Source: Paragordius varius
Taxonomy: Eukaryota > Animalia > Nematomorpha
NCBI GenBank assembly: GCA_964247055.1
Contig: OZ176054.1
Span: 10,788,001 to 10,852,000, forward strand
Direction: 5' to 3'
Length of the DNA: 64,000 bases
Of this stretch, positions 1-64,000 are shown in pieces; within the stretch, counting starts at the first letter, position 1; each line of letters opens with the position of its first letter. The position numbers and the translations under genes are program-made. The notes below the pieces were generated by a model. It saw only the letters and a program-made list of their open reading frames with translations, ran no database searches and had not been told where the DNA came from.

Positions 1-860
1 TAAATGATTATTTGCGCTATAAAAATTATAAATGTATGCTAAATTTTGATATCAACTAAAAAAGGTTTATTTTTTTCAAAATTTTTATGAAGCGTCAAAT
101 ATTTACTTAAGACGCTCTAAGATATTATAAAACCACTTTACGCATATGATATGATGCTAGACAATTCTGATGCTTCAAAATTTAATTTTAAGGTTCATGT
201 GCCTTCAAGTTTTGTGAATGATAATAAAACACAATTCATATTTAACAAAAATTTCAAGCCGAACGAATATTTTATCCAAATATGAAGTTATGGAATCGTT
301 TAGAATATGCGAATTGGATGATAAGTTTTTATAATATCTTAAAGCGTTTTTATACCGTTTACACCATTCTTAGAAATAGTATATATGCTACAACAAATGT
401 TTTCTCAAAATTTTATTTTTAAGCCAGGTGTAAATTTTTAAAACTGTTTTTAGTTGATACCAAATTATGCAGATATTTAAATTTTTTATCGCGCGGTCTC
501 GGCATTTGTGCGTTTATTTTAACATGACTAGCCCATTTTAGATGAGAATTCGGGTGTTCCGGAGCCCACATTTAAAAAATAATGTTTTGCTTTTATAAGT
601 GACTATAATATATTTTAGTAATATTTTCGAATAAAGCATTTAGTTTATATCAAAATTTTTTAATAAAATGTGCGGAATTTTCCCCATTTTAAGCACTTAT
701 ATAAAAGTGTAAATAATACTCCCTTAAATAACTCTTAAGGGTAAAAACCAACAGCACCATGATGATTCTGATACATTTTCATTCAGAATGTATATATTTA
801 ATCAGTATATATTATTCACAACACTGTTTGCATTCGACTTTCAATACATATTATATTTAG

Positions 861-3800
861 AATGTAAAAAATGCAGCATATGTGGTACAATAGACGCCAA
901 TTGTGATACCTTTGGTAACTGCCAATGCAAAGTAGGTTACCGAGGAGATCGTTGTCAAATCCGTAATTTCTTATATTATCCCAATATCAAAACGATAAAA
1001 ATGAAATATATTGGTCCGATTACGAATATTAAGTTTATTTTTTTTATAAAAATTTAATATTGTAGGGGTCACGGGGAAAATGGTTAGCGTTATTTACCAG
1101 TTTGGACACAATTGTAATCAAACATTTTGAAAAATAAGTACTAATATTTGGTGAATTTATGGCTAAAAGTGGATCTTAGTCCTCGCATTTTAGCCATGTC
1201 CCGCCCGAAAAATAAACAGTCCATTATATAAACAACGCAATAAAATAATAAATTATTATGTACCTTAAAAATTGCTGAACACCTATGCTCCATCAATCAG
1301 CTAATTTAGATTGAAGTTTATGATTATATAAAGAAGTTAATCACTTTTATCTTGTGAAATCGGGAAAACCTACAAGGAAAAGCAATCAAAAATAAATCCC
1401 ACTGATTAATATATTTTTTTTATATGAAGCTAAATAAGGCGGGATATAATAGCAAACAGGACCTATAGAGTTGCGTGTGGAATACCAGAGTTTGAAACTG
1501 CACAATTTTTGAATATTATATGGTCAGCCCTGGTCGGGATGATTGTTTAATTATCTCAAGTCCTGATACCATTTTAGTCCTTTTCTGCAATAAAAAGGGT
1601 GAAAGGGTTTTCATAAGCTTTTTTATTGAAAAAAGTTAAAGCTTGAAAATGTAAAATAACAAAAGAGCTCAAAGGGTTAAAACGTTTCAAATCTTGTTTT
1701 ATTTAAGCAATTATGGTTAATAAAGTTTCAAATATTTTTCACTATGCCTATATATAGCCCACTGTTTGTCGTAAAATTGTTTACTTAATTTTCAACCACA
1801 TAACTGGCGTATCCATAATGGGTGAGGAGCTATATCGAAAAAGTAACTCGACTATATTCACGGCGATCGAAATGATACAAAATGTTATAATATCATTTTT
1901 AGTTTTCTCTTGGCTAAAAGTCGGCATTTTAAATTTATATATACACATATATGTTAGCCTGTCACTGTATTCGAAATCATTCCCTTAATGAATATGATTG
2001 GTGTGGACCTCTTGGGTATTGCCGCTGTAAAACCGGATTTTATGGTAGATTCTGTCACAAAGATTGCCTGTGTCAAAAGAATTCCGTTAGTCATAGATGT
2101 GACCATAATGGACATTGTCTTTGTGCGTTTGGTTACACTGGCAAAGATTGCAGACAAAGTAATTAAATATATCACTTTAAGCTTTTTTGGATTATAAAAT
2201 AACTAATGATAGCGTGTTAAATTTTAATATACATTAGATTTAAATTAAAGAATTTTTGGAAAAACTCACCAACTTTGAAATCCGGTAAAGTTTTTTCTTA
2301 GAGAACTAATAAAGGCTTTTAAATCGAAAAAAATGGCGGTTAAGCGCCTTATAAGAAAAAAATCCAAAACATTAGATAAACATGTATTATGGCTGTGATG
2401 TTTTTAGCTAAAATGCAATTGGTTTAATTTTTTCCATATGTATTAATATATAATAAATATAAAAAATATAAAATTAAAAAAATTTTCAATGCGAAAAATT
2501 TTTGCCTAGACAATAAATTATAGTTGCTGGCTTTTAACACTTCGATTCAAATTGGGGTATTTAAATACCCCAGGCTAAAATTGAGTTAGAATTTTTAAAA
2601 AACAACTGAAGGAAATGGTCCCAATTTAAATTTATGCTTCTATCCAAGTAAAAATTATATTTGTGTTGATCATAATTCCGAAAACTATCAGGATATAAAC
2701 TCCCTTTGGAACGCTATACATACAATCTGCAGAGACACAGCCGACGAATTCATTCAGCCTCTCAAACGTACTAAACAAAAAATAAAATTGTCAACCAAAT
2801 GTCTCGAGATCGCAGAAAAACGTAGAGAATCCAAAATCAAATGCAAATGGGATGAATACAAACAACTAAACAGTGAATTTCAGAAGAGTGCAAGAGAGGA
2901 CAAAAATAAGTATTATGACCAACTATGTGAAAAATTAGAAACAGACGCCAAAAATAACCGAAACCTTTTTGCCCATGCAAACAATATTATTCCACACAAA
3001 AAAGTTTTTTACAAGGGACTTATGAGAAACGACAACAACTCAATCGTCACTGAAAAAGACGAAATTCGCAAACTATGGCATAAACACATAAGCAAACTAT
3101 ACAATGTAAATAACCCCCCGACTATTAACGAACTTACTCAACAAAAAGAACCACCTATTATGAAAGAAGAAGTGGAACTCGCGATAAAACACTCTAGCAC
3201 CGGCAAATCAGAGGGCCACAGAGACATCCCTACTGAAATAATAAAATATATTCCAGATATACTTACCAAATTATTTCAAACCATATTTGAGATGGAAAAA
3301 ATTCCTGAGGATTGGTGCACATCCATTATGATTCCGATTTTAAAAAATGGTAACCCAGAACTGTGCGACAACTATGGCACCATAGCGCTCATAAACCAGG
3401 TGTCCAAAGTTTTCCTAAAAATAATACAGTTTCGACTAAATACCATTCTTGACCCCGAGATAACCACAATTCAGGCTGGTTTTAGAAAAGGTAGAGGATG
3501 CCGAGATATGATATGTAATATGAGGTGGATAATCGAGAAACACATCGAATTTAACAAAGAATTGCATATGTGCTTTGTCGATTTTTCCAAAGCATTTGAT
3601 TCCATCCAGCACAAAAAACTACGGAAAGCTCTAAAACAACTTGGAGTGTCAACACATCTAATCAACGTCATATTCTCAATTAACTTAAAATCCACGGCTG
3701 TAATATCTACACCTCACGGTATATCTGACTCATGTAAGGTACAAGTCGGCCTCCGTCAAGGATGCGTTTTATCACCAATTCTTTTTAACGCATACCTAGA

Positions 3801-6800
3801 GTGCATAATAAGAAACATCCCACAAACTTATGGCATTAATGTAGGTGGAAACCTACTTACATCCGTTCACTACGCGAATGATACAGTCTTTTTTTAGACA
3901 GTGTAGACACATTATCGCAAGCATTGCAAGTGTTTACAACCGAATGCAATAAATTTGGATTATATATCAATTTCAAAAAAACCAAAGTCATGCAAATAAA
4001 TCCGGTCAAACCAATCCAATAATCCTCAACGGCAACCAGATCGAAACAGTAAACAGCTACACGTACTTATATAGCATTATTAACAGTGAGAACAACTCTA
4101 CGCCAGAAATAAAGCGAAGAATTCCTATTGCTAAAGCAGTAACTTTTTTTTAAAATATAACAGTATTTGGATGTCGCATGACATTAAACTACAAATATGC
4201 CAAAATATCCAAATAAAATTTTGTTTTGAAAAAAAAATTCCATGTCAAACTACTTCGACGTCATTTTTATTTTACAAAATTTTTGCAAAATATCATCTTC
4301 ATTTAATTTTAAGGATAAAATTATAGCTAATTTTCTCATTGATAGAAATGGAAAAAGCTGTTTATTTGTATTTTTTTTAATTTTACTATTGCACGCATGT
4401 CACGTTGACTAATTTTTACCTTTCGGTTTAAGCTTAAAATATGTTTTGAATAAAATTTTTTATATATTTCGGTTTATTAATGTTATATAAGTGCAAGATT
4501 TTGCCATGGTTTCGATTCCTTCCATTTTTTTATAGAATTTAATTTACAGGCCTGGGGTATTTAACTACCCCAATTTGAATCTAAGGACTAAAATGAATGT
4601 GTTGTATCCAAGTGTTAATATCAAAATTATATATGCATTTGCACCCTAACATGCCTTTTATCATCTAATTCGAAGAATTAGTATATATACAAAAGTTTTA
4701 TTCTAATTTAACTGAGTTAATAAAAAAAAGTTGCAGCTAAATAGCGGTATTCATATTTTTAGATTTTGCATTATATCTTAATATGGCACTTGACCCCATT
4801 TTTTAAGTTCATTATTGACTCTTAAAATAGAACCTTATGAATTATATATGGTATCCAGATCGGACACGCTATGAGATATTATAGCTTAAAAAACCTCACA
4901 TTTATCAAATTATCTTTTTTGCGGAACTATTTGAAAGAAGTTTATCATTTAAAAAGTTTAGCTATTTTAATTTACAATGTAGATATTAGGTAAAGTTTTC
5001 AAAACATTTGACTATTACAGAATTTCGAGCAATAGAACTATGTGACCCCCAAATATTCAAAAATTCAGAGTTGTTGAGATTTTTCACAAGAATTACCAAA
5101 ACTTTATTTCCTTTACTCAAATCAATACATTATCTATATTTGCTCTTTATAATTGTAAAATTCTAGTTTGTACATGCATTAACAACTCATGCGATTCGTT
5201 TGGGCAATGTGCCAATTCAGGTATTATATTTCAGTTCATACGTAGAAAATAGTAAACACTTAAATTGGGGTATTAAAATACCTCAGACTATATTTAAGTT
5301 GAATAAAAAATACTGAAAAAAACGGTTCTAATTTAACTAATAAAAATTAATTAATAAGTCGATATATTTAAATAAAATTTAGTTTTGAAAAATTCCATAT
5401 CAAACTACCTCGACGCCATTTTTATTTCACAAAGTTTTTGCAAAATATGGTGTATTTAAATTTAAAACTAAAATTAAAGCTAATTATTTTTTAAATCACA
5501 ACTCACATTGATAGAAACAGAAAAAATGGTTTATTATGTATTATTATTAAATTTAGCCACTGCACACATGTCATGATGGCTAAATTTTTACCTTTACGTT
5601 TTACTACAAAATAATAATTTCAAGAATTTATGAAAGAATTCTTTTTATATTTAGGTTTAATGTTATTTAAGAGAAAAATTTTGCCATGGTTTCAACTCAT
5701 TCCCTATTTTTTCAACTATTTAGTTTTAAATAGGCTTGGGATAACCAACCCATTTTGAATCGAAGGACTTAAATGAATGTGTTGTATTCAAGTGTTAATC
5801 GCTGTGGTTATTTTTGGCATAAGATTAAAACCCAAAAAATTAAATATTATAAGTGCATGCATACTTTTTTAAATGCTGAGTACAATCGCTCTTTACCTAG
5901 TAGTTTTTATATAATATAATATAATATTTTATATAGTTTAAAAGTTTAATGCGATACAAAAAATTCAAATATAAGGTTATTATTGTATAATTCTATAATG
6001 CAAAACTCACAGATTAATATTAAGCGACCAAAATCTTTACACAGTTAATTCTTTAATTCTGAAGGAATTGGATTTAAGGTTAATACATGTATTCTTGTTA
6101 TATGGTAAAATAAATCTCGAATTTTGCAGGGCTTTGTTATCTTGTGTGATTGATAAAATACCAACAAACAATCAAACACTAATATTGCCTAACTAAAATA
6201 GGCGGAAAAGGAAATTTTTAAGCAGGAATTGGAATTTTAACATTTCAAATAATTTGATTTTTTAAATACTGACAATATTTTTTGTTTTTAGAAAAATGCG
6301 CTTTGGTGGCATCTTTCATAACTTGAATTTACAAGACTTTTGTTAATATTTTATCAGAGATATATATAGGGTCATTGCGTCAATACATATATTTAACACC
6401 ACTAATGCTAATTTTATCATAAATAAGTCCAAATTCTTAAAAAAATTTATAGACCTATTTTCAGTTTTTTCTGCCGTAGAAAGAAATTGTGGTTATCAAT
6501 ATGACCATCAATTTGAGCTCGATCCTGATTTCTACTTACGTCCATCAATTCAGAATACACCCAGTAGATATGTTATTATCCCGTGGTAATTATAAATTTC
6601 GAAATTTAAATAATGACAATAATAATACTTATTTTATAATACCGAAAAAATTTCCTCTTTGAAATCCTTTCATTTACAATTATATTTTGAAAATCGAGAC
6701 GGACAAGGTCCAAAAACTCAATGGTTGTTTACTACAATCATTAAAAATCTGTAATCTTATCTCACAAACTATTGAAGATAATTGTTTTAATGCTCTAAAA

Positions 6801-9717
6801 TAACTTATTCTATCTATTATATGCTAAAATTTATCGATCATAAAATGTAGTTAGATTTTTAATCAACACTTATTAATAAATTTAAAAAAAATAAGATATT
6901 ATATCATTTCTATTCTAATATATATTTTATCGACCATATTAAACTATTCTAATTTATAAAATTAAATGAAATTATAAATAGAAATTATAAACGATATGTG
7001 AAATCCTTCGTCAATAGTAATCGCAGACTAGTTTCGTGCTTGTTAGCACTCATCAGTACGACACAACTATTTGACTTGGAGTTTTCACATATCGATTTCG
7101 TATATATATCCAACTTTGCAATTTTGGTATAAATGCAGTTGGTTATACGAATTTAAATTAAATTTAATGTAATTTATGAAAATTAAACTGAAAATTTGAA
7201 AGTAAACTGAAAATTAACTCTAGGGGTGAGCCTAGATTTCATTACAATATTCTAATTTATGTTGAAGAGTATAAAATGAAATATTCCAATTAAAAAAAGA
7301 AATGTAACGTTTTTAACATTTTATATTGATTGTAATACCACTAAGAGGCCTTATAACTCATATTTTCCAATTCATTATCATCGATATTATTTTTTTACTT
7401 TAAAATTTAAGCCCGAATCAGGAAAAAGTTTATCTAAATAAAAAGTCATGATTAGCAGGAGAGGGTTTAATGCGGGGATTATTCCCTCAGGTAGTTTTTT
7501 TGTATTTTAAGGATGGTTCGTTTAATCAAAGATCAAGTCCAATGTTCTGGAATACTGATTTCAAGCATGTGGGTTCTTACGCTACGACGTTGCTTTATCT
7601 CACAAAATGATTTAGATGTTAGAATCGTAACAGGTGACGTGTTTGGTCAACATTGGGATCACAGTGAACATATCTATGGGATCTCAAAAATTAAATTTTT
7701 TTCTGTCGGTAAAAAGCTCTTAAATAATTACTGTTTTATTGCAAATTAAAATTTTGTCCTAAATATATGACAAATTTATTTTTAAAAAAATAATTAAATT
7801 ACAGAAGAACCATATACTGGAGCCTTTCCAAGTCGCTTGGCGTTAATAAAGATAGCTAATCAAACTTCTAATGAATCAGCAAGTATATATAGTAGTTTTG
7901 TTCAGCCTATTTGTTTGCCAGACGCCAAAGTTAACGTTTCTGTCACCGAAAAAAACGATACATATTTGTTAAGTTGGTCTACGTCAAGTATAATTAAATT
8001 CTCAAGTCAATTTAATCATAGATATTAAAATTATATATTAATTTTTTTTATACACAAGACATTTTGGTGGGTTTTTTTGAAAAATAAAATTAAGGTAGTA
8101 TGCATAGTACTGTTTTGAAAGTGTTTTGGTTAAAAGTTAAATTGTTTAATCCACTTCTCCTATATTAGATGAAAAAACTTAAAATTTTTACATTTAATTT
8201 CTATGGTTCTGAATTTGGAAAGCCCCAATTTCTGATAGAAAACAGGCAATACTAAATTCATAAACATAAAAAATTTGCTGGTTAGTTGTAATTTGAAAGC
8301 TTTCATTAATTTTAATATTTTTTAACCACCTGTTGTTTTAAAAATGTATAAAAATGGCGGCGATAAAGTTGGAGATAAACTTCACAAAAATACATTTTTA
8401 AAAAAGGTTTACGTGCGCTTAAATATTTTTTGGCGCGAATTATGGAAACTAGAACCGTTTTTTCTTTTAGTGGTTGCAAGTTTGTTTAATGTCTTTTGTT
8501 GCAAAGCGCACATAATTATATTGCCCAAGTTTAAATTAATGGATTTCCTTTTGAAGAGTCTTATAAAAAGTTTTTGGTTTCGGATCCGTTTTAGGGGTGC
8601 AGAATCTCATTTTTTGGAATCGGGAAAAGTCAATGCTAAATTGATAAATATTAAATAGTGTTAATGATGAAAGATAACGTTTTGGTTAACAAAAATTTAA
8701 TTCTGCCAATCAAATGGGTGTAAACAAATTCAAAAAGCATATGATATTTTATCTGATAAAATTAATTTTTATAACTCAATCAATATAATATTAGATAATA
8801 ATTTTAAAACGTCAAAAATCGCTCAAATGACTCCATATACCATATTGACTCAGGAAGATTGCCCATATCTTGAGATGTATGCGCGAAATCATGTCATATG
8901 CGCAAAACCGTTAGTTCGGCCTTCAAGTTGTATTCAAGAGGATGGAAGTGCCCTGGTCAAAAAAATTAATGGTGATTACCTAACTTTTAGTTTCAATATA
9001 TATAAGCGCTCCATTCATGTTTTTAAATAAAAAAGTTGACTATCAAACGCCATATAAGCAACGAAACTACAGAAAATCCATATGAGCTAACAATTTATTA
9101 CTAGTTTTTTGGCTTTAACTTTTTATTATCATAATATAGAATATATTATGAACTTCCTTATCTTTAAAGTTTTATCCATCTTAAATATGCATTGCATTTA
9201 CAGTTTCAAAATATTTTTTATATGATAAACCAATTGAAAATAAAATCCGCCAAATTTTGTTAATTTTTTGATTCACTGTTAAAAAAGTTTCAATGTTTAT
9301 TGTGTGTTATTGGATGTTTAGCATACAAACACATATTAATACGAATTTAAAAACGTCACTATCTATTTTTATAATCTTAATACAAACTTTTAACTAATAC
9401 AGTAGTGTAAATTAATAAAATAACTTTGAATCAATGATAATGCCCTTTCCTGTGCATGCTATCAGGCAATAATTAATGAAAATTTATATCTATATTAACT
9501 CATAGTGTAAATTTGATTGGCCTCAACCTATAAAAGCCGCAAAAATTTACGCGGTAGAAACCTCTCGAATTATAATTTTGTTGTATTCATTTTTTATTAA
9601 ATTTTGATAGGTGTTTATACTTTGATTGGTATGTGGGTTGATGGACAATGTACATCCTATTTTATCAATGTTCGTCACTATACATTCTGGATTTACAATA
9701 CAATATTTATGGAATAA
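861..9717 (+). CDS. EGF/laminin-EGF-like repeat protein with C-terminal inactive trypsin-like serine protease homolog domain (5' end unresolved)
   Basis: Phase-compatible GT-AG exons: 861-962, 1958-2158, 5167-5220, 6480-6585, 7512-7708, 7805-7987, 8795-8971, 9611-9717 (stop). The first exons encode CxC..C....CxC..G[YF]xG..C repeats. The later exons give PWMVRL..CSGILISSMWVLTLRRC, SRLALIKI, FVQPICLP, CIQEDGSAL and GVYTLIGMW..VRHYTFWI, colinear with the S1A trypsin fold. An in-frame ATG at 788 with a hydrophobic stretch could be the start, or upstream exons may exist. Confidence 0.85.
2538..4614 (+). mobile_element. piggyBac-like non-autonomous element (family PB-MITE, ~550-580 bp) carrying a 1.5-kb RTE insert
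   Basis: TTAA at 2534-2537 and 4615-4618, CACTT..AAGTG termini, and subterminal inverted repeats CGATTCAAATTGGGGTA. The flanks 2538-2660 and 4193-4614 join to reproduce the uninterrupted copy at 23198-23773. Confidence 0.85.
2661..4192 (+). mobile_element. RTE-clade (BovB-like) non-LTR retrotransposon fragment, reverse transcriptase region, inactive
   Basis: ORF 2788-3897 contains QAGFRKGRGCRD, CFVDFSKAFDSI, GLRQGCVLSPILFN and HYANDT (YADD changed to YAND). The frame is open from 2662. After frameshifts near 3890 and 4020 it continues GLYINFKKTKVM..NGNQIETV..EIKRRIPIAKA..SIWMSHDIKL. There is no endonuclease domain and no 3' tail. Confidence 0.92.
5257..5794 (+). mobile_element. PB-MITE copy (left end degraded)
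   Basis: Colinear with the 2538-4614 flanks; ends AATGAATGTGTTGTATTCAAGTG followed by TTAA. Confidence 0.8.
6992..7094 (-). ncRNA. Minimal type I hammerhead ribozyme (Penelope/retrozyme-like), intact core
   Basis: The minus strand reads UCGUA-CUGAUGA-GUGCU(AACA)AGCAC-GAAA-C(UA)G-UC^UGCGA. It has both conserved core boxes, a 5-bp stem II, a 2-bp stem III with palindromic ACUAGU, and a GUC cleavage triplet (cut between 7026 and 7025). Stem I extends to CGAUAUGUGAAA/UUUCACAUAUCG. Confidence 0.9.
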
Positions 9718-10612
9718 ATCCTACAATTTTTTTATATTGAACAACTAAATGGCTATTTAAATAAGGGAGTGTCATTAAAAAGAAAAAAATATAAATGGCT
9801 TAATATCAGCTTTTGACCAAAAAACCTTGATTAAAATATTTTCAGTGGTAGTTGGTTCAGTTATATAGAGGGAAAACATTTTAATAATTAAAGTTAACAG
9901 ATTATTAATATGATATATAATTGGCAATATTCTGCCTATTTAAAAACTTTTTAAATTAATGATAAATTATTTTTTAATCATACAATATTTTTGGAAATTT
10001 CGAATAATTTTATTTCATATTTTAATTGGAAGCCCATATTTTTATAGTAATTTTTAATTATTTGTACTTAGAATTATAAATAATTATTAAATTTTTCGAT
10101 TTTTTATATTCTAGAACTCAATTTTGTAAAAATATACTACAATTTTAATTATTTTAGTTAAAACTTAACTAACACACATGGTTCCATGTATTAGATAAAA
10201 AAACTTATATTTTTTAAAGTGTTGTGGCTTCTAGATTCTAAAATCAGGACAACTCCAAAACACGATTGAAACGGACAGCTGTTGAATATATCAGGTGCTG
10301 GTAAAATTTAGCGCTTGAAGCTTTTTAAAATTAATAATTTACGATTTCTAACCATAATACCCATTTATTTACCCGTTGCATTAATGACATTAAAATTTTT
10401 ATAATGGCGGTGTAAAAAAGTTTGCGATGAGGATTATCCTACGATTTTGCATTTTTTAAAAAAAAAGTATAATGCGTCATCTTTAAAAATTGTTATGTTT
10501 TATACAAAAATCTAACTCGTGAGATGGAAGTCTCTTGGGTAAGGTGAGAGAAGTGGATATATAGTCACTCACATCTTGAATTAAATATGAGCGAAAAAAA
10601 GCTTTAGATTGG

Positions 10613-10643
<31 letters not shown>

Positions 10644-10647
<4 letters not shown>

Positions 10648-10930
10648 ATTTACAATCAAATTCACCTTCGAACGATTCAATTTCACCCTTGAACAATTCA
10701 AATTTACCCTAAAAATAAATTATGTGTTTTTGGGTTATGAAATATATCTTTATGGCATAGTTTATTATTTTTTCAGTATTATTTTAATTTTTACAAAATT
10801 TTATTTTTTAAAAATAGAAAAAAATATAAGTAATTTTAAATCTTAAAAAACCTTAATTTATTTTAGGGTGAATTTGATGTTCGAGGTTAAATTCGAATTG
10901 TTTGAGGGTGAATATGAACTGTAAATGGTA
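10644..10930 (+). mobile_element. TA-associated MITE (family TA-MITE) with ~21-bp subterminal repeats
   Basis: Termini TACCATTTACA..TGTAAATGGTA and inverted arrays of AACAATTCAAATTCACCCTT. It abuts a (TA)n run at 10618-10645. Five related copies occur in the window. Confidence 0.8.
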
Positions 10931-11535
10931 TATATTTATAAATAAATAAAGATATTTAATGCATAAGAAATGCATAAAATATTTGTGGATCGACAATTCC
11001 ATTATTTATAATGAAGATTCCAATAATGTCAATAAACATTATATATATAGGATTAAAATATTTGATTGTAAACTTAAAGATTAAACTAAAATTATCCTAT
11101 TTAAAATTTACAGCTTTGATTTTTGAATATGCTCTATTAAAAAAAATAGTCTTTATGTTGACGGGATTTTCCAAATAAGATATATAACGTAAAATTAAAC
11201 AAATACAAAATTTTATTTTTATGATACACCTCTTCTTACTAAGTGGTTTGTTAGAATGACTATTTTATAAGGTCACCTCAGACCCGGCATAAATTATAAA
11301 AAATTTGTAAAGAATATATTTAATTCAAATAAGTATTCATGCTTTTAAAATTATCCATTGATTTTAGTCAGGTTACAAAATTAAAATACCAAAATAAAAT
11401 TTCCATTGTAAAAGATTCCTAGACCTACACACCAATATATATTGCTACTTTTTCTTTTAATTTGCCAAAAAATTTCTTTATTAATAGGACTGTAATGATT
11501 AGATTTACGAAAAATCGTATTGGTTCTATAAACAA

Positions 11536-11713
11536 TACAGTAGCGTATGGAGTAAAAGATTGTTAGTGCAAAATAGAATAAAAAATTGTTTTTTTTTAAA
11601 AAAACAAGGGGACATTATACATATGTGTATTTACAACTAGGATTGTTTTTTTCAAAAAAACATTTTTTTATTCTATTTTGCACTAACAATCTTTTACTCC
11701 ATACGCTACTGTA
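11536..11713. mobile_element. Tc1/mariner-like MITE
   Basis: Perfect ~50-bp terminal inverted repeat TA-CAGTAGCGTATGGAGTAAAAGATTGTTAGTGCAAAATAGAATAAAAAA with TA at both ends. Confidence 0.8.
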
Positions 11714-12215
11714 ATTAAAAATTGTCTTCTGAAATATAATATCTCATAGTAAAACCCCCAAAATATATAATCAACCTATATTAGTTTTTAATTGCTACAA
11801 TTATTTGTATATATAGATTATGAGTATCAAATCAAAACAAACAGGATATTAAAATATAAAATCTTATATACAAAAATACCTTTTAAGGTAAAAATAAAAA
11901 TAAGTGTGTTTACGATTTGATATCATATTTAAAGCCTTATATGATTTAAACATTAATCCTAGAATAATAGTAATCAAGTAGAAAGGGGTCAATTATTTTT
12001 GAGATAAAAGACGCCAGAAATTTTTTTTTACTTACACGGTCTTATTTTGAGGAAATAATATAAGATTTAAACAAAAAACAAAACAGGTCTAAACAGGAGT
12101 TTTTTGATGTTTTTATTATGATTGACCACTTAAGGTGTATTTTCTAGAACATTTTCAACAAAAGGTAAAAATTATCAATCAATATGATGATATCCCCTCT
12201 ATTGTTCACAAATAG

Positions 12216-12223
12216 TATAAAAA
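12216..12223 (+). promoter_or_regulatory. Candidate TATA box of the first Gly/Phe-rich peptide gene
   Basis: TATAAAAA about 100 bp upstream of ATG 12317, followed by a pyrimidine-rich leader. The genome is AT-rich, so the motif alone is weak evidence. Confidence 0.4.
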
Positions 12224-12316
12224 GCCACCTCTACCAATCAATATCTCAAATTTCTATTTTTTTACCTTGCTAAAACTCTTTTTTATAACATCTTCTCTAC
12301 CACATCTCACAACGCC

Positions 12317-12571
12317 ATGTATGCCAAATTGTTCATCTTGGTAAGTCCAGTTCATTCTTTGTTTTGAGAAATAGTTTTTAGCAGTTTTTTTGATTGAATT
12401 TATAAATATATATTTATATAGTTTGTCGCCATGATTGTCGTATTAGCAAGTGTGACAGAAGCCGCAGTTGCTGCTGAAAGATGGCCCTTCTTACCTTTCC
12501 CAGGGTTGGGGCTTGGCTTTGGAGGATTGCCTTTTGGGTTTGGTGGTTTTGGATTTCCATTTTTTGGATAA
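12317..12571 (+). CDS. Secreted Gly/Phe/Pro-rich small peptide (57 aa, two exons)
   Basis: Exon 12317-12340, GTAAGT..TAG intron, exon 12422-12571. Translation: MYAKLFILFVAMIVVLASVTEAAVAAERWPFLPFPGLGLGFGGLPFGFGGFGFPFFG*. Signal-peptide-like N-terminus; AATAAA near 12752. The ORF track misses it because it is spliced. Confidence 0.8.
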
Positions 12572-12984
12572 ATTTCATGCATACACACTTACTTAACACA
12601 CTCATCATTCAATTTATATTTTATTTTATATATATGCATTTATCCTTGCCATTTCTGAACAACGAATCTACCTCAACTAATTAAAATATTACCTGTAGTT
12701 TTTTTGATAATTGTAACCGCCCATTTTTTTTTTCAAATTCAAATTATGTGAAATAAATAAATTATAATTTATTTTACTAGTTTTTTGCCATTGTTTATGT
12801 TATGATTTGGTATTGTTTCAAAAAGTTTCGGTTTTAAGCTCCTTATGTCTGATGTTGTAATGAAGAGTAGGATTGAAACCAATTTGGTATAATAGAGATT
12901 TTGTGGAATTATGTATGTATGTAATTAACGAAATCAAACATTTTTTTATAGTTTTTCCACAAATACATATCCTTTTTTACCCTT

Positions 12985-13242
12985 ATGATTCGTCCGATTA
13001 TTAATATTCAACATAGTTTGATTCTGTTATTACTCTTGTTTATGATGACCATGTCTTTGGGACAATCTTTCCCTCTAGGGGGCGGATTTTTTGGGTTGGG
13101 TGGAGCTGGAAATTCCAACTTTTTTTGTTTTGGCAGTGGAATCGGGACCGGATCGTTTGGTCCTTTTGGAGGATTTCCTGGATTTCTCGGATTTGGTTTT
13201 GGTGGGTTCGGCGGTTTCCCAAACATCCCAAACTTTGGTTAA
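12985..13242 (+). CDS. Secreted Gly/Phe-rich small peptide (85 aa)
   Basis: Hydrophobic LILLLLLFMMTMSLG signal-like segment followed by GGF/GFG repeats, ending PNFG*. It is a GC-elevated island in AT-rich DNA. The start could be modified by an upstream exon (AG near 13016). Confidence 0.75.
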   Translation: MIRPIINIQHSLILLLLLFMMTMSLGQSFPLGGGFFGLGGAGNSNFFCFGSGIGTGSFGPFGGFPGFLGFGFGGFGGFPNIPNFG

Positions 13243-15921
13243 TGAAAAAAACACATGCCTTCTTTCTTCTGTTCCTTCACACAATCCCAAATTTTAATTA
13301 GTATATCAATAAAATTGATATTTTTGAATAAAAATAATTGATTGATTGAATAATAAATTATCGTGTAGATAAAAAAAGTAATTGGATATGAAAATATGTA
13401 TGGGTACTTTTTGTATTAAATTTTGGGTAATTAAATTGAGACGATGAATAAAGGAGCATATCTTTTATTTATTAAACTATATATATATATAAATAATTAC
13501 CATCACTGACAATAAAATAATATGATTTTTTAAAAAAATTATTATATGATATAGCTAAAAATTTTGAAAGCTTATATACCCCCCCTCCTATGCTTCAGGT
13601 TAATGTTTAAAACAGTTTAATATTTAAATTTTTGCTTTCTTATAAAGTTATTGTTTTGTCCACAATAGATTTCTAAGAAATGTTTTTAGGTTGTTTATGT
13701 GATAAAATTTTATACCTTTATAACTTTTAATTATATATAATACCATTAAATTGCTTTTACAAAATAGTATATATATTTTATAGATATTGAGTATTTTTAA
13801 TATGTATTTATTATTACAATAAAAGGTAATTCTACTAAAAATAAAATAATTGAATTAGGCATCATTTTTGCACATTAAGGGTAAAAATCCTAATATAAGA
13901 ATAAATCATTTTGGAATATATTTTGAAAATGTTTAAATTTCTAAACAAAAAAATTAAATGTCAATTAGCAAAATTTTCATCTGACTTTTAACATTTTGCC
14001 AAGTAAACAAATTTTTTATATATAGATTTAATTTAAGATGAGAAGCTTGGGTAATAAAAATTTATTGGTAACAATTACACTAGAATATAAAAATTAAAAA
14101 CAAAGATCAATTAGCTATAGAATTTTTTATGATCCGTAAATTTGATAAAAAAATCGATGATAACTGATATAATCATTAAATTTAATTTTTAATTTGTGCG
14201 ATGAAAATGTTTTAAATAAGGTTCGTATTCATGTCCCAAATAATGTAGAAAATAAATTAAATTATTATAAGTTTATTTACTAACCACTCTTGATGTTTCC
14301 ATTGGGTGAAAGTTTAAGTGTTAATAATTGCATATTTATTTCCTACATTATTTACACGTTAATACAAACCTTATTTAACAACCCTTCGTCTCACAAATTA
14401 AAAAATTAAATTTAATGATTTATCAGTTATTCTCTTTTTTATCAAATTTCACGGATCCTGAAAAAATACTAGATCGGAGGCACAATTCAAGTACCGCTGT
14501 ATAAGACAAATACAGGTATATGCATCGCACTCTGATCGCAATATATGTCTAAGCTCAATACCAAGTGTACATAATTACCACCAATTATTAAACGGTGAAA
14601 CTTAAACTAAAGCTATTATAATCTCTATTCGATAACTTCGACTTGGGTTTTGTTTCACAGGATTATTAAATCCTAATCTAATACCTGGTGTCCTCTAATT
14701 ATTATTTAGTTTTTATTTTTTGAGGAGCAATGATGTTTAATATGAATGGTAGGACATGGTTAATTTTTACTGATAAATAAAACATAACTATAAATACCAT
14801 TTAAGGCATAAATCCAATTATTTAATTTGACTGAGCTGTATAATAAGCAGAAGTCTCATCAGATATATTTAGTCTCGTTTCTGATTTTTTAATATAAACT
14901 TTTGATTTTAGTAATCCAGTACGATTTTCTCTGTCGCGATTTAGATGCGAAATATATTTTACCCAGAGGTTATAATATGAGTTTATAATGTCAAATATTT
15001 AAGAATATTAGTATGTTACGGTTCATGCCGGGTAGACATATAAAATGTTTGACACCAAAATCATATAAAAATAACAGCATTGAACATACGACTTTTTTTA
15101 AAAAGTTCAGTCCTATCCATAATCAACTAGTTAAATTAAATTTTATAAAATTAAAAAAAAAATTTTTTCCGGACATAAGCCACATACCCTCCATGTTGCA
15201 TAATTAGATTAGCAAAAATGTTAATAGGGTCATGCATCACAATTATATCCGGCTAAGAGGCTAAATTTTTCTATTGGCTATGAATGTGATTAAAATTATT
15301 AAAATTGTTTATATTTCGAGCTAATTCCTTAAATCTTTTTTAATCACAACTATAGCTAATATGATAATTTATATTTAGCTATTATAGTACGAGAATCATC
15401 TCTTGAAGGTTAACGTATTAAGGTGGACCCATAAGTTCTTTAAAATGAATCTTTTATATTAAAATCATAAACGTGCTTATTGAATTGCGAATGTTTGATT
15501 TAAGAATTGAGAATGGAAAAAAATCTTAAAACCTAGACTAATAATTTATTAAAATTTCTCAATTTTCATAGAATTACAACATTCAGTATTTCTGAGGGTA
15601 AAATAAAATTTTCAACAAATATTTAATTGAAATGATTCATATGTGTAACCGAAAAATGCGAAAACTATCTAGTATGGATTATAAGGATTTGCTCATAAAC
15701 ATATTGTGCTGTTTTAAATTTTATAATTAGTCGTATGATTGTTTAGGACCACCTGTTTTTTATAAGAAAATACCATTAAAACACCAAATAAATTAAATAA
15801 AGGTGGGGAATTTGAAAAAAACCACGGTTTCTGAAATATTATTTAATCATCCAGGCAACTTTATTAAAATAAATACTATATATTAAAATATATTTGTAAA
15901 TTGATAAAATGTTTTAATTAG

Positions 15922-16108
15922 AGCAATATTTGATGGTTTTCTGGATACGAGTACCGACAAAAGTTTTGTTTGTCCGTATGGATACGTTGTGTCCAAAACA
16001 ATCCACATAAGTCAATACATTTTTTGTCCAATATCGAATTGCCATGGTATTGTTATAGCTATAAAGAATGATGTGACTTGTGTTGACAAACACAGACATG
16101 CGCTATAA
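15922..16108 (+). CDS. Candidate terminal exon of an unknown Cys-containing protein
   Basis: After TTAG, an open frame reads AIFDGFLDTSTDKSFVCPYGYVVSKTIHISQYIFCPISNCHGIVIAIKNDVTCVDKHRHAL*. No partner exon was identified, and the antisense frame is also open. Confidence 0.3.
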
Positions 16109-17567
16109 GTTAAACAAAAATCAAACCATCAATATATCTCAAATTATTATAATGAAAAATAAGGACGATTAAATGGATTGAGAAACAAGATTTAAAGTAT
16201 ATTAGTACTAAATATTAAAAATAATTATCTTAATTTACACCATATTTGCATCATTTTTGTGTGCTTTTGCTAAAAAAAATATATAGTTCACATAAGAATT
16301 GGGCGGATCAAATGAAAAATATTGGTGTCCACTCTTAGTCAAATTAGGGGTAAACTCATAAATCCATAAATTTTTTAGAACATAATAAAAGTGCCATAAT
16401 GTTAATATTATTTACAAGAATAAAAATCAACATTCTCAGTCACCAAAAAGAAAAATTTAATTTGAAAAGCAATGAATAAATATATGTAACAAGTTATATA
16501 GAGTATGAATGGGTTAAGAAAAATTTTATTTATGAATATATATTTTTCCTATTTTTAAATTTTGCATTAATCTCAAAAAATTACTCATTTTTAATAAATT
16601 ATTCATTTTTTAAATTATTCTCTATAAATCCTATTGTCTATTATAAATGAAATTCAATAATATTTATTATATAAATTTATTAATTAACTACTTTGCATCT
16701 GAGAAAAATTCACTTTCATAAACAGTTTATTATTATTAATCCATATGGATCAATAGTGTATTTGTAAAAAAGTTTATGACCCGATATTTTTATTAAATAT
16801 TTTATGTAAACAGGTAAAAGGTAAATAAAGATGAGCCTTCAGTTTTTAATTGATGCCCAAGGAAAAAGGCACCTAATCTTAAGATATTGAAAAATAATTA
16901 GGTATTATAAAAAAAGCAAAAAAATTTTCATGCATAGTTAATACACGGAATCATTTCATGAAATTAATTAATTTTAGCCATTTTGAGAAAAATATCCTCT
17001 ATGACAAAAGATGACTTTCAATTGTAAATTAGGCATAACAGAACACACTATTGTTTCAGGCACCAAATTTGGACACAAAACAAGAAGTAATAAAAGTTAT
17101 GCGTTACAAAGATTTAAAAATTTAATAATACCAACTTTCCCTATATTTGATCAAAGATTTGAAATATATTACGTAAAATTTTACCACATGAAATACAATC
17201 ATCTCAATTATATTTGACACTATAAAGATTTTAATGTATTATACATTTATTAAAGACTCATAGTTAATTACTATAAAAAAAATTTCAAAGCATTTTATTT
17301 TTTAAATCGTTGTACCAATACATTTAACCTTAATCACAATAACGCAATGATACGAATTTATATTATAAATCCCCTTTCGGCAATATATTTGCCACGATTT
17401 AAAATTCTTACTTTTGGCAGAATTTATAACTTTCATAAAAATCCTATTAAAATTTTTGTAGTTAAGACAAATGCAAACTTTCCTCTATAATAACAGTTGT
17501 TTAAATCCGTAATATAATGATAAAGGATAATTAAATAGAATTAAATGAAATTATAAGAAATTATAAA

Positions 17568-17670
17568 CGATATGTGAAACCCTTCGTCAATAGTAATCGC
17601 AGACTAGATTCGTGCTTGTTAGCACTCATCAGTACGACACAACTATTTGAATTGGGGTTTTCACATATCG
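17568..17670 (-). ncRNA. Second hammerhead ribozyme copy, core mutated (GAAA to GAAU)
   Basis: Near-identical to 6992-7094 (shared block about 17539-17674 vs 6959-7098). The A at 17608 changes the conserved A15.1, so it is probably impaired. Confidence 0.75.
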
Positions 17671-18428
17671 ATTTACCATTACAATTTCCTCTATAATGTA
17701 ATTAAATATTCATATTAAACATATGCTCCCATGTATGACAAAGTTTGAAATTAATTTATACAAAAACGTTTTTTGATTGCAACGTAATTAACACAGATAT
17801 ATATACAGCATACATTTACAGGTCGGATCACATGGACAGTCAGGGTTAGATTGTGTATATTTTCCATCGATATGTAACATTTGTTAGCATTCGATATATT
17901 CAATGTAAACTAAAATATAGAAAATATCTTAAAATAATAATAAAAACACGTTTGATAGCAGAAATTTTTTTTATGAAATTATTTACGTTTGCGTTTTATA
18001 TACCTTAACGACCTCTATCATTGGTCAGCTTTTTAATCGGTTTAAAGGATGCTAGATTTACGTGTGTTTTAGCATATATTAAAATATTTATATTTAATCG
18101 TTACCTATTCAACTGTACTTGTATATAAACAATATATATTGCTTATGACCTAGTCCGCAATGAAATAAAGGCTTACACAGAACACAATAAAATATTCGAT
18201 GAAAGATATTAAATCTGATAGACACAAGAATATTATGTTGCTTTAGGTTTTAGGGCTTAATAGTGATTTAATTTTTTTGGTAAATGCTTCAGATCGAAAT
18301 TGGCAAAAATAAGGCAATAAAATAATTTGAGATCTAACAGCATTAATACAAAATATCGTTAAAAAAACTATTTTTAAAGCAAATACCATATGGGTATTAG
18401 ATCTAAAATTTTATGTTAATATTTTTAA

Positions 18429-19456
18429 CACTTCGATTTAAATTTGGGTATCTAAACACCCCAGACTATATTTAAGGTTAAATTTTTAAAAAACTACTGA
18501 AAGAAATAATCCCATTTAAATTCAAGCTTCTATCCTAATACAAATTATGTAAATAAGCCGAAGCATCTAAAGAAAATTTTGTTTTGAAAAAAAAAGTTTC
18601 ATATCAAACTACTTCGACGAATTTTTATTTTACAACATTTTGGCAAAATATCGTGTATCTTTATTTTAAAGCTAAAATATAAGCTAGTTTTTAATTTAAA
18701 TCACATCTAACATTGAGAGAAACATAAAAAGTGGTTTATTTTGTATTATTTTTAAATTTAGCCAATGCACACATGTCTGACCAATTTACCTTGAGGTTTT
18801 ATCTAAAAATAATTAAAATCTAGTATTTTTGAATGATATTTTTATATATTTCGGTTTATTAATGTTATTCTGCAATTTTCGCCATTGTTTTAATTCATTC
18901 CATATTTTCTGAATTGATACCCTAGACTATATTTAAGGTTAAATTTTTAAAAATTACTGAAAGGAATAACCCAATTTAAATTAAAGCTTCTATCCCAATA
19001 CAAATTATATAAATAAGCCGAAATATCTAAATAAAATTTGTTTTGAAAAAAAAAGTTTCATATCAAACAGCTTCGACGCAATTTTTATTTTACAATATTT
19101 TGGATAAATATCGTGTTATTTTATTTTAAAGCTAAAATATAAGCTAGTTTTTTATTATAATCACATCTAACATTGATAGAAACATAAAAAGTGGTTTATT
19201 TTGTATTATTTTTAAATTTAGCTAATGCACACATTGACTAAATTTTTACCTAGAGTTTTTGTCTAAAAATAATTAATATCTAGTATTTTTGAATGATATT
19301 TTTATATATTTCGGTTTATAAATGTTATAAATCTACAATTTTTGCCATTGTTTTAATTCATTCCATATTTTCTGAATTATTTTATTTTAAACAGGCCTGG
19401 GATATCCATCCACCCCAATTTAAATCCAAACCTTAAAAATGTGTTGTATTCAAGTG
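18429..19456 (+). mobile_element. PB-MITE copy with internal ~460-bp tandem duplication
   Basis: TTAA at 18425-18428 and 19457-19460. The internal block starting AGACTATATTTAAGGTTAAATTTTTAAAA recurs at about 18463 and 18923. Confidence 0.82.
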
Positions 19457-19838
19457 TTAAATAAAGGAAAAAAGCCGAGATTACACGGTATATATGCTAG
19501 ATTATGACATCATAAAAGTTTTTTTTAACAATGCATACTTTGCTTCACCATTAAATTTAGGCGGTTGAGGCGTAGTACAGCATAATGTTTTAAAGCATGT
19601 GGAAATGTTTTAAAACGTTTTGAGATATTATAACAATTTTTTAATATAATTCGATGCTTACCTCTAAAGTTAAATAAAATGTTAGTTTGGCTAAAAAATT
19701 TCGTTTTTATACGCAATTTTGTTTTAATTTATACTTAAAAATATCAATAAAAACAGTGTTTAAATGTAAATTAATTATAATGTCTTTTTAAGTGATAAAA
19801 AAATGCTGTCTTTGATTGAAAAAACGATGCGTTTAAGC

Positions 19839-20139
19839 CAGTGGTTTTTATGTTGCGCCCAACCAAATAGAAAATAAAAATTCTTGCAACCCGCTCTTTT
19901 AACAAAATCCAAGATAAAAATGTAATATATATTATAATATTATTAAATCCCAATCAACGTGATCCTTATATTAGCATTTATTGAAATATCTTTTCTATAT
20001 CGGTCAAATTTAATAACTTGAAATCCTTCAATTTGTTTCTGTTTAATTTTTTTATTAAACTCTCCAAATTTTTTGCGCCCCCTTAGATTTTTCTACGCCC
20101 CTTGGGGGGGAAGGGGGGAGCGCTCTTTGGAAACCACTG
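19839..20139. mobile_element. hAT-like MITE
   Basis: CAGTGGTTT..AAACCACTG termini. The 8-bp flanks GTTTAAGC and GCTTAAGC match at 7 of 8 positions, as expected for a hAT TSD. The subterminal region is G/C-rich. Confidence 0.7.
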
Positions 20140-20519
20140 GCTTAAGCACAAATGTTGCGTTCGAAAGTAAATTACGTTCGATACACTGTTTTTAAATAAT
20201 GATATATCGGAAAATTTGTGTTTTGATAATATTATAAACCAATTTTCGTACATGTTGCCTTTTTTAATAAAATTCATTTTACCAATATCTTATTTTATAG
20301 TGTACTTTTAAAATTCAATAATTAATTTGAAAGATAGTATTATAGTTTTTAATTAAGCGCATTGTGGGGAGCCAATTAACTTAAAGCCGGCCAGGCAAAT
20401 TATTTGTTTTTTTGATTTTTTGGTAAAGATTTTTGTTTTTATTAGTTGAACTAGATTCGCTTCAATCGTCCCGTATAGAAGTTTTAAATAAATTTTTTTA
20501 TATTATCATAATAAAAATT

Positions 20520-20955
20520 ATATAAATAAGCCACATTTTCTTTTAGTTTTGAAAAAAAAATCCATATCAAATTGGTGGGACGCTATTCAAAACATTGCAA
20601 AATATCGTGTTTATTTGTAACGCCTATGTTAAATTTTATATTTAATTCAAATTCACATCTAACATAGTTATAAAGAGAAAAATTGGTTTGTTTTGCATTA
20701 TTTTTATATTTAACTAATGCACGCATGCCATGTTGGCTAAATATTTACTTTGAGGTTTATCCACAAAATAAATTATATAATTTTTTTTAATGAATCCTTT
20801 TTTATATTTTGGTTCATTAATATTATATAAGTGCAACTTTTGCAAGCTTCAATTTGTCCCATAGTTTAAAAATATCTGATTTTGAATAGGCCTGGGATCC
20901 CATAAATCCCAATACGAATTGGAGAACTGAAATGAATGTGTTGCATCCATGTTTT
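20520..20955 (+). mobile_element. Degenerate PB-MITE copy
   Basis: Recognisable internal motifs (CATATCAAA, TGCACGCATG, AGGCCTGGG, AAATGAATGTGTTG) in the family order; termini eroded; boundaries approximate. Confidence 0.6.
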
Positions 20956-22016
20956 ACTTTCCAAATTTTTAGACTAAAAATATCATTGGCAGCAAAAAAT
21001 AAAATATATAAAATTACATCCTCTATCCATTGTACTTCGTATGGGGAATAGTCAAAGAAACTTTTAACAATATCAAAATTCATGATATTTATTGAGGAGA
21101 AATTTTGCGATGTCTTGAATACATTCAAATCTAAAGTGTTTATAACGTTGACAATTCTCATGTTATTGTTTCCAAGATTGGCAATTTCCACATAAATGTT
21201 TCTACAAAGAATATATTTATGAAAAATATTATAAGCATGCAATGTAAAACCGATAATTTATGTTTCCAAATGCAATACCATGATGCTGACCCCTTAAAAG
21301 ACATTTTTACAATATTTAAGGTGATAACAGGCTCAAGGTGAAATTTTTGGGCCCATTAAGTTCTCCCAGTTTAAATTTCTTATTAAAGATATATGATTAA
21401 CATAAAATGAATTAAAAGTCATCTAGAGTGTTATTTAATATTATGTTTTTATGAGCATGTTTAACGATATTTATAAACCAAACAAATTTTTGGCGGTAGA
21501 AAGTTTTAAAATTTCATATATTTTAATCATACTAGGCACCAGGTCATAAAATCTCTTTTTAAGATTTTTAATTAAGGCTATGGAAAAAGTGATTTATTTG
21601 GTTAAAAAAGTAAAAAAAATGATTTTCGTGCTATATTTAGCATATACTTTTTTTAACAAGTTTCAAAATGGGTGACCGGAGCAGACAAAAACAATAAAGT
21701 AATAAATAAATATTGTGTAAAATATTCGGATTGAATTTGCACAAAATTTTCAAATAAATATTTATTATACATATTTCGCCATCGCAGGTACCGAACGGGT
21801 TAACCACATATTTTCAATAAAAAATATTTACTGGTTATGAGAAACTAAGCTCTCTAAACAAAACCGATGCTAAAGTTATATTTCACATTTTGTAAGAATT
21901 TCCATATCCATATTTCAACGAAATCTTATATCAATTCCTTTAAATTGTATTCCAAAAATTGGATACGCTTTCCTTTTCAACTGACGAAGCTTATGGAACT
22001 AAATATTATTTACAGT

Positions 22017-22234
22017 TTAAATCACCCTTCAATTCAAATTCGTGTTTTTGGACTAATATGACTCATTATGATATATATCTTTATGGCATAGTTAATTTTT
22101 TTAATGTTAATTATTTAAACAAAATTTAGTTTAAAAATATATAAAAAATATATAATTTTTAATCTTAAAAAACAATTAATTTATTTAAGGGTGAATTTGT
22201 ATTATTCAAGGGTGAATTTGAATTGTATATGGTA
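22017..22234 (+). mobile_element. Degenerate TA-MITE copy
   Basis: ATATATCTTTATGGCATAGTT core and GGGTGAATTTGAATTG right-end repeats. Confidence 0.65.
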
Positions 22235-23197
22235 TATTATATCTAAAATCTATAAAAATAGTTTTTAAAATTAGCAGTATATTTTACATGCAGCTTGGTT
22301 CCCAAATTTATTTTTTTGCATTTTCAAGTGTATCCCAAAATAGAATACAAAAATTACTATTTTAACCTAATTTTATTAATATAGGTGTAGATTTTTGATG
22401 TCTGTTCTACATTTCGGAAAAATTAAATTAAATCGAGGGAATGTTCAAAATAAAAGGAAACGCGTTGGTTATTCTAACTATGATTTTTCAGCGTATGCAG
22501 AAAAGGCTTGCAATTTTAAAATATATATTAAAAATTAACATTTCATTTAACTTCACAAAGCTTTAGATAATTTACAATTAGCATTTCCAAACATTGCGAT
22601 TTTAAATGGTTATCCTAGAAAAAAAAGTACCCATTAAAACATATTATTTCACAGAACGACTTCAATTCAATCTCCATATTCAAACAGGCAAATAATTTTT
22701 ATTTTAATATATGAAAAATATTGTCGTATAAACTTTATCTTATCTCTCCCTTTACTTCCTGGGCGGACGAAATTATATATTCCAGGATCCCGAATAAGTT
22801 GACAAATTCTCTGAGTATTGATATAATTGGCTAAATATTAATATAAAAAGATTCTATAAATAACACATAACCTATTGACTATAGTTTATAAAACAAATAC
22901 TTTAATTTTAGCCTAAAATAATTTTTTTATTATCATCATTAGAACGGTCAAAAGAAGTGTATACTTGATTAATAATAATCAAAGGACTTACTTATACTTA
23001 AATAACTCCTAGGCTACTCATAAATTGGTAACTTTCAGACTATGTTTTTAACTAGTTAAATTTTATTCTATAATTTATAGCGCAATTTTAAAAAAGTCCA
23101 ATGTAAGCTCCATTTTAGAAATAACTTGAATAATTTATGGTATATTATATTGTTTGAAACAATTTTAAATATGGAAGCGCTATTTATGTTATATTAA

Positions 23198-23773
23198 CAC
23201 TTGGATACAACACACTCATTTTAGTCCTTCGATTTAAATTGGGGTAGTTGGATACCCCAGGCCTGTTTAAAATCAAATACTTTAAAAAGTATGGAAGCAA
23301 TCGAAACCATGGCAAAATTTTGCACTTATAACATTAATAAACCGAAATATAAAAAAATTTTTATTCAAAAATACTTGATATTACTTATTTTGAGCTAAAA
23401 TCGAAAGGTAAAAATTTAGTCAACATCATATGTGTCAAATTGTAAAATTAAAAAATAATACAAAAACCGCTTTTTCTATTTCTATCAATGTTAGATGTAA
23501 TTTATATAAAAATTAAGCTTTAGTTTTACCCTTAAAATTAAATGAAGACGATATTTTGCAAAATTTTTGTAAAATAAAAATGGCGTCGAAGTAGTTTGAG
23601 ATAAAACTTTTTTTCAAAACAAAATTTTATCAAGATATTTTGGCATATTTATATAATATTTATCAGGATAGAAGCATAAATTTAAATTGGGACCGTTTCC
23701 TTCAGTAGTTTTTTAAAAATTTTAATTTAAATTTAGTCTGGCGTATTTAGATACCCCAATTTGAATCGAAGTG
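23198..23773 (-). mobile_element. PB-MITE full-length uninterrupted copy (576 bp)
   Basis: TTAA on both sides, CACTT/AAGTG termini and both subterminal repeats present; reverse orientation relative to 2538-4614. Confidence 0.88.
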
Positions 23774-25276
23774 TTAAGGTTAATTTTCGAAGAGTAAATA
23801 ACATCTTTACACAGCTAATCAACGGAATTATATATATTTTTTAATATATTTAAAATATTGGGTTAAAACATGCCATAAAAAATATATTTCAGGATTGATA
23901 CCAATTCTTAATCGATTTTACTTATAAAAACAAGCATTAAAAACTTTTGATTTTCGGCTTGACTTGGTTATTTTATTAATCCTTAGTCTTATATTGCAAA
24001 TCATAGCAATGATTGAATTTTTTAAAAAAAATATAGAATGAATGTATAATTACTTCTGCCATGAACCATTGTCCAGGAATCTATTTATATATCAAAATCA
24101 TAAAAAAAGCTTAAATATAAACCTATTTAATCCAAAAATTAATAAACCACATTTTTTAGATATTTTACAAAGAAATTATAGTAAACTACCGACATATAAA
24201 TTTTTTTTAACAATTATTATTATATAAATTTATTGTAATTTGGAATTTAAATAAACTTTCTATAATCATTTATCAAAGCCCTATTAAATTGTGGTGCAAC
24301 AATGTTTATGCATAAAGCTTTAGTTAAAATATCATTATATCGTTTTATCAATCAAATATTTTATACCATCATCCTCGCATTTAGATATGACAAGTTTAAG
24401 ACTAATGCCTTTTTCGAAGCTAAATGAATCATTTGCTTTGATCAAAATATTGGATAAATAATTGATGCGAGAAGTTGGCCAAATCGCTGTTTGAAAGGAA
24501 TACTGAGTTTTTTCGATTGGGTCGTAATAAATTTCATATAACGTTAGTGGTTTCCTCCATTTTTGTATAAATCTTAACTTTAAATATTTACATAGAAATA
24601 AATAAATATAAAAGAAAAAACTAACATTTTTTACCTTCATAACACTAGGACATTTTTAAGCACCACCACTCAAACTTTTTAAATTATGACTAATTTCAGT
24701 GTTTTAAAACCGAATTTGAAAATTTTGATCCCGCCAATCAGAATTTTGAAATTTTAAAGGTTTTTCAATTTTTCAAAAAACAAGAGAAAATCGAGAGAAA
24801 ATTAAATATAACTTTATAATAAAATGTTATTATATTATAAACTTAATATCATTAAATAGAGCGTTTTAAACTCTATCTTTTGAATATAAATATGTCATTT
24901 AAATATCAGAGGGAAAAAAATAGTGCGGACTTAAACGTCAAAATTTAGTCTTTTTTTCAAGTAAATAACACATATAAATTTTTTTTAAAAAAATACTAAA
25001 AAAGGCATTCTATGGCTTAAACCTTCGGCTTTCAGATAGGCTATATTTTTTTTGTTAGATCGTTCTTTCGAGTACTTATTAGACTTTTTCTCTTGAGTTG
25101 GTTCTTATAAAAAATCCTTTATTTATACCTAGTGGATATACCTTATTTTTTTAAAATTATTGGTTGTTTTGTATTTTGAATTTCAGATGGATGTTGTGTA
25201 GCCACTTTTAGTAGAATTTACTGTTATGGGGTTGGACCATTTGTATTTACCTAATTTTTATTCAATTTAATTGTAG

Positions 25277-25478
25277 AATTTATCTAACTTTATTCTGTAA
25301 ATTGGTTAATTTGACATGTCAATTTGCCACGATTTTGCTTGCAAGTCTCTCTTATCGGACTTTACGATTTCTTATTGTTATCTTTGCCATATCTGGCATA
25401 ATTATAGGATCGCTTGGGGGATATGCAGAGCTTGTGCAGCCGCCCATATCTATCACACTATACATAAGCCCCTTTTAG
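25277..25478 (+). CDS. Candidate hydrophobic terminal exon inside arm A
   Basis: After TGTAG, the frame IYLTLFCKLVNLTCQFATILLASLSYRTLRFLIVIFAISGIIIGSLGGYAELVQPPISITLYISPF* is open in both arms, and the only indel is 3 nt. No homolog recognised. Confidence 0.35.
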
Positions 25479-25766
25479 ATTTCACTATTCAACAAGGTTT
25501 TGCACCACCCCATTATTTTTGCATTTTCTGATACCTAATGGCATGGAAAGGCCAAAACAAAAAAGAAAATTGAGGCCACCTATAGGATTTTTCCAAAATT
25601 TAATTTTTAAATTTGTATTTAATTCAAAAATAACTATCATTCCTTGTGTACACATGTTTAAATATTCAAACAAGCAAGTCGATACAAGTAATATTCCATG
25701 CATGGATAACAAATTCTAGGCATTAAATAAGATACTAAACAAGCTAAGAGCCAAAGTATTAAAAAT

Positions 25767-25965
25767 CTAAAAGGGGCTTATGTATAGTGTGATAGATATG
25801 GGCGGCTGCACAAGCTCTGCATATCCCCCAAGCGATCTTATAATTATGCCAGATATGACAAAGATAACAATAAGTAATCGTAAAGTCCGAGAGAGACTTG
25901 CAAGCAAAATCGTGGCAAATTGACATGTCAAATTAACCAATTTACAGAATAAAGTTAGATAAATT
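25767..25965 (-). CDS. Inverted duplicate of the candidate hydrophobic exon (arm A')
   Basis: Same frame is open with one codon deleted (LASLSRTLRLLIVIFVISGIIIRSLGG..SPF*). Confidence 0.3.
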
Positions 25966-28100
25966 CTACAATTAAATTGAATATAAATTAGGTAAATACA
26001 AATGGTTCAACCCCATAACAGTAAATTCTACTAAAAGTGGCTACACAACATCCATCTGAAATTCAAAATACAAAACAACCAATAATTTTAAAAAATAAGG
26101 TATATCCACTAGGTATAAATAGAAGGATTTTTTATAAGAACCAACTCAAGAGAAAAAGTCCAATAAGTACTCGAAAGAACGAAATCTAACAAAAAAATAT
26201 AGCCTATCTGAAAGCCGAAGGTTTAAACCATAGAATGCCTATTTTAGTATATTTTTAAAAATTTTTTATATGTGTTAAAAATTCACTTGAAAAAAAAGAC
26301 TAAATTTTGACGTTTAAGTCCGTACTATTTTTTTCTCTCTGATATTTAAATGACATATTTATATTCAAAAGATAGAGTTTAAAACGCTTTGATATTAAGT
26401 TTATAATATAATAACATTTTATTAAGTTATGTTTAATTTTCTCTCGATTTTCTCTTGTTTTTGAAAAATTAAAAAACCTATAAAATTTCCAAATTCTGAT
26501 TGGCGGGATCAAAATTTTTTTCAAATTCGGTTTTAAAACACTGAAATTAGTCATAATTTAAAAAGTTTGAGTGGTGGTGCTTAAAAATGTCCAAATTTGT
26601 CGACTAGTGTTTTTAATACTTTGGCTCTTAGCTTGTTTAGTATCTTATTTAATGCCTAGAATTTGTTATCCATGCATGGAATATTACTTGTATCGACTTG
26701 CTTGTTTGAATATTTTAACATATGTACACGAGGAATGATTGTTATTTTTGAATTAAATACAAATTTAAAAATTAAATTTTGGAAAAATCCTATTGGTGGC
26801 CTCAATTTTCTTTTTTGTTTTGGCCTTTCCATGCCATTAGGCATCAGAAAATGCAAAAACATTGGGGTAATGCAAAACCTTGTTGAGCAATGTAATTAAT
26901 ATGTCTTATATCTGTTTCTTACACATATATATATATTAGAAGTTGGTTTAGGAATGAAATATAAAGTTTTACGGTTAAAATAAATTGAACAATTTTGCTA
27001 ACAACAAATGTTTATAAATTTATTCAAAAGCAAGGCGTTATTTTTTGATATGAGCTTTATTAGTTTCACATACGACATTTGGTATAACCAAATCTGAAAT
27101 CCCAAAAAGCCATGCTGGGATGATTAATAAAAACCCTGATAGATTACATAACATCAGGATGCTTTTCCGCTCTTGTAATTACTTTATTATAAGCTGCCTC
27201 AAAAATATATCAATATTTGGTATAATCTGCATTTTTCAGTTATTCGTCATGTTATTTTTCTATATGTATTTCTTTTCCTTTGCAATATGACCCCAAATTT
27301 TAAATAACCTAAAAGGATTTAATCTATATAAGTCGAAAATACAAATTTAAACGTAATTGAATGCCTTTCAAATTTTAGCCCAAGAATTCGATTTGGCTTT
27401 GGGCCTTACGAGTATTATAGACTTTATTTTGCTAATAAAAATTTTTTTATTGAACGCTAAATGCTATCCTAAAAATATCTAAAATATATTATTATAAAAA
27501 GTAAAACAATATTTAATAATTTTAGATGTGGCCCTCTAAAGTCTCAAATTTTACCGACTAAATTAGGCAAGTTTTCATAAAATAGCAAAAGTGCCGATAT
27601 TAATCAATATTATATATGTTAGTTTATGACAAAAAAAAGTTTTCCGAAAAAAGGTATAATTCGCTCAAAAATTATATTATCGCCAAATGGTGAAGCGACT
27701 GTATTTTTAAGCCTAATGAAAACGGATCAGAAAAGATATTTTCAATTCACTTTACAAAAAAATCTATGCTAAATCTTACTATACCTAAGATCGTTGACTA
27801 TTTGATGCCGACAAATTTAAACTATTTATAAGTGGTGAGAAAAACATTAGAATTGAGGTGATAGAAGAGCATGATCGAATTTTAAAAAAAAATGTTTTTA
27901 TAATATTTCAAATTTTTTTCACCGTTCTCATTAACTAACCCTAAAAATACCTTAAACCTCTCTTCGCAAAATTTCTATAAATTAATTTTTAACCAAATTA
28001 TACCGTTTTCGAAAAGACTCTTTGATGTCAAGATTAGCATATGTTAAACTATTTACAGCGCAACTTCGGCCTTTTTGCAGTTAATTTTAAAAAAACTTAC

Positions 28101-28360
28101 CCATTTTATCAAAGCCCCCATCTAATAAATTATAAAAATAATTTTTTGCCCTTTATATGTAGTTTTATATTTTATAGTGATATTTTTGGAATGAAGCATT
28201 TACCTTTCACAAAAAAATGTTAAATAAATAGCGTAAATTTTGCCATTTTTTGAAATAATTTAGTTGCCACAAAAGTGGGTTTACCTTTCTTTTTCAAATC
28301 TACAGGCATCATGATAAATAACTCTGATATATTTCCTATACCCCGCTATTTTGCGCATAG

Positions 28361-28407
<47 letters not shown>

Positions 28408-29500
28408 ATTTACAATTCAATTTCACCCTTAAACAATTCAAATTCACCCATTAACAATTCAAATTCACCCCCGAACAATTCAAATTCATTCTCAAATAAA
28501 ATATATATTTTTTAAGATTAAAAAATACCTATATTTTATATATTTTTTAAAAAATAAAAATTTTGTTTAAATTAAATTAATACTAAAAAAATAATAAACT
28601 ATACCATAAAGTTATATTTCTGAGTTATATTAGTTCGAAAACACATAATTTATTTTTAGGGTGAATTTGAATTGTTCAAAGGTGAATTTGAATTGTCAAG
28701 GGTGAATTTAAATTGTTTAAGGGTGAATTTGAAGTGTAAATGGTATATATATAAATTAAATACTTTTATATAACGAATATCGTTTACAATCAAATTATTG
28801 TATAGCACTATTAAATTGGTGCAGAATTCGTTTGGGACATCATATTCCTCAAATAAATGAAAACTGAAGCCTTGCATACCACACAGTTTTTGAATGTGAT
28901 ACTTTGGCCCCCAAACATCAATGAATATCTAGGTATCATAAATTATTTTTTACTGTAGGGTAGCTCCACCTAATATTTAATGTCCAAACTTTATAACTAA
29001 CAAAATGTCCCTTTAAATGATTTATTGGTTTAACCTAACCTGCACTATGAAAACCGAAAATAAATTTAGTTAAAATATAGCCTGTCAAAAATTAAAAAAT
29101 AATTATATTATTTTATTTCAATGAAAAAGAAAAGAATGCCTATCGTTTGCCAAATTTAAAATATCATAAATTTAATATATCCTTAAAATTATTATTGAAC
29201 AGTTTTTTTAATTTTAGCAACTCAAATGGCTAGGACCCGATTAATACAATTACACTCAACCTTAAAATTGCTTAAAATTAAAAGTCTAGATTTTTTAAAT
29301 TCAAGAGATAAACTTCTTTTTTCATATGGCTCCAAATGGCATGAAAATCTCTCATATTTGATGGAATTATTATATGTTTCAGTAAATCTTCACCTGCATC
29401 GGTTTTAATAGTTGAATTTTTTTCTATGGCGTTGAGAAATAGGAAAACATTCGAGTGGTCCCGGTGTAAATATTGCGTTTTGTAAGACAACATATTTCCC
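28101..29500 (-). CDS. Internal exons of an unidentified multi-exon gene
   Basis: Phase-compatible AG/GT exons 29500-29314, 28928-28788, 28345-28285 and 28121-28101 give GNMLSYKTQY..DFHAIWSHMKKE/IFIDVWGPKYHIQKLCGMQGFSFHLFEEY..YNNLI/RGIGNISELFIMMPVDLKKK/DGGFDKM. Both ends are unresolved. Confidence 0.5.
28404..28745 (-). mobile_element. TA-MITE copy in reverse orientation, next to a (TA)n microsatellite
   Basis: TACCATTTACA..TGTAAATGGTA termini; (TA)n at 28365-28405; lies in an intron of the unidentified gene. Confidence 0.8.
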
Positions 29501-32500
29501 CTATAATAATACGAAATACGACTATAACATTATAGCATTTAAAATGTAAAGTTAAATGTTGGTAAAAATCAATGCCTCTTTTTTGTTGGGGTATATCTGA
29601 GCCTTTTCTCGACCCTATTTAGTTAAAAACTTTCTATTATCAGATGAATTTTATATTCCATTATATTTTTTGACAAAAAAATTTTGAAAACATGAAACAG
29701 GGTGACTGATTACGGCTCACGAGACACTATTTAACAACTGATTATTGTTTAGCATTAATGGCAATGACAATTCCGAAAACCATATAAATAAGCTGCTATT
29801 TTTATTAAGGACGATTCAGGCTAAATTTCCTAATTACTCAAATTGGTTGGCAATTCCTTTTTTATAAAATCACATTATAATCAGATATAAGACTTAAAAA
29901 ATTTTTTAATATAGAAATATTTCTAAAGCGGCTGATATATGCTTTATGCAGCAAAACGCTGTCTGACAAGTTACAAGAACTAAAAGAATTCAGTAACCCA
30001 AATATACTGTTACGCGGAAGTAATTAACAGGAAAACGGAAAAGATCGTGAATAAAGGACAGATATGAAAAAAATAAATTAATTACTAAAAATAAAGCTTG
30101 TATTACGGACTTAAAAGTATGTTCGAATTTCTAGGTTTGATGACATAGAGAGAAAAGATGTAACTATATTAATAAAACATTATATATATATATCTCGTAA
30201 TTATGTGGAAAAGGTTACCTCAATACTGGTGGAAACTATAATTATATAACGATGCCCTAAAACTATACAAAGGATAAATAATAGATTTTTATCCTACTTT
30301 TCAGTAGATTAATAAATCTTTTAATTTTTTAAGTTCTTTTCTTAAAAAAAACGCTCTCTATTCTCACGCGTTTGCTGTCTTTCAATCAATTTTGCATTGG
30401 TTGAAACATTACAAGAGATGCAAAAGTCACAAAAAAAATAGTTTTGTTATATTGGATAATGATTAAATTGATAAATTTCTTGTTTTGATTATTATCATGC
30501 CCGCGTAATAAAAGCGCCCAGCTAAATATAATTATATAATTTTTTCAGTTAATCTCTAATAATACACTAAAAAATATTACCAAGGTTCTGTAGTTAGATT
30601 CCTTAAATGAAATGGTGTTTGAATATCCCAATTGCAAAAATCTAAATTATGAAACACATTGATGTATAGAAAAAGGTAATCTGAATATTAATTTAGAATT
30701 GACAGAGGTTTAAAATATTAAATTTTTTTATCAACTATTTAGCATTATCACATTTGTACCTGGTTCGAATCTCATTTCAGAACATAGGAAAAGGATAATT
30801 AATATTGTAGTTAACGTCTTCATTTAATGTTAGGATTAGTTTTATTAACTTTATTTTATAGTTATCAATATAAATAAAATATTATGCAAGCGTTGCAATA
30901 TTTTTATATGCAGTAAGTTTATATTAATCATGATAACATATTTTAAAATTAGTGATTAAAATTATACATATGGCCTTAGATTATTTACTAAACTCAGCAA
31001 TTTTTTATATCAAGGAGAGTGGATCTGAAATAATTTAGTACTTATATTCTGGATCGAAATATTCATTTTTAATAACCAAAATGGGATTACTACATAACAA
31101 TCATAATTTTGATGATATTTTGGGGATGAGACATTTAGCTTTCAGCAATAGCTTTCATTCAAAAAAATGTACACAAATAATTCTATTGATGAAATACATT
31201 TTTAATGGAAAAATGCATCCAGGAATCCATGATTTTGGCTTTGTGACTTTACGAGTCATTTTTCTATATATCAAAAAATCGTAGAGCATATTATACTGAA
31301 TATATTTATAAACGAAGATTAAATGCTTCATTCCAATATACTATATCATTAAAATATGCACAATGTCTACAAAAAAAACATCCTGATAATTATATATAAT
31401 CATAAAAAATGTGTCAGGATTCTGATGGCGGTTTTAGAGCCTTTTTGTCTCTAGAATCCGTGTAATGGGTTTTTTAAACAAAAGCACATTCCCGATAAAC
31501 ATGTAAGCGCATTTCATTTAAATTGTGAACCTTTTATAACGTTTTACAAATGCACCGGGAGTGACTAAGCCCTTTTCCAAATTCAGTTCCGTCCCGCCAA
31601 AAATAGTTTTTTATCGATTTTTGGCTTTGAAACCCGATCTTGGATAATGCATAGGCGCAGTCAGTTTCAATACGTACATTTATAATGTTTTATAAATCTG
31701 CCGAGGGTGACCTTTTTTGTAAAACAGCCCTCTGCAACTTTACCCTAATTTATATAACATATTTATAGGGGTGGCCAACATGCGGCCCTAAAAGATTTGC
31801 GTTCCGCGCAAAATCTGGAAATCCATATGCAAAAATATGCCCATAAAATCATTGTGCAATTTTTCTGAATAAGTCAATTTGGCAACAAACTAGAAAAATT
31901 TTTTATGTTGGGTTTGCATTTTACAGTCTTATGACTAAAATTTAAATTATTTAGTAATGCCCGTATATATTTCGAATGCGTAAGCCCCGTGCGTTTTACG
32001 TTAAAAATGCTGCCCGCGAAGCCATTTATGTTGGAATGTCCCTTATTATGAAATATTTTTAATTCAAAAATATTTTTATCTAAAAAATATATTTTAAATA
32101 TTTTTCCTGACATTATTTTTATTGACAATCTTGACTTGTTAAAAACAATTTGAAGCAAATGATAATTTGAGATAAAAATGGTATATTTTTATAAATTTTA
32201 TTATATCATATATATCATATAAATTAGTCTCGAATATTAATGCGAACCATCGATAAAATAAAAAAATTATTAATTATTTTCTTAAAAATACTCCAATTCC
32301 ATAATATATAACTTTAAAGAATAAGTCATTAATTATTGTGCATTGGATGGAAAAATTGTCATTCAATAATTGTGTTTTCATTAAAAATAATATCCTGATA
32401 TTACGCTGATAATGGTTAAAATTTATTTTTATATCTGGCTTTAATATTTATCATCAAAAATTAAAAACATTAGGATTGACTAGGAAAACGTTTTTTGATA

Positions 32501-34431
32501 TTTTGATAGCTAATTCACCGTGCAAAACTTTATAAAATAATGAATGGTTAAATTTTTAAAAAACATTTTATAATTAAATTTAATTTAAAAGTAAATTATT
32601 CATTTAACCCAAATTTTGATGAAATGTTCATTGAATTATGTAAGAGAGTGTTTTTAATATAATTTAATACCGAGCTTCAAAATGCCATGAAACATGCTTC
32701 AATAAAATTTTGCCAAAATTTAATTTTAAAGAAAGGTATGGACGCAAATTTTTGTTTAAGTATACATAATCCTATCACGCAATCTCAGCATTTTTGTGTT
32801 TTTTAAAAAATATTAAAGGGCCTTAAATACTTTGGCTTTTAAAAGAGTTTATAAAATTTTTTGCTTTTTAACTGTATTTATGAAAATAATGCATATATAT
32901 GATTTTAATTTTACCAATATATTGTTGAAGTGTATTTTATGATTTTTAGAGTACATCATCACAAAAAATATCATTAAAATTTATTTTTGATAGAATTCAG
33001 CATCAGAATACTTAAGAATTTAGGGGCCATACTTTTTAATATATATTTACAATATTGTTGTTGGTTATCGAAAATGGCAAAGGCGACTTTGTTAATAAGT
33101 GTAAGGTCAAAATACATTTGTAACCTATTAACTTTTAATATTTGAAAATTGAACACCTTAAATAGTATTTTAAGGTGTTAAGCCGTTAAAAATATTCTTA
33201 ATCTTTTCTAAAACTTTTTGCCGACATTTTTTTCTATAATTTTTTAAATAGTTAATGCAATAGGGAAATAATGTATTTTATGGTATAAAAAATGAATAAT
33301 GAGGGAAAAGATTCAGGCTACATACCACCAAAAACTTGATATATCAGCTGTTCATATCAATCGCGTTTTGGTCCCATTAGGTTTTAGAGACTAGACTGTT
33401 ATACAAGAACAATAAATGATAATTAAATTTAAATAAACAAACATTATTGAGCTTTGGAATACAAAACTTCCCGGAATGTAAACTAAGCAAAAGTGAAGGA
33501 TGCAGTGTTTATTTAGATTTTATACTCACATATTTAAAAATTTTATCACGCAATCTAGGCATTTTCCAATATTTGAAAAAACTAGCCTGTGTTAGGATCC
33601 GAAAATTTGGGACAATTCTTATCTAAAAATTAAGTTTATAAAAATTATGTTTTGCTTTTAATGGGTAGCATATAATATATTCTTCGATGATTCGAAATCT
33701 GATGGTAGCTTTGACAAAAAATGCATTTAGCAGTACGTGAATTGTGCGATTGTCAAATAGAACGACAATTTAATTTTATCACTCAGCAAGAAATTAAAGG
33801 CAGTATAAGCCTTTTAACACATATATAAAAACTTCTTTTTTTCGCACTGTGTTAAGACATACATAGTTAAATCCCCATTTAGATGTAAGATTTTTCTAAT
33901 TTCCATCTATAAATAATTTATATTGTTTTGCTTTTTATACAGCTTTTAATATTTCGTTGATTTAAGTGTGGCAGTTTTCATTAAGAATTTGACATTCTCT
34001 GATAAAGAATGGATAAAACAATAATAGCAATTTCTTATACACAAGCCCAAAACCATAAAATAAATACTGAATATTTTTAGTGTAGACCGTGAATAAAGAT
34101 GATTAAAATTGACTTAATACCTCTTTTTAGGTTATGATTTTTAAATATCTGCCATATTCTTTGCTCATTACATTCAATTAAAATCTTATTGTTATGTAAA
34201 TATTGAAACAAAAATGACGCGAAATTGTATGATTGGAAGATTTTACAAAACTAAATCTAAAAAATTTAATTAATATATAATATTTTTTCTTGATATATTT
34301 TTATTACCTTTTTGCTAGTGTAATATATATTTATCCCGGCGTAACGAGTCAATTTGCATCAGTGTAAATTTCCTTTTTTATATCGAAATTATAACAGGAG
34401 GTAATTGTTTTTTATCAGCTGAATTCAATTA

Positions 34432-34920
34432 ATGACTCAAGATACTTTAAATCAAGCCTTAAACAAAACGCAAAATTTGTTAGATTCTATCCCTTCCCCA
34501 AACAGAAACATTCCCAAGAATAATATCAATGGAGAATTAAAAAGTAAGGAAGCAAACTTAACCTTGGTAATTTCACCTAACGAAGACAGCAAATCTGATT
34601 TTAACAATCCTGTTAATGATTCTGTTAAAACAACCTATACCCCTGAATCAGATACTTTACAAACGACACCTACTATAATAAAGTCTTCAGATAATTTATT
34701 TAAGAAAAAGTCAAAATCTTATAAGTGGCCTCTTTCACCAACTAGGACAATCTTCTTTTTTATATCACTTTTATTACCTATAATAATTTCCTTTATATTC
34801 GTTTATGTTTTACCATGTCCGAAATCTCATTCATGCAATTATCAAGATTGTAAAATTTTATCACATAATAATATAACCAGTATACACAACCCCAAAATTT
34901 TAAATAGTTTCAAATCATAA
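34432..34920 (+). CDS. Type II membrane protein with FAM234-like N-terminal TM motif, apparently lacking the large luminal domain
   Basis: Polar S/T/N-rich cytosolic region followed by SPTRTIFFFISLLLPIIISFIFVYVLPCP, which resembles the FAM234A/B motif (R..AFFLSLFLCLFVVFVVSFVIPCP, from memory). A possible micro-exon lies at 34997-35019. Confidence 0.55.
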   Translation: MTQDTLNQALNKTQNLLDSIPSPNRNIPKNNINGELKSKEANLTLVISPNEDSKSDFNNPVNDSVKTTYTPESDTLQTTPTIIKSSDNLFKKKSKSYKWPLSPTRTIFFFISLLLPIIISFIFVYVLPCPKSHSCNYQDCKILSHNNITSIHNPKILNSFKS

Positions 34921-36668
34921 TATTTTTATTATATGGAATAAATGATTTATTTTTAATAAAAAAATTATTTTAAAGGTAGTTATATAAATTCTATAGAATG
35001 TGTTCGACCGCATAATCAGGTAATGCAAGTACAGACATGTCTAAACTGATTGATCTAATCTTTTTTATACTCTTTTTAAATATGCTTTTTTATATTATGG
35101 CTTAGGAGTGCGTAATTGACATACGATTGTAAAATAATCGAAAAATTAGAATTACAAAGGTAACTACTCTATTAAATCTTTTCTAATGGTATTTTACCCA
35201 GTTTTATAGCGATGGTATTCGGCCCACATGCCATATGCGACCAAAAAAATGCTATTTTATCTGCTTAAATTATTAAGTCTTTAAAAAATAATTGCTTTAA
35301 TTACATAAAACTCATTTTTTTAGATAGACATATTTATTTTTACTTTACTTGTAAAATGAATTGGGTTTCGGTAATTTATATATATTTTTACTCCATATTC
35401 AATTTTATTTTAGCGAGGAATTTTCGGCTTTTTTATCTAACTTGTGAAATACGGTTTTGTCCATGCCAAAGGCATAGCTTGCATTTCTGTCGTCCGGATG
35501 AATCCGTTATGGTGCCCCTTCCCTTCCATGCAACCCCTTGAATTTTAAAAAATAATCAAATTTAAACCGTGGACATGACCACTCATAAATGGGTGATTTT
35601 TTATCTATTATTAAAAATAATAGCTTATAATTCCTATTTTTTAAAATAAAGTTAAAAAAAAATTAAAAACCGACCCCCTTCAACTATGGCGCCCAGTGCA
35701 TTAAACACCAAATTAGTTAATAACTGTTGATTAATATTAAAATATTTCCATAAAATACCATTTTTTTATATCAAATGACAGAATATGCATATTAGCTGAG
35801 ATTTATGCGACTCGCCAAAAATCCGATTTAAATTATAAATTCTGCATATATGTGACATTTGTGCAATATTTCTTGGTATTATATAGTGCCCGACCCTTGA
35901 AACAAAAAATATATCTTGACCATTAAATTTTTTTGTGAGTATTACTGCTTTATTCTTGTGACAAAAGTGAGGTGGTATATATTGTAGGCAATGATTCTGA
36001 GAGCGCCTGTGGAATATGTCTCATAAATGGGAGGAGATTTGCCATTGAAACGATTTCGATCTTGGATGTTTTTGAAATAATGTATATGAGTTAAAATATA
36101 ATTGTATAGCATGGCGATATTAGCTTATTTTGTTAACTTTTTGAGGACTATAAGAATATATTGCTATTCTTTGCTTTTGCATAACATGGAATTTGATTCC
36201 ATATAGTAATATGCCAGAGGGATTTTTGACTTTAGAGTTTAGACCATAATATATATAATATTTGACTGTCACATTTAATACAAAACTATAAGTTATAAAA
36301 TTTGTTTTCGAGTTTTAAACTTCTTTTCCAATGCGCCCTTTACACCGTTTCAAAGACGCGTTCGACTTAAAAAAGATGTAATATAACGCTAACGGGGTAT
36401 ATTAAAAAATATATTTATTTTAAACATGTAAAAATTTATAAATATATGTGACACAGTGCGTACATAACAGGTACAGTAAAAGCTGCCTATTACTTATTCT
36501 ATTGTATAGGTTTAAATATAATGCTTTTGTAATAGTATGGAGTTTTAAATATTAAAACCATATATAGATAAGAGATTTTCTATAATATACATTTATATAA
36601 AGCATAGATAATATTGAGAATTTGATATGAGACGATTAATTTAACAAAAGTATTATATAATATTCCGT

Positions 36669-38498
36669 TCAATATGTCTTCCCAATCACATCCTTAAGTA
36701 ATTCAATATTATTGTTGTTGCTAGTATATTCGGGTTGGTGTGGTGTCAGACTATTTTTGGGGACACATTCGTCCAAAACAAGATTGTCCGGTTCTTCCGG
36801 GTTATTGGCATTTGTTGTCGCGATAAAATTGTCGGCAAATGTGAGCAAAGTTGAGGCCGTACTTGATTTGACGGGGGAACCAGTTGTGGTATTATCATTT
36901 TTACCGTTATTTTTATTATTATGTAAAAAAGTTGAATTATCATTTTTGGCTGATAAAGCTTTATTTTTGTTCAAATAATTTCCATTGTTTGCATAATTCA
37001 AGGGTGGAGGATTTAGGGTTGAAGCTACAGTCGGATTCGCAGATTCTCGATATCGTGAACGAAGAGCGTTTGATTTTATCATGTAATTGACTTGCTGATG
37101 CATATCCTCGTAAACATCCGATACATTAAACATAACCTAAAACGTATTCATATAAAATCCTTTAAATTACTAAAGCAGTAAAGTCTGGTGTGCGTTAAAA
37201 TTAAAAAATGCATTAGAAAAATAATAGATCTAATGATAAATGAATTAAACTTTAAGTGATTTCCAAACACTCGAGATAACGGTATCAGGTTCAGGATCGT
37301 CTGCGTCTCCAGCCTGATCTTTGACCCCACAAGATTTTCCAGCCACAGGTGAACTAGGGGGCATAAGAGATGGCGGAAATGTGGACATACCCGAAAATGT
37401 GACGAGATTCTCATCGTTATAATTTGCAGAAGATATCATATCAGATTTTCCACCATTCTCAGTGCAATTATTTACCGTGGCAGATGTTAAATCGAGATTA
37501 GACACAGGGGATGGGGTCGTTTCTACACAATTGTAAATAGAGCCATCCTGTAAACTATTGTGATTTACAATGTAAGGTGTCACGGGAAAGCAAAAAAAAT
37601 GAGCAATGGCAGCAAACAACATTTCAATGCAGATGCAAAAATTCTGCAAACTCGATTGAAGTGATTGGGTATCATGTGTACTCCATGTATTGGCTTCAGT
37701 TAAAATTTTACTGTGCACCAAAAAAGCTATTAGCACACTTTGCCAAAAGGAGGCAAAAACGACGGCCTTAACACAAAAAAATTTGCCAAGCGGTTTCATT
37801 GGTCTAAGTTCTTGATACGTTGCCTTGTAAAACAAAATGAGGCAATACATTGCAAAAATTTGAGAAACGTTATTTATTAAAATTGTGTAAATCCAAGCAT
37901 AACGAAAAGAAAAGACGCCATCATGGTATACACCAAATGTTTCAGTCAAAAGGGCAACAATTGTCATTAATGGTCTTATTACAGTATATTGTAGAACACC
38001 TCGCTTGCAATTATGAACAAAGTGCCATCCTGATTTCCATCGTGGGAGCACAAGACTGGCTGGGAAAATATGAGAAACGGATCGCTTCTCCTCCAATGTC
38101 GCAATTAAGTCCAGACTGCATTTTAAATAATTTAATAAAAAGGTCATAAAATTATATATTACGTATGCCTCGTAACATTCTCTCAGAGTATCTAAATATA
38201 TGGCAGATTGGGGAAATCGTAAGGCGATCCATGCGTTAATCGTATAAATAGGAACCATCCATAATATTCGTATAATATATAATTGTAAAAATGGTTTTGT
38301 GTAAAAGATTAAATGTTGAAGGATTCCATAAAATGATATGGGTATTGCAAACAATATAGAAATTGTGGATATCAACCAAACTTTAGTTAATTTGGAAAGC
38401 TTTTTGTACATAACATCTTTGACAATCATATAAGAAGCGAAAATACATATTGTAAGCCATAAAGTTAGGATTATAAGCTTTAATAATATTGATTTCAT
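36669..38498 (-). CDS. TMEM184C: Transmembrane protein 184C-like (organic solute transporter Ost-alpha family)
   Basis: Motifs IIRILWMVPIY, YLDTLRECYEAYVIYNFMTFLLNYL, KRGVLQY, KFFCVKAVVFASFWQ and LQNFCICIEMLFAAIAH. Exons 38498-37251 and 37136-36669 join as KSLK/VMFNVSDVYEDMHQQV, matching the family MWDVSDIRDDISEQV motif. Confidence 0.93.
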
Positions 38499-41400
38499 CG
38501 ATACCGTCAAAGCATTAAATACATATTGTAATTGTGTTCATAGATATAACATCTGTAGCTTAGACAATTTTTCAACAATTACTGAATATGTAAACAAGTA
38601 TAAGTTTTTTAAAATAAGTTTTTAATTGTAAAAATTTGACAGACAAATTTTGGTCCGATTTATAACGACTCATTTTTTAATAAACCACATTATCAGAGTA
38701 TTCAACTAAAAAAAATATGATATTGTATTAATTTTTTAAAATATACATTAATTCGATATTTAACACTATATGCTTTTTTTACTTTTCATTATTTACAGTG
38801 GCCACAAATAATTTTTTTAAATAACATGTAAGGCCAAAAATATCCATCAGAATATTCAAAAAAATATTACCAGAATTCATATATAAAAAAATGTAAACCG
38901 CAAATTTATCAAATAAAAATGTTAATTAAAACTATACATTTATATTATATAAAGTGTAATTATAGATTTTTAACGGTTTTTGGTAAAAAAGCACATAATT
39001 TGGAGGAAATTTTTTATTTTATTTAAAATATTGTAAATTGGTTTCAAAACATTTCGTATTCTCTGGTAAATTAATGAGGCCATGTCAATAAAAATTGCTT
39101 TAAACAAAAACATTTTGTAGAGCGATCAACGTATTCGAAATTGTTGAAGGGCTGACTAAATTTTTCCCTATTGATGGGTTTTTTATGCATATAACCACAT
39201 GTTAGGAGAGTTTAGCGCTTGTGAAAGAATTGCCGATGATATCAATCAATATGTCATTATTGATGCAAAATAATGTACAAAATCACTTTGCTACCTCTTC
39301 TGGCCCCGGTCGCTTTTTAACTAATGCAGCTATTATCATCTGTTGGCGATAGATAAGACGATTTCATGAGGTTTAAAAGTTGATTTTACAAAATACCGCT
39401 CCTGGCACAAGGATCTGTCTTTCTGCCAAACATTTATCAGATTTTGATGTTTACTTTGCTTTATATTCAGAAAATAATGCCAGTTATCGCATCCTTTTAT
39501 TTCAATGAAAAGATTTATTTAGAACCAGAATTCACAATTTGAAATTTTTATTTGCCGTTCATTTAAATTGTTAACGTGTTGACATGTTTCTCTCATTACT
39601 CGTAGCCATCATGCGATTGTTGTGATACTCTGCCAATGGTGGTTAATGTGCTACACCACAAATAACTCTTTCATCTGGTTATCTTTACAGTGGTAGGGTA
39701 CCAGGTCACATGTATTTATCGATGGAACATGGTGACTATTTCTTTAAAACGCTAACATAATATTCTTTTTCTTCTGATGGCAAGGCGTACAGGTAAGGTT
39801 TTTTTCAGGCAATAAATCAGATAATTAATGAATGATAAAGGCCCTAGTTTTCGCGGACACATACTATGGTTTGTAATTTAATAATGGAGTCTTCAAATTA
39901 ATATATTATAATATATAAAACAATATCTATAAAGTTTATTTGGCCCTGAAAGTCTCAATTTTTGGACCATGGGCTAGTTTTTAAAATAAACGGAACTATC
40001 CAAGATTGCCAGGCTAATTACTTTTAAGAGTAACCGTTGCTATAAATTTAAATTGGCAAATATTGTTGCGTATTTTATGGTTATGTCATATTTATGCAAA
40101 ATGGTAAAGTTCAATAAAATCCGATGATGGTGAAGTCTATTACCTTAGAATATTTAAAGATTTGTTAACTTAAAATTTATCTGTACAAGCTGACATAAAG
40201 TGTATTTATATTATAAATAGCATAAAATACGCTTCGGCAATCGCCAAAATGTAAATTTTAAAAGCAAATTATGCAATTTTTCGAAATTACTCACAACTTT
40301 AAATTTTTCATAAAAAATATCTCCAAAGATTTTTGATGACACAAAATTTTTGGTTTGATATTTACCAAAAAAGTGCTAAAAATGTTGTGTGCTAATTTTG
40401 TTGTTATCGATATTACCTCGTACCCCAAAAAATAATTTAATCACTTTTTACCAAAAGTAGATACATTTGGGTATCAGATTATATTTTTTTATTAGGATAC
40501 ATTTTGTGACTTTTGATTTTTGAATGTGTGCACTATCCATACAGAAGTCACTGTCACTTATCGAAATATTTTTCAGATTAATGTCTACAAATAAATTTTA
40601 TAACATAACATAATCCATCTTTCATATTTTACAACAATCATATTTTTTACCATTATAAACTCTCAACTCCTTTTTATTCCCCTTTACAAGTTAGTGGATT
40701 TTTTAATTATTGAATATTCTAGTTCAAAAATACTCATTATTAGGTGTGAGTTTTTGACCGTTCCTAATAATATAATTAATGCACTCATTCATGGTTATAA
40801 ACAGTCATGACTAATATCTATTGTGATTATACTCAAATCTGTGGTTAACCGTTAAAATTAGTTTTAATATTAAAAATCATAAAATTTTTTAAAAAAATTT
40901 AAATTTTTTTTCAGCAAAATTTAGTATTATACATTTCGTTGCAATTTTAATCACTGAGACAGTGTTTAAAGAGTGTAAACTAATTTTATCCCTTATGAAG
41001 AACTCTTACCCATTAAGACACCATAATTACCGCTAAATATATGATAATTTTACATAAAAAGGTGATTTTGGTTTGGGGGAATGTCTACACAATGTTCAAT
41101 GTAAATTGATGGATTTCTGATATTTATGCCAAAAATCTTAATTAACTAAATTGATAGCCATTTCATTTTTTTAATTTTATAATATGATTATATATACAGA
41201 TTAAAAAATCAAACAAATGAATTAATCATTTTATTGAAACCATTCATCATAATTCTGATATAACAGTTAATCGATTGATAAATCAATTAACTAAAATCAA
41301 GTTTAGTGACATTTATAATAAAATACATTTCCAGCTAAATAATTTTTTTTATATTTCTTATTAATGTTTCCTAACTTATGATCTTTAAAGTTCCCATCTG

Positions 41401-41960
41401 ATATAAATAACAATAGGCACTAAAGTTTCTATAAAAAATCTGCCAAGAGGATATTGAAATAAACTAATCCATCTTTATGATTTTTTAGATATTTTACCGA
41501 TGTATACACTAAGAATACTTTAGTATGGTTTACTTAATTTATTGAGTCATGCGATTTATTTAAAGTGGTAGTTTAAATGTGAAACTGTATATATTTCGGT
41601 ACATTTTTTAGCAAAGATTTCATTCTTCTTATTCGAACATTCTCATTAACTTTTTTATCTAAGAAAGGTTTTTTAAATAATACTTTAAAAAATTCTAATT
41701 ATATATATTAAAAATTGTTTAGCCATTTTGAGGAAACTACTAATTATTGTTTTTAGAGAATGATAACTTCATTTATCAGGTTAATAGTATCATATAAATA
41801 TTAAATCTTTATAAAAAGATTATTTGTTGTTATACGACCATTTACAAACAATACGACGCTGACTTATATGCAATAAATACAATGCTGTTTTTAACTTTTT
41901 TGGCGTTTAATACTAAAATAGAAATTTATTGATAGATACCTGAAAATTTTTTAGGCCGTA

Positions 41961-42410
41961 ATGAACTGGCAAACTACTGGATACTCAACTTATCCACCAA
42001 ACTATAATTGGGTGAATTATCCAAATACTCCAGTGAATCAAATGCAACACAATTATTTAGCACAGCAAGGACAACCCATGTTCAATACTAATGCTCCAAA
42101 TATTTCATCTGGTATCCCACCCAATGTCGCCGCCCCAAATCTATATTATTACACAAACAATCCATACAATCAAAACGTGATACCGTCAATAACAACTCAA
42201 CCAGCATGCAACAATTATATAACGACACCCGTCAATTATTCTGACGCCAGCAATCAACTGAGATTAAGTATAAATGCAGCGGAAACAGCTGTGTTAGAGG
42301 CCTGCAAAGCACGGAAAGATTTTCCTTTCCTGTCACAAAGCACTTTATTCAACATGTGCATCGATATCTATGAAAATATGGTTAAAAACTCGATACCAAA
42401 TGTGTTTTAA
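41961..42410 (+). CDS. Hypothetical protein: Asn/Gln/Tyr/Pro-rich low-complexity N-terminus plus short helical C-terminal domain
   Basis: 149-aa ORF with elevated GC and coherent composition, preceded by the acceptor-like TTTTAG-GCCGTA. Confidence 0.7.
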   Translation: MNWQTTGYSTYPPNYNWVNYPNTPVNQMQHNYLAQQGQPMFNTNAPNISSGIPPNVAAPNLYYYTNNPYNQNVIPSITTQPACNNYITTPVNYSDASNQLRLSINAAETAVLEACKARKDFPFLSQSTLFNMCIDIYENMVKNSIPNVF

Positions 42411-42568
42411 ATATACGTCATTTCTTCATCCTCACCATCATGTGATATAATTTCGTTATTTTCGACTTTATTAAATGATTTCTTTAAAAAACAATATGTT
42501 ATAGTATCAGCAATTTACAACACCATTATAATAATCTAAACTATTCAAGTAATTTTAGACATGTAATA

Positions 42569-42747
42569 TACAGTGTGCATTTTAATGGTTGCTTGTTTCA
42601 CATTATAGTTAGGCAATTTGCAACACAGGAGTTTATAAAAAGAAAGGAACTAAATGTATATTCATTTTGTTGTTTTTTCCTTACATTAATGTGTTGCAAA
42701 TAGCCCAATTATAGTGTGAAATAAGCAAACATTAAAAGCATACTGTA
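42569..42747. mobile_element. Degenerate Tc1/mariner-like MITE
   Basis: TA-CAGT..ACTG-TA termini with imperfect ~55-bp inverted repeats (..TTTGCAACACA / TGTGTTGCAAA..). Confidence 0.65.
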
Positions 42748-43387
42748 ATACAGCTTTGTAAATTCACTATAATTCCGAAACTTATCAAGGCAAAGATTAT
42801 ATGTTAACTAAAGTAAGGTTTACATTAAGGTGGTCTAACACGCTTTTTTAGGTATAAAATGTGCTCGGAAAATGTTAAAAAATAAAAAATTGGATATCAA
42901 TAAAAAGTTAACGCATATCATCCGAAATTGGGCTAAAAAAATAAAAAATACAAACAAAGATTGTTGTATTAAACACAACTGGTTTAAATGTAACTGCTCA
43001 AAATAATATTAGTGACAACCCGTTGAGCTGTGTAATAAGCTCAATATCCAAACTCTGAAGAAAAAGTAAAGTAAAACACTATAAAATAGTATGGTAAACT
43101 CGATTGCTGTATTTCGTAAACAACTAAATTATTTTATGTTAACAAAAATCCATGCATATTTAATAATAAAACGGAAAAACCACGATTGCACAGGTCAAAT
43201 TTTTATTACGTATAAATGGTTGAAATCAAATATGAATATAAATTTGAAAATGCTATACAATCAAATTAAAAATCGCATTTATTATTATTATAAATACTTA
43301 AGGAATACTAAGGTAATAAAGTTACAATGGCGGTATTAATATTCACAAAATTTTACAAAACACTTTTGTATATAAATATGGGCACGC

Positions 43388-43422
<35 letters not shown>

Positions 43423-43809
43423 TACAATTTTGGGATTTTATATTAATTTGTTGTATTAAATAACTTTATATTGACATAACCGGTTAACTTTATATAATAG
43501 ACTATTTCAATATACATCCAAAATATATTATGGTTTTATATTATATATAGCTTTTAGAGATAATATTGTCATTTAAAACTATTTAGATATTATAATATAT
43601 CTGATAAGTTGATAAGTTATATATGAATAAACGTGAGAAAAAAAAATCAAAGAAAGAGATCAAGGATTGCGATTGAATAGTAGTTTTGGGATTAAATGTA
43701 TGTTACATTGAATATATTATATCAATGTCAGATGACTTGCGTAAAGATAGATGAAAATGCATTGTTGTTTCTCCAAATATGTTAAAATATTATATGATGT
43801 TTCTATGCA

Positions 43810-44060
43810 TACCATTTACAATTCAAAAATAACCCTAAAAATAAATTATGTGTTTTTGGGCATTAACATAACTAACTCATCATTAATGTGAAATATATCT
43901 TTATGATGGCTTTTAGTTTATTATTTTTCCTGTTATATTTAAATTTTAAACAAAATTTGATTTTTCAAAAAATATAAATAAAAATAGGTAAATTTTAATC
44001 TTACAAAAACACAAAATTTAGTTTAGGGTGAATATGAATTTTACAAGGGTGAGTTTAAAG
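43810..44060 (+). mobile_element. TA-MITE copy, right end truncated
   Basis: TACCATTTACAATTCAAA start, CCCTAAAAATAAATTATGTGTTTTTGGG core and TAGGGTGAAT repeats. Confidence 0.72.
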
Positions 44061-44118
44061 TGTGATCGTTTCATAAGCATAATATACCCATATGAAATCC
44101 GCTTTGCCAGAAGCAGGC

Positions 44119-46479
44119 TCAAACATCTATAAAAATGTTAAAAATAAATATATTTACAAGTGATAGATTATAAATATTTTGGATATGAAATATTAATCAA
44201 AATTATACCATCCAAAGAAATAATAAAAGAATTAGTTTTATTCTCCCTTTCGAATTCTCGGATACGAAACGTCAAATGTTCATTATCTTGTTGCAATAAA
44301 TCTAAACGGCGTTTCATGAGATCCATTTCTTCCAGCTATGAAAAAAAGAATGTTTTATTTATTACTAAAAGAGCGCGGTTTAAATCACTCTTAACCCGTA
44401 ATGTTAAAAAACGAATAATTAAAGGTAAACCATTTGCGCTACAAATAGTACTCTTTCTAGTTTCTTTTTTAAAATATTCGATTTATAAAAGGCTCAAATT
44501 CATCGAATAATTAGGTTTAAATACTGTTAGATGGTTTAAATCTATAATCGCTTTTTGGCTAATTTATGGGAACGCTGTAAATTTAAATAATTTATTGTAG
44601 GCAGGGGAAGGGGGGCTGTGTGCAATAAAACGTATCATATACATACAATTAAATAATTTCACCATAATATAATATAACTATGGTTTTGTTTAACGAAAAA
44701 AAACATTTAATACATTGTTTCGAACATGTTATTTATATTGTGTTTTTGGATTTTACATCGTGAAAGCTATTTACTAATGTATAATATTTATATTATATTA
44801 TAACATATAATTTCTAAACTAAGCTCCCGAAACTCTTATTACCTTTTGGGTCAATATTTCAACTTGGGTATTTAGGGAACGAATCTCAGAGTTTTTACAT
44901 TGGATTAAATCATTCAGATTGATAAACTCTGTCTCCAGTTCCATTTCCTGAATGTATATAAATGAAAATTTATAAAATTAATTATAATTGTGCATTATTA
45001 AACTTATTTTTTTTCTTAAACCCCTATTTTCTTTTTTATAGTCTGCTTTTTAGATAAAGTGAGAAGCCATACTTTTTTAAACTTGAATTTTTCAAGTATA
45101 ACTTATTAAATTGCAAAACATGAAGTAAAAATGTAAATTGAAAATATTAATCAATTATATATTTTATATTTGCAATAAAATGATAATAACAGCATAATTG
45201 CCTTTTACAGTCGTAATTAAAAGATATTTTCGAAAAAGAATTAATTTTTATTGGAACCATTTATTTAGATAAGAGATGTTAGATTTTTTAAACATATGTG
45301 TTCAACGAATAGTAAATTAAAATATAAAATAGTAAGTGATACTACAAAAAATATGATTATCTTTAAAGTAATTATTTAAGAAAACCATAATTATTAAAAT
45401 AAAATTGATGTTACAATTATTGTAATTACCTTTTTAACCAATATATCATTCTTCATCTTGTAGGTTAATACTTGTGCCCGTAAATCGTTACATGTGTTAA
45501 TCGCCTCATTTTTTTCTGTATAAAAAATAATGTTACTTCAATGAAAGCTTTTCATATTACAGAATGCATTTAGGCCAATTGTAACAATATTGTATTTCAA
45601 AAAACAAAATGTTGAATAAAAATTATTTCTATTTCAATTATAATTCAGCTAAAATTATATGAATTTATTGGGTGAATTTTGGATTACTACTAGTAATCTT
45701 TGTCAAACCTAAAAAATAAAATTAAAATATAAACTAAGAATTAAAGTATAAAGTAAAAATATTTAATGAGATATGAAACTAAAAAAACATGTGTGTAATG
45801 TTATTAAGAAAAAAATTTGTAATGTTATTTATACTGTTGAGATCTTTCTTTCTGTTCATTATATTTTCTTCTTTTATATAAAAACTTTCTTTCATGACAA
45901 CTTCGGTATCCCAGTTTATTTTATGTTTGCGTTTAACGGCATGATATGCCAAAGCCGAATCATTTGTTTTATTCTTGTTAACTGCCGTTTTATGTTCTTT
46001 TATCCGAACATCTAGTCCTCTTTTTGTTTGTCCTATGTATACACTGTGGCAGTCTTGAAATTTAACATACAGTTAACATAAACAAATGATTCGGCTTTGG
46101 CATATCATGCCTTTAACTGTAAACATAAAATAAACTGGGATGCCGAAGTTGTCATTAAAGGAAAGTTTTTATATAAACTAAGAAAAAAATATAATGAACA
46201 GAAAAAATCTCAACAATATAATTATCTTTACAAACTTTTTTCTTTTTTAGTTTTATATCTCATTAAATAATTTTACTTTACATTAGTTAATTAATATTTT
46301 TTACGTTTGACAAAGTTTACTAGTAGTAATCGAAAATTCACCCAATAAAATATAATTTTAACTGAATTATACTTGCAAAAGATATATTTGATTCAACATT
46401 TTGTTGTTTTTTTCGATACACTATTATAATTGCCCTTAGTTTGAAAAAAGCAACCATCAAAATGCATATTGCAAATGAT

Positions 46480-46527
<48 letters not shown>

Positions 46528-47271
46528 CAATTGTTAGTTTTCGATAATATGTAAAACATTTATAAACCGACTATGCCTCCTTGTAAAAAAACGCAACTAA
46601 TAAAAATATACCCAAAGTAATTAAAAATTTACATTAAATTGATTTTTTAAAAATATAGGGGTGAGACAATAAGTTGTGTATTAAATTTTAATAGGTGCGC
46701 CTAATTATAACTAATTATATGCTTCAAAAATTGTTTATGATTACCAAAATTTATTTTTCTAATGCAAACCAAACGGGCCCAGCTTTTTACGGATAATAAT
46801 GTTAAATAAAAATATAAATTATTTCCATGATGTAACTTTGTATCCATTAAATATTGTTCAAAAAAATTATCTGTTTAATTTCATGGCGAATATGAGGATA
46901 TAAGATAGATAATAAAAATCCCCCGTTTTCAGGCAATTTTTTGTTTGAAATGATATTATTAATATCATACCGTTTGCGATTAATTCGTTCAAGCGTTCTG
47001 ATTCTGAAATTTGATTTTGAAGTGAAGTAGTTTCTGCTTTATATGTATCATTATTGAGTTCTTCAAACTAAATATATGTGGATATATATATATATATTAA
47101 TCAGGGTTTAGAACCGGCTCAAAAAAAGTGAAACCGGAACCGCGTTGGTTCTTAAGAATTTAAAAATAAAACAGGGCGGTTCCTGAAATTTCGGAATCGA
47201 AGTGGTTGGTGAAGTTATCCTAAAGGAACCGGTTCTTATTAAAATCCCAGGAACAGGGTTCCGGTTCCAAG

Positions 47272-47305
<34 letters not shown>

Positions 47306-50300
47306 AAGGCAAACAAGGAAAAATGATATTTAAAAAAAACAAAAAAAAGGATTATAAAATAAAAAAATTTTATTTGTGTGAGTTTATTTATTTTGATTAG
47401 ATATCATTCATTTTCTCAAAACTACATATAATTAAAATAAAATAAAAAATTATTCGCAATTTCAATTGCATTGTGGCTGAGCAGATGAAGCAGCAAAAAT
47501 TTTGAAAGTGCCTCATTTCAAATTTTCGTGAAACAATAAAATGTTTCAAAAACCTTCTTTAATAAATATATCATAATGAAATTTTAAACAAAATTGTTAT
47601 ACATTTGCCCACACCAATATATTTTCCAATAATCAATTAATAACCCGCCTAACAAAATTCTAGCCAGTTAATACCGCAAATATATTTTTTAACGAAACAA
47701 AAATTAAGAAATAAACCAAAAATTCGCTAAACAATAACCGGTAAGCACCAAACTAAGTTTCAATGCAAACAAAAAAATTGGTTTAATATTAATTTCTTTC
47801 TTCCATTATGTAAAGTGCCAGTCTACAAATTTACACTTTAAAGCAGCACGCCGCAGAGACTTTATGTGCGGGGCGGAAAAATTTTGGAATTGTTATAATT
47901 TGCAAAATATGCATACGAAATCTTGATAAAATTAATATTTCTTAAAAATAGGCGATTTAATTGGCAAAAAGTATAAAAAATTGCTATACTGTATTTGTAT
48001 TTAACAGTCATATGTTTAATTTCTAATAAAATATCGTCTAAAATATGTGGCGCGCCCGATGTTTTGACCCTAAACGCTTCTTACTATTTATTCAAAAAAA
48101 AGTTATTAAATGATTTTGATATTATTAAATGCTAAAAAACTAATCTAATAAAATTATGTTTACAGTTTATTCTCATCACACTTAACAAAATCCGATTAGG
48201 TCAAATGTAAAAAACGAAAACTTATTTTGTTCAAAAATACCATAAATTATGAATAAGGCAAAAAATGGGCTTTCATACAATAAGTATGTCTTAATTTTAA
48301 ATTTAATTCAAAGTTAATAAATACAAATTTAGATAACATTTATATAATATATAGATGCCTTTTACAAACATAAAGACAATTTCGAAATTTTAATCTTACA
48401 GTATCAAAAAAAAATGATATAACATACCTGACATCGTAAATTAGTTTCAACATTTTGCGACAACTTGAGTTGATTATGTAACCAATTGTTTTGATGCGTT
48501 AATTCTGTGATAATATTTTTGCTTGTAGTATTCTAAGCATATAAAAAATAGATATATATAAATTATATGATGTGAAACTTCATTTATGATTTATAAATTG
48601 TTAAAAATAATTATTTTTTTAAATTATTATATTACAATGGCTTCTAATTCAGCGCATTTTTCAGTGAACAAGGATGTACGATTTTGCAGAATACGTTTAA
48701 CATGTTCAAATTTTATGACTGTTTTGCGGTATTGTTCTTCAATATCTATTAATATTATCATTATAGGATATTAGAAAAAAGTTATAAAAATGTCCAAGTA
48801 ATCAAGTCTAAATAAAAATGAATTTATACTAGTAAATTACACAGTAAGAATTCATATTATATTATAGAACGTAAATATTTATATATACAAATATATTTTG
48901 ACTAAAAGAAAACCACCATAATCCTTTATAAAATATTTATTTAATTAAAATAGTAAAATATATGTAATTAATTATACCAATTTACATTACTATTTCATAA
49001 CTTACTTTAAAACATGAGTTATAACATTTAAAATACTCAAGATATAAAGAGTATGGATGGTTGCATATATTTAGAAAAAAAATATTTGTCTTTACATTAG
49101 CACGTTTTGACCGTATAATTTCAAATTTTACTGTAATACAGTGGGATAGTATATAAATAAAATATTCTGTGCACATACCAATCAACATTGATTCATCATT
49201 AAAATTATGCAGTTATTAATTGATCATTTTCAACTTAATTCTAAAAACATTTAATCGATAAAAATGTACAATGATATAATGTTATATATCAGAATTTAAG
49301 CCTTTATTAAATAAATCACATATAATAAAAATAATTTTACAAAAAGATGTCACCAAGTCAATTGGCACGCTTTTAAATTTTAAATTTCATGGCACCAACA
49401 AACTGCTCCGTTAATAACACAAATATAGAATAGAATAAAGATTAAATAATATAACATTCCCGTATTGTTGTTATTATCATTTAAAAAAGAGTGTCGAGTC
49501 ACTCTAAACCCAATAAGGTGAAACATTCAAATAATACAAAAGCCTTGAGAAATTAAATACATATATGGTAATAGCAAAATACGGGAAACATTGAAAAACA
49601 AAACATGTTAAATACCAACTATAAATGTCATTCATGGGACTCAGAAATTTAAAAGATTTGAAATTTTTTCTAGCTATAGCAAGATGACACGGAACAACAT
49701 TGTTTTAAAAATAATGTGTTCTTGCAAAGTTATAACATATCATTCATTCATTACATTAAAATAAATTATATGTTTTACCATATCTAAACAACTTGAAAAA
49801 CTTATAAAATTCTTTAGCCCTAAAATGAATTCCAAATTGACATGGTATAAAAGGCACAAGCACTAATTTAAAATAAAAAAAGCTATTTCTTTAATAAACA
49901 TGAAACTAAAAATCCCGAATCAATGTCACAATAATTTGAAAACCGAGATTTCATAAAACGATAAAAACCCATTTACAATACACAGTTATTACCATTTAGA
50001 GTAAAAATTGAAGTTTTACGGATAAAACGTAAAAATATAAATGCAAATATTTTTTTCTATAAGCAAAACCATACTCTTTAAATAAAACGGTCATTTTTCT
50101 TATATAAGCTATTTAGTTACAACAATTACAAAATAGAGAATTGATTGTGTTAATAATAAATATATATATCTCTATTTCACACTTTGCCATACAAAACAAT
50201 GATAGTTATATTGAAATAAATTAAAATTTTAAAAGTATAGGTTATCTTTTAGTTTGTCTTTACGTTTTATCCGTATAATTTCAGTCAGTTTTTACTGTAA

Positions 50301-53300
50301 TATATATGTCAGTCTGTATAATATACCAACCGGATTCCGAACATGGCATGGGTTGATGTTCAGCGTAAGCCGAATCAGCCATTGAAGTACCCGATTCACT
50401 GTTATACCGTTTGGGTATGATGACAAAATCATTGCTGTAATTTATGTGTCGCCCTATGTCACAATAACCATCCTTATCAAGTGAATTATCGAAATCAACG
50501 CTAAATTCTTCATTTAGGGGTAATTTCACGCCACAATGTTTTAAAAGGTAGCTTGGATTGTTTATGGATGATTGTAAAGTATTGGCATTATATATATTCT
50601 TAATGGATGTATCTTGACTAGTATGGTATGAGGTTTTCTGTTGGTTATCAATACTCGATACATTGGGTATAACCTTTGAAAATAAAAAGTTTATAATATA
50701 TTATAAGTGTTTTTAGTGCAATAATTATACTTTTAAATTCCTAAATGAATATACCTACCATAGATTTGAATTATAGTCGTATTCGGAACAGGAACTGCGG
50801 TTTTAAAAGGATCAAAAAAAATTATTTAAAATATCGAGATTTACGTTAATTTCGTTATGTTAACCTATATTGGTATATAGAATATGTTTTTCAAATTACT
50901 CATATATTTTTTAGCTATTTAATGACATTGAATAATTATAATATCTAATAGAATGACCTATAAATTGTAAAAAAAAAATCCAACAGAAATTATAACCATT
51001 TAAAAAAAATGGAATTGGAGTAATACTTAGCTAAAAATATTATGTACAACAAAAACATAAAGATTATTTAGAAAGCAAAAACGTTTCCAATTCCAAACCT
51101 TAATATACCTACAGAAGAAAAAATCATTAAACTTTACTTATGCATATAACGAAATTTACCTCCTTTTTATAGAAATGCTAAAATAAAGAGAAGAGAATTG
51201 TTAAAAACTACACTATGGGCAATAAAAAATGGAAAATTAATTTAAAGATTGATGCAGATTTGTAACGGCCTGGGATAATCATGACCATAGAAATGTTAGC
51301 TAGTTTAACAATTTTATAGGATATTTAAAATGGTCATTAAAAAATTATTAATTTGTTGAACTTTAATAGAAATATCATATTTTTTAAGGTATTCTTATTG
51401 GGTCAATTCTAAGGAAAGATTTCAAAGTGTGATGTGGCTTTTAATCCCATTTATTTTTAAACATGGATGAAATACCATTTAACACCATAAAACAACATCT
51501 TTACTTATAATATTTTTTATATAATTTCTAAGGTAACCATTTATCCAATAATAGCAAAAAAACATATTAATAATACAAATAATCGTAATTGCACCCTTAT
51601 TTTATGATATTACCCTATAATAACCAGGTCTGACTGATATTTAGGCGTAAAAAATCCCAACCTTAATCAATGTAGGGAGAAATTTTAAAATGAATTATAT
51701 TCAAAAAAAAAGAATCTACCAGATCTGATTGCACTCATTTTAAGGCAAAAAAATTTTATGCAATATAAACCTTTGATATAATTTTTCGGTTTCGGAGGGT
51801 GATTGTGTTTGCTACAAATTCCGAGGGCTTCCTAAGACTCACATAATTTTTAGCAGCTACATACATTATACATAAATAAAATATACAATATTTTTAGTCA
51901 AAAGCAACACTTTTGACAAGCAAACGCAACATTTTTTCAAGCAAAGACAACATTTTTTTGAGGCAAATGCAACACTTTTTTTCCGGCAAGGAATTTAAAA
52001 TGTTGCGTTTGTGTGAAAAAATATTGCATTTGCTTAAAAGAATATTGTGTTTGTTTGAAAAAGTGTTGTGTTGAATTGAAAAAATGTTGCTTTTGATTGA
52101 AAAACCGTAAATTTAAGCTTGGCAAAAACTGATAAATAATTTTTTGACCTAAGACTCACATAATTTTTAGCAGCTACATACATTATACATAAATAAAATA
52201 TACAATATTTGTAGTCAAAAGCAACATTTTTTAAGCAAATGTAACATTTCTTTCAAGTAAAAGCAAATTTTTTTCAAGCAAACGCAACATTTTTTTCAAG
52301 CAAACACAACACTGTTTCAAGCAAGGAATTAAAAATGTTGCGTTTGTATGAAAAAGAATATTGCGTTTGCTTGAAAAACTGTTGTGTTTGATTAAAAAAT
52401 GGTATATTTAAGTTTTGCAAAAACTGATATAAATAGTTTATTAAATTGACAAAAAAATTTTTATTTAAAAATCATAATTTAAATACTAACTTTTGGGCGT
52501 TTGTAGGGATAATGTAGGCCGTAAAGTTTCTCTCTAAAAAATATACAGTTTTCTATAATTCTTATAATTATAACTATATTCATAAAACAAAGGAAAAAGA
52601 CACATAAATTAGATAAATGTTTCATATTAAAATTTAAATGGCAAAAATACAAGATTGAAATAAATAACATCTTAAATTCACTGAAGGTTTGACAAATTTT
52701 CTAAACGCATTCATGATAAATGTATATTTTTAATTTATTGATTAAACAGTACAGTGTGCAAAAAATTTACGATAATATTTTTTCCTGAAATAATTATCTT
52801 ATGACCTGTGTATTCATATCAGAAAATTTTTTATAGAGAGACGGCTTAATTTTTCTGATAACTTATTAAAACGGTCATTACTTAATATTATAATTAAAAT
52901 CAGGGGTCTTTAACCCATAAGCCACATTCGGCCCTCTAAAACATTTTTGCTGCCCGCATGAGAAAATTCCAATACAAAATTTAAGTAAAATCTTAGTAAA
53001 ATTAATTTTCTCAAATAAATTTTATAAATCTTTTCCCTAATTTTGGCAATAAAGTAGCAAAATTCCTTAGTATAAATAGTAGTTTTTACAGTTTTTCTTT
53101 TTGAATTCTAATCAAATATTTGTTGATTCCCCCATATGTAATTGCGAATGTGGCCCGCGAAACCATATGTGTTGAACAATCCCTGGTTTATATATATACC
53201 TTTTAAACTTCAAATTCACCCTTAAATATTTTAAATACACTCCTAAAAATAAATTGTGTGTTTCCCGTGCTAATCTAACTCATTATTGAAATGAAATATG

Positions 53301-55139
53301 TTTTTATGGCATAGTTTATCATTTTTTAATTTATTGTTTAATTAGAAAGTATCTTTTCACAATCTATATTATTTAAGGGTGAATTTAAACGTCCAAGGAT
53401 TGAAAATTTGAAATGTAACCGCGATATATTTGAGAATGACTTTATTATTGGACAATGACAATATAGTAACGTATGATCTAACATAAAAATTTTCCATTGT
53501 AAAATATGACAGTTAGTTTCTGTTCTTTAAAAAAATTTTGTAATATTTTTATCAAAAAATATATAGTAACATCATTTAACATTTCAAGGAGCTTGTAACC
53601 TATTTTCAACTGGGCATATTTAAGTTAATTCAATTCATTTGGTCCTAAATTTTGTAATATTAAAAGTTTTATTATCTATAATTGATGGTTAAATGCTTAA
53701 ATGATACTTGAGAATGATTTAAAATGTTTCAAACGTGTAAATATTTATTTAACAGTTTTTTGCATTGCTAGCTAATATATGTTACCTTCTTTCTTGCCAT
53801 TGTTGTTTTGTTGTGTTATCCAAATATACAAATATTTATACTTACTTACATCAAAATTATTTATAATGATGATGATATAACATTAACCTTAATTAATTTT
53901 TATATATTTAAATTTGTAGATGTATGTAAAAAAAGTATTGTTAATCAAACAACAAAATTCATTTTGCATAAATGCTAATTTTTGGTTTAGTTCGATCGTT
54001 TGAGTATTTTTTAAATCAAAGGCACCTAATACAAATGTGAATTCGCGGGCCGCATTTGTGAAATATATATGGGTAATCATAAATTTGTGTTATTAGATTT
54101 CAAACATACGTTTCCATATATCAATAAGGATATATATTTTCAAATTCTGTTTCCAATTTTTTCGCGCTTATTTAAAGATTGCTTCTGTCGTTCACCCATC
54201 AATCAAAAATTGTTGGTAAAAAGACCCCCGGAAAGAGATATTTAACTTTAAAAAATTAGTTTAAGATATAATTTATTTAAATAATCTTTTAAAATTTCAA
54301 GTATTTGGGAGTTACCCAGAATGTAAAAATTAAATAATAGATAGGTAGGTACCTTTTGATTTTGAGCGTTGCTGTTAGAATCTGTGGTGGCCATAGAATT
54401 AAACTTGGTTGTGGTGTTTGGATTTGTTAAATGATTCGACGAGCTCATGTGCCGTGTTGTACTATTTAGGGGAGTATTTTGACTTCTCTTGGGTATTTTG
54501 GATAAAATAGGGTGTGTTGTTTTGAAATCATTATCATCATTGTCAATGGTGACAGTTTTATTTCTTTTGATGTTAGATGAAGAGTTATTGAGGCTTTTAA
54601 CTGTTTTACCAGTTTTAACAGGTAGCAAACCTTTGTCATTTCCCTTCTCTTTGGTGACATTAAGTTTAGATTTATCCAGAGAAGTTGCTTTTGATTTTAG
54701 TGTTGATGATGAAGTACTACTGCCCATTGATGTTTTAAAAGTTCCACCACGTAAAACATTACTATTATTATGTAGCAATGATGGTGATTTTGCAGTAGAA
54801 TAATCTCCATGGTGAGATTGTATCGTTAGGTTTGAAGGTTGACTTTTAACCTTTTTCAAAAAAAGTTTGTTGGGGGTGGGATGTGTCTGTTTATCTCCAT
54901 AAACTAATTTTGCATTCCGTGTAACCGTACGTCGAAGATTGGGATCATCAGATTCGTTTTGTTGGCTGGAAATGTTAGCACAAGATTTTTTTGATTTTTG
55001 CATTAATCGCTGTTTATTATTATTAATGACGTCAGTGCTGGTATCAAGAATATTTATTGCATTATCTTTATAGCTAACAGAGGTAGGTGATAAATGTGAT
55101 TCACAAACTTTATCATTCAATTTTCGTCTCATGATCGGT
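44119..55139 (-). CDS. Long disordered S/T/N/K-rich protein with SxIP motif and C-terminal coiled coil (MTUS/CCSER-like architecture)
   Basis: Phase-compatible exons: 55139-54353, 50673-50331, 48745-48636, 48532-48428, 47067-46971, 45515-45430, 44947-44843, 44335-44209 and a tentative terminal exon 44126-44119. The 3' exons read as heptad coiled coil (IEEQYRKTVIKFEHVKRILQ.., EMELETEFINLNDLIQ.., LEEMDLMKRRLDLLQQDNEHL). The 5' end and any extra exons are uncertain. Confidence 0.75.
45573..46435. repeat. Long imperfect foldback inverted repeat in an intron
   Basis: Arms about 45573-45984 and 46070-46435 with an 85-bp spacer; includes a perfect 32-bp match GGCATGATATGCCAAAGCCGAATCATTTGTTT. Confidence 0.88.
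46487..46526. repeat. (TA)n microsatellite
   Basis: About 20 TA units; other runs at 10618, 28365, 43393 and 47274. Confidence 0.9.
47102..47272. mobile_element. hAT-like MITE remnant between TA runs
   Basis: CAGGG start and repeated GAACCGG/CCGGTTC motifs in a GC-rich island; the right terminus is missing. Confidence 0.4.
51831..52430. repeat. Two tandem ~317-bp units, each a foldback of 21-22-bp minisatellite repeats
   Basis: A ~63-bp leader CCTAAGACTCACATAATTTTTAGCAGC.. occurs at 51831 and 52148. AAGCAAACGCAACATTTTTTTC repeats are followed by their reverse complements. Confidence 0.8.
52901..53185. mobile_element. hAT-like MITE
   Basis: CAGGG..CCCTG termini and GGCCC(G)C subterminal motifs; no matching TSD. 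Confidence 0.5.
53197..53420 (+). mobile_element. Degenerate TA-MITE copy
   Basis: CAAATTCACCCTT, CCTAAAAATAAATTGTGTG and TTTATGGCATAGTT motifs. Confidence 0.62.
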
Positions 55140-55753
55140 CTGATGTTAAAAAAAAGTAATCAAAAATTTGTTTGTGTTATATGTTTGAATTCATGTAAAA
55201 TTAAAGACGGCACTTGTTAAAAGCAGATTATAAAAGAAAAATGCATTGTCTATGTGAAATATTTTATTCGGTATTTTTTGTTTTAAATTTTATCAAATAA
55301 TAATTCATCACTCTAATCATTCAATTAATAAGGTAAAAGTTTTATTGTGAAAATTTGCATATATAAAGGTCGCGAAAATTCCCACACACATTCGCAACAA
55401 AAAAGAGAAATTCAAAAAATATATGCAAACATTATTGCCTTTATTCAATACAAGATATACATTATACGTGGTAACTATTTATATACTGCAATTATTTTTA
55501 AATCCAGAAGACAGTTTAAATATTACAAATAAGCATAAGACAATTAAAACTAATATAGATTAAATCAATGGAGCTCCTAATATTGATTTAACATATACGT
55601 TATTAATAAATGCCTTAGTATAATGTAGAATTAAAACTATTTAACCATAAAATAAAATAAAAATTACCTGAAAGCCTCAGCCGATAAATATCTTATAATT
55701 AAAATAAACCATATGCTATCGATAAAAACCACATGATAAAATAACTATTTTAA

Positions 55754-56299
55754 CACTTGTATACAACACATTCATTTTAGTCCTTCGATTCAAATTGGGG
55801 TAATTAAATACGCCAGGCCTGTTTAAAATTAATTTAAAATAAATGAAAGGAATCAAAACCATGGCAAAATTTTGCACTTATATAACAATAATAAACCGAA
55901 ATATATAAAAAAATTTACTCAAAAAACTTGATATTACTTATTTTAAGCTGAAACCGAAAGGTAAAAATTTAGTCAAACATCTGTGCAATGTTACAATTGA
56001 AAAATAAATAAAGCGCTTTTTTTATTTCTATCAATGTTAGATGTAATTTTAATTATTAATTAGCTTCAATTTTACCTTTAAAATAAGACGATATTTTGTA
56101 AATATTTTGTAAAATATAAATGGCATCGAAGTTATTTGACATGTTTTTTTCAAAACAAAGTTTTATTTGAAATTTTGGCATATTTATATAATTTTTGTTA
56201 GGATAGAAGCATAAATTTAAATGTCCGTTTCCTTAACTAGTTTTTTAAAAATCCCTCAAATTTAGTCTGGGGTATTTAGATACCACAATTTGAATCGAT
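55754..56299 (-). mobile_element. PB-MITE copy, one end degraded
   Basis: TTAA-CACTTGTATACAACACATTCATTTTAGTCCTTCGATTCAAATTGGGG start; colinear with 23198-23773. Confidence 0.82.
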
Positions 56300-59200
56300 A
56301 AAGCAAGGCCAATTGAAGCGACAGAAATGTTTAAATACGCTTTAACAAAATTCTAAAAATTAAATTAAATGAATTTTATAAATATTCAATATTTAAGTTA
56401 AGCATAAAACATTTAACCGCCCAACTACGGCTTCCGGTTAGTTTAAAAAACTTAATCATTTTAGACGTAAATTTTGTTTTTTACATAGAGTTAATATATT
56501 GTAGTGATATTATTAAAAATAGGCTCTCTTCAAAAAATTAATTATTTAAGGCAATTTTTGCCATTATCTCATGTCGAGCAGTTGCTGCAAGAGTAATAAT
56601 AACTTTTTTATCGTGTAAAACCAAAATCATCGCGATATCCTGATGCATACCCATCTATTTTTATTACATCAGAAATTTTTTTACACGCCCAATTTTGGAC
56701 GCATAAACCTTCTTAGGTAGTAGAAGTGTTCAGCGTCGTTAATTTATATATATATATTATAATATCATAAAGTGTTTTTACCGTTTTCTCTAATATTCAA
56801 AATAGTATGAGGTACTCTAACAAAATGTTGCCAAAAATTAATTTTTTAACAATCTAGTTACGGGACACTAGGGTCCCGTTTTTTCACGTCGCCGAATTAC
56901 AGTAGATAGACATTCGACTATTTTGCGAAACTACATTAATATTTTAATGTATAATATTTTAAATGTTCTAAAATCTGATTTGAAAATGTATTCAATAAGA
57001 ACTTTACCAGATGCAGATTGTTCGATTTTTGAAAGAATTTTTTTTTCAATATATCTTAAGAATAAATAATTTTAAATTATGAAAGTTATTTATATAGCGT
57101 TAACTCTATTTTTTGAATAGATATATGTAATTTATATGACAAAAGACAGTGCTTATAGCAAAAAATAATTTTTATAAAAGCCATAAACTTCTGTACAATT
57201 TTATAATAAATACTGAAATTAAGATTAAAGTTACGTTTAGGACTTACAGAGTTTTTAATGTAATTTTGGTAATTTAGAGTTAAGACTGTTTTTTATATTG
57301 TAAAGCTAAAATGCGTTTGGGCCGCACTATATTTCTGTGTTATTAGTTTTGAATGTGAATGAAATAAATGCGGTAAATTTCAACCATAATCTCACAGTTA
57401 ATCATATATTTTAATAATTCCTTGATAAATCAAATCACACGTTTTTTCCATAATTAACAAACCAACAAATTAAAAATGTTAAAAATGTTGTCAATTATGA
57501 TTTATTAATTAATAAACAGTATGCCCCTTAAATTCACGTTGCACATTTCCATCACCCTCAATCATTTCGAACCGAAAATAATTTATGTGTATCTCTTTAT
57601 TTTAATCTATAAAAAATCGATAAAATTGGGTAACTATAATTAAGGCGGGAAATTGATTATAACGAAATTTACACAGGTATTCAAAAAGCTTTAATTTTAG
57701 TGCAAGAGTTTTATAACAAGTTTGGGCATATAATATTCAGTAAATTTCGTTTATTTGATAAAAACCACAATCACACAATTAATAGAAATAGTAACTTTGA
57801 TAAAACGTTTCTTATGAAATGCCCTTGAAAGAATCAACAACTTAAAACATATGTAACTAGATGCACAATCCGAGGAAAAATTGTGGATACATAATATAAT
57901 CTTTGCATTTTAATAATTTAAAATTTTATATTTATGGTGATAAGGTTTAAACTCCGCACATGCCTCAAACCAAAAATTTATATTTTATGTCAATCGCTAA
58001 TTAGATTTTCAAACAATCAATATTATCCAGTGGATTAAATGTTCCAAAAATTACACCTATCGAAAACTTAATCCATTGTCACTATACCCATAGATTCCCA
58101 AAAAAAGTTAACAAACGGCAGAAAAATCAAACTTTATATTACAAACTAAGAATATTAATATGAACGAAATCTATGAAACATAAATGTCCAACTACATTTA
58201 AATCCAACGTCTAATCAAATATTAATATTTAAATCGTTTAGCGTTAAAATAATATGGATAGCAGAATGATTTTAGGATTATGAATATCGGATGGACCTAA
58301 AACTTGTCAAGCATTTTATGAGACAAAAACAAATGCGAAAACTGAATTCCACATATTCTTACATAAGGACATCACTCAATGTCGTTAGACCCATAATGGA
58401 TCTTGAGCCGTATTGATCGAGAGTTAATTAAAAGGCTACTAATTTATTATCCTTAAAAAATTGCTTAATTGTAGACAAGTGTTTAAACTACGATTAGTAC
58501 TTGAAAAAACATTACAGCACTACTTGTAAAATTCAAATATAATAATAGTTAAAAATTTAGGAGAATTAGGTGATATCGCAATATCAACCATAGCTCTAAC
58601 GAGCTCAACTTGTCCACTTTACCCATTAGAATGGCTAGATTACAAAGCACATATTAGACCTTTAAGTTAATTGAGATGATGGTAAACACAAAAACTAAAT
58701 AATCTGTAAGAAGCGAGTCATCAAAAGGTTGATTAGAATAAATGGGGAAATATCAGAAGTACTGAGAAATTAAAATCGATTAGGACACCGTATTTAAAGA
58801 AAAAAACAGGTCTAAACAAACATACCAAAAATATCCCATTGTCATTGCAATAACAGCATATCATTCAAAACAAATTAATCTCTTTTGCGTTCTTAAACAC
58901 TTCCATATCATTTTCTACCGAAAATCTTGATTAATATTTCTTATATATACTTTTCACGCGAGAGATATTAATATTAAAAACACGAATTTATTGTGAAACA
59001 AATATACAGATAATTGAATTTTTTGAAAGAAAACCTTTTAAATGTGCATATGATAAAAAAAGAGAAAAGGTGTTGACTTTTTCCTTCCTAAACAAAAATT
59101 TAAAATTCAGGCTATATCATAAAATAAGTTTTTTATTATTTATTTTTTTTACAAAATTCTTAGGGAATAATACATATAAAGAATCCAAAATAGCATAAAC

Positions 59201-59350
59201 TTCAAACTTAGATGTATATACTCTAACTGGCCCAACTTAAATTTAGCTAATAATTGATTTCTCGTTGTAAATTCTGAATTCTCATATCTGCCGTACAAAG
59301 AATTTACTTATAAATTAATTGTTTAAATAAGGATACAAAAATATTATTTA

Positions 59351-62300
59351 TTAACATTGTCTAGCTAATTCGATCGTGATAGCACGATACCCATTTTTTG
59401 TGTTTCGCGATTTAACATAAAATTTACATGATATGCCAGAGTTGAACGGTATTTCATTAGTCCCATTTATCCCATTATCTAAGCAGCCATTTACACATTT
59501 TTCGCCATCATTCGTATGAAATTCATCATTCAAAAAAGTATGAGTTTGCCTAAATTGTACTAAAAAATCTTGGAATCGGCAAAAAAAGATGTATAATGCA
59601 GCCAATGAGATATAACCATGGCCAATATCCTTACCTTGGCGCAATGAATACTGTCCAGTTACGGTATAACCTAAGAGATAATAACCTTCATGGTCTGGCT
59701 TATAAGGCGCCTCTTGAGATGCATTGCAATGATTAGATTCGATTTCGATAGATTTTGTATCCTTACCAGGTTGTTTTAGCTTTTTATGCGTAAACCTTTT
59801 TTTGTTAGAATCATTTTCATCATTATTTGATAGTATCTTAGCTATTAAGTTGGTAGTTTCAAATTTACCGAAAATGGGTTCATGTGGTTTAATCGTTCCA
59901 CCTTGCATTATACTGATTTTAATAGGTATTAGTGAGTAAAAAATGTCAATTGCACCATGAAAAAGTATGGAATGTTTAATAATAAAGTGCTTGAAATTAG
60001 TAATCATTGATATGTGTTGTGATATCAATGTTAATATATTGTTTTTACCAGCTTCCGATTCCAAAAAGGGATTTTGAAGACCGAGTATTACCTTAATGGT
60101 GGATTTGCTATTATTGCTGTTAGACGCTATTTTGGTTTTCAGCGTAACTTTACTGCCAAATGATTTAAAAGTTTTAACATTATTCGCATGTTTATTGGTG
60201 GTGATTGTTTTGGGCGGCGTTACAGTTTTACCAATATTATTTGACATAAATTGTGAATTAGTGAATAAAATATTATTCAATGTACACAAATGGCCTGAAT
60301 CGCGCAAAACATAAATACTTTGTCCAATATCTTTCAAAGAGTTAAATTTTAAAGTAGGAGAAGGAGAATGCGATAAATATCTATCATGATTGCTATTAAT
60401 TTCTGCTATACAATCCTTTACTAATTCTACCCAATTGGGTATGTGTGGGCTAGATTCGAGATATTTGCAACCATTAGAGGTATGAGAATAAGGTATTTTT
60501 TTATCTTTAGGTTTGCGCTGAAAAGCGAGCTTTTGTGCGCGCGCGAATTCTTCAAGGGATTCGCGTCCACTTTGGGTATCTGGGTGACAGAGTGGAAAGT
60601 AAAAAGGCATGGTAGATTCTACACCTTGATCAAAATAATAAAATATTTTAATCGATAATAAATAAAGTTTTTTTATAGGAATTTTTTTATTAGCTTATTC
60701 TGTTTAAACAACATTGATGAATAAAAAGAAAATTAAAAGTATTTAATAACTTTCTCACATATTAATACAATAAAATCAAGGTAATAATCAAAACCATTTT
60801 TACCGTATAGTATATTTATATATACTATTTATAGTTCAAATTCCTCCTTGGACAATTCAATTTCACCCTAAAAATAAATTGTGTTTTCGAATTAATATAA
60901 CTCATTATTAATATGAATATCTTTATGGCATAGTTTTTTTTCAGTATTAGCTACATTAAAAACAAAATTTTTATTTTTTAAAAATATATAAAATATAGGT
61001 AATTTTTAATGTTAAAAAACATTTATTTTATTTGAGGGTGAATTTGAATTGTTCAAGGGTGAATTTGATTTGTAAATGTTATAATTACTGATCGCATTCT
61101 GTTCTCGTAAGCCAACAGGCAAGGCCCCAGCATATATTAGGGTGAGCCAAAATGGCATCGCCCAATTCGCTGGAATAATGAGATCCCAACTCCAACCATA
61201 TTCCCAGCGTTCTATAAATAAAAATTAATGAGTATAATAATAATTTAACATTTCGTGAAATTTATAAATTAAACTATATCCAAAATAATTGATATACGGT
61301 ATATGAACAATTTTCAAATTTTGTTTTAATTATATATTTTATCGATATTTTATCTTTTGTTTTTAATGCCATTGAAAAAGATACTACCATGTATCGGGAA
61401 ATTTCGGATATTAATTTACAATAAATTTAACGAAAATTCAAATTATTAGTTAGGTATATTATTCGTTCATGACAATATTAATAAATTTAATTTTTGGGGT
61501 AAATTATAAATTTTTTTGCATATAAAAAGAGATTATAAGAGCATTACCGAAATTTGAATGAGGTTTATCAGAGGGAGGACTGATTAAAAACTTCTCAGGG
61601 GGTAATGCATTAAGTACCAATAAAATAGGGATGTATGTTTCATTATCCAATGTTTTAGTTGGTATTTTATCTATTTCACAAACAAAAGCGGTATTATATA
61701 ACAATTTTAACTACTATTATATATAAATGAAAAACAAAATAAAAATGTATCCTTAAAAAACATATCAATATATTTTAATTTTAATAATGATAGAGAAACA
61801 TAAAAACATAGAAAACATAAGACAAACTCATTTTATCAAGAGATCGTTCTTTCCTCCATCGATTTAGTTGAGAATCAGAGAGTTTACTTAAACTAACTTG
61901 ATCCCTTACACGTTTATCCATGAAAGGTTGTTGCATAACCGATTGATAACATGGTTCATGCCTTAATAATTGCCATAATTTTGTAAATGGATGTGGTTTG
62001 TCCTCTTTTATGGATAATGTGATTTTTTTACGTTTCCTCGCCAGTGTTAAATTATTGGGTTCATTAGTAACATTTAATTTCGTTTTGGCTAATTCTAAAT
62101 GTTGTGAAATATATTTTTATACGTGATTAATTATTTAAAACAGATATACTACGCTTGATCTCAGGAAAACATAAAATAAAAACTTATCTCAATTCTGTTA
62201 TCTGCAATTTCGAAGATTAACAGCTTTAATGATAATTTATTCAAATCAGCCGACATGTAACAAAGTTAAAAGTATTATTGTACCATGAATTTAAAATACA

Positions 62301-63399
62301 TAAAATTTTGACTCTTTATACTGTAGGATGTGAGAGGGCGCTTAACAGGCGCTCTAAATAATCTAGGATCCCTAACAAACAAGGGAATGATTGGGAGTTT
62401 AATGCAGCCCACATTAGGATTATTAGTTTGATGGATTTCTTTGAAATTTTTAATAAATGATTGCGTTTCCTTGGTGACGACCACATTTTCTTGATTTAAA
62501 ATGTTGTTTGTTGACTTTTTTGCAAAATTGGTAAAACACGCTTTATTCAATTGTATATCTCGGGCTAATTTTTTAAGTTCCAACCAAATGGTACTTTGCC
62601 TCTTTAATAGCTCTTTGTTTCTAAAAAATTACGTTTGGGGTAAAAAAATATTAATGTCAATACAATAGGAACAGTAATCTAATACTTTTCATTATTTCGA
62701 TAACAATCACTCCACCACTGTAAGGGATTAGGGTTGGAATCTAAAATAATATAAAGCATATAAATAGTTTAGGCAATAAAATTTGCGATAATTTTTATAA
62801 AACATTGTATCAACCGCTTAAAGAACTCAAAGATATCAAAATAACTGATTGTTTGAACATCCATCCGCACAATAATTACGTTTCTACTTCCAAACACTTT
62901 GCATTAAAAGTCAAGTCCATACTATATATATCATTCTTCCCAAAATATATTATTAGGAATACTATTTTTTTTTGTTAGTATGTCAAAAAAACTCTTTCTA
63001 AATTAAAATTTTATATGAAAATGGGAAGAGAAAAACAATCACGGGACTAACCATTTTTTAACCGTCGTAAAATTAAATTGTGGGCCGGTTTCAATGTGTC
63101 CATGAGTAAACGCAAAGCCAATCTCCCAGTTAATCGAAATCGAATGAGCCGATTTTTAAGGAGCGTTATAGAGGCATAATTTTTATTAGCCATGCTTGAA
63201 TTATTTTCAAATTGAATGCAATGTGTTACATTGTGGGAATTTAGGGGCTTTTTATAGCTGTTGTTATTCAAAGGGTTACATTTAGGGTTTTGTGGATTAT
63301 TATCAACTATACGCAAAACATTTTTAACATTTTGAAGGAGTCGCTGTTCGCGTTCGTTAAATTTAAGAACTTTGGATATGATTGGGCTTTGGTCTTTCT
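59351..63399 (-). CDS. POP1: Ribonuclease P/MRP subunit POP1, 3' portion (5' exons unresolved or outside the window)
   Basis: Exons 63399-63052, 62740-62686, 62620-62322, 62094-61828, 61670-61548, 61211-61089 and 60624-59351. Conserved motifs: IRFRLTGRLA, QWWSDC, LFVRDPR, KLSDSQLNRWR, IPILL, POPLD GWSWDLIIPANWAMPFWLTLIYAG..VGLRE, FPLCHPDT..G, and C-terminal LLGYTVTGQYSLRQG..GHGYISL..YR. Confidence 0.93.
60822..61081 (+). mobile_element. TA-MITE copy in the last POP1 intron
   Basis: CAATTCAATTTCACCCTAAAAATAAATTG and GAGGGTGAATTTGAATTGTTCAAGGGTGAATTTG..TGTAAATG ends. Confidence 0.75.
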
Positions 63400-64000
63400 C
63401 TATAAGATGGTAGATATTAGATATTATACAATACAACAGACAAAAAAGATTTGTGATAAATTAAATATTAAAAATCTTATTGAATATAAAATTAATTGTT
63501 TTAATATATTAACAAATTGCATTCAAAATCAACCATTATATCAATGCAATATAGTAAAACAAATATTCCATAAATCTATAAAATTTCTGTTACTGTCATA
63601 TTAATAATAAACGATTTCAATAGTAGTTAAAATTATATGATTAACAGGCATTTAAATTTAAAACTCTGGTTTGAGGATATTATAATATGAAATAGTTAAC
63701 AGTCATATAAATGTTCAGAAATATTATTTCTATCCTGTAAGCAATAATTCGATTTCGGATAGATTCTTTCCAAACAGTTTTAAGATTTTAGACAATTAAT
63801 CACACAACAGCTTCTGAAATATCAAAGATTTTTTTATATGTAAACTATGTATCAGGATTTTTTTGGGCTGCCTTAAAGTGTAGAAAAGTTATATCATTTT
63901 TGTGTTTGCTTAACAAATTTTCTGATGTAGGCTAATTTTTAAAAGATATAAAATATTATATTCGAAGGAAAATCCAAATTTTTATTAAAATTATTATGGA

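Follow-up and report, generated by a model that had tools for sequence, protein, structure and literature searches.

The minus strand of the window (the whole 64,000-nt stretch of Paragordius varius DNA that was analysed) bears a motif that reads as a hammerhead ribozyme, and the question raised by this locus is what kind of genetic unit carries it. A reading made from the sequence alone had proposed a mobile, ribozyme-bearing RNA unit of ~140 nt, unrelated to any reverse transcriptase (RT) encoded nearby. The answer reached here, with a probability of roughly 85%, is that positions 7247–6956 are a copy from a non-coding, non-autonomous retroelement family, in which each unit of 444–455 nt contains one type I hammerhead.

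The hammerhead motif and its hairpin

A full type I hammerhead core can be read on the minus strand at 7070–7014. Its outermost part is a distal helix (AUAGU 7070–7066/ACUAU 7018–7014), separated by an asymmetric internal loop (UGU 7065–7063 opposite U 7019) from helix I (GUCGUA 7062–7057/UGCGAU 7025–7020). Then come the core CUGAUGA (7056–7050), helix II (GUGCU 7049–7045 and AGCAC 7040–7036, joined by the loop AACA), GAAA (7035–7032), the palindrome ACUAGU of helix III (7032–7027), and GUC (7028–7026). All positions of the hammerhead consensus (type I, Rfam clan CL00010) are occupied as expected (C3 U4 G5 A6 N7 G8 A9, G12 A13 A14, A15.1–U16.1, and H17), and the G10.1–C11.1 pair, the GUC site, and every core nucleotide are present. 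Thus, the parts listed in the sequence-only reading (CUGAUGA, GUGCU/AGCAC, GAAA, ACUAGU, and GUC) are all there, and cleavage is predicted, as before, between 7026 and 7025, with C17 at 7026.

The description of helix III needs a correction. The palindrome is real, but the 2-bp stem ascribed to it would have to close a 2-nt loop, which is sterically impossible; in the monomer, helix III consists of 1 bp and a CUAG tetraloop, and it takes two ribozymes coming together to make a 6-bp ACUAGU helix. The motif belongs to the type I hammerheads whose palindromic helix III is minimal; these were rightly said to occur in Penelope-like elements and animal retrozymes. The label “minimal” suits helix III but not the rest of the molecule, since a 6-bp helix I, an asymmetric internal loop, and a helix II of 4–5 bp are those of a canonical metazoan type I ribozyme.

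The motif exceeds chance: in shuffled versions of the window, the expected number of occurrences of the 31-nt core pattern is 0. The top-scoring Rfam model is Hammerhead_HH9 (RF02275), which gives 26.7 bits, with E-values of 2e-4 for 701 nt and 0.021 for the whole window. An Rfam hammerhead model thus recognizes the motif, but only in the permissive mode, the gathering score of HH9 being 52; a gathering-mode scan of the window motif gave no match. This shortfall is mainly due to the missing helix III and to an outer stem that does not match the model. With scores below the gathering threshold, such ribozymes are missed by default Rfam.

The hammerhead forms the tip of an imperfect hairpin of 103 nt (6992..7094, minus strand), recognized from the sequence and its fold, in which helix I is extended and open-ended; the outer helix pairs CGAUAUGUGAAA (7094–7083) with UUUCACAUAUCG (7003–6992). 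This agrees with the ~100 nt proposed earlier, and the second ribozyme family described below is built alike. A folding energy of −41.9 kcal/mol was obtained for the 152-nt stretch (z = −5.1 relative to shuffled sequences), and the circular fold of the family unit reaches −80.5 kcal/mol (z = −5.2). The minimum free energy structure of the isolated ribozyme, which pairs part of the core, and the cofold, which is a trivial full duplex, are uninformative.

A long and near-perfect stem might also suggest a precursor of miRNA or hairpin siRNA, within which the ribozyme would be incidental, and the second family does weakly match Rfam miRNA families (e.g., 36.6 bits, where the gathering score is 95). 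However, these matches lie far under the threshold and reflect the hairpin shape, and the hairpin belongs to a repeat with hundreds of copies, so a small-RNA origin is extremely unlikely.

The insertion in the window and its second copy

The whole insertion, recognized by BLAST and delimited by the target-site duplication (TSD), occupies 6956..7247 on the minus strand. Its 292 nt comprise an 8-nt inverted tail fragment and a 284-nt direct arm, which is equivalent to positions 242–455 and then 1–70 of the ~455-nt family unit (monomer) and is 98.2% identical over 284 nt to a natural tandem copy (BLAST). It is flanked by an 11-bp TSD, AAATTAGAATA, identified as the longest common substring of the flanks; the upstream copy lies at 7248..7258, and the downstream copy, at 6945..6955, sits immediately next to the insertion's 3′ end. 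The ~140-nt unit must therefore give way to a 292-nt insertion derived from a much longer family unit. Likewise, the two copies of GAAATTATAA (6968–6990, plus strand), previously taken for a tandem tail, are internal, at monomer positions of about 36–58. The more general claim of a mobile, non-coding retroelement devoid of its own RT has held.

At the 5′ junction (7240..7247, minus strand) lies the octamer TTGTAATG, which is reverse-complementary to the outermost part of the tail (monomer about 148–155) and whose counterpart, CATTACAA, is observed in natural monomers. This octamer is read as a minimal inverted arm. Among the 73 arms analyzed in the genome, it was met in the window copy only, the second window copy being outside the loci scanned; such rarity indicates that the octamer represents the short extreme of an inverted arm rather than the rule.

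This second, older family copy (17488..17684, minus strand; monomer 383 to 117; 94.7% identity by BLAST) bears a mutated core, in which GAAA is changed to GAAU at position 15.1. Its 5′ junction carries TTGTAATGG, and a 12-bp TSD, TTATAGAGGAAA, is found at 17696–17685 and 17490–17479, with the same 8-mer as TTGTAATG placed between the TSD and the element. As for the copy at 7247–6956, it has a single ribozyme, falls short of the unit by 171 nt, and has no partner ribozyme nearby; a young copy truncated at both ends, it is most likely inert, with its ribozyme sequence preserved intact.

The nearest recognizable gene encodes a trypsin-like protein on the plus strand, and the element is antisense to it. 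The reading frame for the peptidase domain opens at ~7452, ~190 nt from the insertion, and no exon was identified upstream of the insertion, which leaves the intronic position given in the sequence-only reading putative. The element is indeed unrelated to the RT encoded in the window (ORF 2788–3897), as had been stated, which is uninformative; the window also contains a pair of dead Penelope fragments (45782–46244) from the autonomous family, which might provide RT in trans.

Copies of the family in the genome

Hammerhead cores with at most three mismatches number 220 in the 110-Mb genome (105 of them exact), while the reversed control gave 0; a 171-nt query yielded 407 first-look candidates. 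The tandem copies that the sequence-only reading had thought worth seeking do exist: in four natural tandems, the unit between ribozyme cleavage sites measures 444–455 nt. It is non-coding (no stop-free run exceeds 62 codons) and has a GC content of 26%. No tRNA or other Rfam module was found in the family unit. A classical SINE origin, which was considered separately, is unsupported, with neither a tRNA nor another RNA-family module to speak for it.

The anatomy of the insertions was deduced from 73 arms in 45 insertions. The loci were picked via the ribozyme region, which biases the profiles of coverage and divergence, and for this reason the per-position divergence profile was discarded as evidence. 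The 3′ ends of 54 arms fall into two clusters ~38 nt apart, at monomer positions 113–123 (24 arms) and 148–168 (30 arms). The 5′ ends are widely spread, with one cluster at 233–264 that includes the window copy. Head-to-head inverted pairs make up 23 of the 45 insertions, and in 21 of these 23 pairs exactly one arm ends at 148–168, its partner ending mostly at 113–128. Twelve of the 73 arms are longer than a unit, with a maximum of ~2.4 units, and all arms that extend beyond about 120–160 nt read straight through the ribozyme cleavage site. A TSD of 14 bp at a further locus (L003) joins those of 11 and 12 bp in the window.

The family thus shows the signatures of retrotransposition, namely dispersed copies, TSDs, and variable 5′ truncation. 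It also shows the anatomy of the Penelope type: according to Craig et al. 2021 (PMC8557442), these elements leave an inverted 5′-truncated copy and a tail of 30–40 bp at one end, and an inverted 5′-truncated arm with a 30–40-bp tail at one end only is what is observed here. Variable 5′ ends, partial tandems, inverted arms, TSDs, and a single tailed arm are hallmarks of Penelope-like insertion. In addition, the family has the non-coding unit of a few hundred bp, present in head-to-tail copies and with one type I hammerhead, that is expected of a retrozyme, or of a non-autonomous Penelope-like element.

Conservation and the second ribozyme family

Among matches with up to three mismatches, the core is exact in 105 of 220 and a neighboring control 31-mer in 65 of 147, so that the two do not differ. 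Since the core is not better conserved among the copies, selection on the ribozyme can be deduced solely by comparing two families. The stems of the second family are different ones, built to the same geometry; despite the divergence of its sequence, this family keeps the core, the helix lengths, the internal loop, and the palindromic helix III, which is ACGCGU in this case. Across 22 sequences of the two families, the pairing of helices I and II and of the distal helix holds in 94.4% of cells, against 20–50% in slid-partner controls, and seven pairs are compensatory between the families, with both sides changed; this covariation comes from two lineages only, that is, from few independent events.

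These data bear on the view that the hammerhead-like motif has no function and arose as a by-product of an ordinary structured SINE- or MITE-like repeat, whose hairpin contains the core by chance and which is amplified for other reasons. Such a view would be in line with the unexceptional conservation of the core among genomic copies and with an Rfam score under the gathering threshold. It accords poorly with a complete core that includes the GUC site and the G10.1–C11.1 pair, with a divergent second family of the same architecture and its seven compensatory pairs, and with HH9 E-values of 0.0015–0.02 for family members at the whole-genome scale. Moreover, TSDs combined with 5′ truncation are not MITE-like, a tRNA, 7SL, or 5S module is absent, and the association of such motifs with such elements is well documented (PMC4209133, PMC7229834). 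The by-product view is thus very unlikely.

Relation to autonomous Penelope elements

The genome yields 20 GIY-YIG matches and contains an intact ORF of 787 aa with RT and GIY-YIG, whose homologues carry RVT_1 and GIY-YIG. The linkage to Penelope RT/GIY-YIG ORFs that the sequence-only reading had envisaged was not confirmed: when the unit was compared by BLAST with 16 loci bearing Penelope ORFs or fragments, in which one autonomous family is sampled, no similarity was detected except for an unrelated family copy nearby. The pseudo-LTR (pLTR) of the sampled autonomous family carries a different motif, of the U3-A8 type, and no canonical hammerhead was found near the other GIY-YIG fragments.

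These comparisons are relevant to another explanation, by which the insertion is a solo pLTR of an autonomous Penelope-like element, i.e., a remnant of a coding element. Penelope hammerheads do sit in pLTRs (PMC4209133), autonomous Penelope elements reside in this genome, and the insertion anatomy is identical. However, the natural tandems repeat every 444–455 nt with no ORF between the ribozymes, the pLTRs of the sampled autonomous family are unrelated, and RT-coding sequence belonging to the element itself occurs in 0 of 45 insertions; the one RT fragment encountered, at locus L011, belongs to an older Penelope copy that was hit by the insertion of the element. A solo pLTR is therefore unlikely, and a family of non-autonomous units remains the preferred reading.

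Two sequencing runs guessed to be RNA gave zero contigs of the element, and none of the runs recorded as RNA contains it; the contigs obtained were DNA-like (X1 and X5), and contigs cannot show RNA ends.

A possible mode of propagation

From the sequence of the family, we infer self-cleavage and circular RNA. In a transcript spanning at least two units, two ribozymes would pair, with their palindromic ACUAGU segments making a shared 6-bp helix III. Both ribozymes would then cut after GUC and set free an RNA one unit long (about 450 nt), which a host tRNA ligase may circularize. A putative Penelope RT/endonuclease acting in trans could use RNA that is uncleaved or has been re-ligated as its template and copy it into nicked AT-rich targets, with a presumed start of reverse transcription about 115–160 nt downstream of the cleavage site. 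The expected products would be 5′-truncated, longer-than-unit, and inverted copies.

It has been considered further that the family and its sister family are currently active retrozymes that use re-ligated circular unit RNA as a template. The idea of a circular template stems from the arms that read through the cleavage site and from two fixed starts of reverse transcription, which lie downstream of this site at distances of ~117 and 155 nt; as a whole, this proposal is rather doubtful. If it is true, a Penelope RT performing rolling-circle reverse transcription would have left a direct record of this process in the genomic copies.

The finding leaves the knowledge of hammerheads or retrozymes unchanged, and its value lies in annotation: several hundred copies of a ribozyme-bearing retroelement are unannotated in this genome, and the family probably has no entry in the repeat libraries of this animal lineage, which has been little studied. 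To our knowledge, no retrozymes have been described in the nematomorph phylum. The regularity of the ends, with two 3′ clusters 38 nt apart and exactly one tailed arm in each insertion, could inform studies of Penelope RT priming and of how integration is resolved.

Comparison with known systems

Members of the Rfam HH9 family are conserved single-copy intronic ribozymes of amniotes with a stable helix III. The motif described here resembles them in the core, in the lengths of helices I and II, and in the A-rich loop 2; unlike HH9, which is not repeat-borne, it resides in a repeat and gains 26.7 bits against the gathering score of 52. Sm-alpha/Sj-alpha of Schistosoma and satellite 2 of newts are short non-coding repeats, dispersed or tandem, with a type I hammerhead whose helix III is weak (cited in PMC4209133). 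They are unrelated in sequence to the present family, which has another unit size and another host phylum.

Animal retrozymes are 150–450 bp long, with TSDs >4 bp and a one-bp helix III that needs dimers (Cervera and de la Pena 2020, PMC7229834). The family shares with them a non-coding, AT-rich unit in the 150–450-bp range, one type I hammerhead per unit, tandems, TSDs >4 bp, and co-occurrence with Penelope elements, and its 1-bp helix III with a palindromic tetraloop is like that of the axolotl and newt ribozymes, which cleave well only as dimers. It differs in that the unit lies at the top of the size range, with no pLTR sequence link in the one autonomous family sampled, and in that the arrays do not exceed 2.4 units (45 insertions, most copies being solo or inverted pairs), whereas many retrozymes form long arrays.

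In Penelope pLTRs, hammerheads occur as opposite-strand pairs 100–700 bp apart, and they act as dimers (Cervera and de la Pena 2014, PMC4209133). The family is similar to these systems (PMC4209133; PMC8557442) in its partial tandems, inverted 5′-truncated arms, variable TSDs, opposite-strand ribozymes a few hundred bp apart, a one-end tail of ~38 nt, and a weak helix III implying dimer action. Unlike Penelope elements, it has no ORF between the repeats, and its 6-bp helix I, internal loop, and 4–5-bp helix II distinguish it from many Penelope “min-HHR” with a long helix II and a short helix I. [quoted passage not shown] The family very probably corresponds to the animal non-LTR retrozymes, or non-autonomous Penelope-like elements, of the literature, i.e., to an already described kind of element.

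The hammerhead motif

Reading of the minus strand from 7100 to 6950 recovers, at their expected positions, all the hammerhead parts listed by a sequence-only reading of the window. A 103-nt hairpin, closed by a 12-bp outer helix (7094-7083 with 7003-6992), contains a distal helix (AUAGU 7070-7066 with ACUAU 7018-7014) and, next to it, an asymmetric internal loop (UGU opposite U), followed by helix I (GUCGUA 7062-7057 with UGCGAU 7025-7020; two of the six pairs are G-U). The core CUGAUGA (7056-7050) is accompanied by helix II (GUGCU/AGCAC, loop AACA), GAAA (7035-7032), the palindrome ACUAGU (7032-7027), and C17 at 7026. The expected count of the 31-nt core pattern in shuffles is 0, and the fold of the hammerhead stretch is 5 sd more stable than those of its shuffles; the motif is real, and a chance match is excluded. 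An Infernal search, suggested as a check, found Rfam Hammerhead_HH9 with 26.7 bits (E 2e-4 for 701 nt, 0.021 for the whole window), and the default Rfam scan shows no hammerhead match because this score lies below the gathering threshold of 52.

In the monomer, helix III consists of one A-U pair with a CUAG tetraloop; the 2-bp helix III initially assumed, with its 2-nt loop, cannot form there, and a 6-bp ACUAGU helix requires two ribozymes.

The repeat family and its unit

The genome-wide copy count, likewise proposed earlier, gave 220 occurrences of the 31-nt core with up to three mismatches (105 exact; 0 for the reversed control), while a 171-nt query against the 110.5-Mb assembly that contains the window yielded 46 scored matches of 91-100% identity among 407 first-look candidates. 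According to four natural head-to-tail copies, the period from cleavage site to cleavage site is 444-455 nt. This unit, in which position 1 is the nucleotide that follows the cleavage site, has a GC content of 26% and a longest stop-free run of 62 codons, and it lacks coding capacity. A search of the unit for tRNA and Rfam modules found none besides the hammerhead, and its circular fold reaches -80.5 kcal/mol (z = -5.2). The family belongs to an already known kind of element, and the assignment of the motif to a hammerhead-bearing mobile element was right. The host is an animal whose TMEM184C has its closest match, at 72% identity, in a Gordionus species (Nematomorpha); a search of a literature library revealed no paper linking this phylum to hammerheads or retrozymes. 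The element is absent from the contigs of two runs presumed to be RNA, and the runs containing it look like DNA.

The window copy as an insertion

A natural copy, neither a consensus nor a repaired element, served as the reference throughout. The window copy, 98.2% identical to it, can be aligned to other copies across 7239-6956 (284 nt) and comprises monomer positions 242-455 followed by 1-70; other copies extend further both ways. An 11-bp target-site duplication (TSD), AAATTAGAATA, lies on either side of the window copy (7258-7248 and 6955-6945), and its 5′ junction bears eight additional nucleotides, TTGTAATG (7247-7240), which in reverse complement correspond to the outer end of the element tail. 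The TSD and the junction sequence thus indicate that the copy is complete as integrated, with a total of 292 nt. The size of about 140 nt and the boundaries proposed from sequence alone were therefore wrong, and the GAAATTATAA tandem repeat, taken for a tail, is internal element sequence. With only one ribozyme, 171 nt of the unit missing, and a mutated core in its nearest relative, 10.5 kb off, the window copy is most likely inert. An older family copy in the window (17488-17684, minus strand; 94.7% identity, 12-bp TSD) has TTGTAATG(G) at its 5′ junction, as at 7247-6956, and its core reads GAAU instead of GAAA (position 15.1).

The closest recognizable gene is trypsin-like and lies on the plus strand (exons 7452-7749, 7837-8028, and 8827-9030; span 7452-9030), with a Pfam Trypsin match of E 8.8e-5 for 7513-7749 and a peptidase-domain reading frame opening at about 7452. 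Relative to this gene, the insertion lies antisense, approximately 190 nt upstream of the 7452 exon; no exon of the gene was found upstream of the insertion, so the intronic position proposed from sequence alone is putative. Since LTLRRC stands in place of the catalytic histidine motif and the motif around the serine is degenerate too, the gene may encode a catalytically dead protease homologue or be a pseudogene.

A second hammerhead family

Among the genomic copies, the ribozyme core is preserved no better than the neighbouring 31-mer (exact copies 105/220 vs. 65/147), which is expected for dead insertions. The informative selection test is a comparison with a second repeat family of the same genome (loci L048-L064 and L067, e.g., G000:C4:786563-787054). 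Its helix I is GUGUGG/UCACAC, its 4-bp helix II, GUCC/GGAC, has an A-rich loop, and its helix III segment ACGCGU is palindromic, as in the first family. The core, the 6-bp helix I, the 3+1 internal loop, and the long closing helix are common to both families, whereas the stem sequences differ. In a two-family alignment of 22 sequences, 94.4% of cells are paired, whereas sliding the partners gives 20-50%; seven pairs are altered on both sides between the families, which, with two lineages only, represent few independent events. The second family also occurs as inverted pairs. One of its copies has A rather than C at core position 3, and at L050-L053 and L055 its motif lies within a non-coding repeat that exceeds 2.1 kb and is about 90% identical among the five loci.

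Penelope-like elements and other reverse transcriptases

The genome contains 20 GIY-YIG matches, several of them in long open frames and inverted pairs. One locus (L041; G000:C1, ~4914-4917 kb) bears an intact 787-codon Penelope-like RT/GIY-YIG frame, whose database relatives (≤35% identity) carry RVT_1 and GIY-YIG. Its direct pseudo-LTRs of about 170 nt (L041 6204-6370 and 8682-8855) contain a U3-A8-type hammerhead-like motif (UUGACAA … GAAA, 6-bp helix II), a variant already reported in 2014 (PMC4209133), and an inverted truncated copy adjoins its 5′ side. No common sequence was detectable between this autonomous element and the 455-nt unit.

A dead Penelope-like insertion occupies 45677-46336 of the window. 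Its GIY-YIG-coding fragments are arranged head-to-head (46078-45782, minus; 46082-46244, plus) and encode protein approximately 75% identical to the intact 787-aa element, and their tails bear outward-facing U3-A8 hammerhead-like motifs (45677-45706, minus; 46307-46336, plus). Near several contig ends (G000 C7:7794, C28:8476, C3:14411901, and C4:14188756), at distances within ~10 kb, there are short GIY-YIG-like matches that each contain a single in-frame stop; they may represent a subtelomeric repeat that arose from a Penelope-like element. At another locus (L011 544-2559; G000:C4, ~5137 kb), an insertion of the first hammerhead family, arranged as an inverted pair, is nested in an older decayed Penelope-like RT/GIY-YIG copy. 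A 369-codon open frame at 2788-3897 of the window (plus strand), with an RVT_1 domain truncated at its end, shows no tblastn similarity to the Penelope-like protein and therefore belongs to a different retroelement, probably a decayed one.

Insertion anatomy and a possible mechanism

Mapping onto the unit covered 73 arms (element stretches, direct or inverted) from 45 non-redundant insertions. Their 3′ ends fall at 113-123 (24 arms) and 148-168 (30 arms), with 19 elsewhere, including the window copy at 70; the 5′ ends are scattered across the unit, but 14 of them, including that of the window copy, cluster at 233-264. As to tandem arrays, a check also suggested earlier, 12 of the 73 arms exceed one unit; the longest attains ~2.4 units, at a locus with three tandem ribozymes and an inverted arm. 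Head-to-head inverted pairs make up 23 of the 45 insertions, and in 21 of these 23 exactly one arm ends at 148-168, its partner ending mostly at 113-128.

Ribozymes with a one-base-pair helix III cleave efficiently only as dimers (PMC7229834, PMC4209133). By analogy, cleavage in this family would need two ribozymes, e.g., in tandem transcripts, and would release unit RNAs of about 450 nt. The template RNA for integrated copies would have an intact or re-ligated cleavage site, because cDNA appears to start 115-160 nt downstream and then to run through the site. Penelope-like insertions are known for an inverted 5′-truncated arm, partial tandems, a one-end extension of ~38 nt, and TSDs of variable length (PMC8557442, PMC4209133), and the arms, tandems, one-end extension, and TSDs of the family described here are the same as these published hallmarks.
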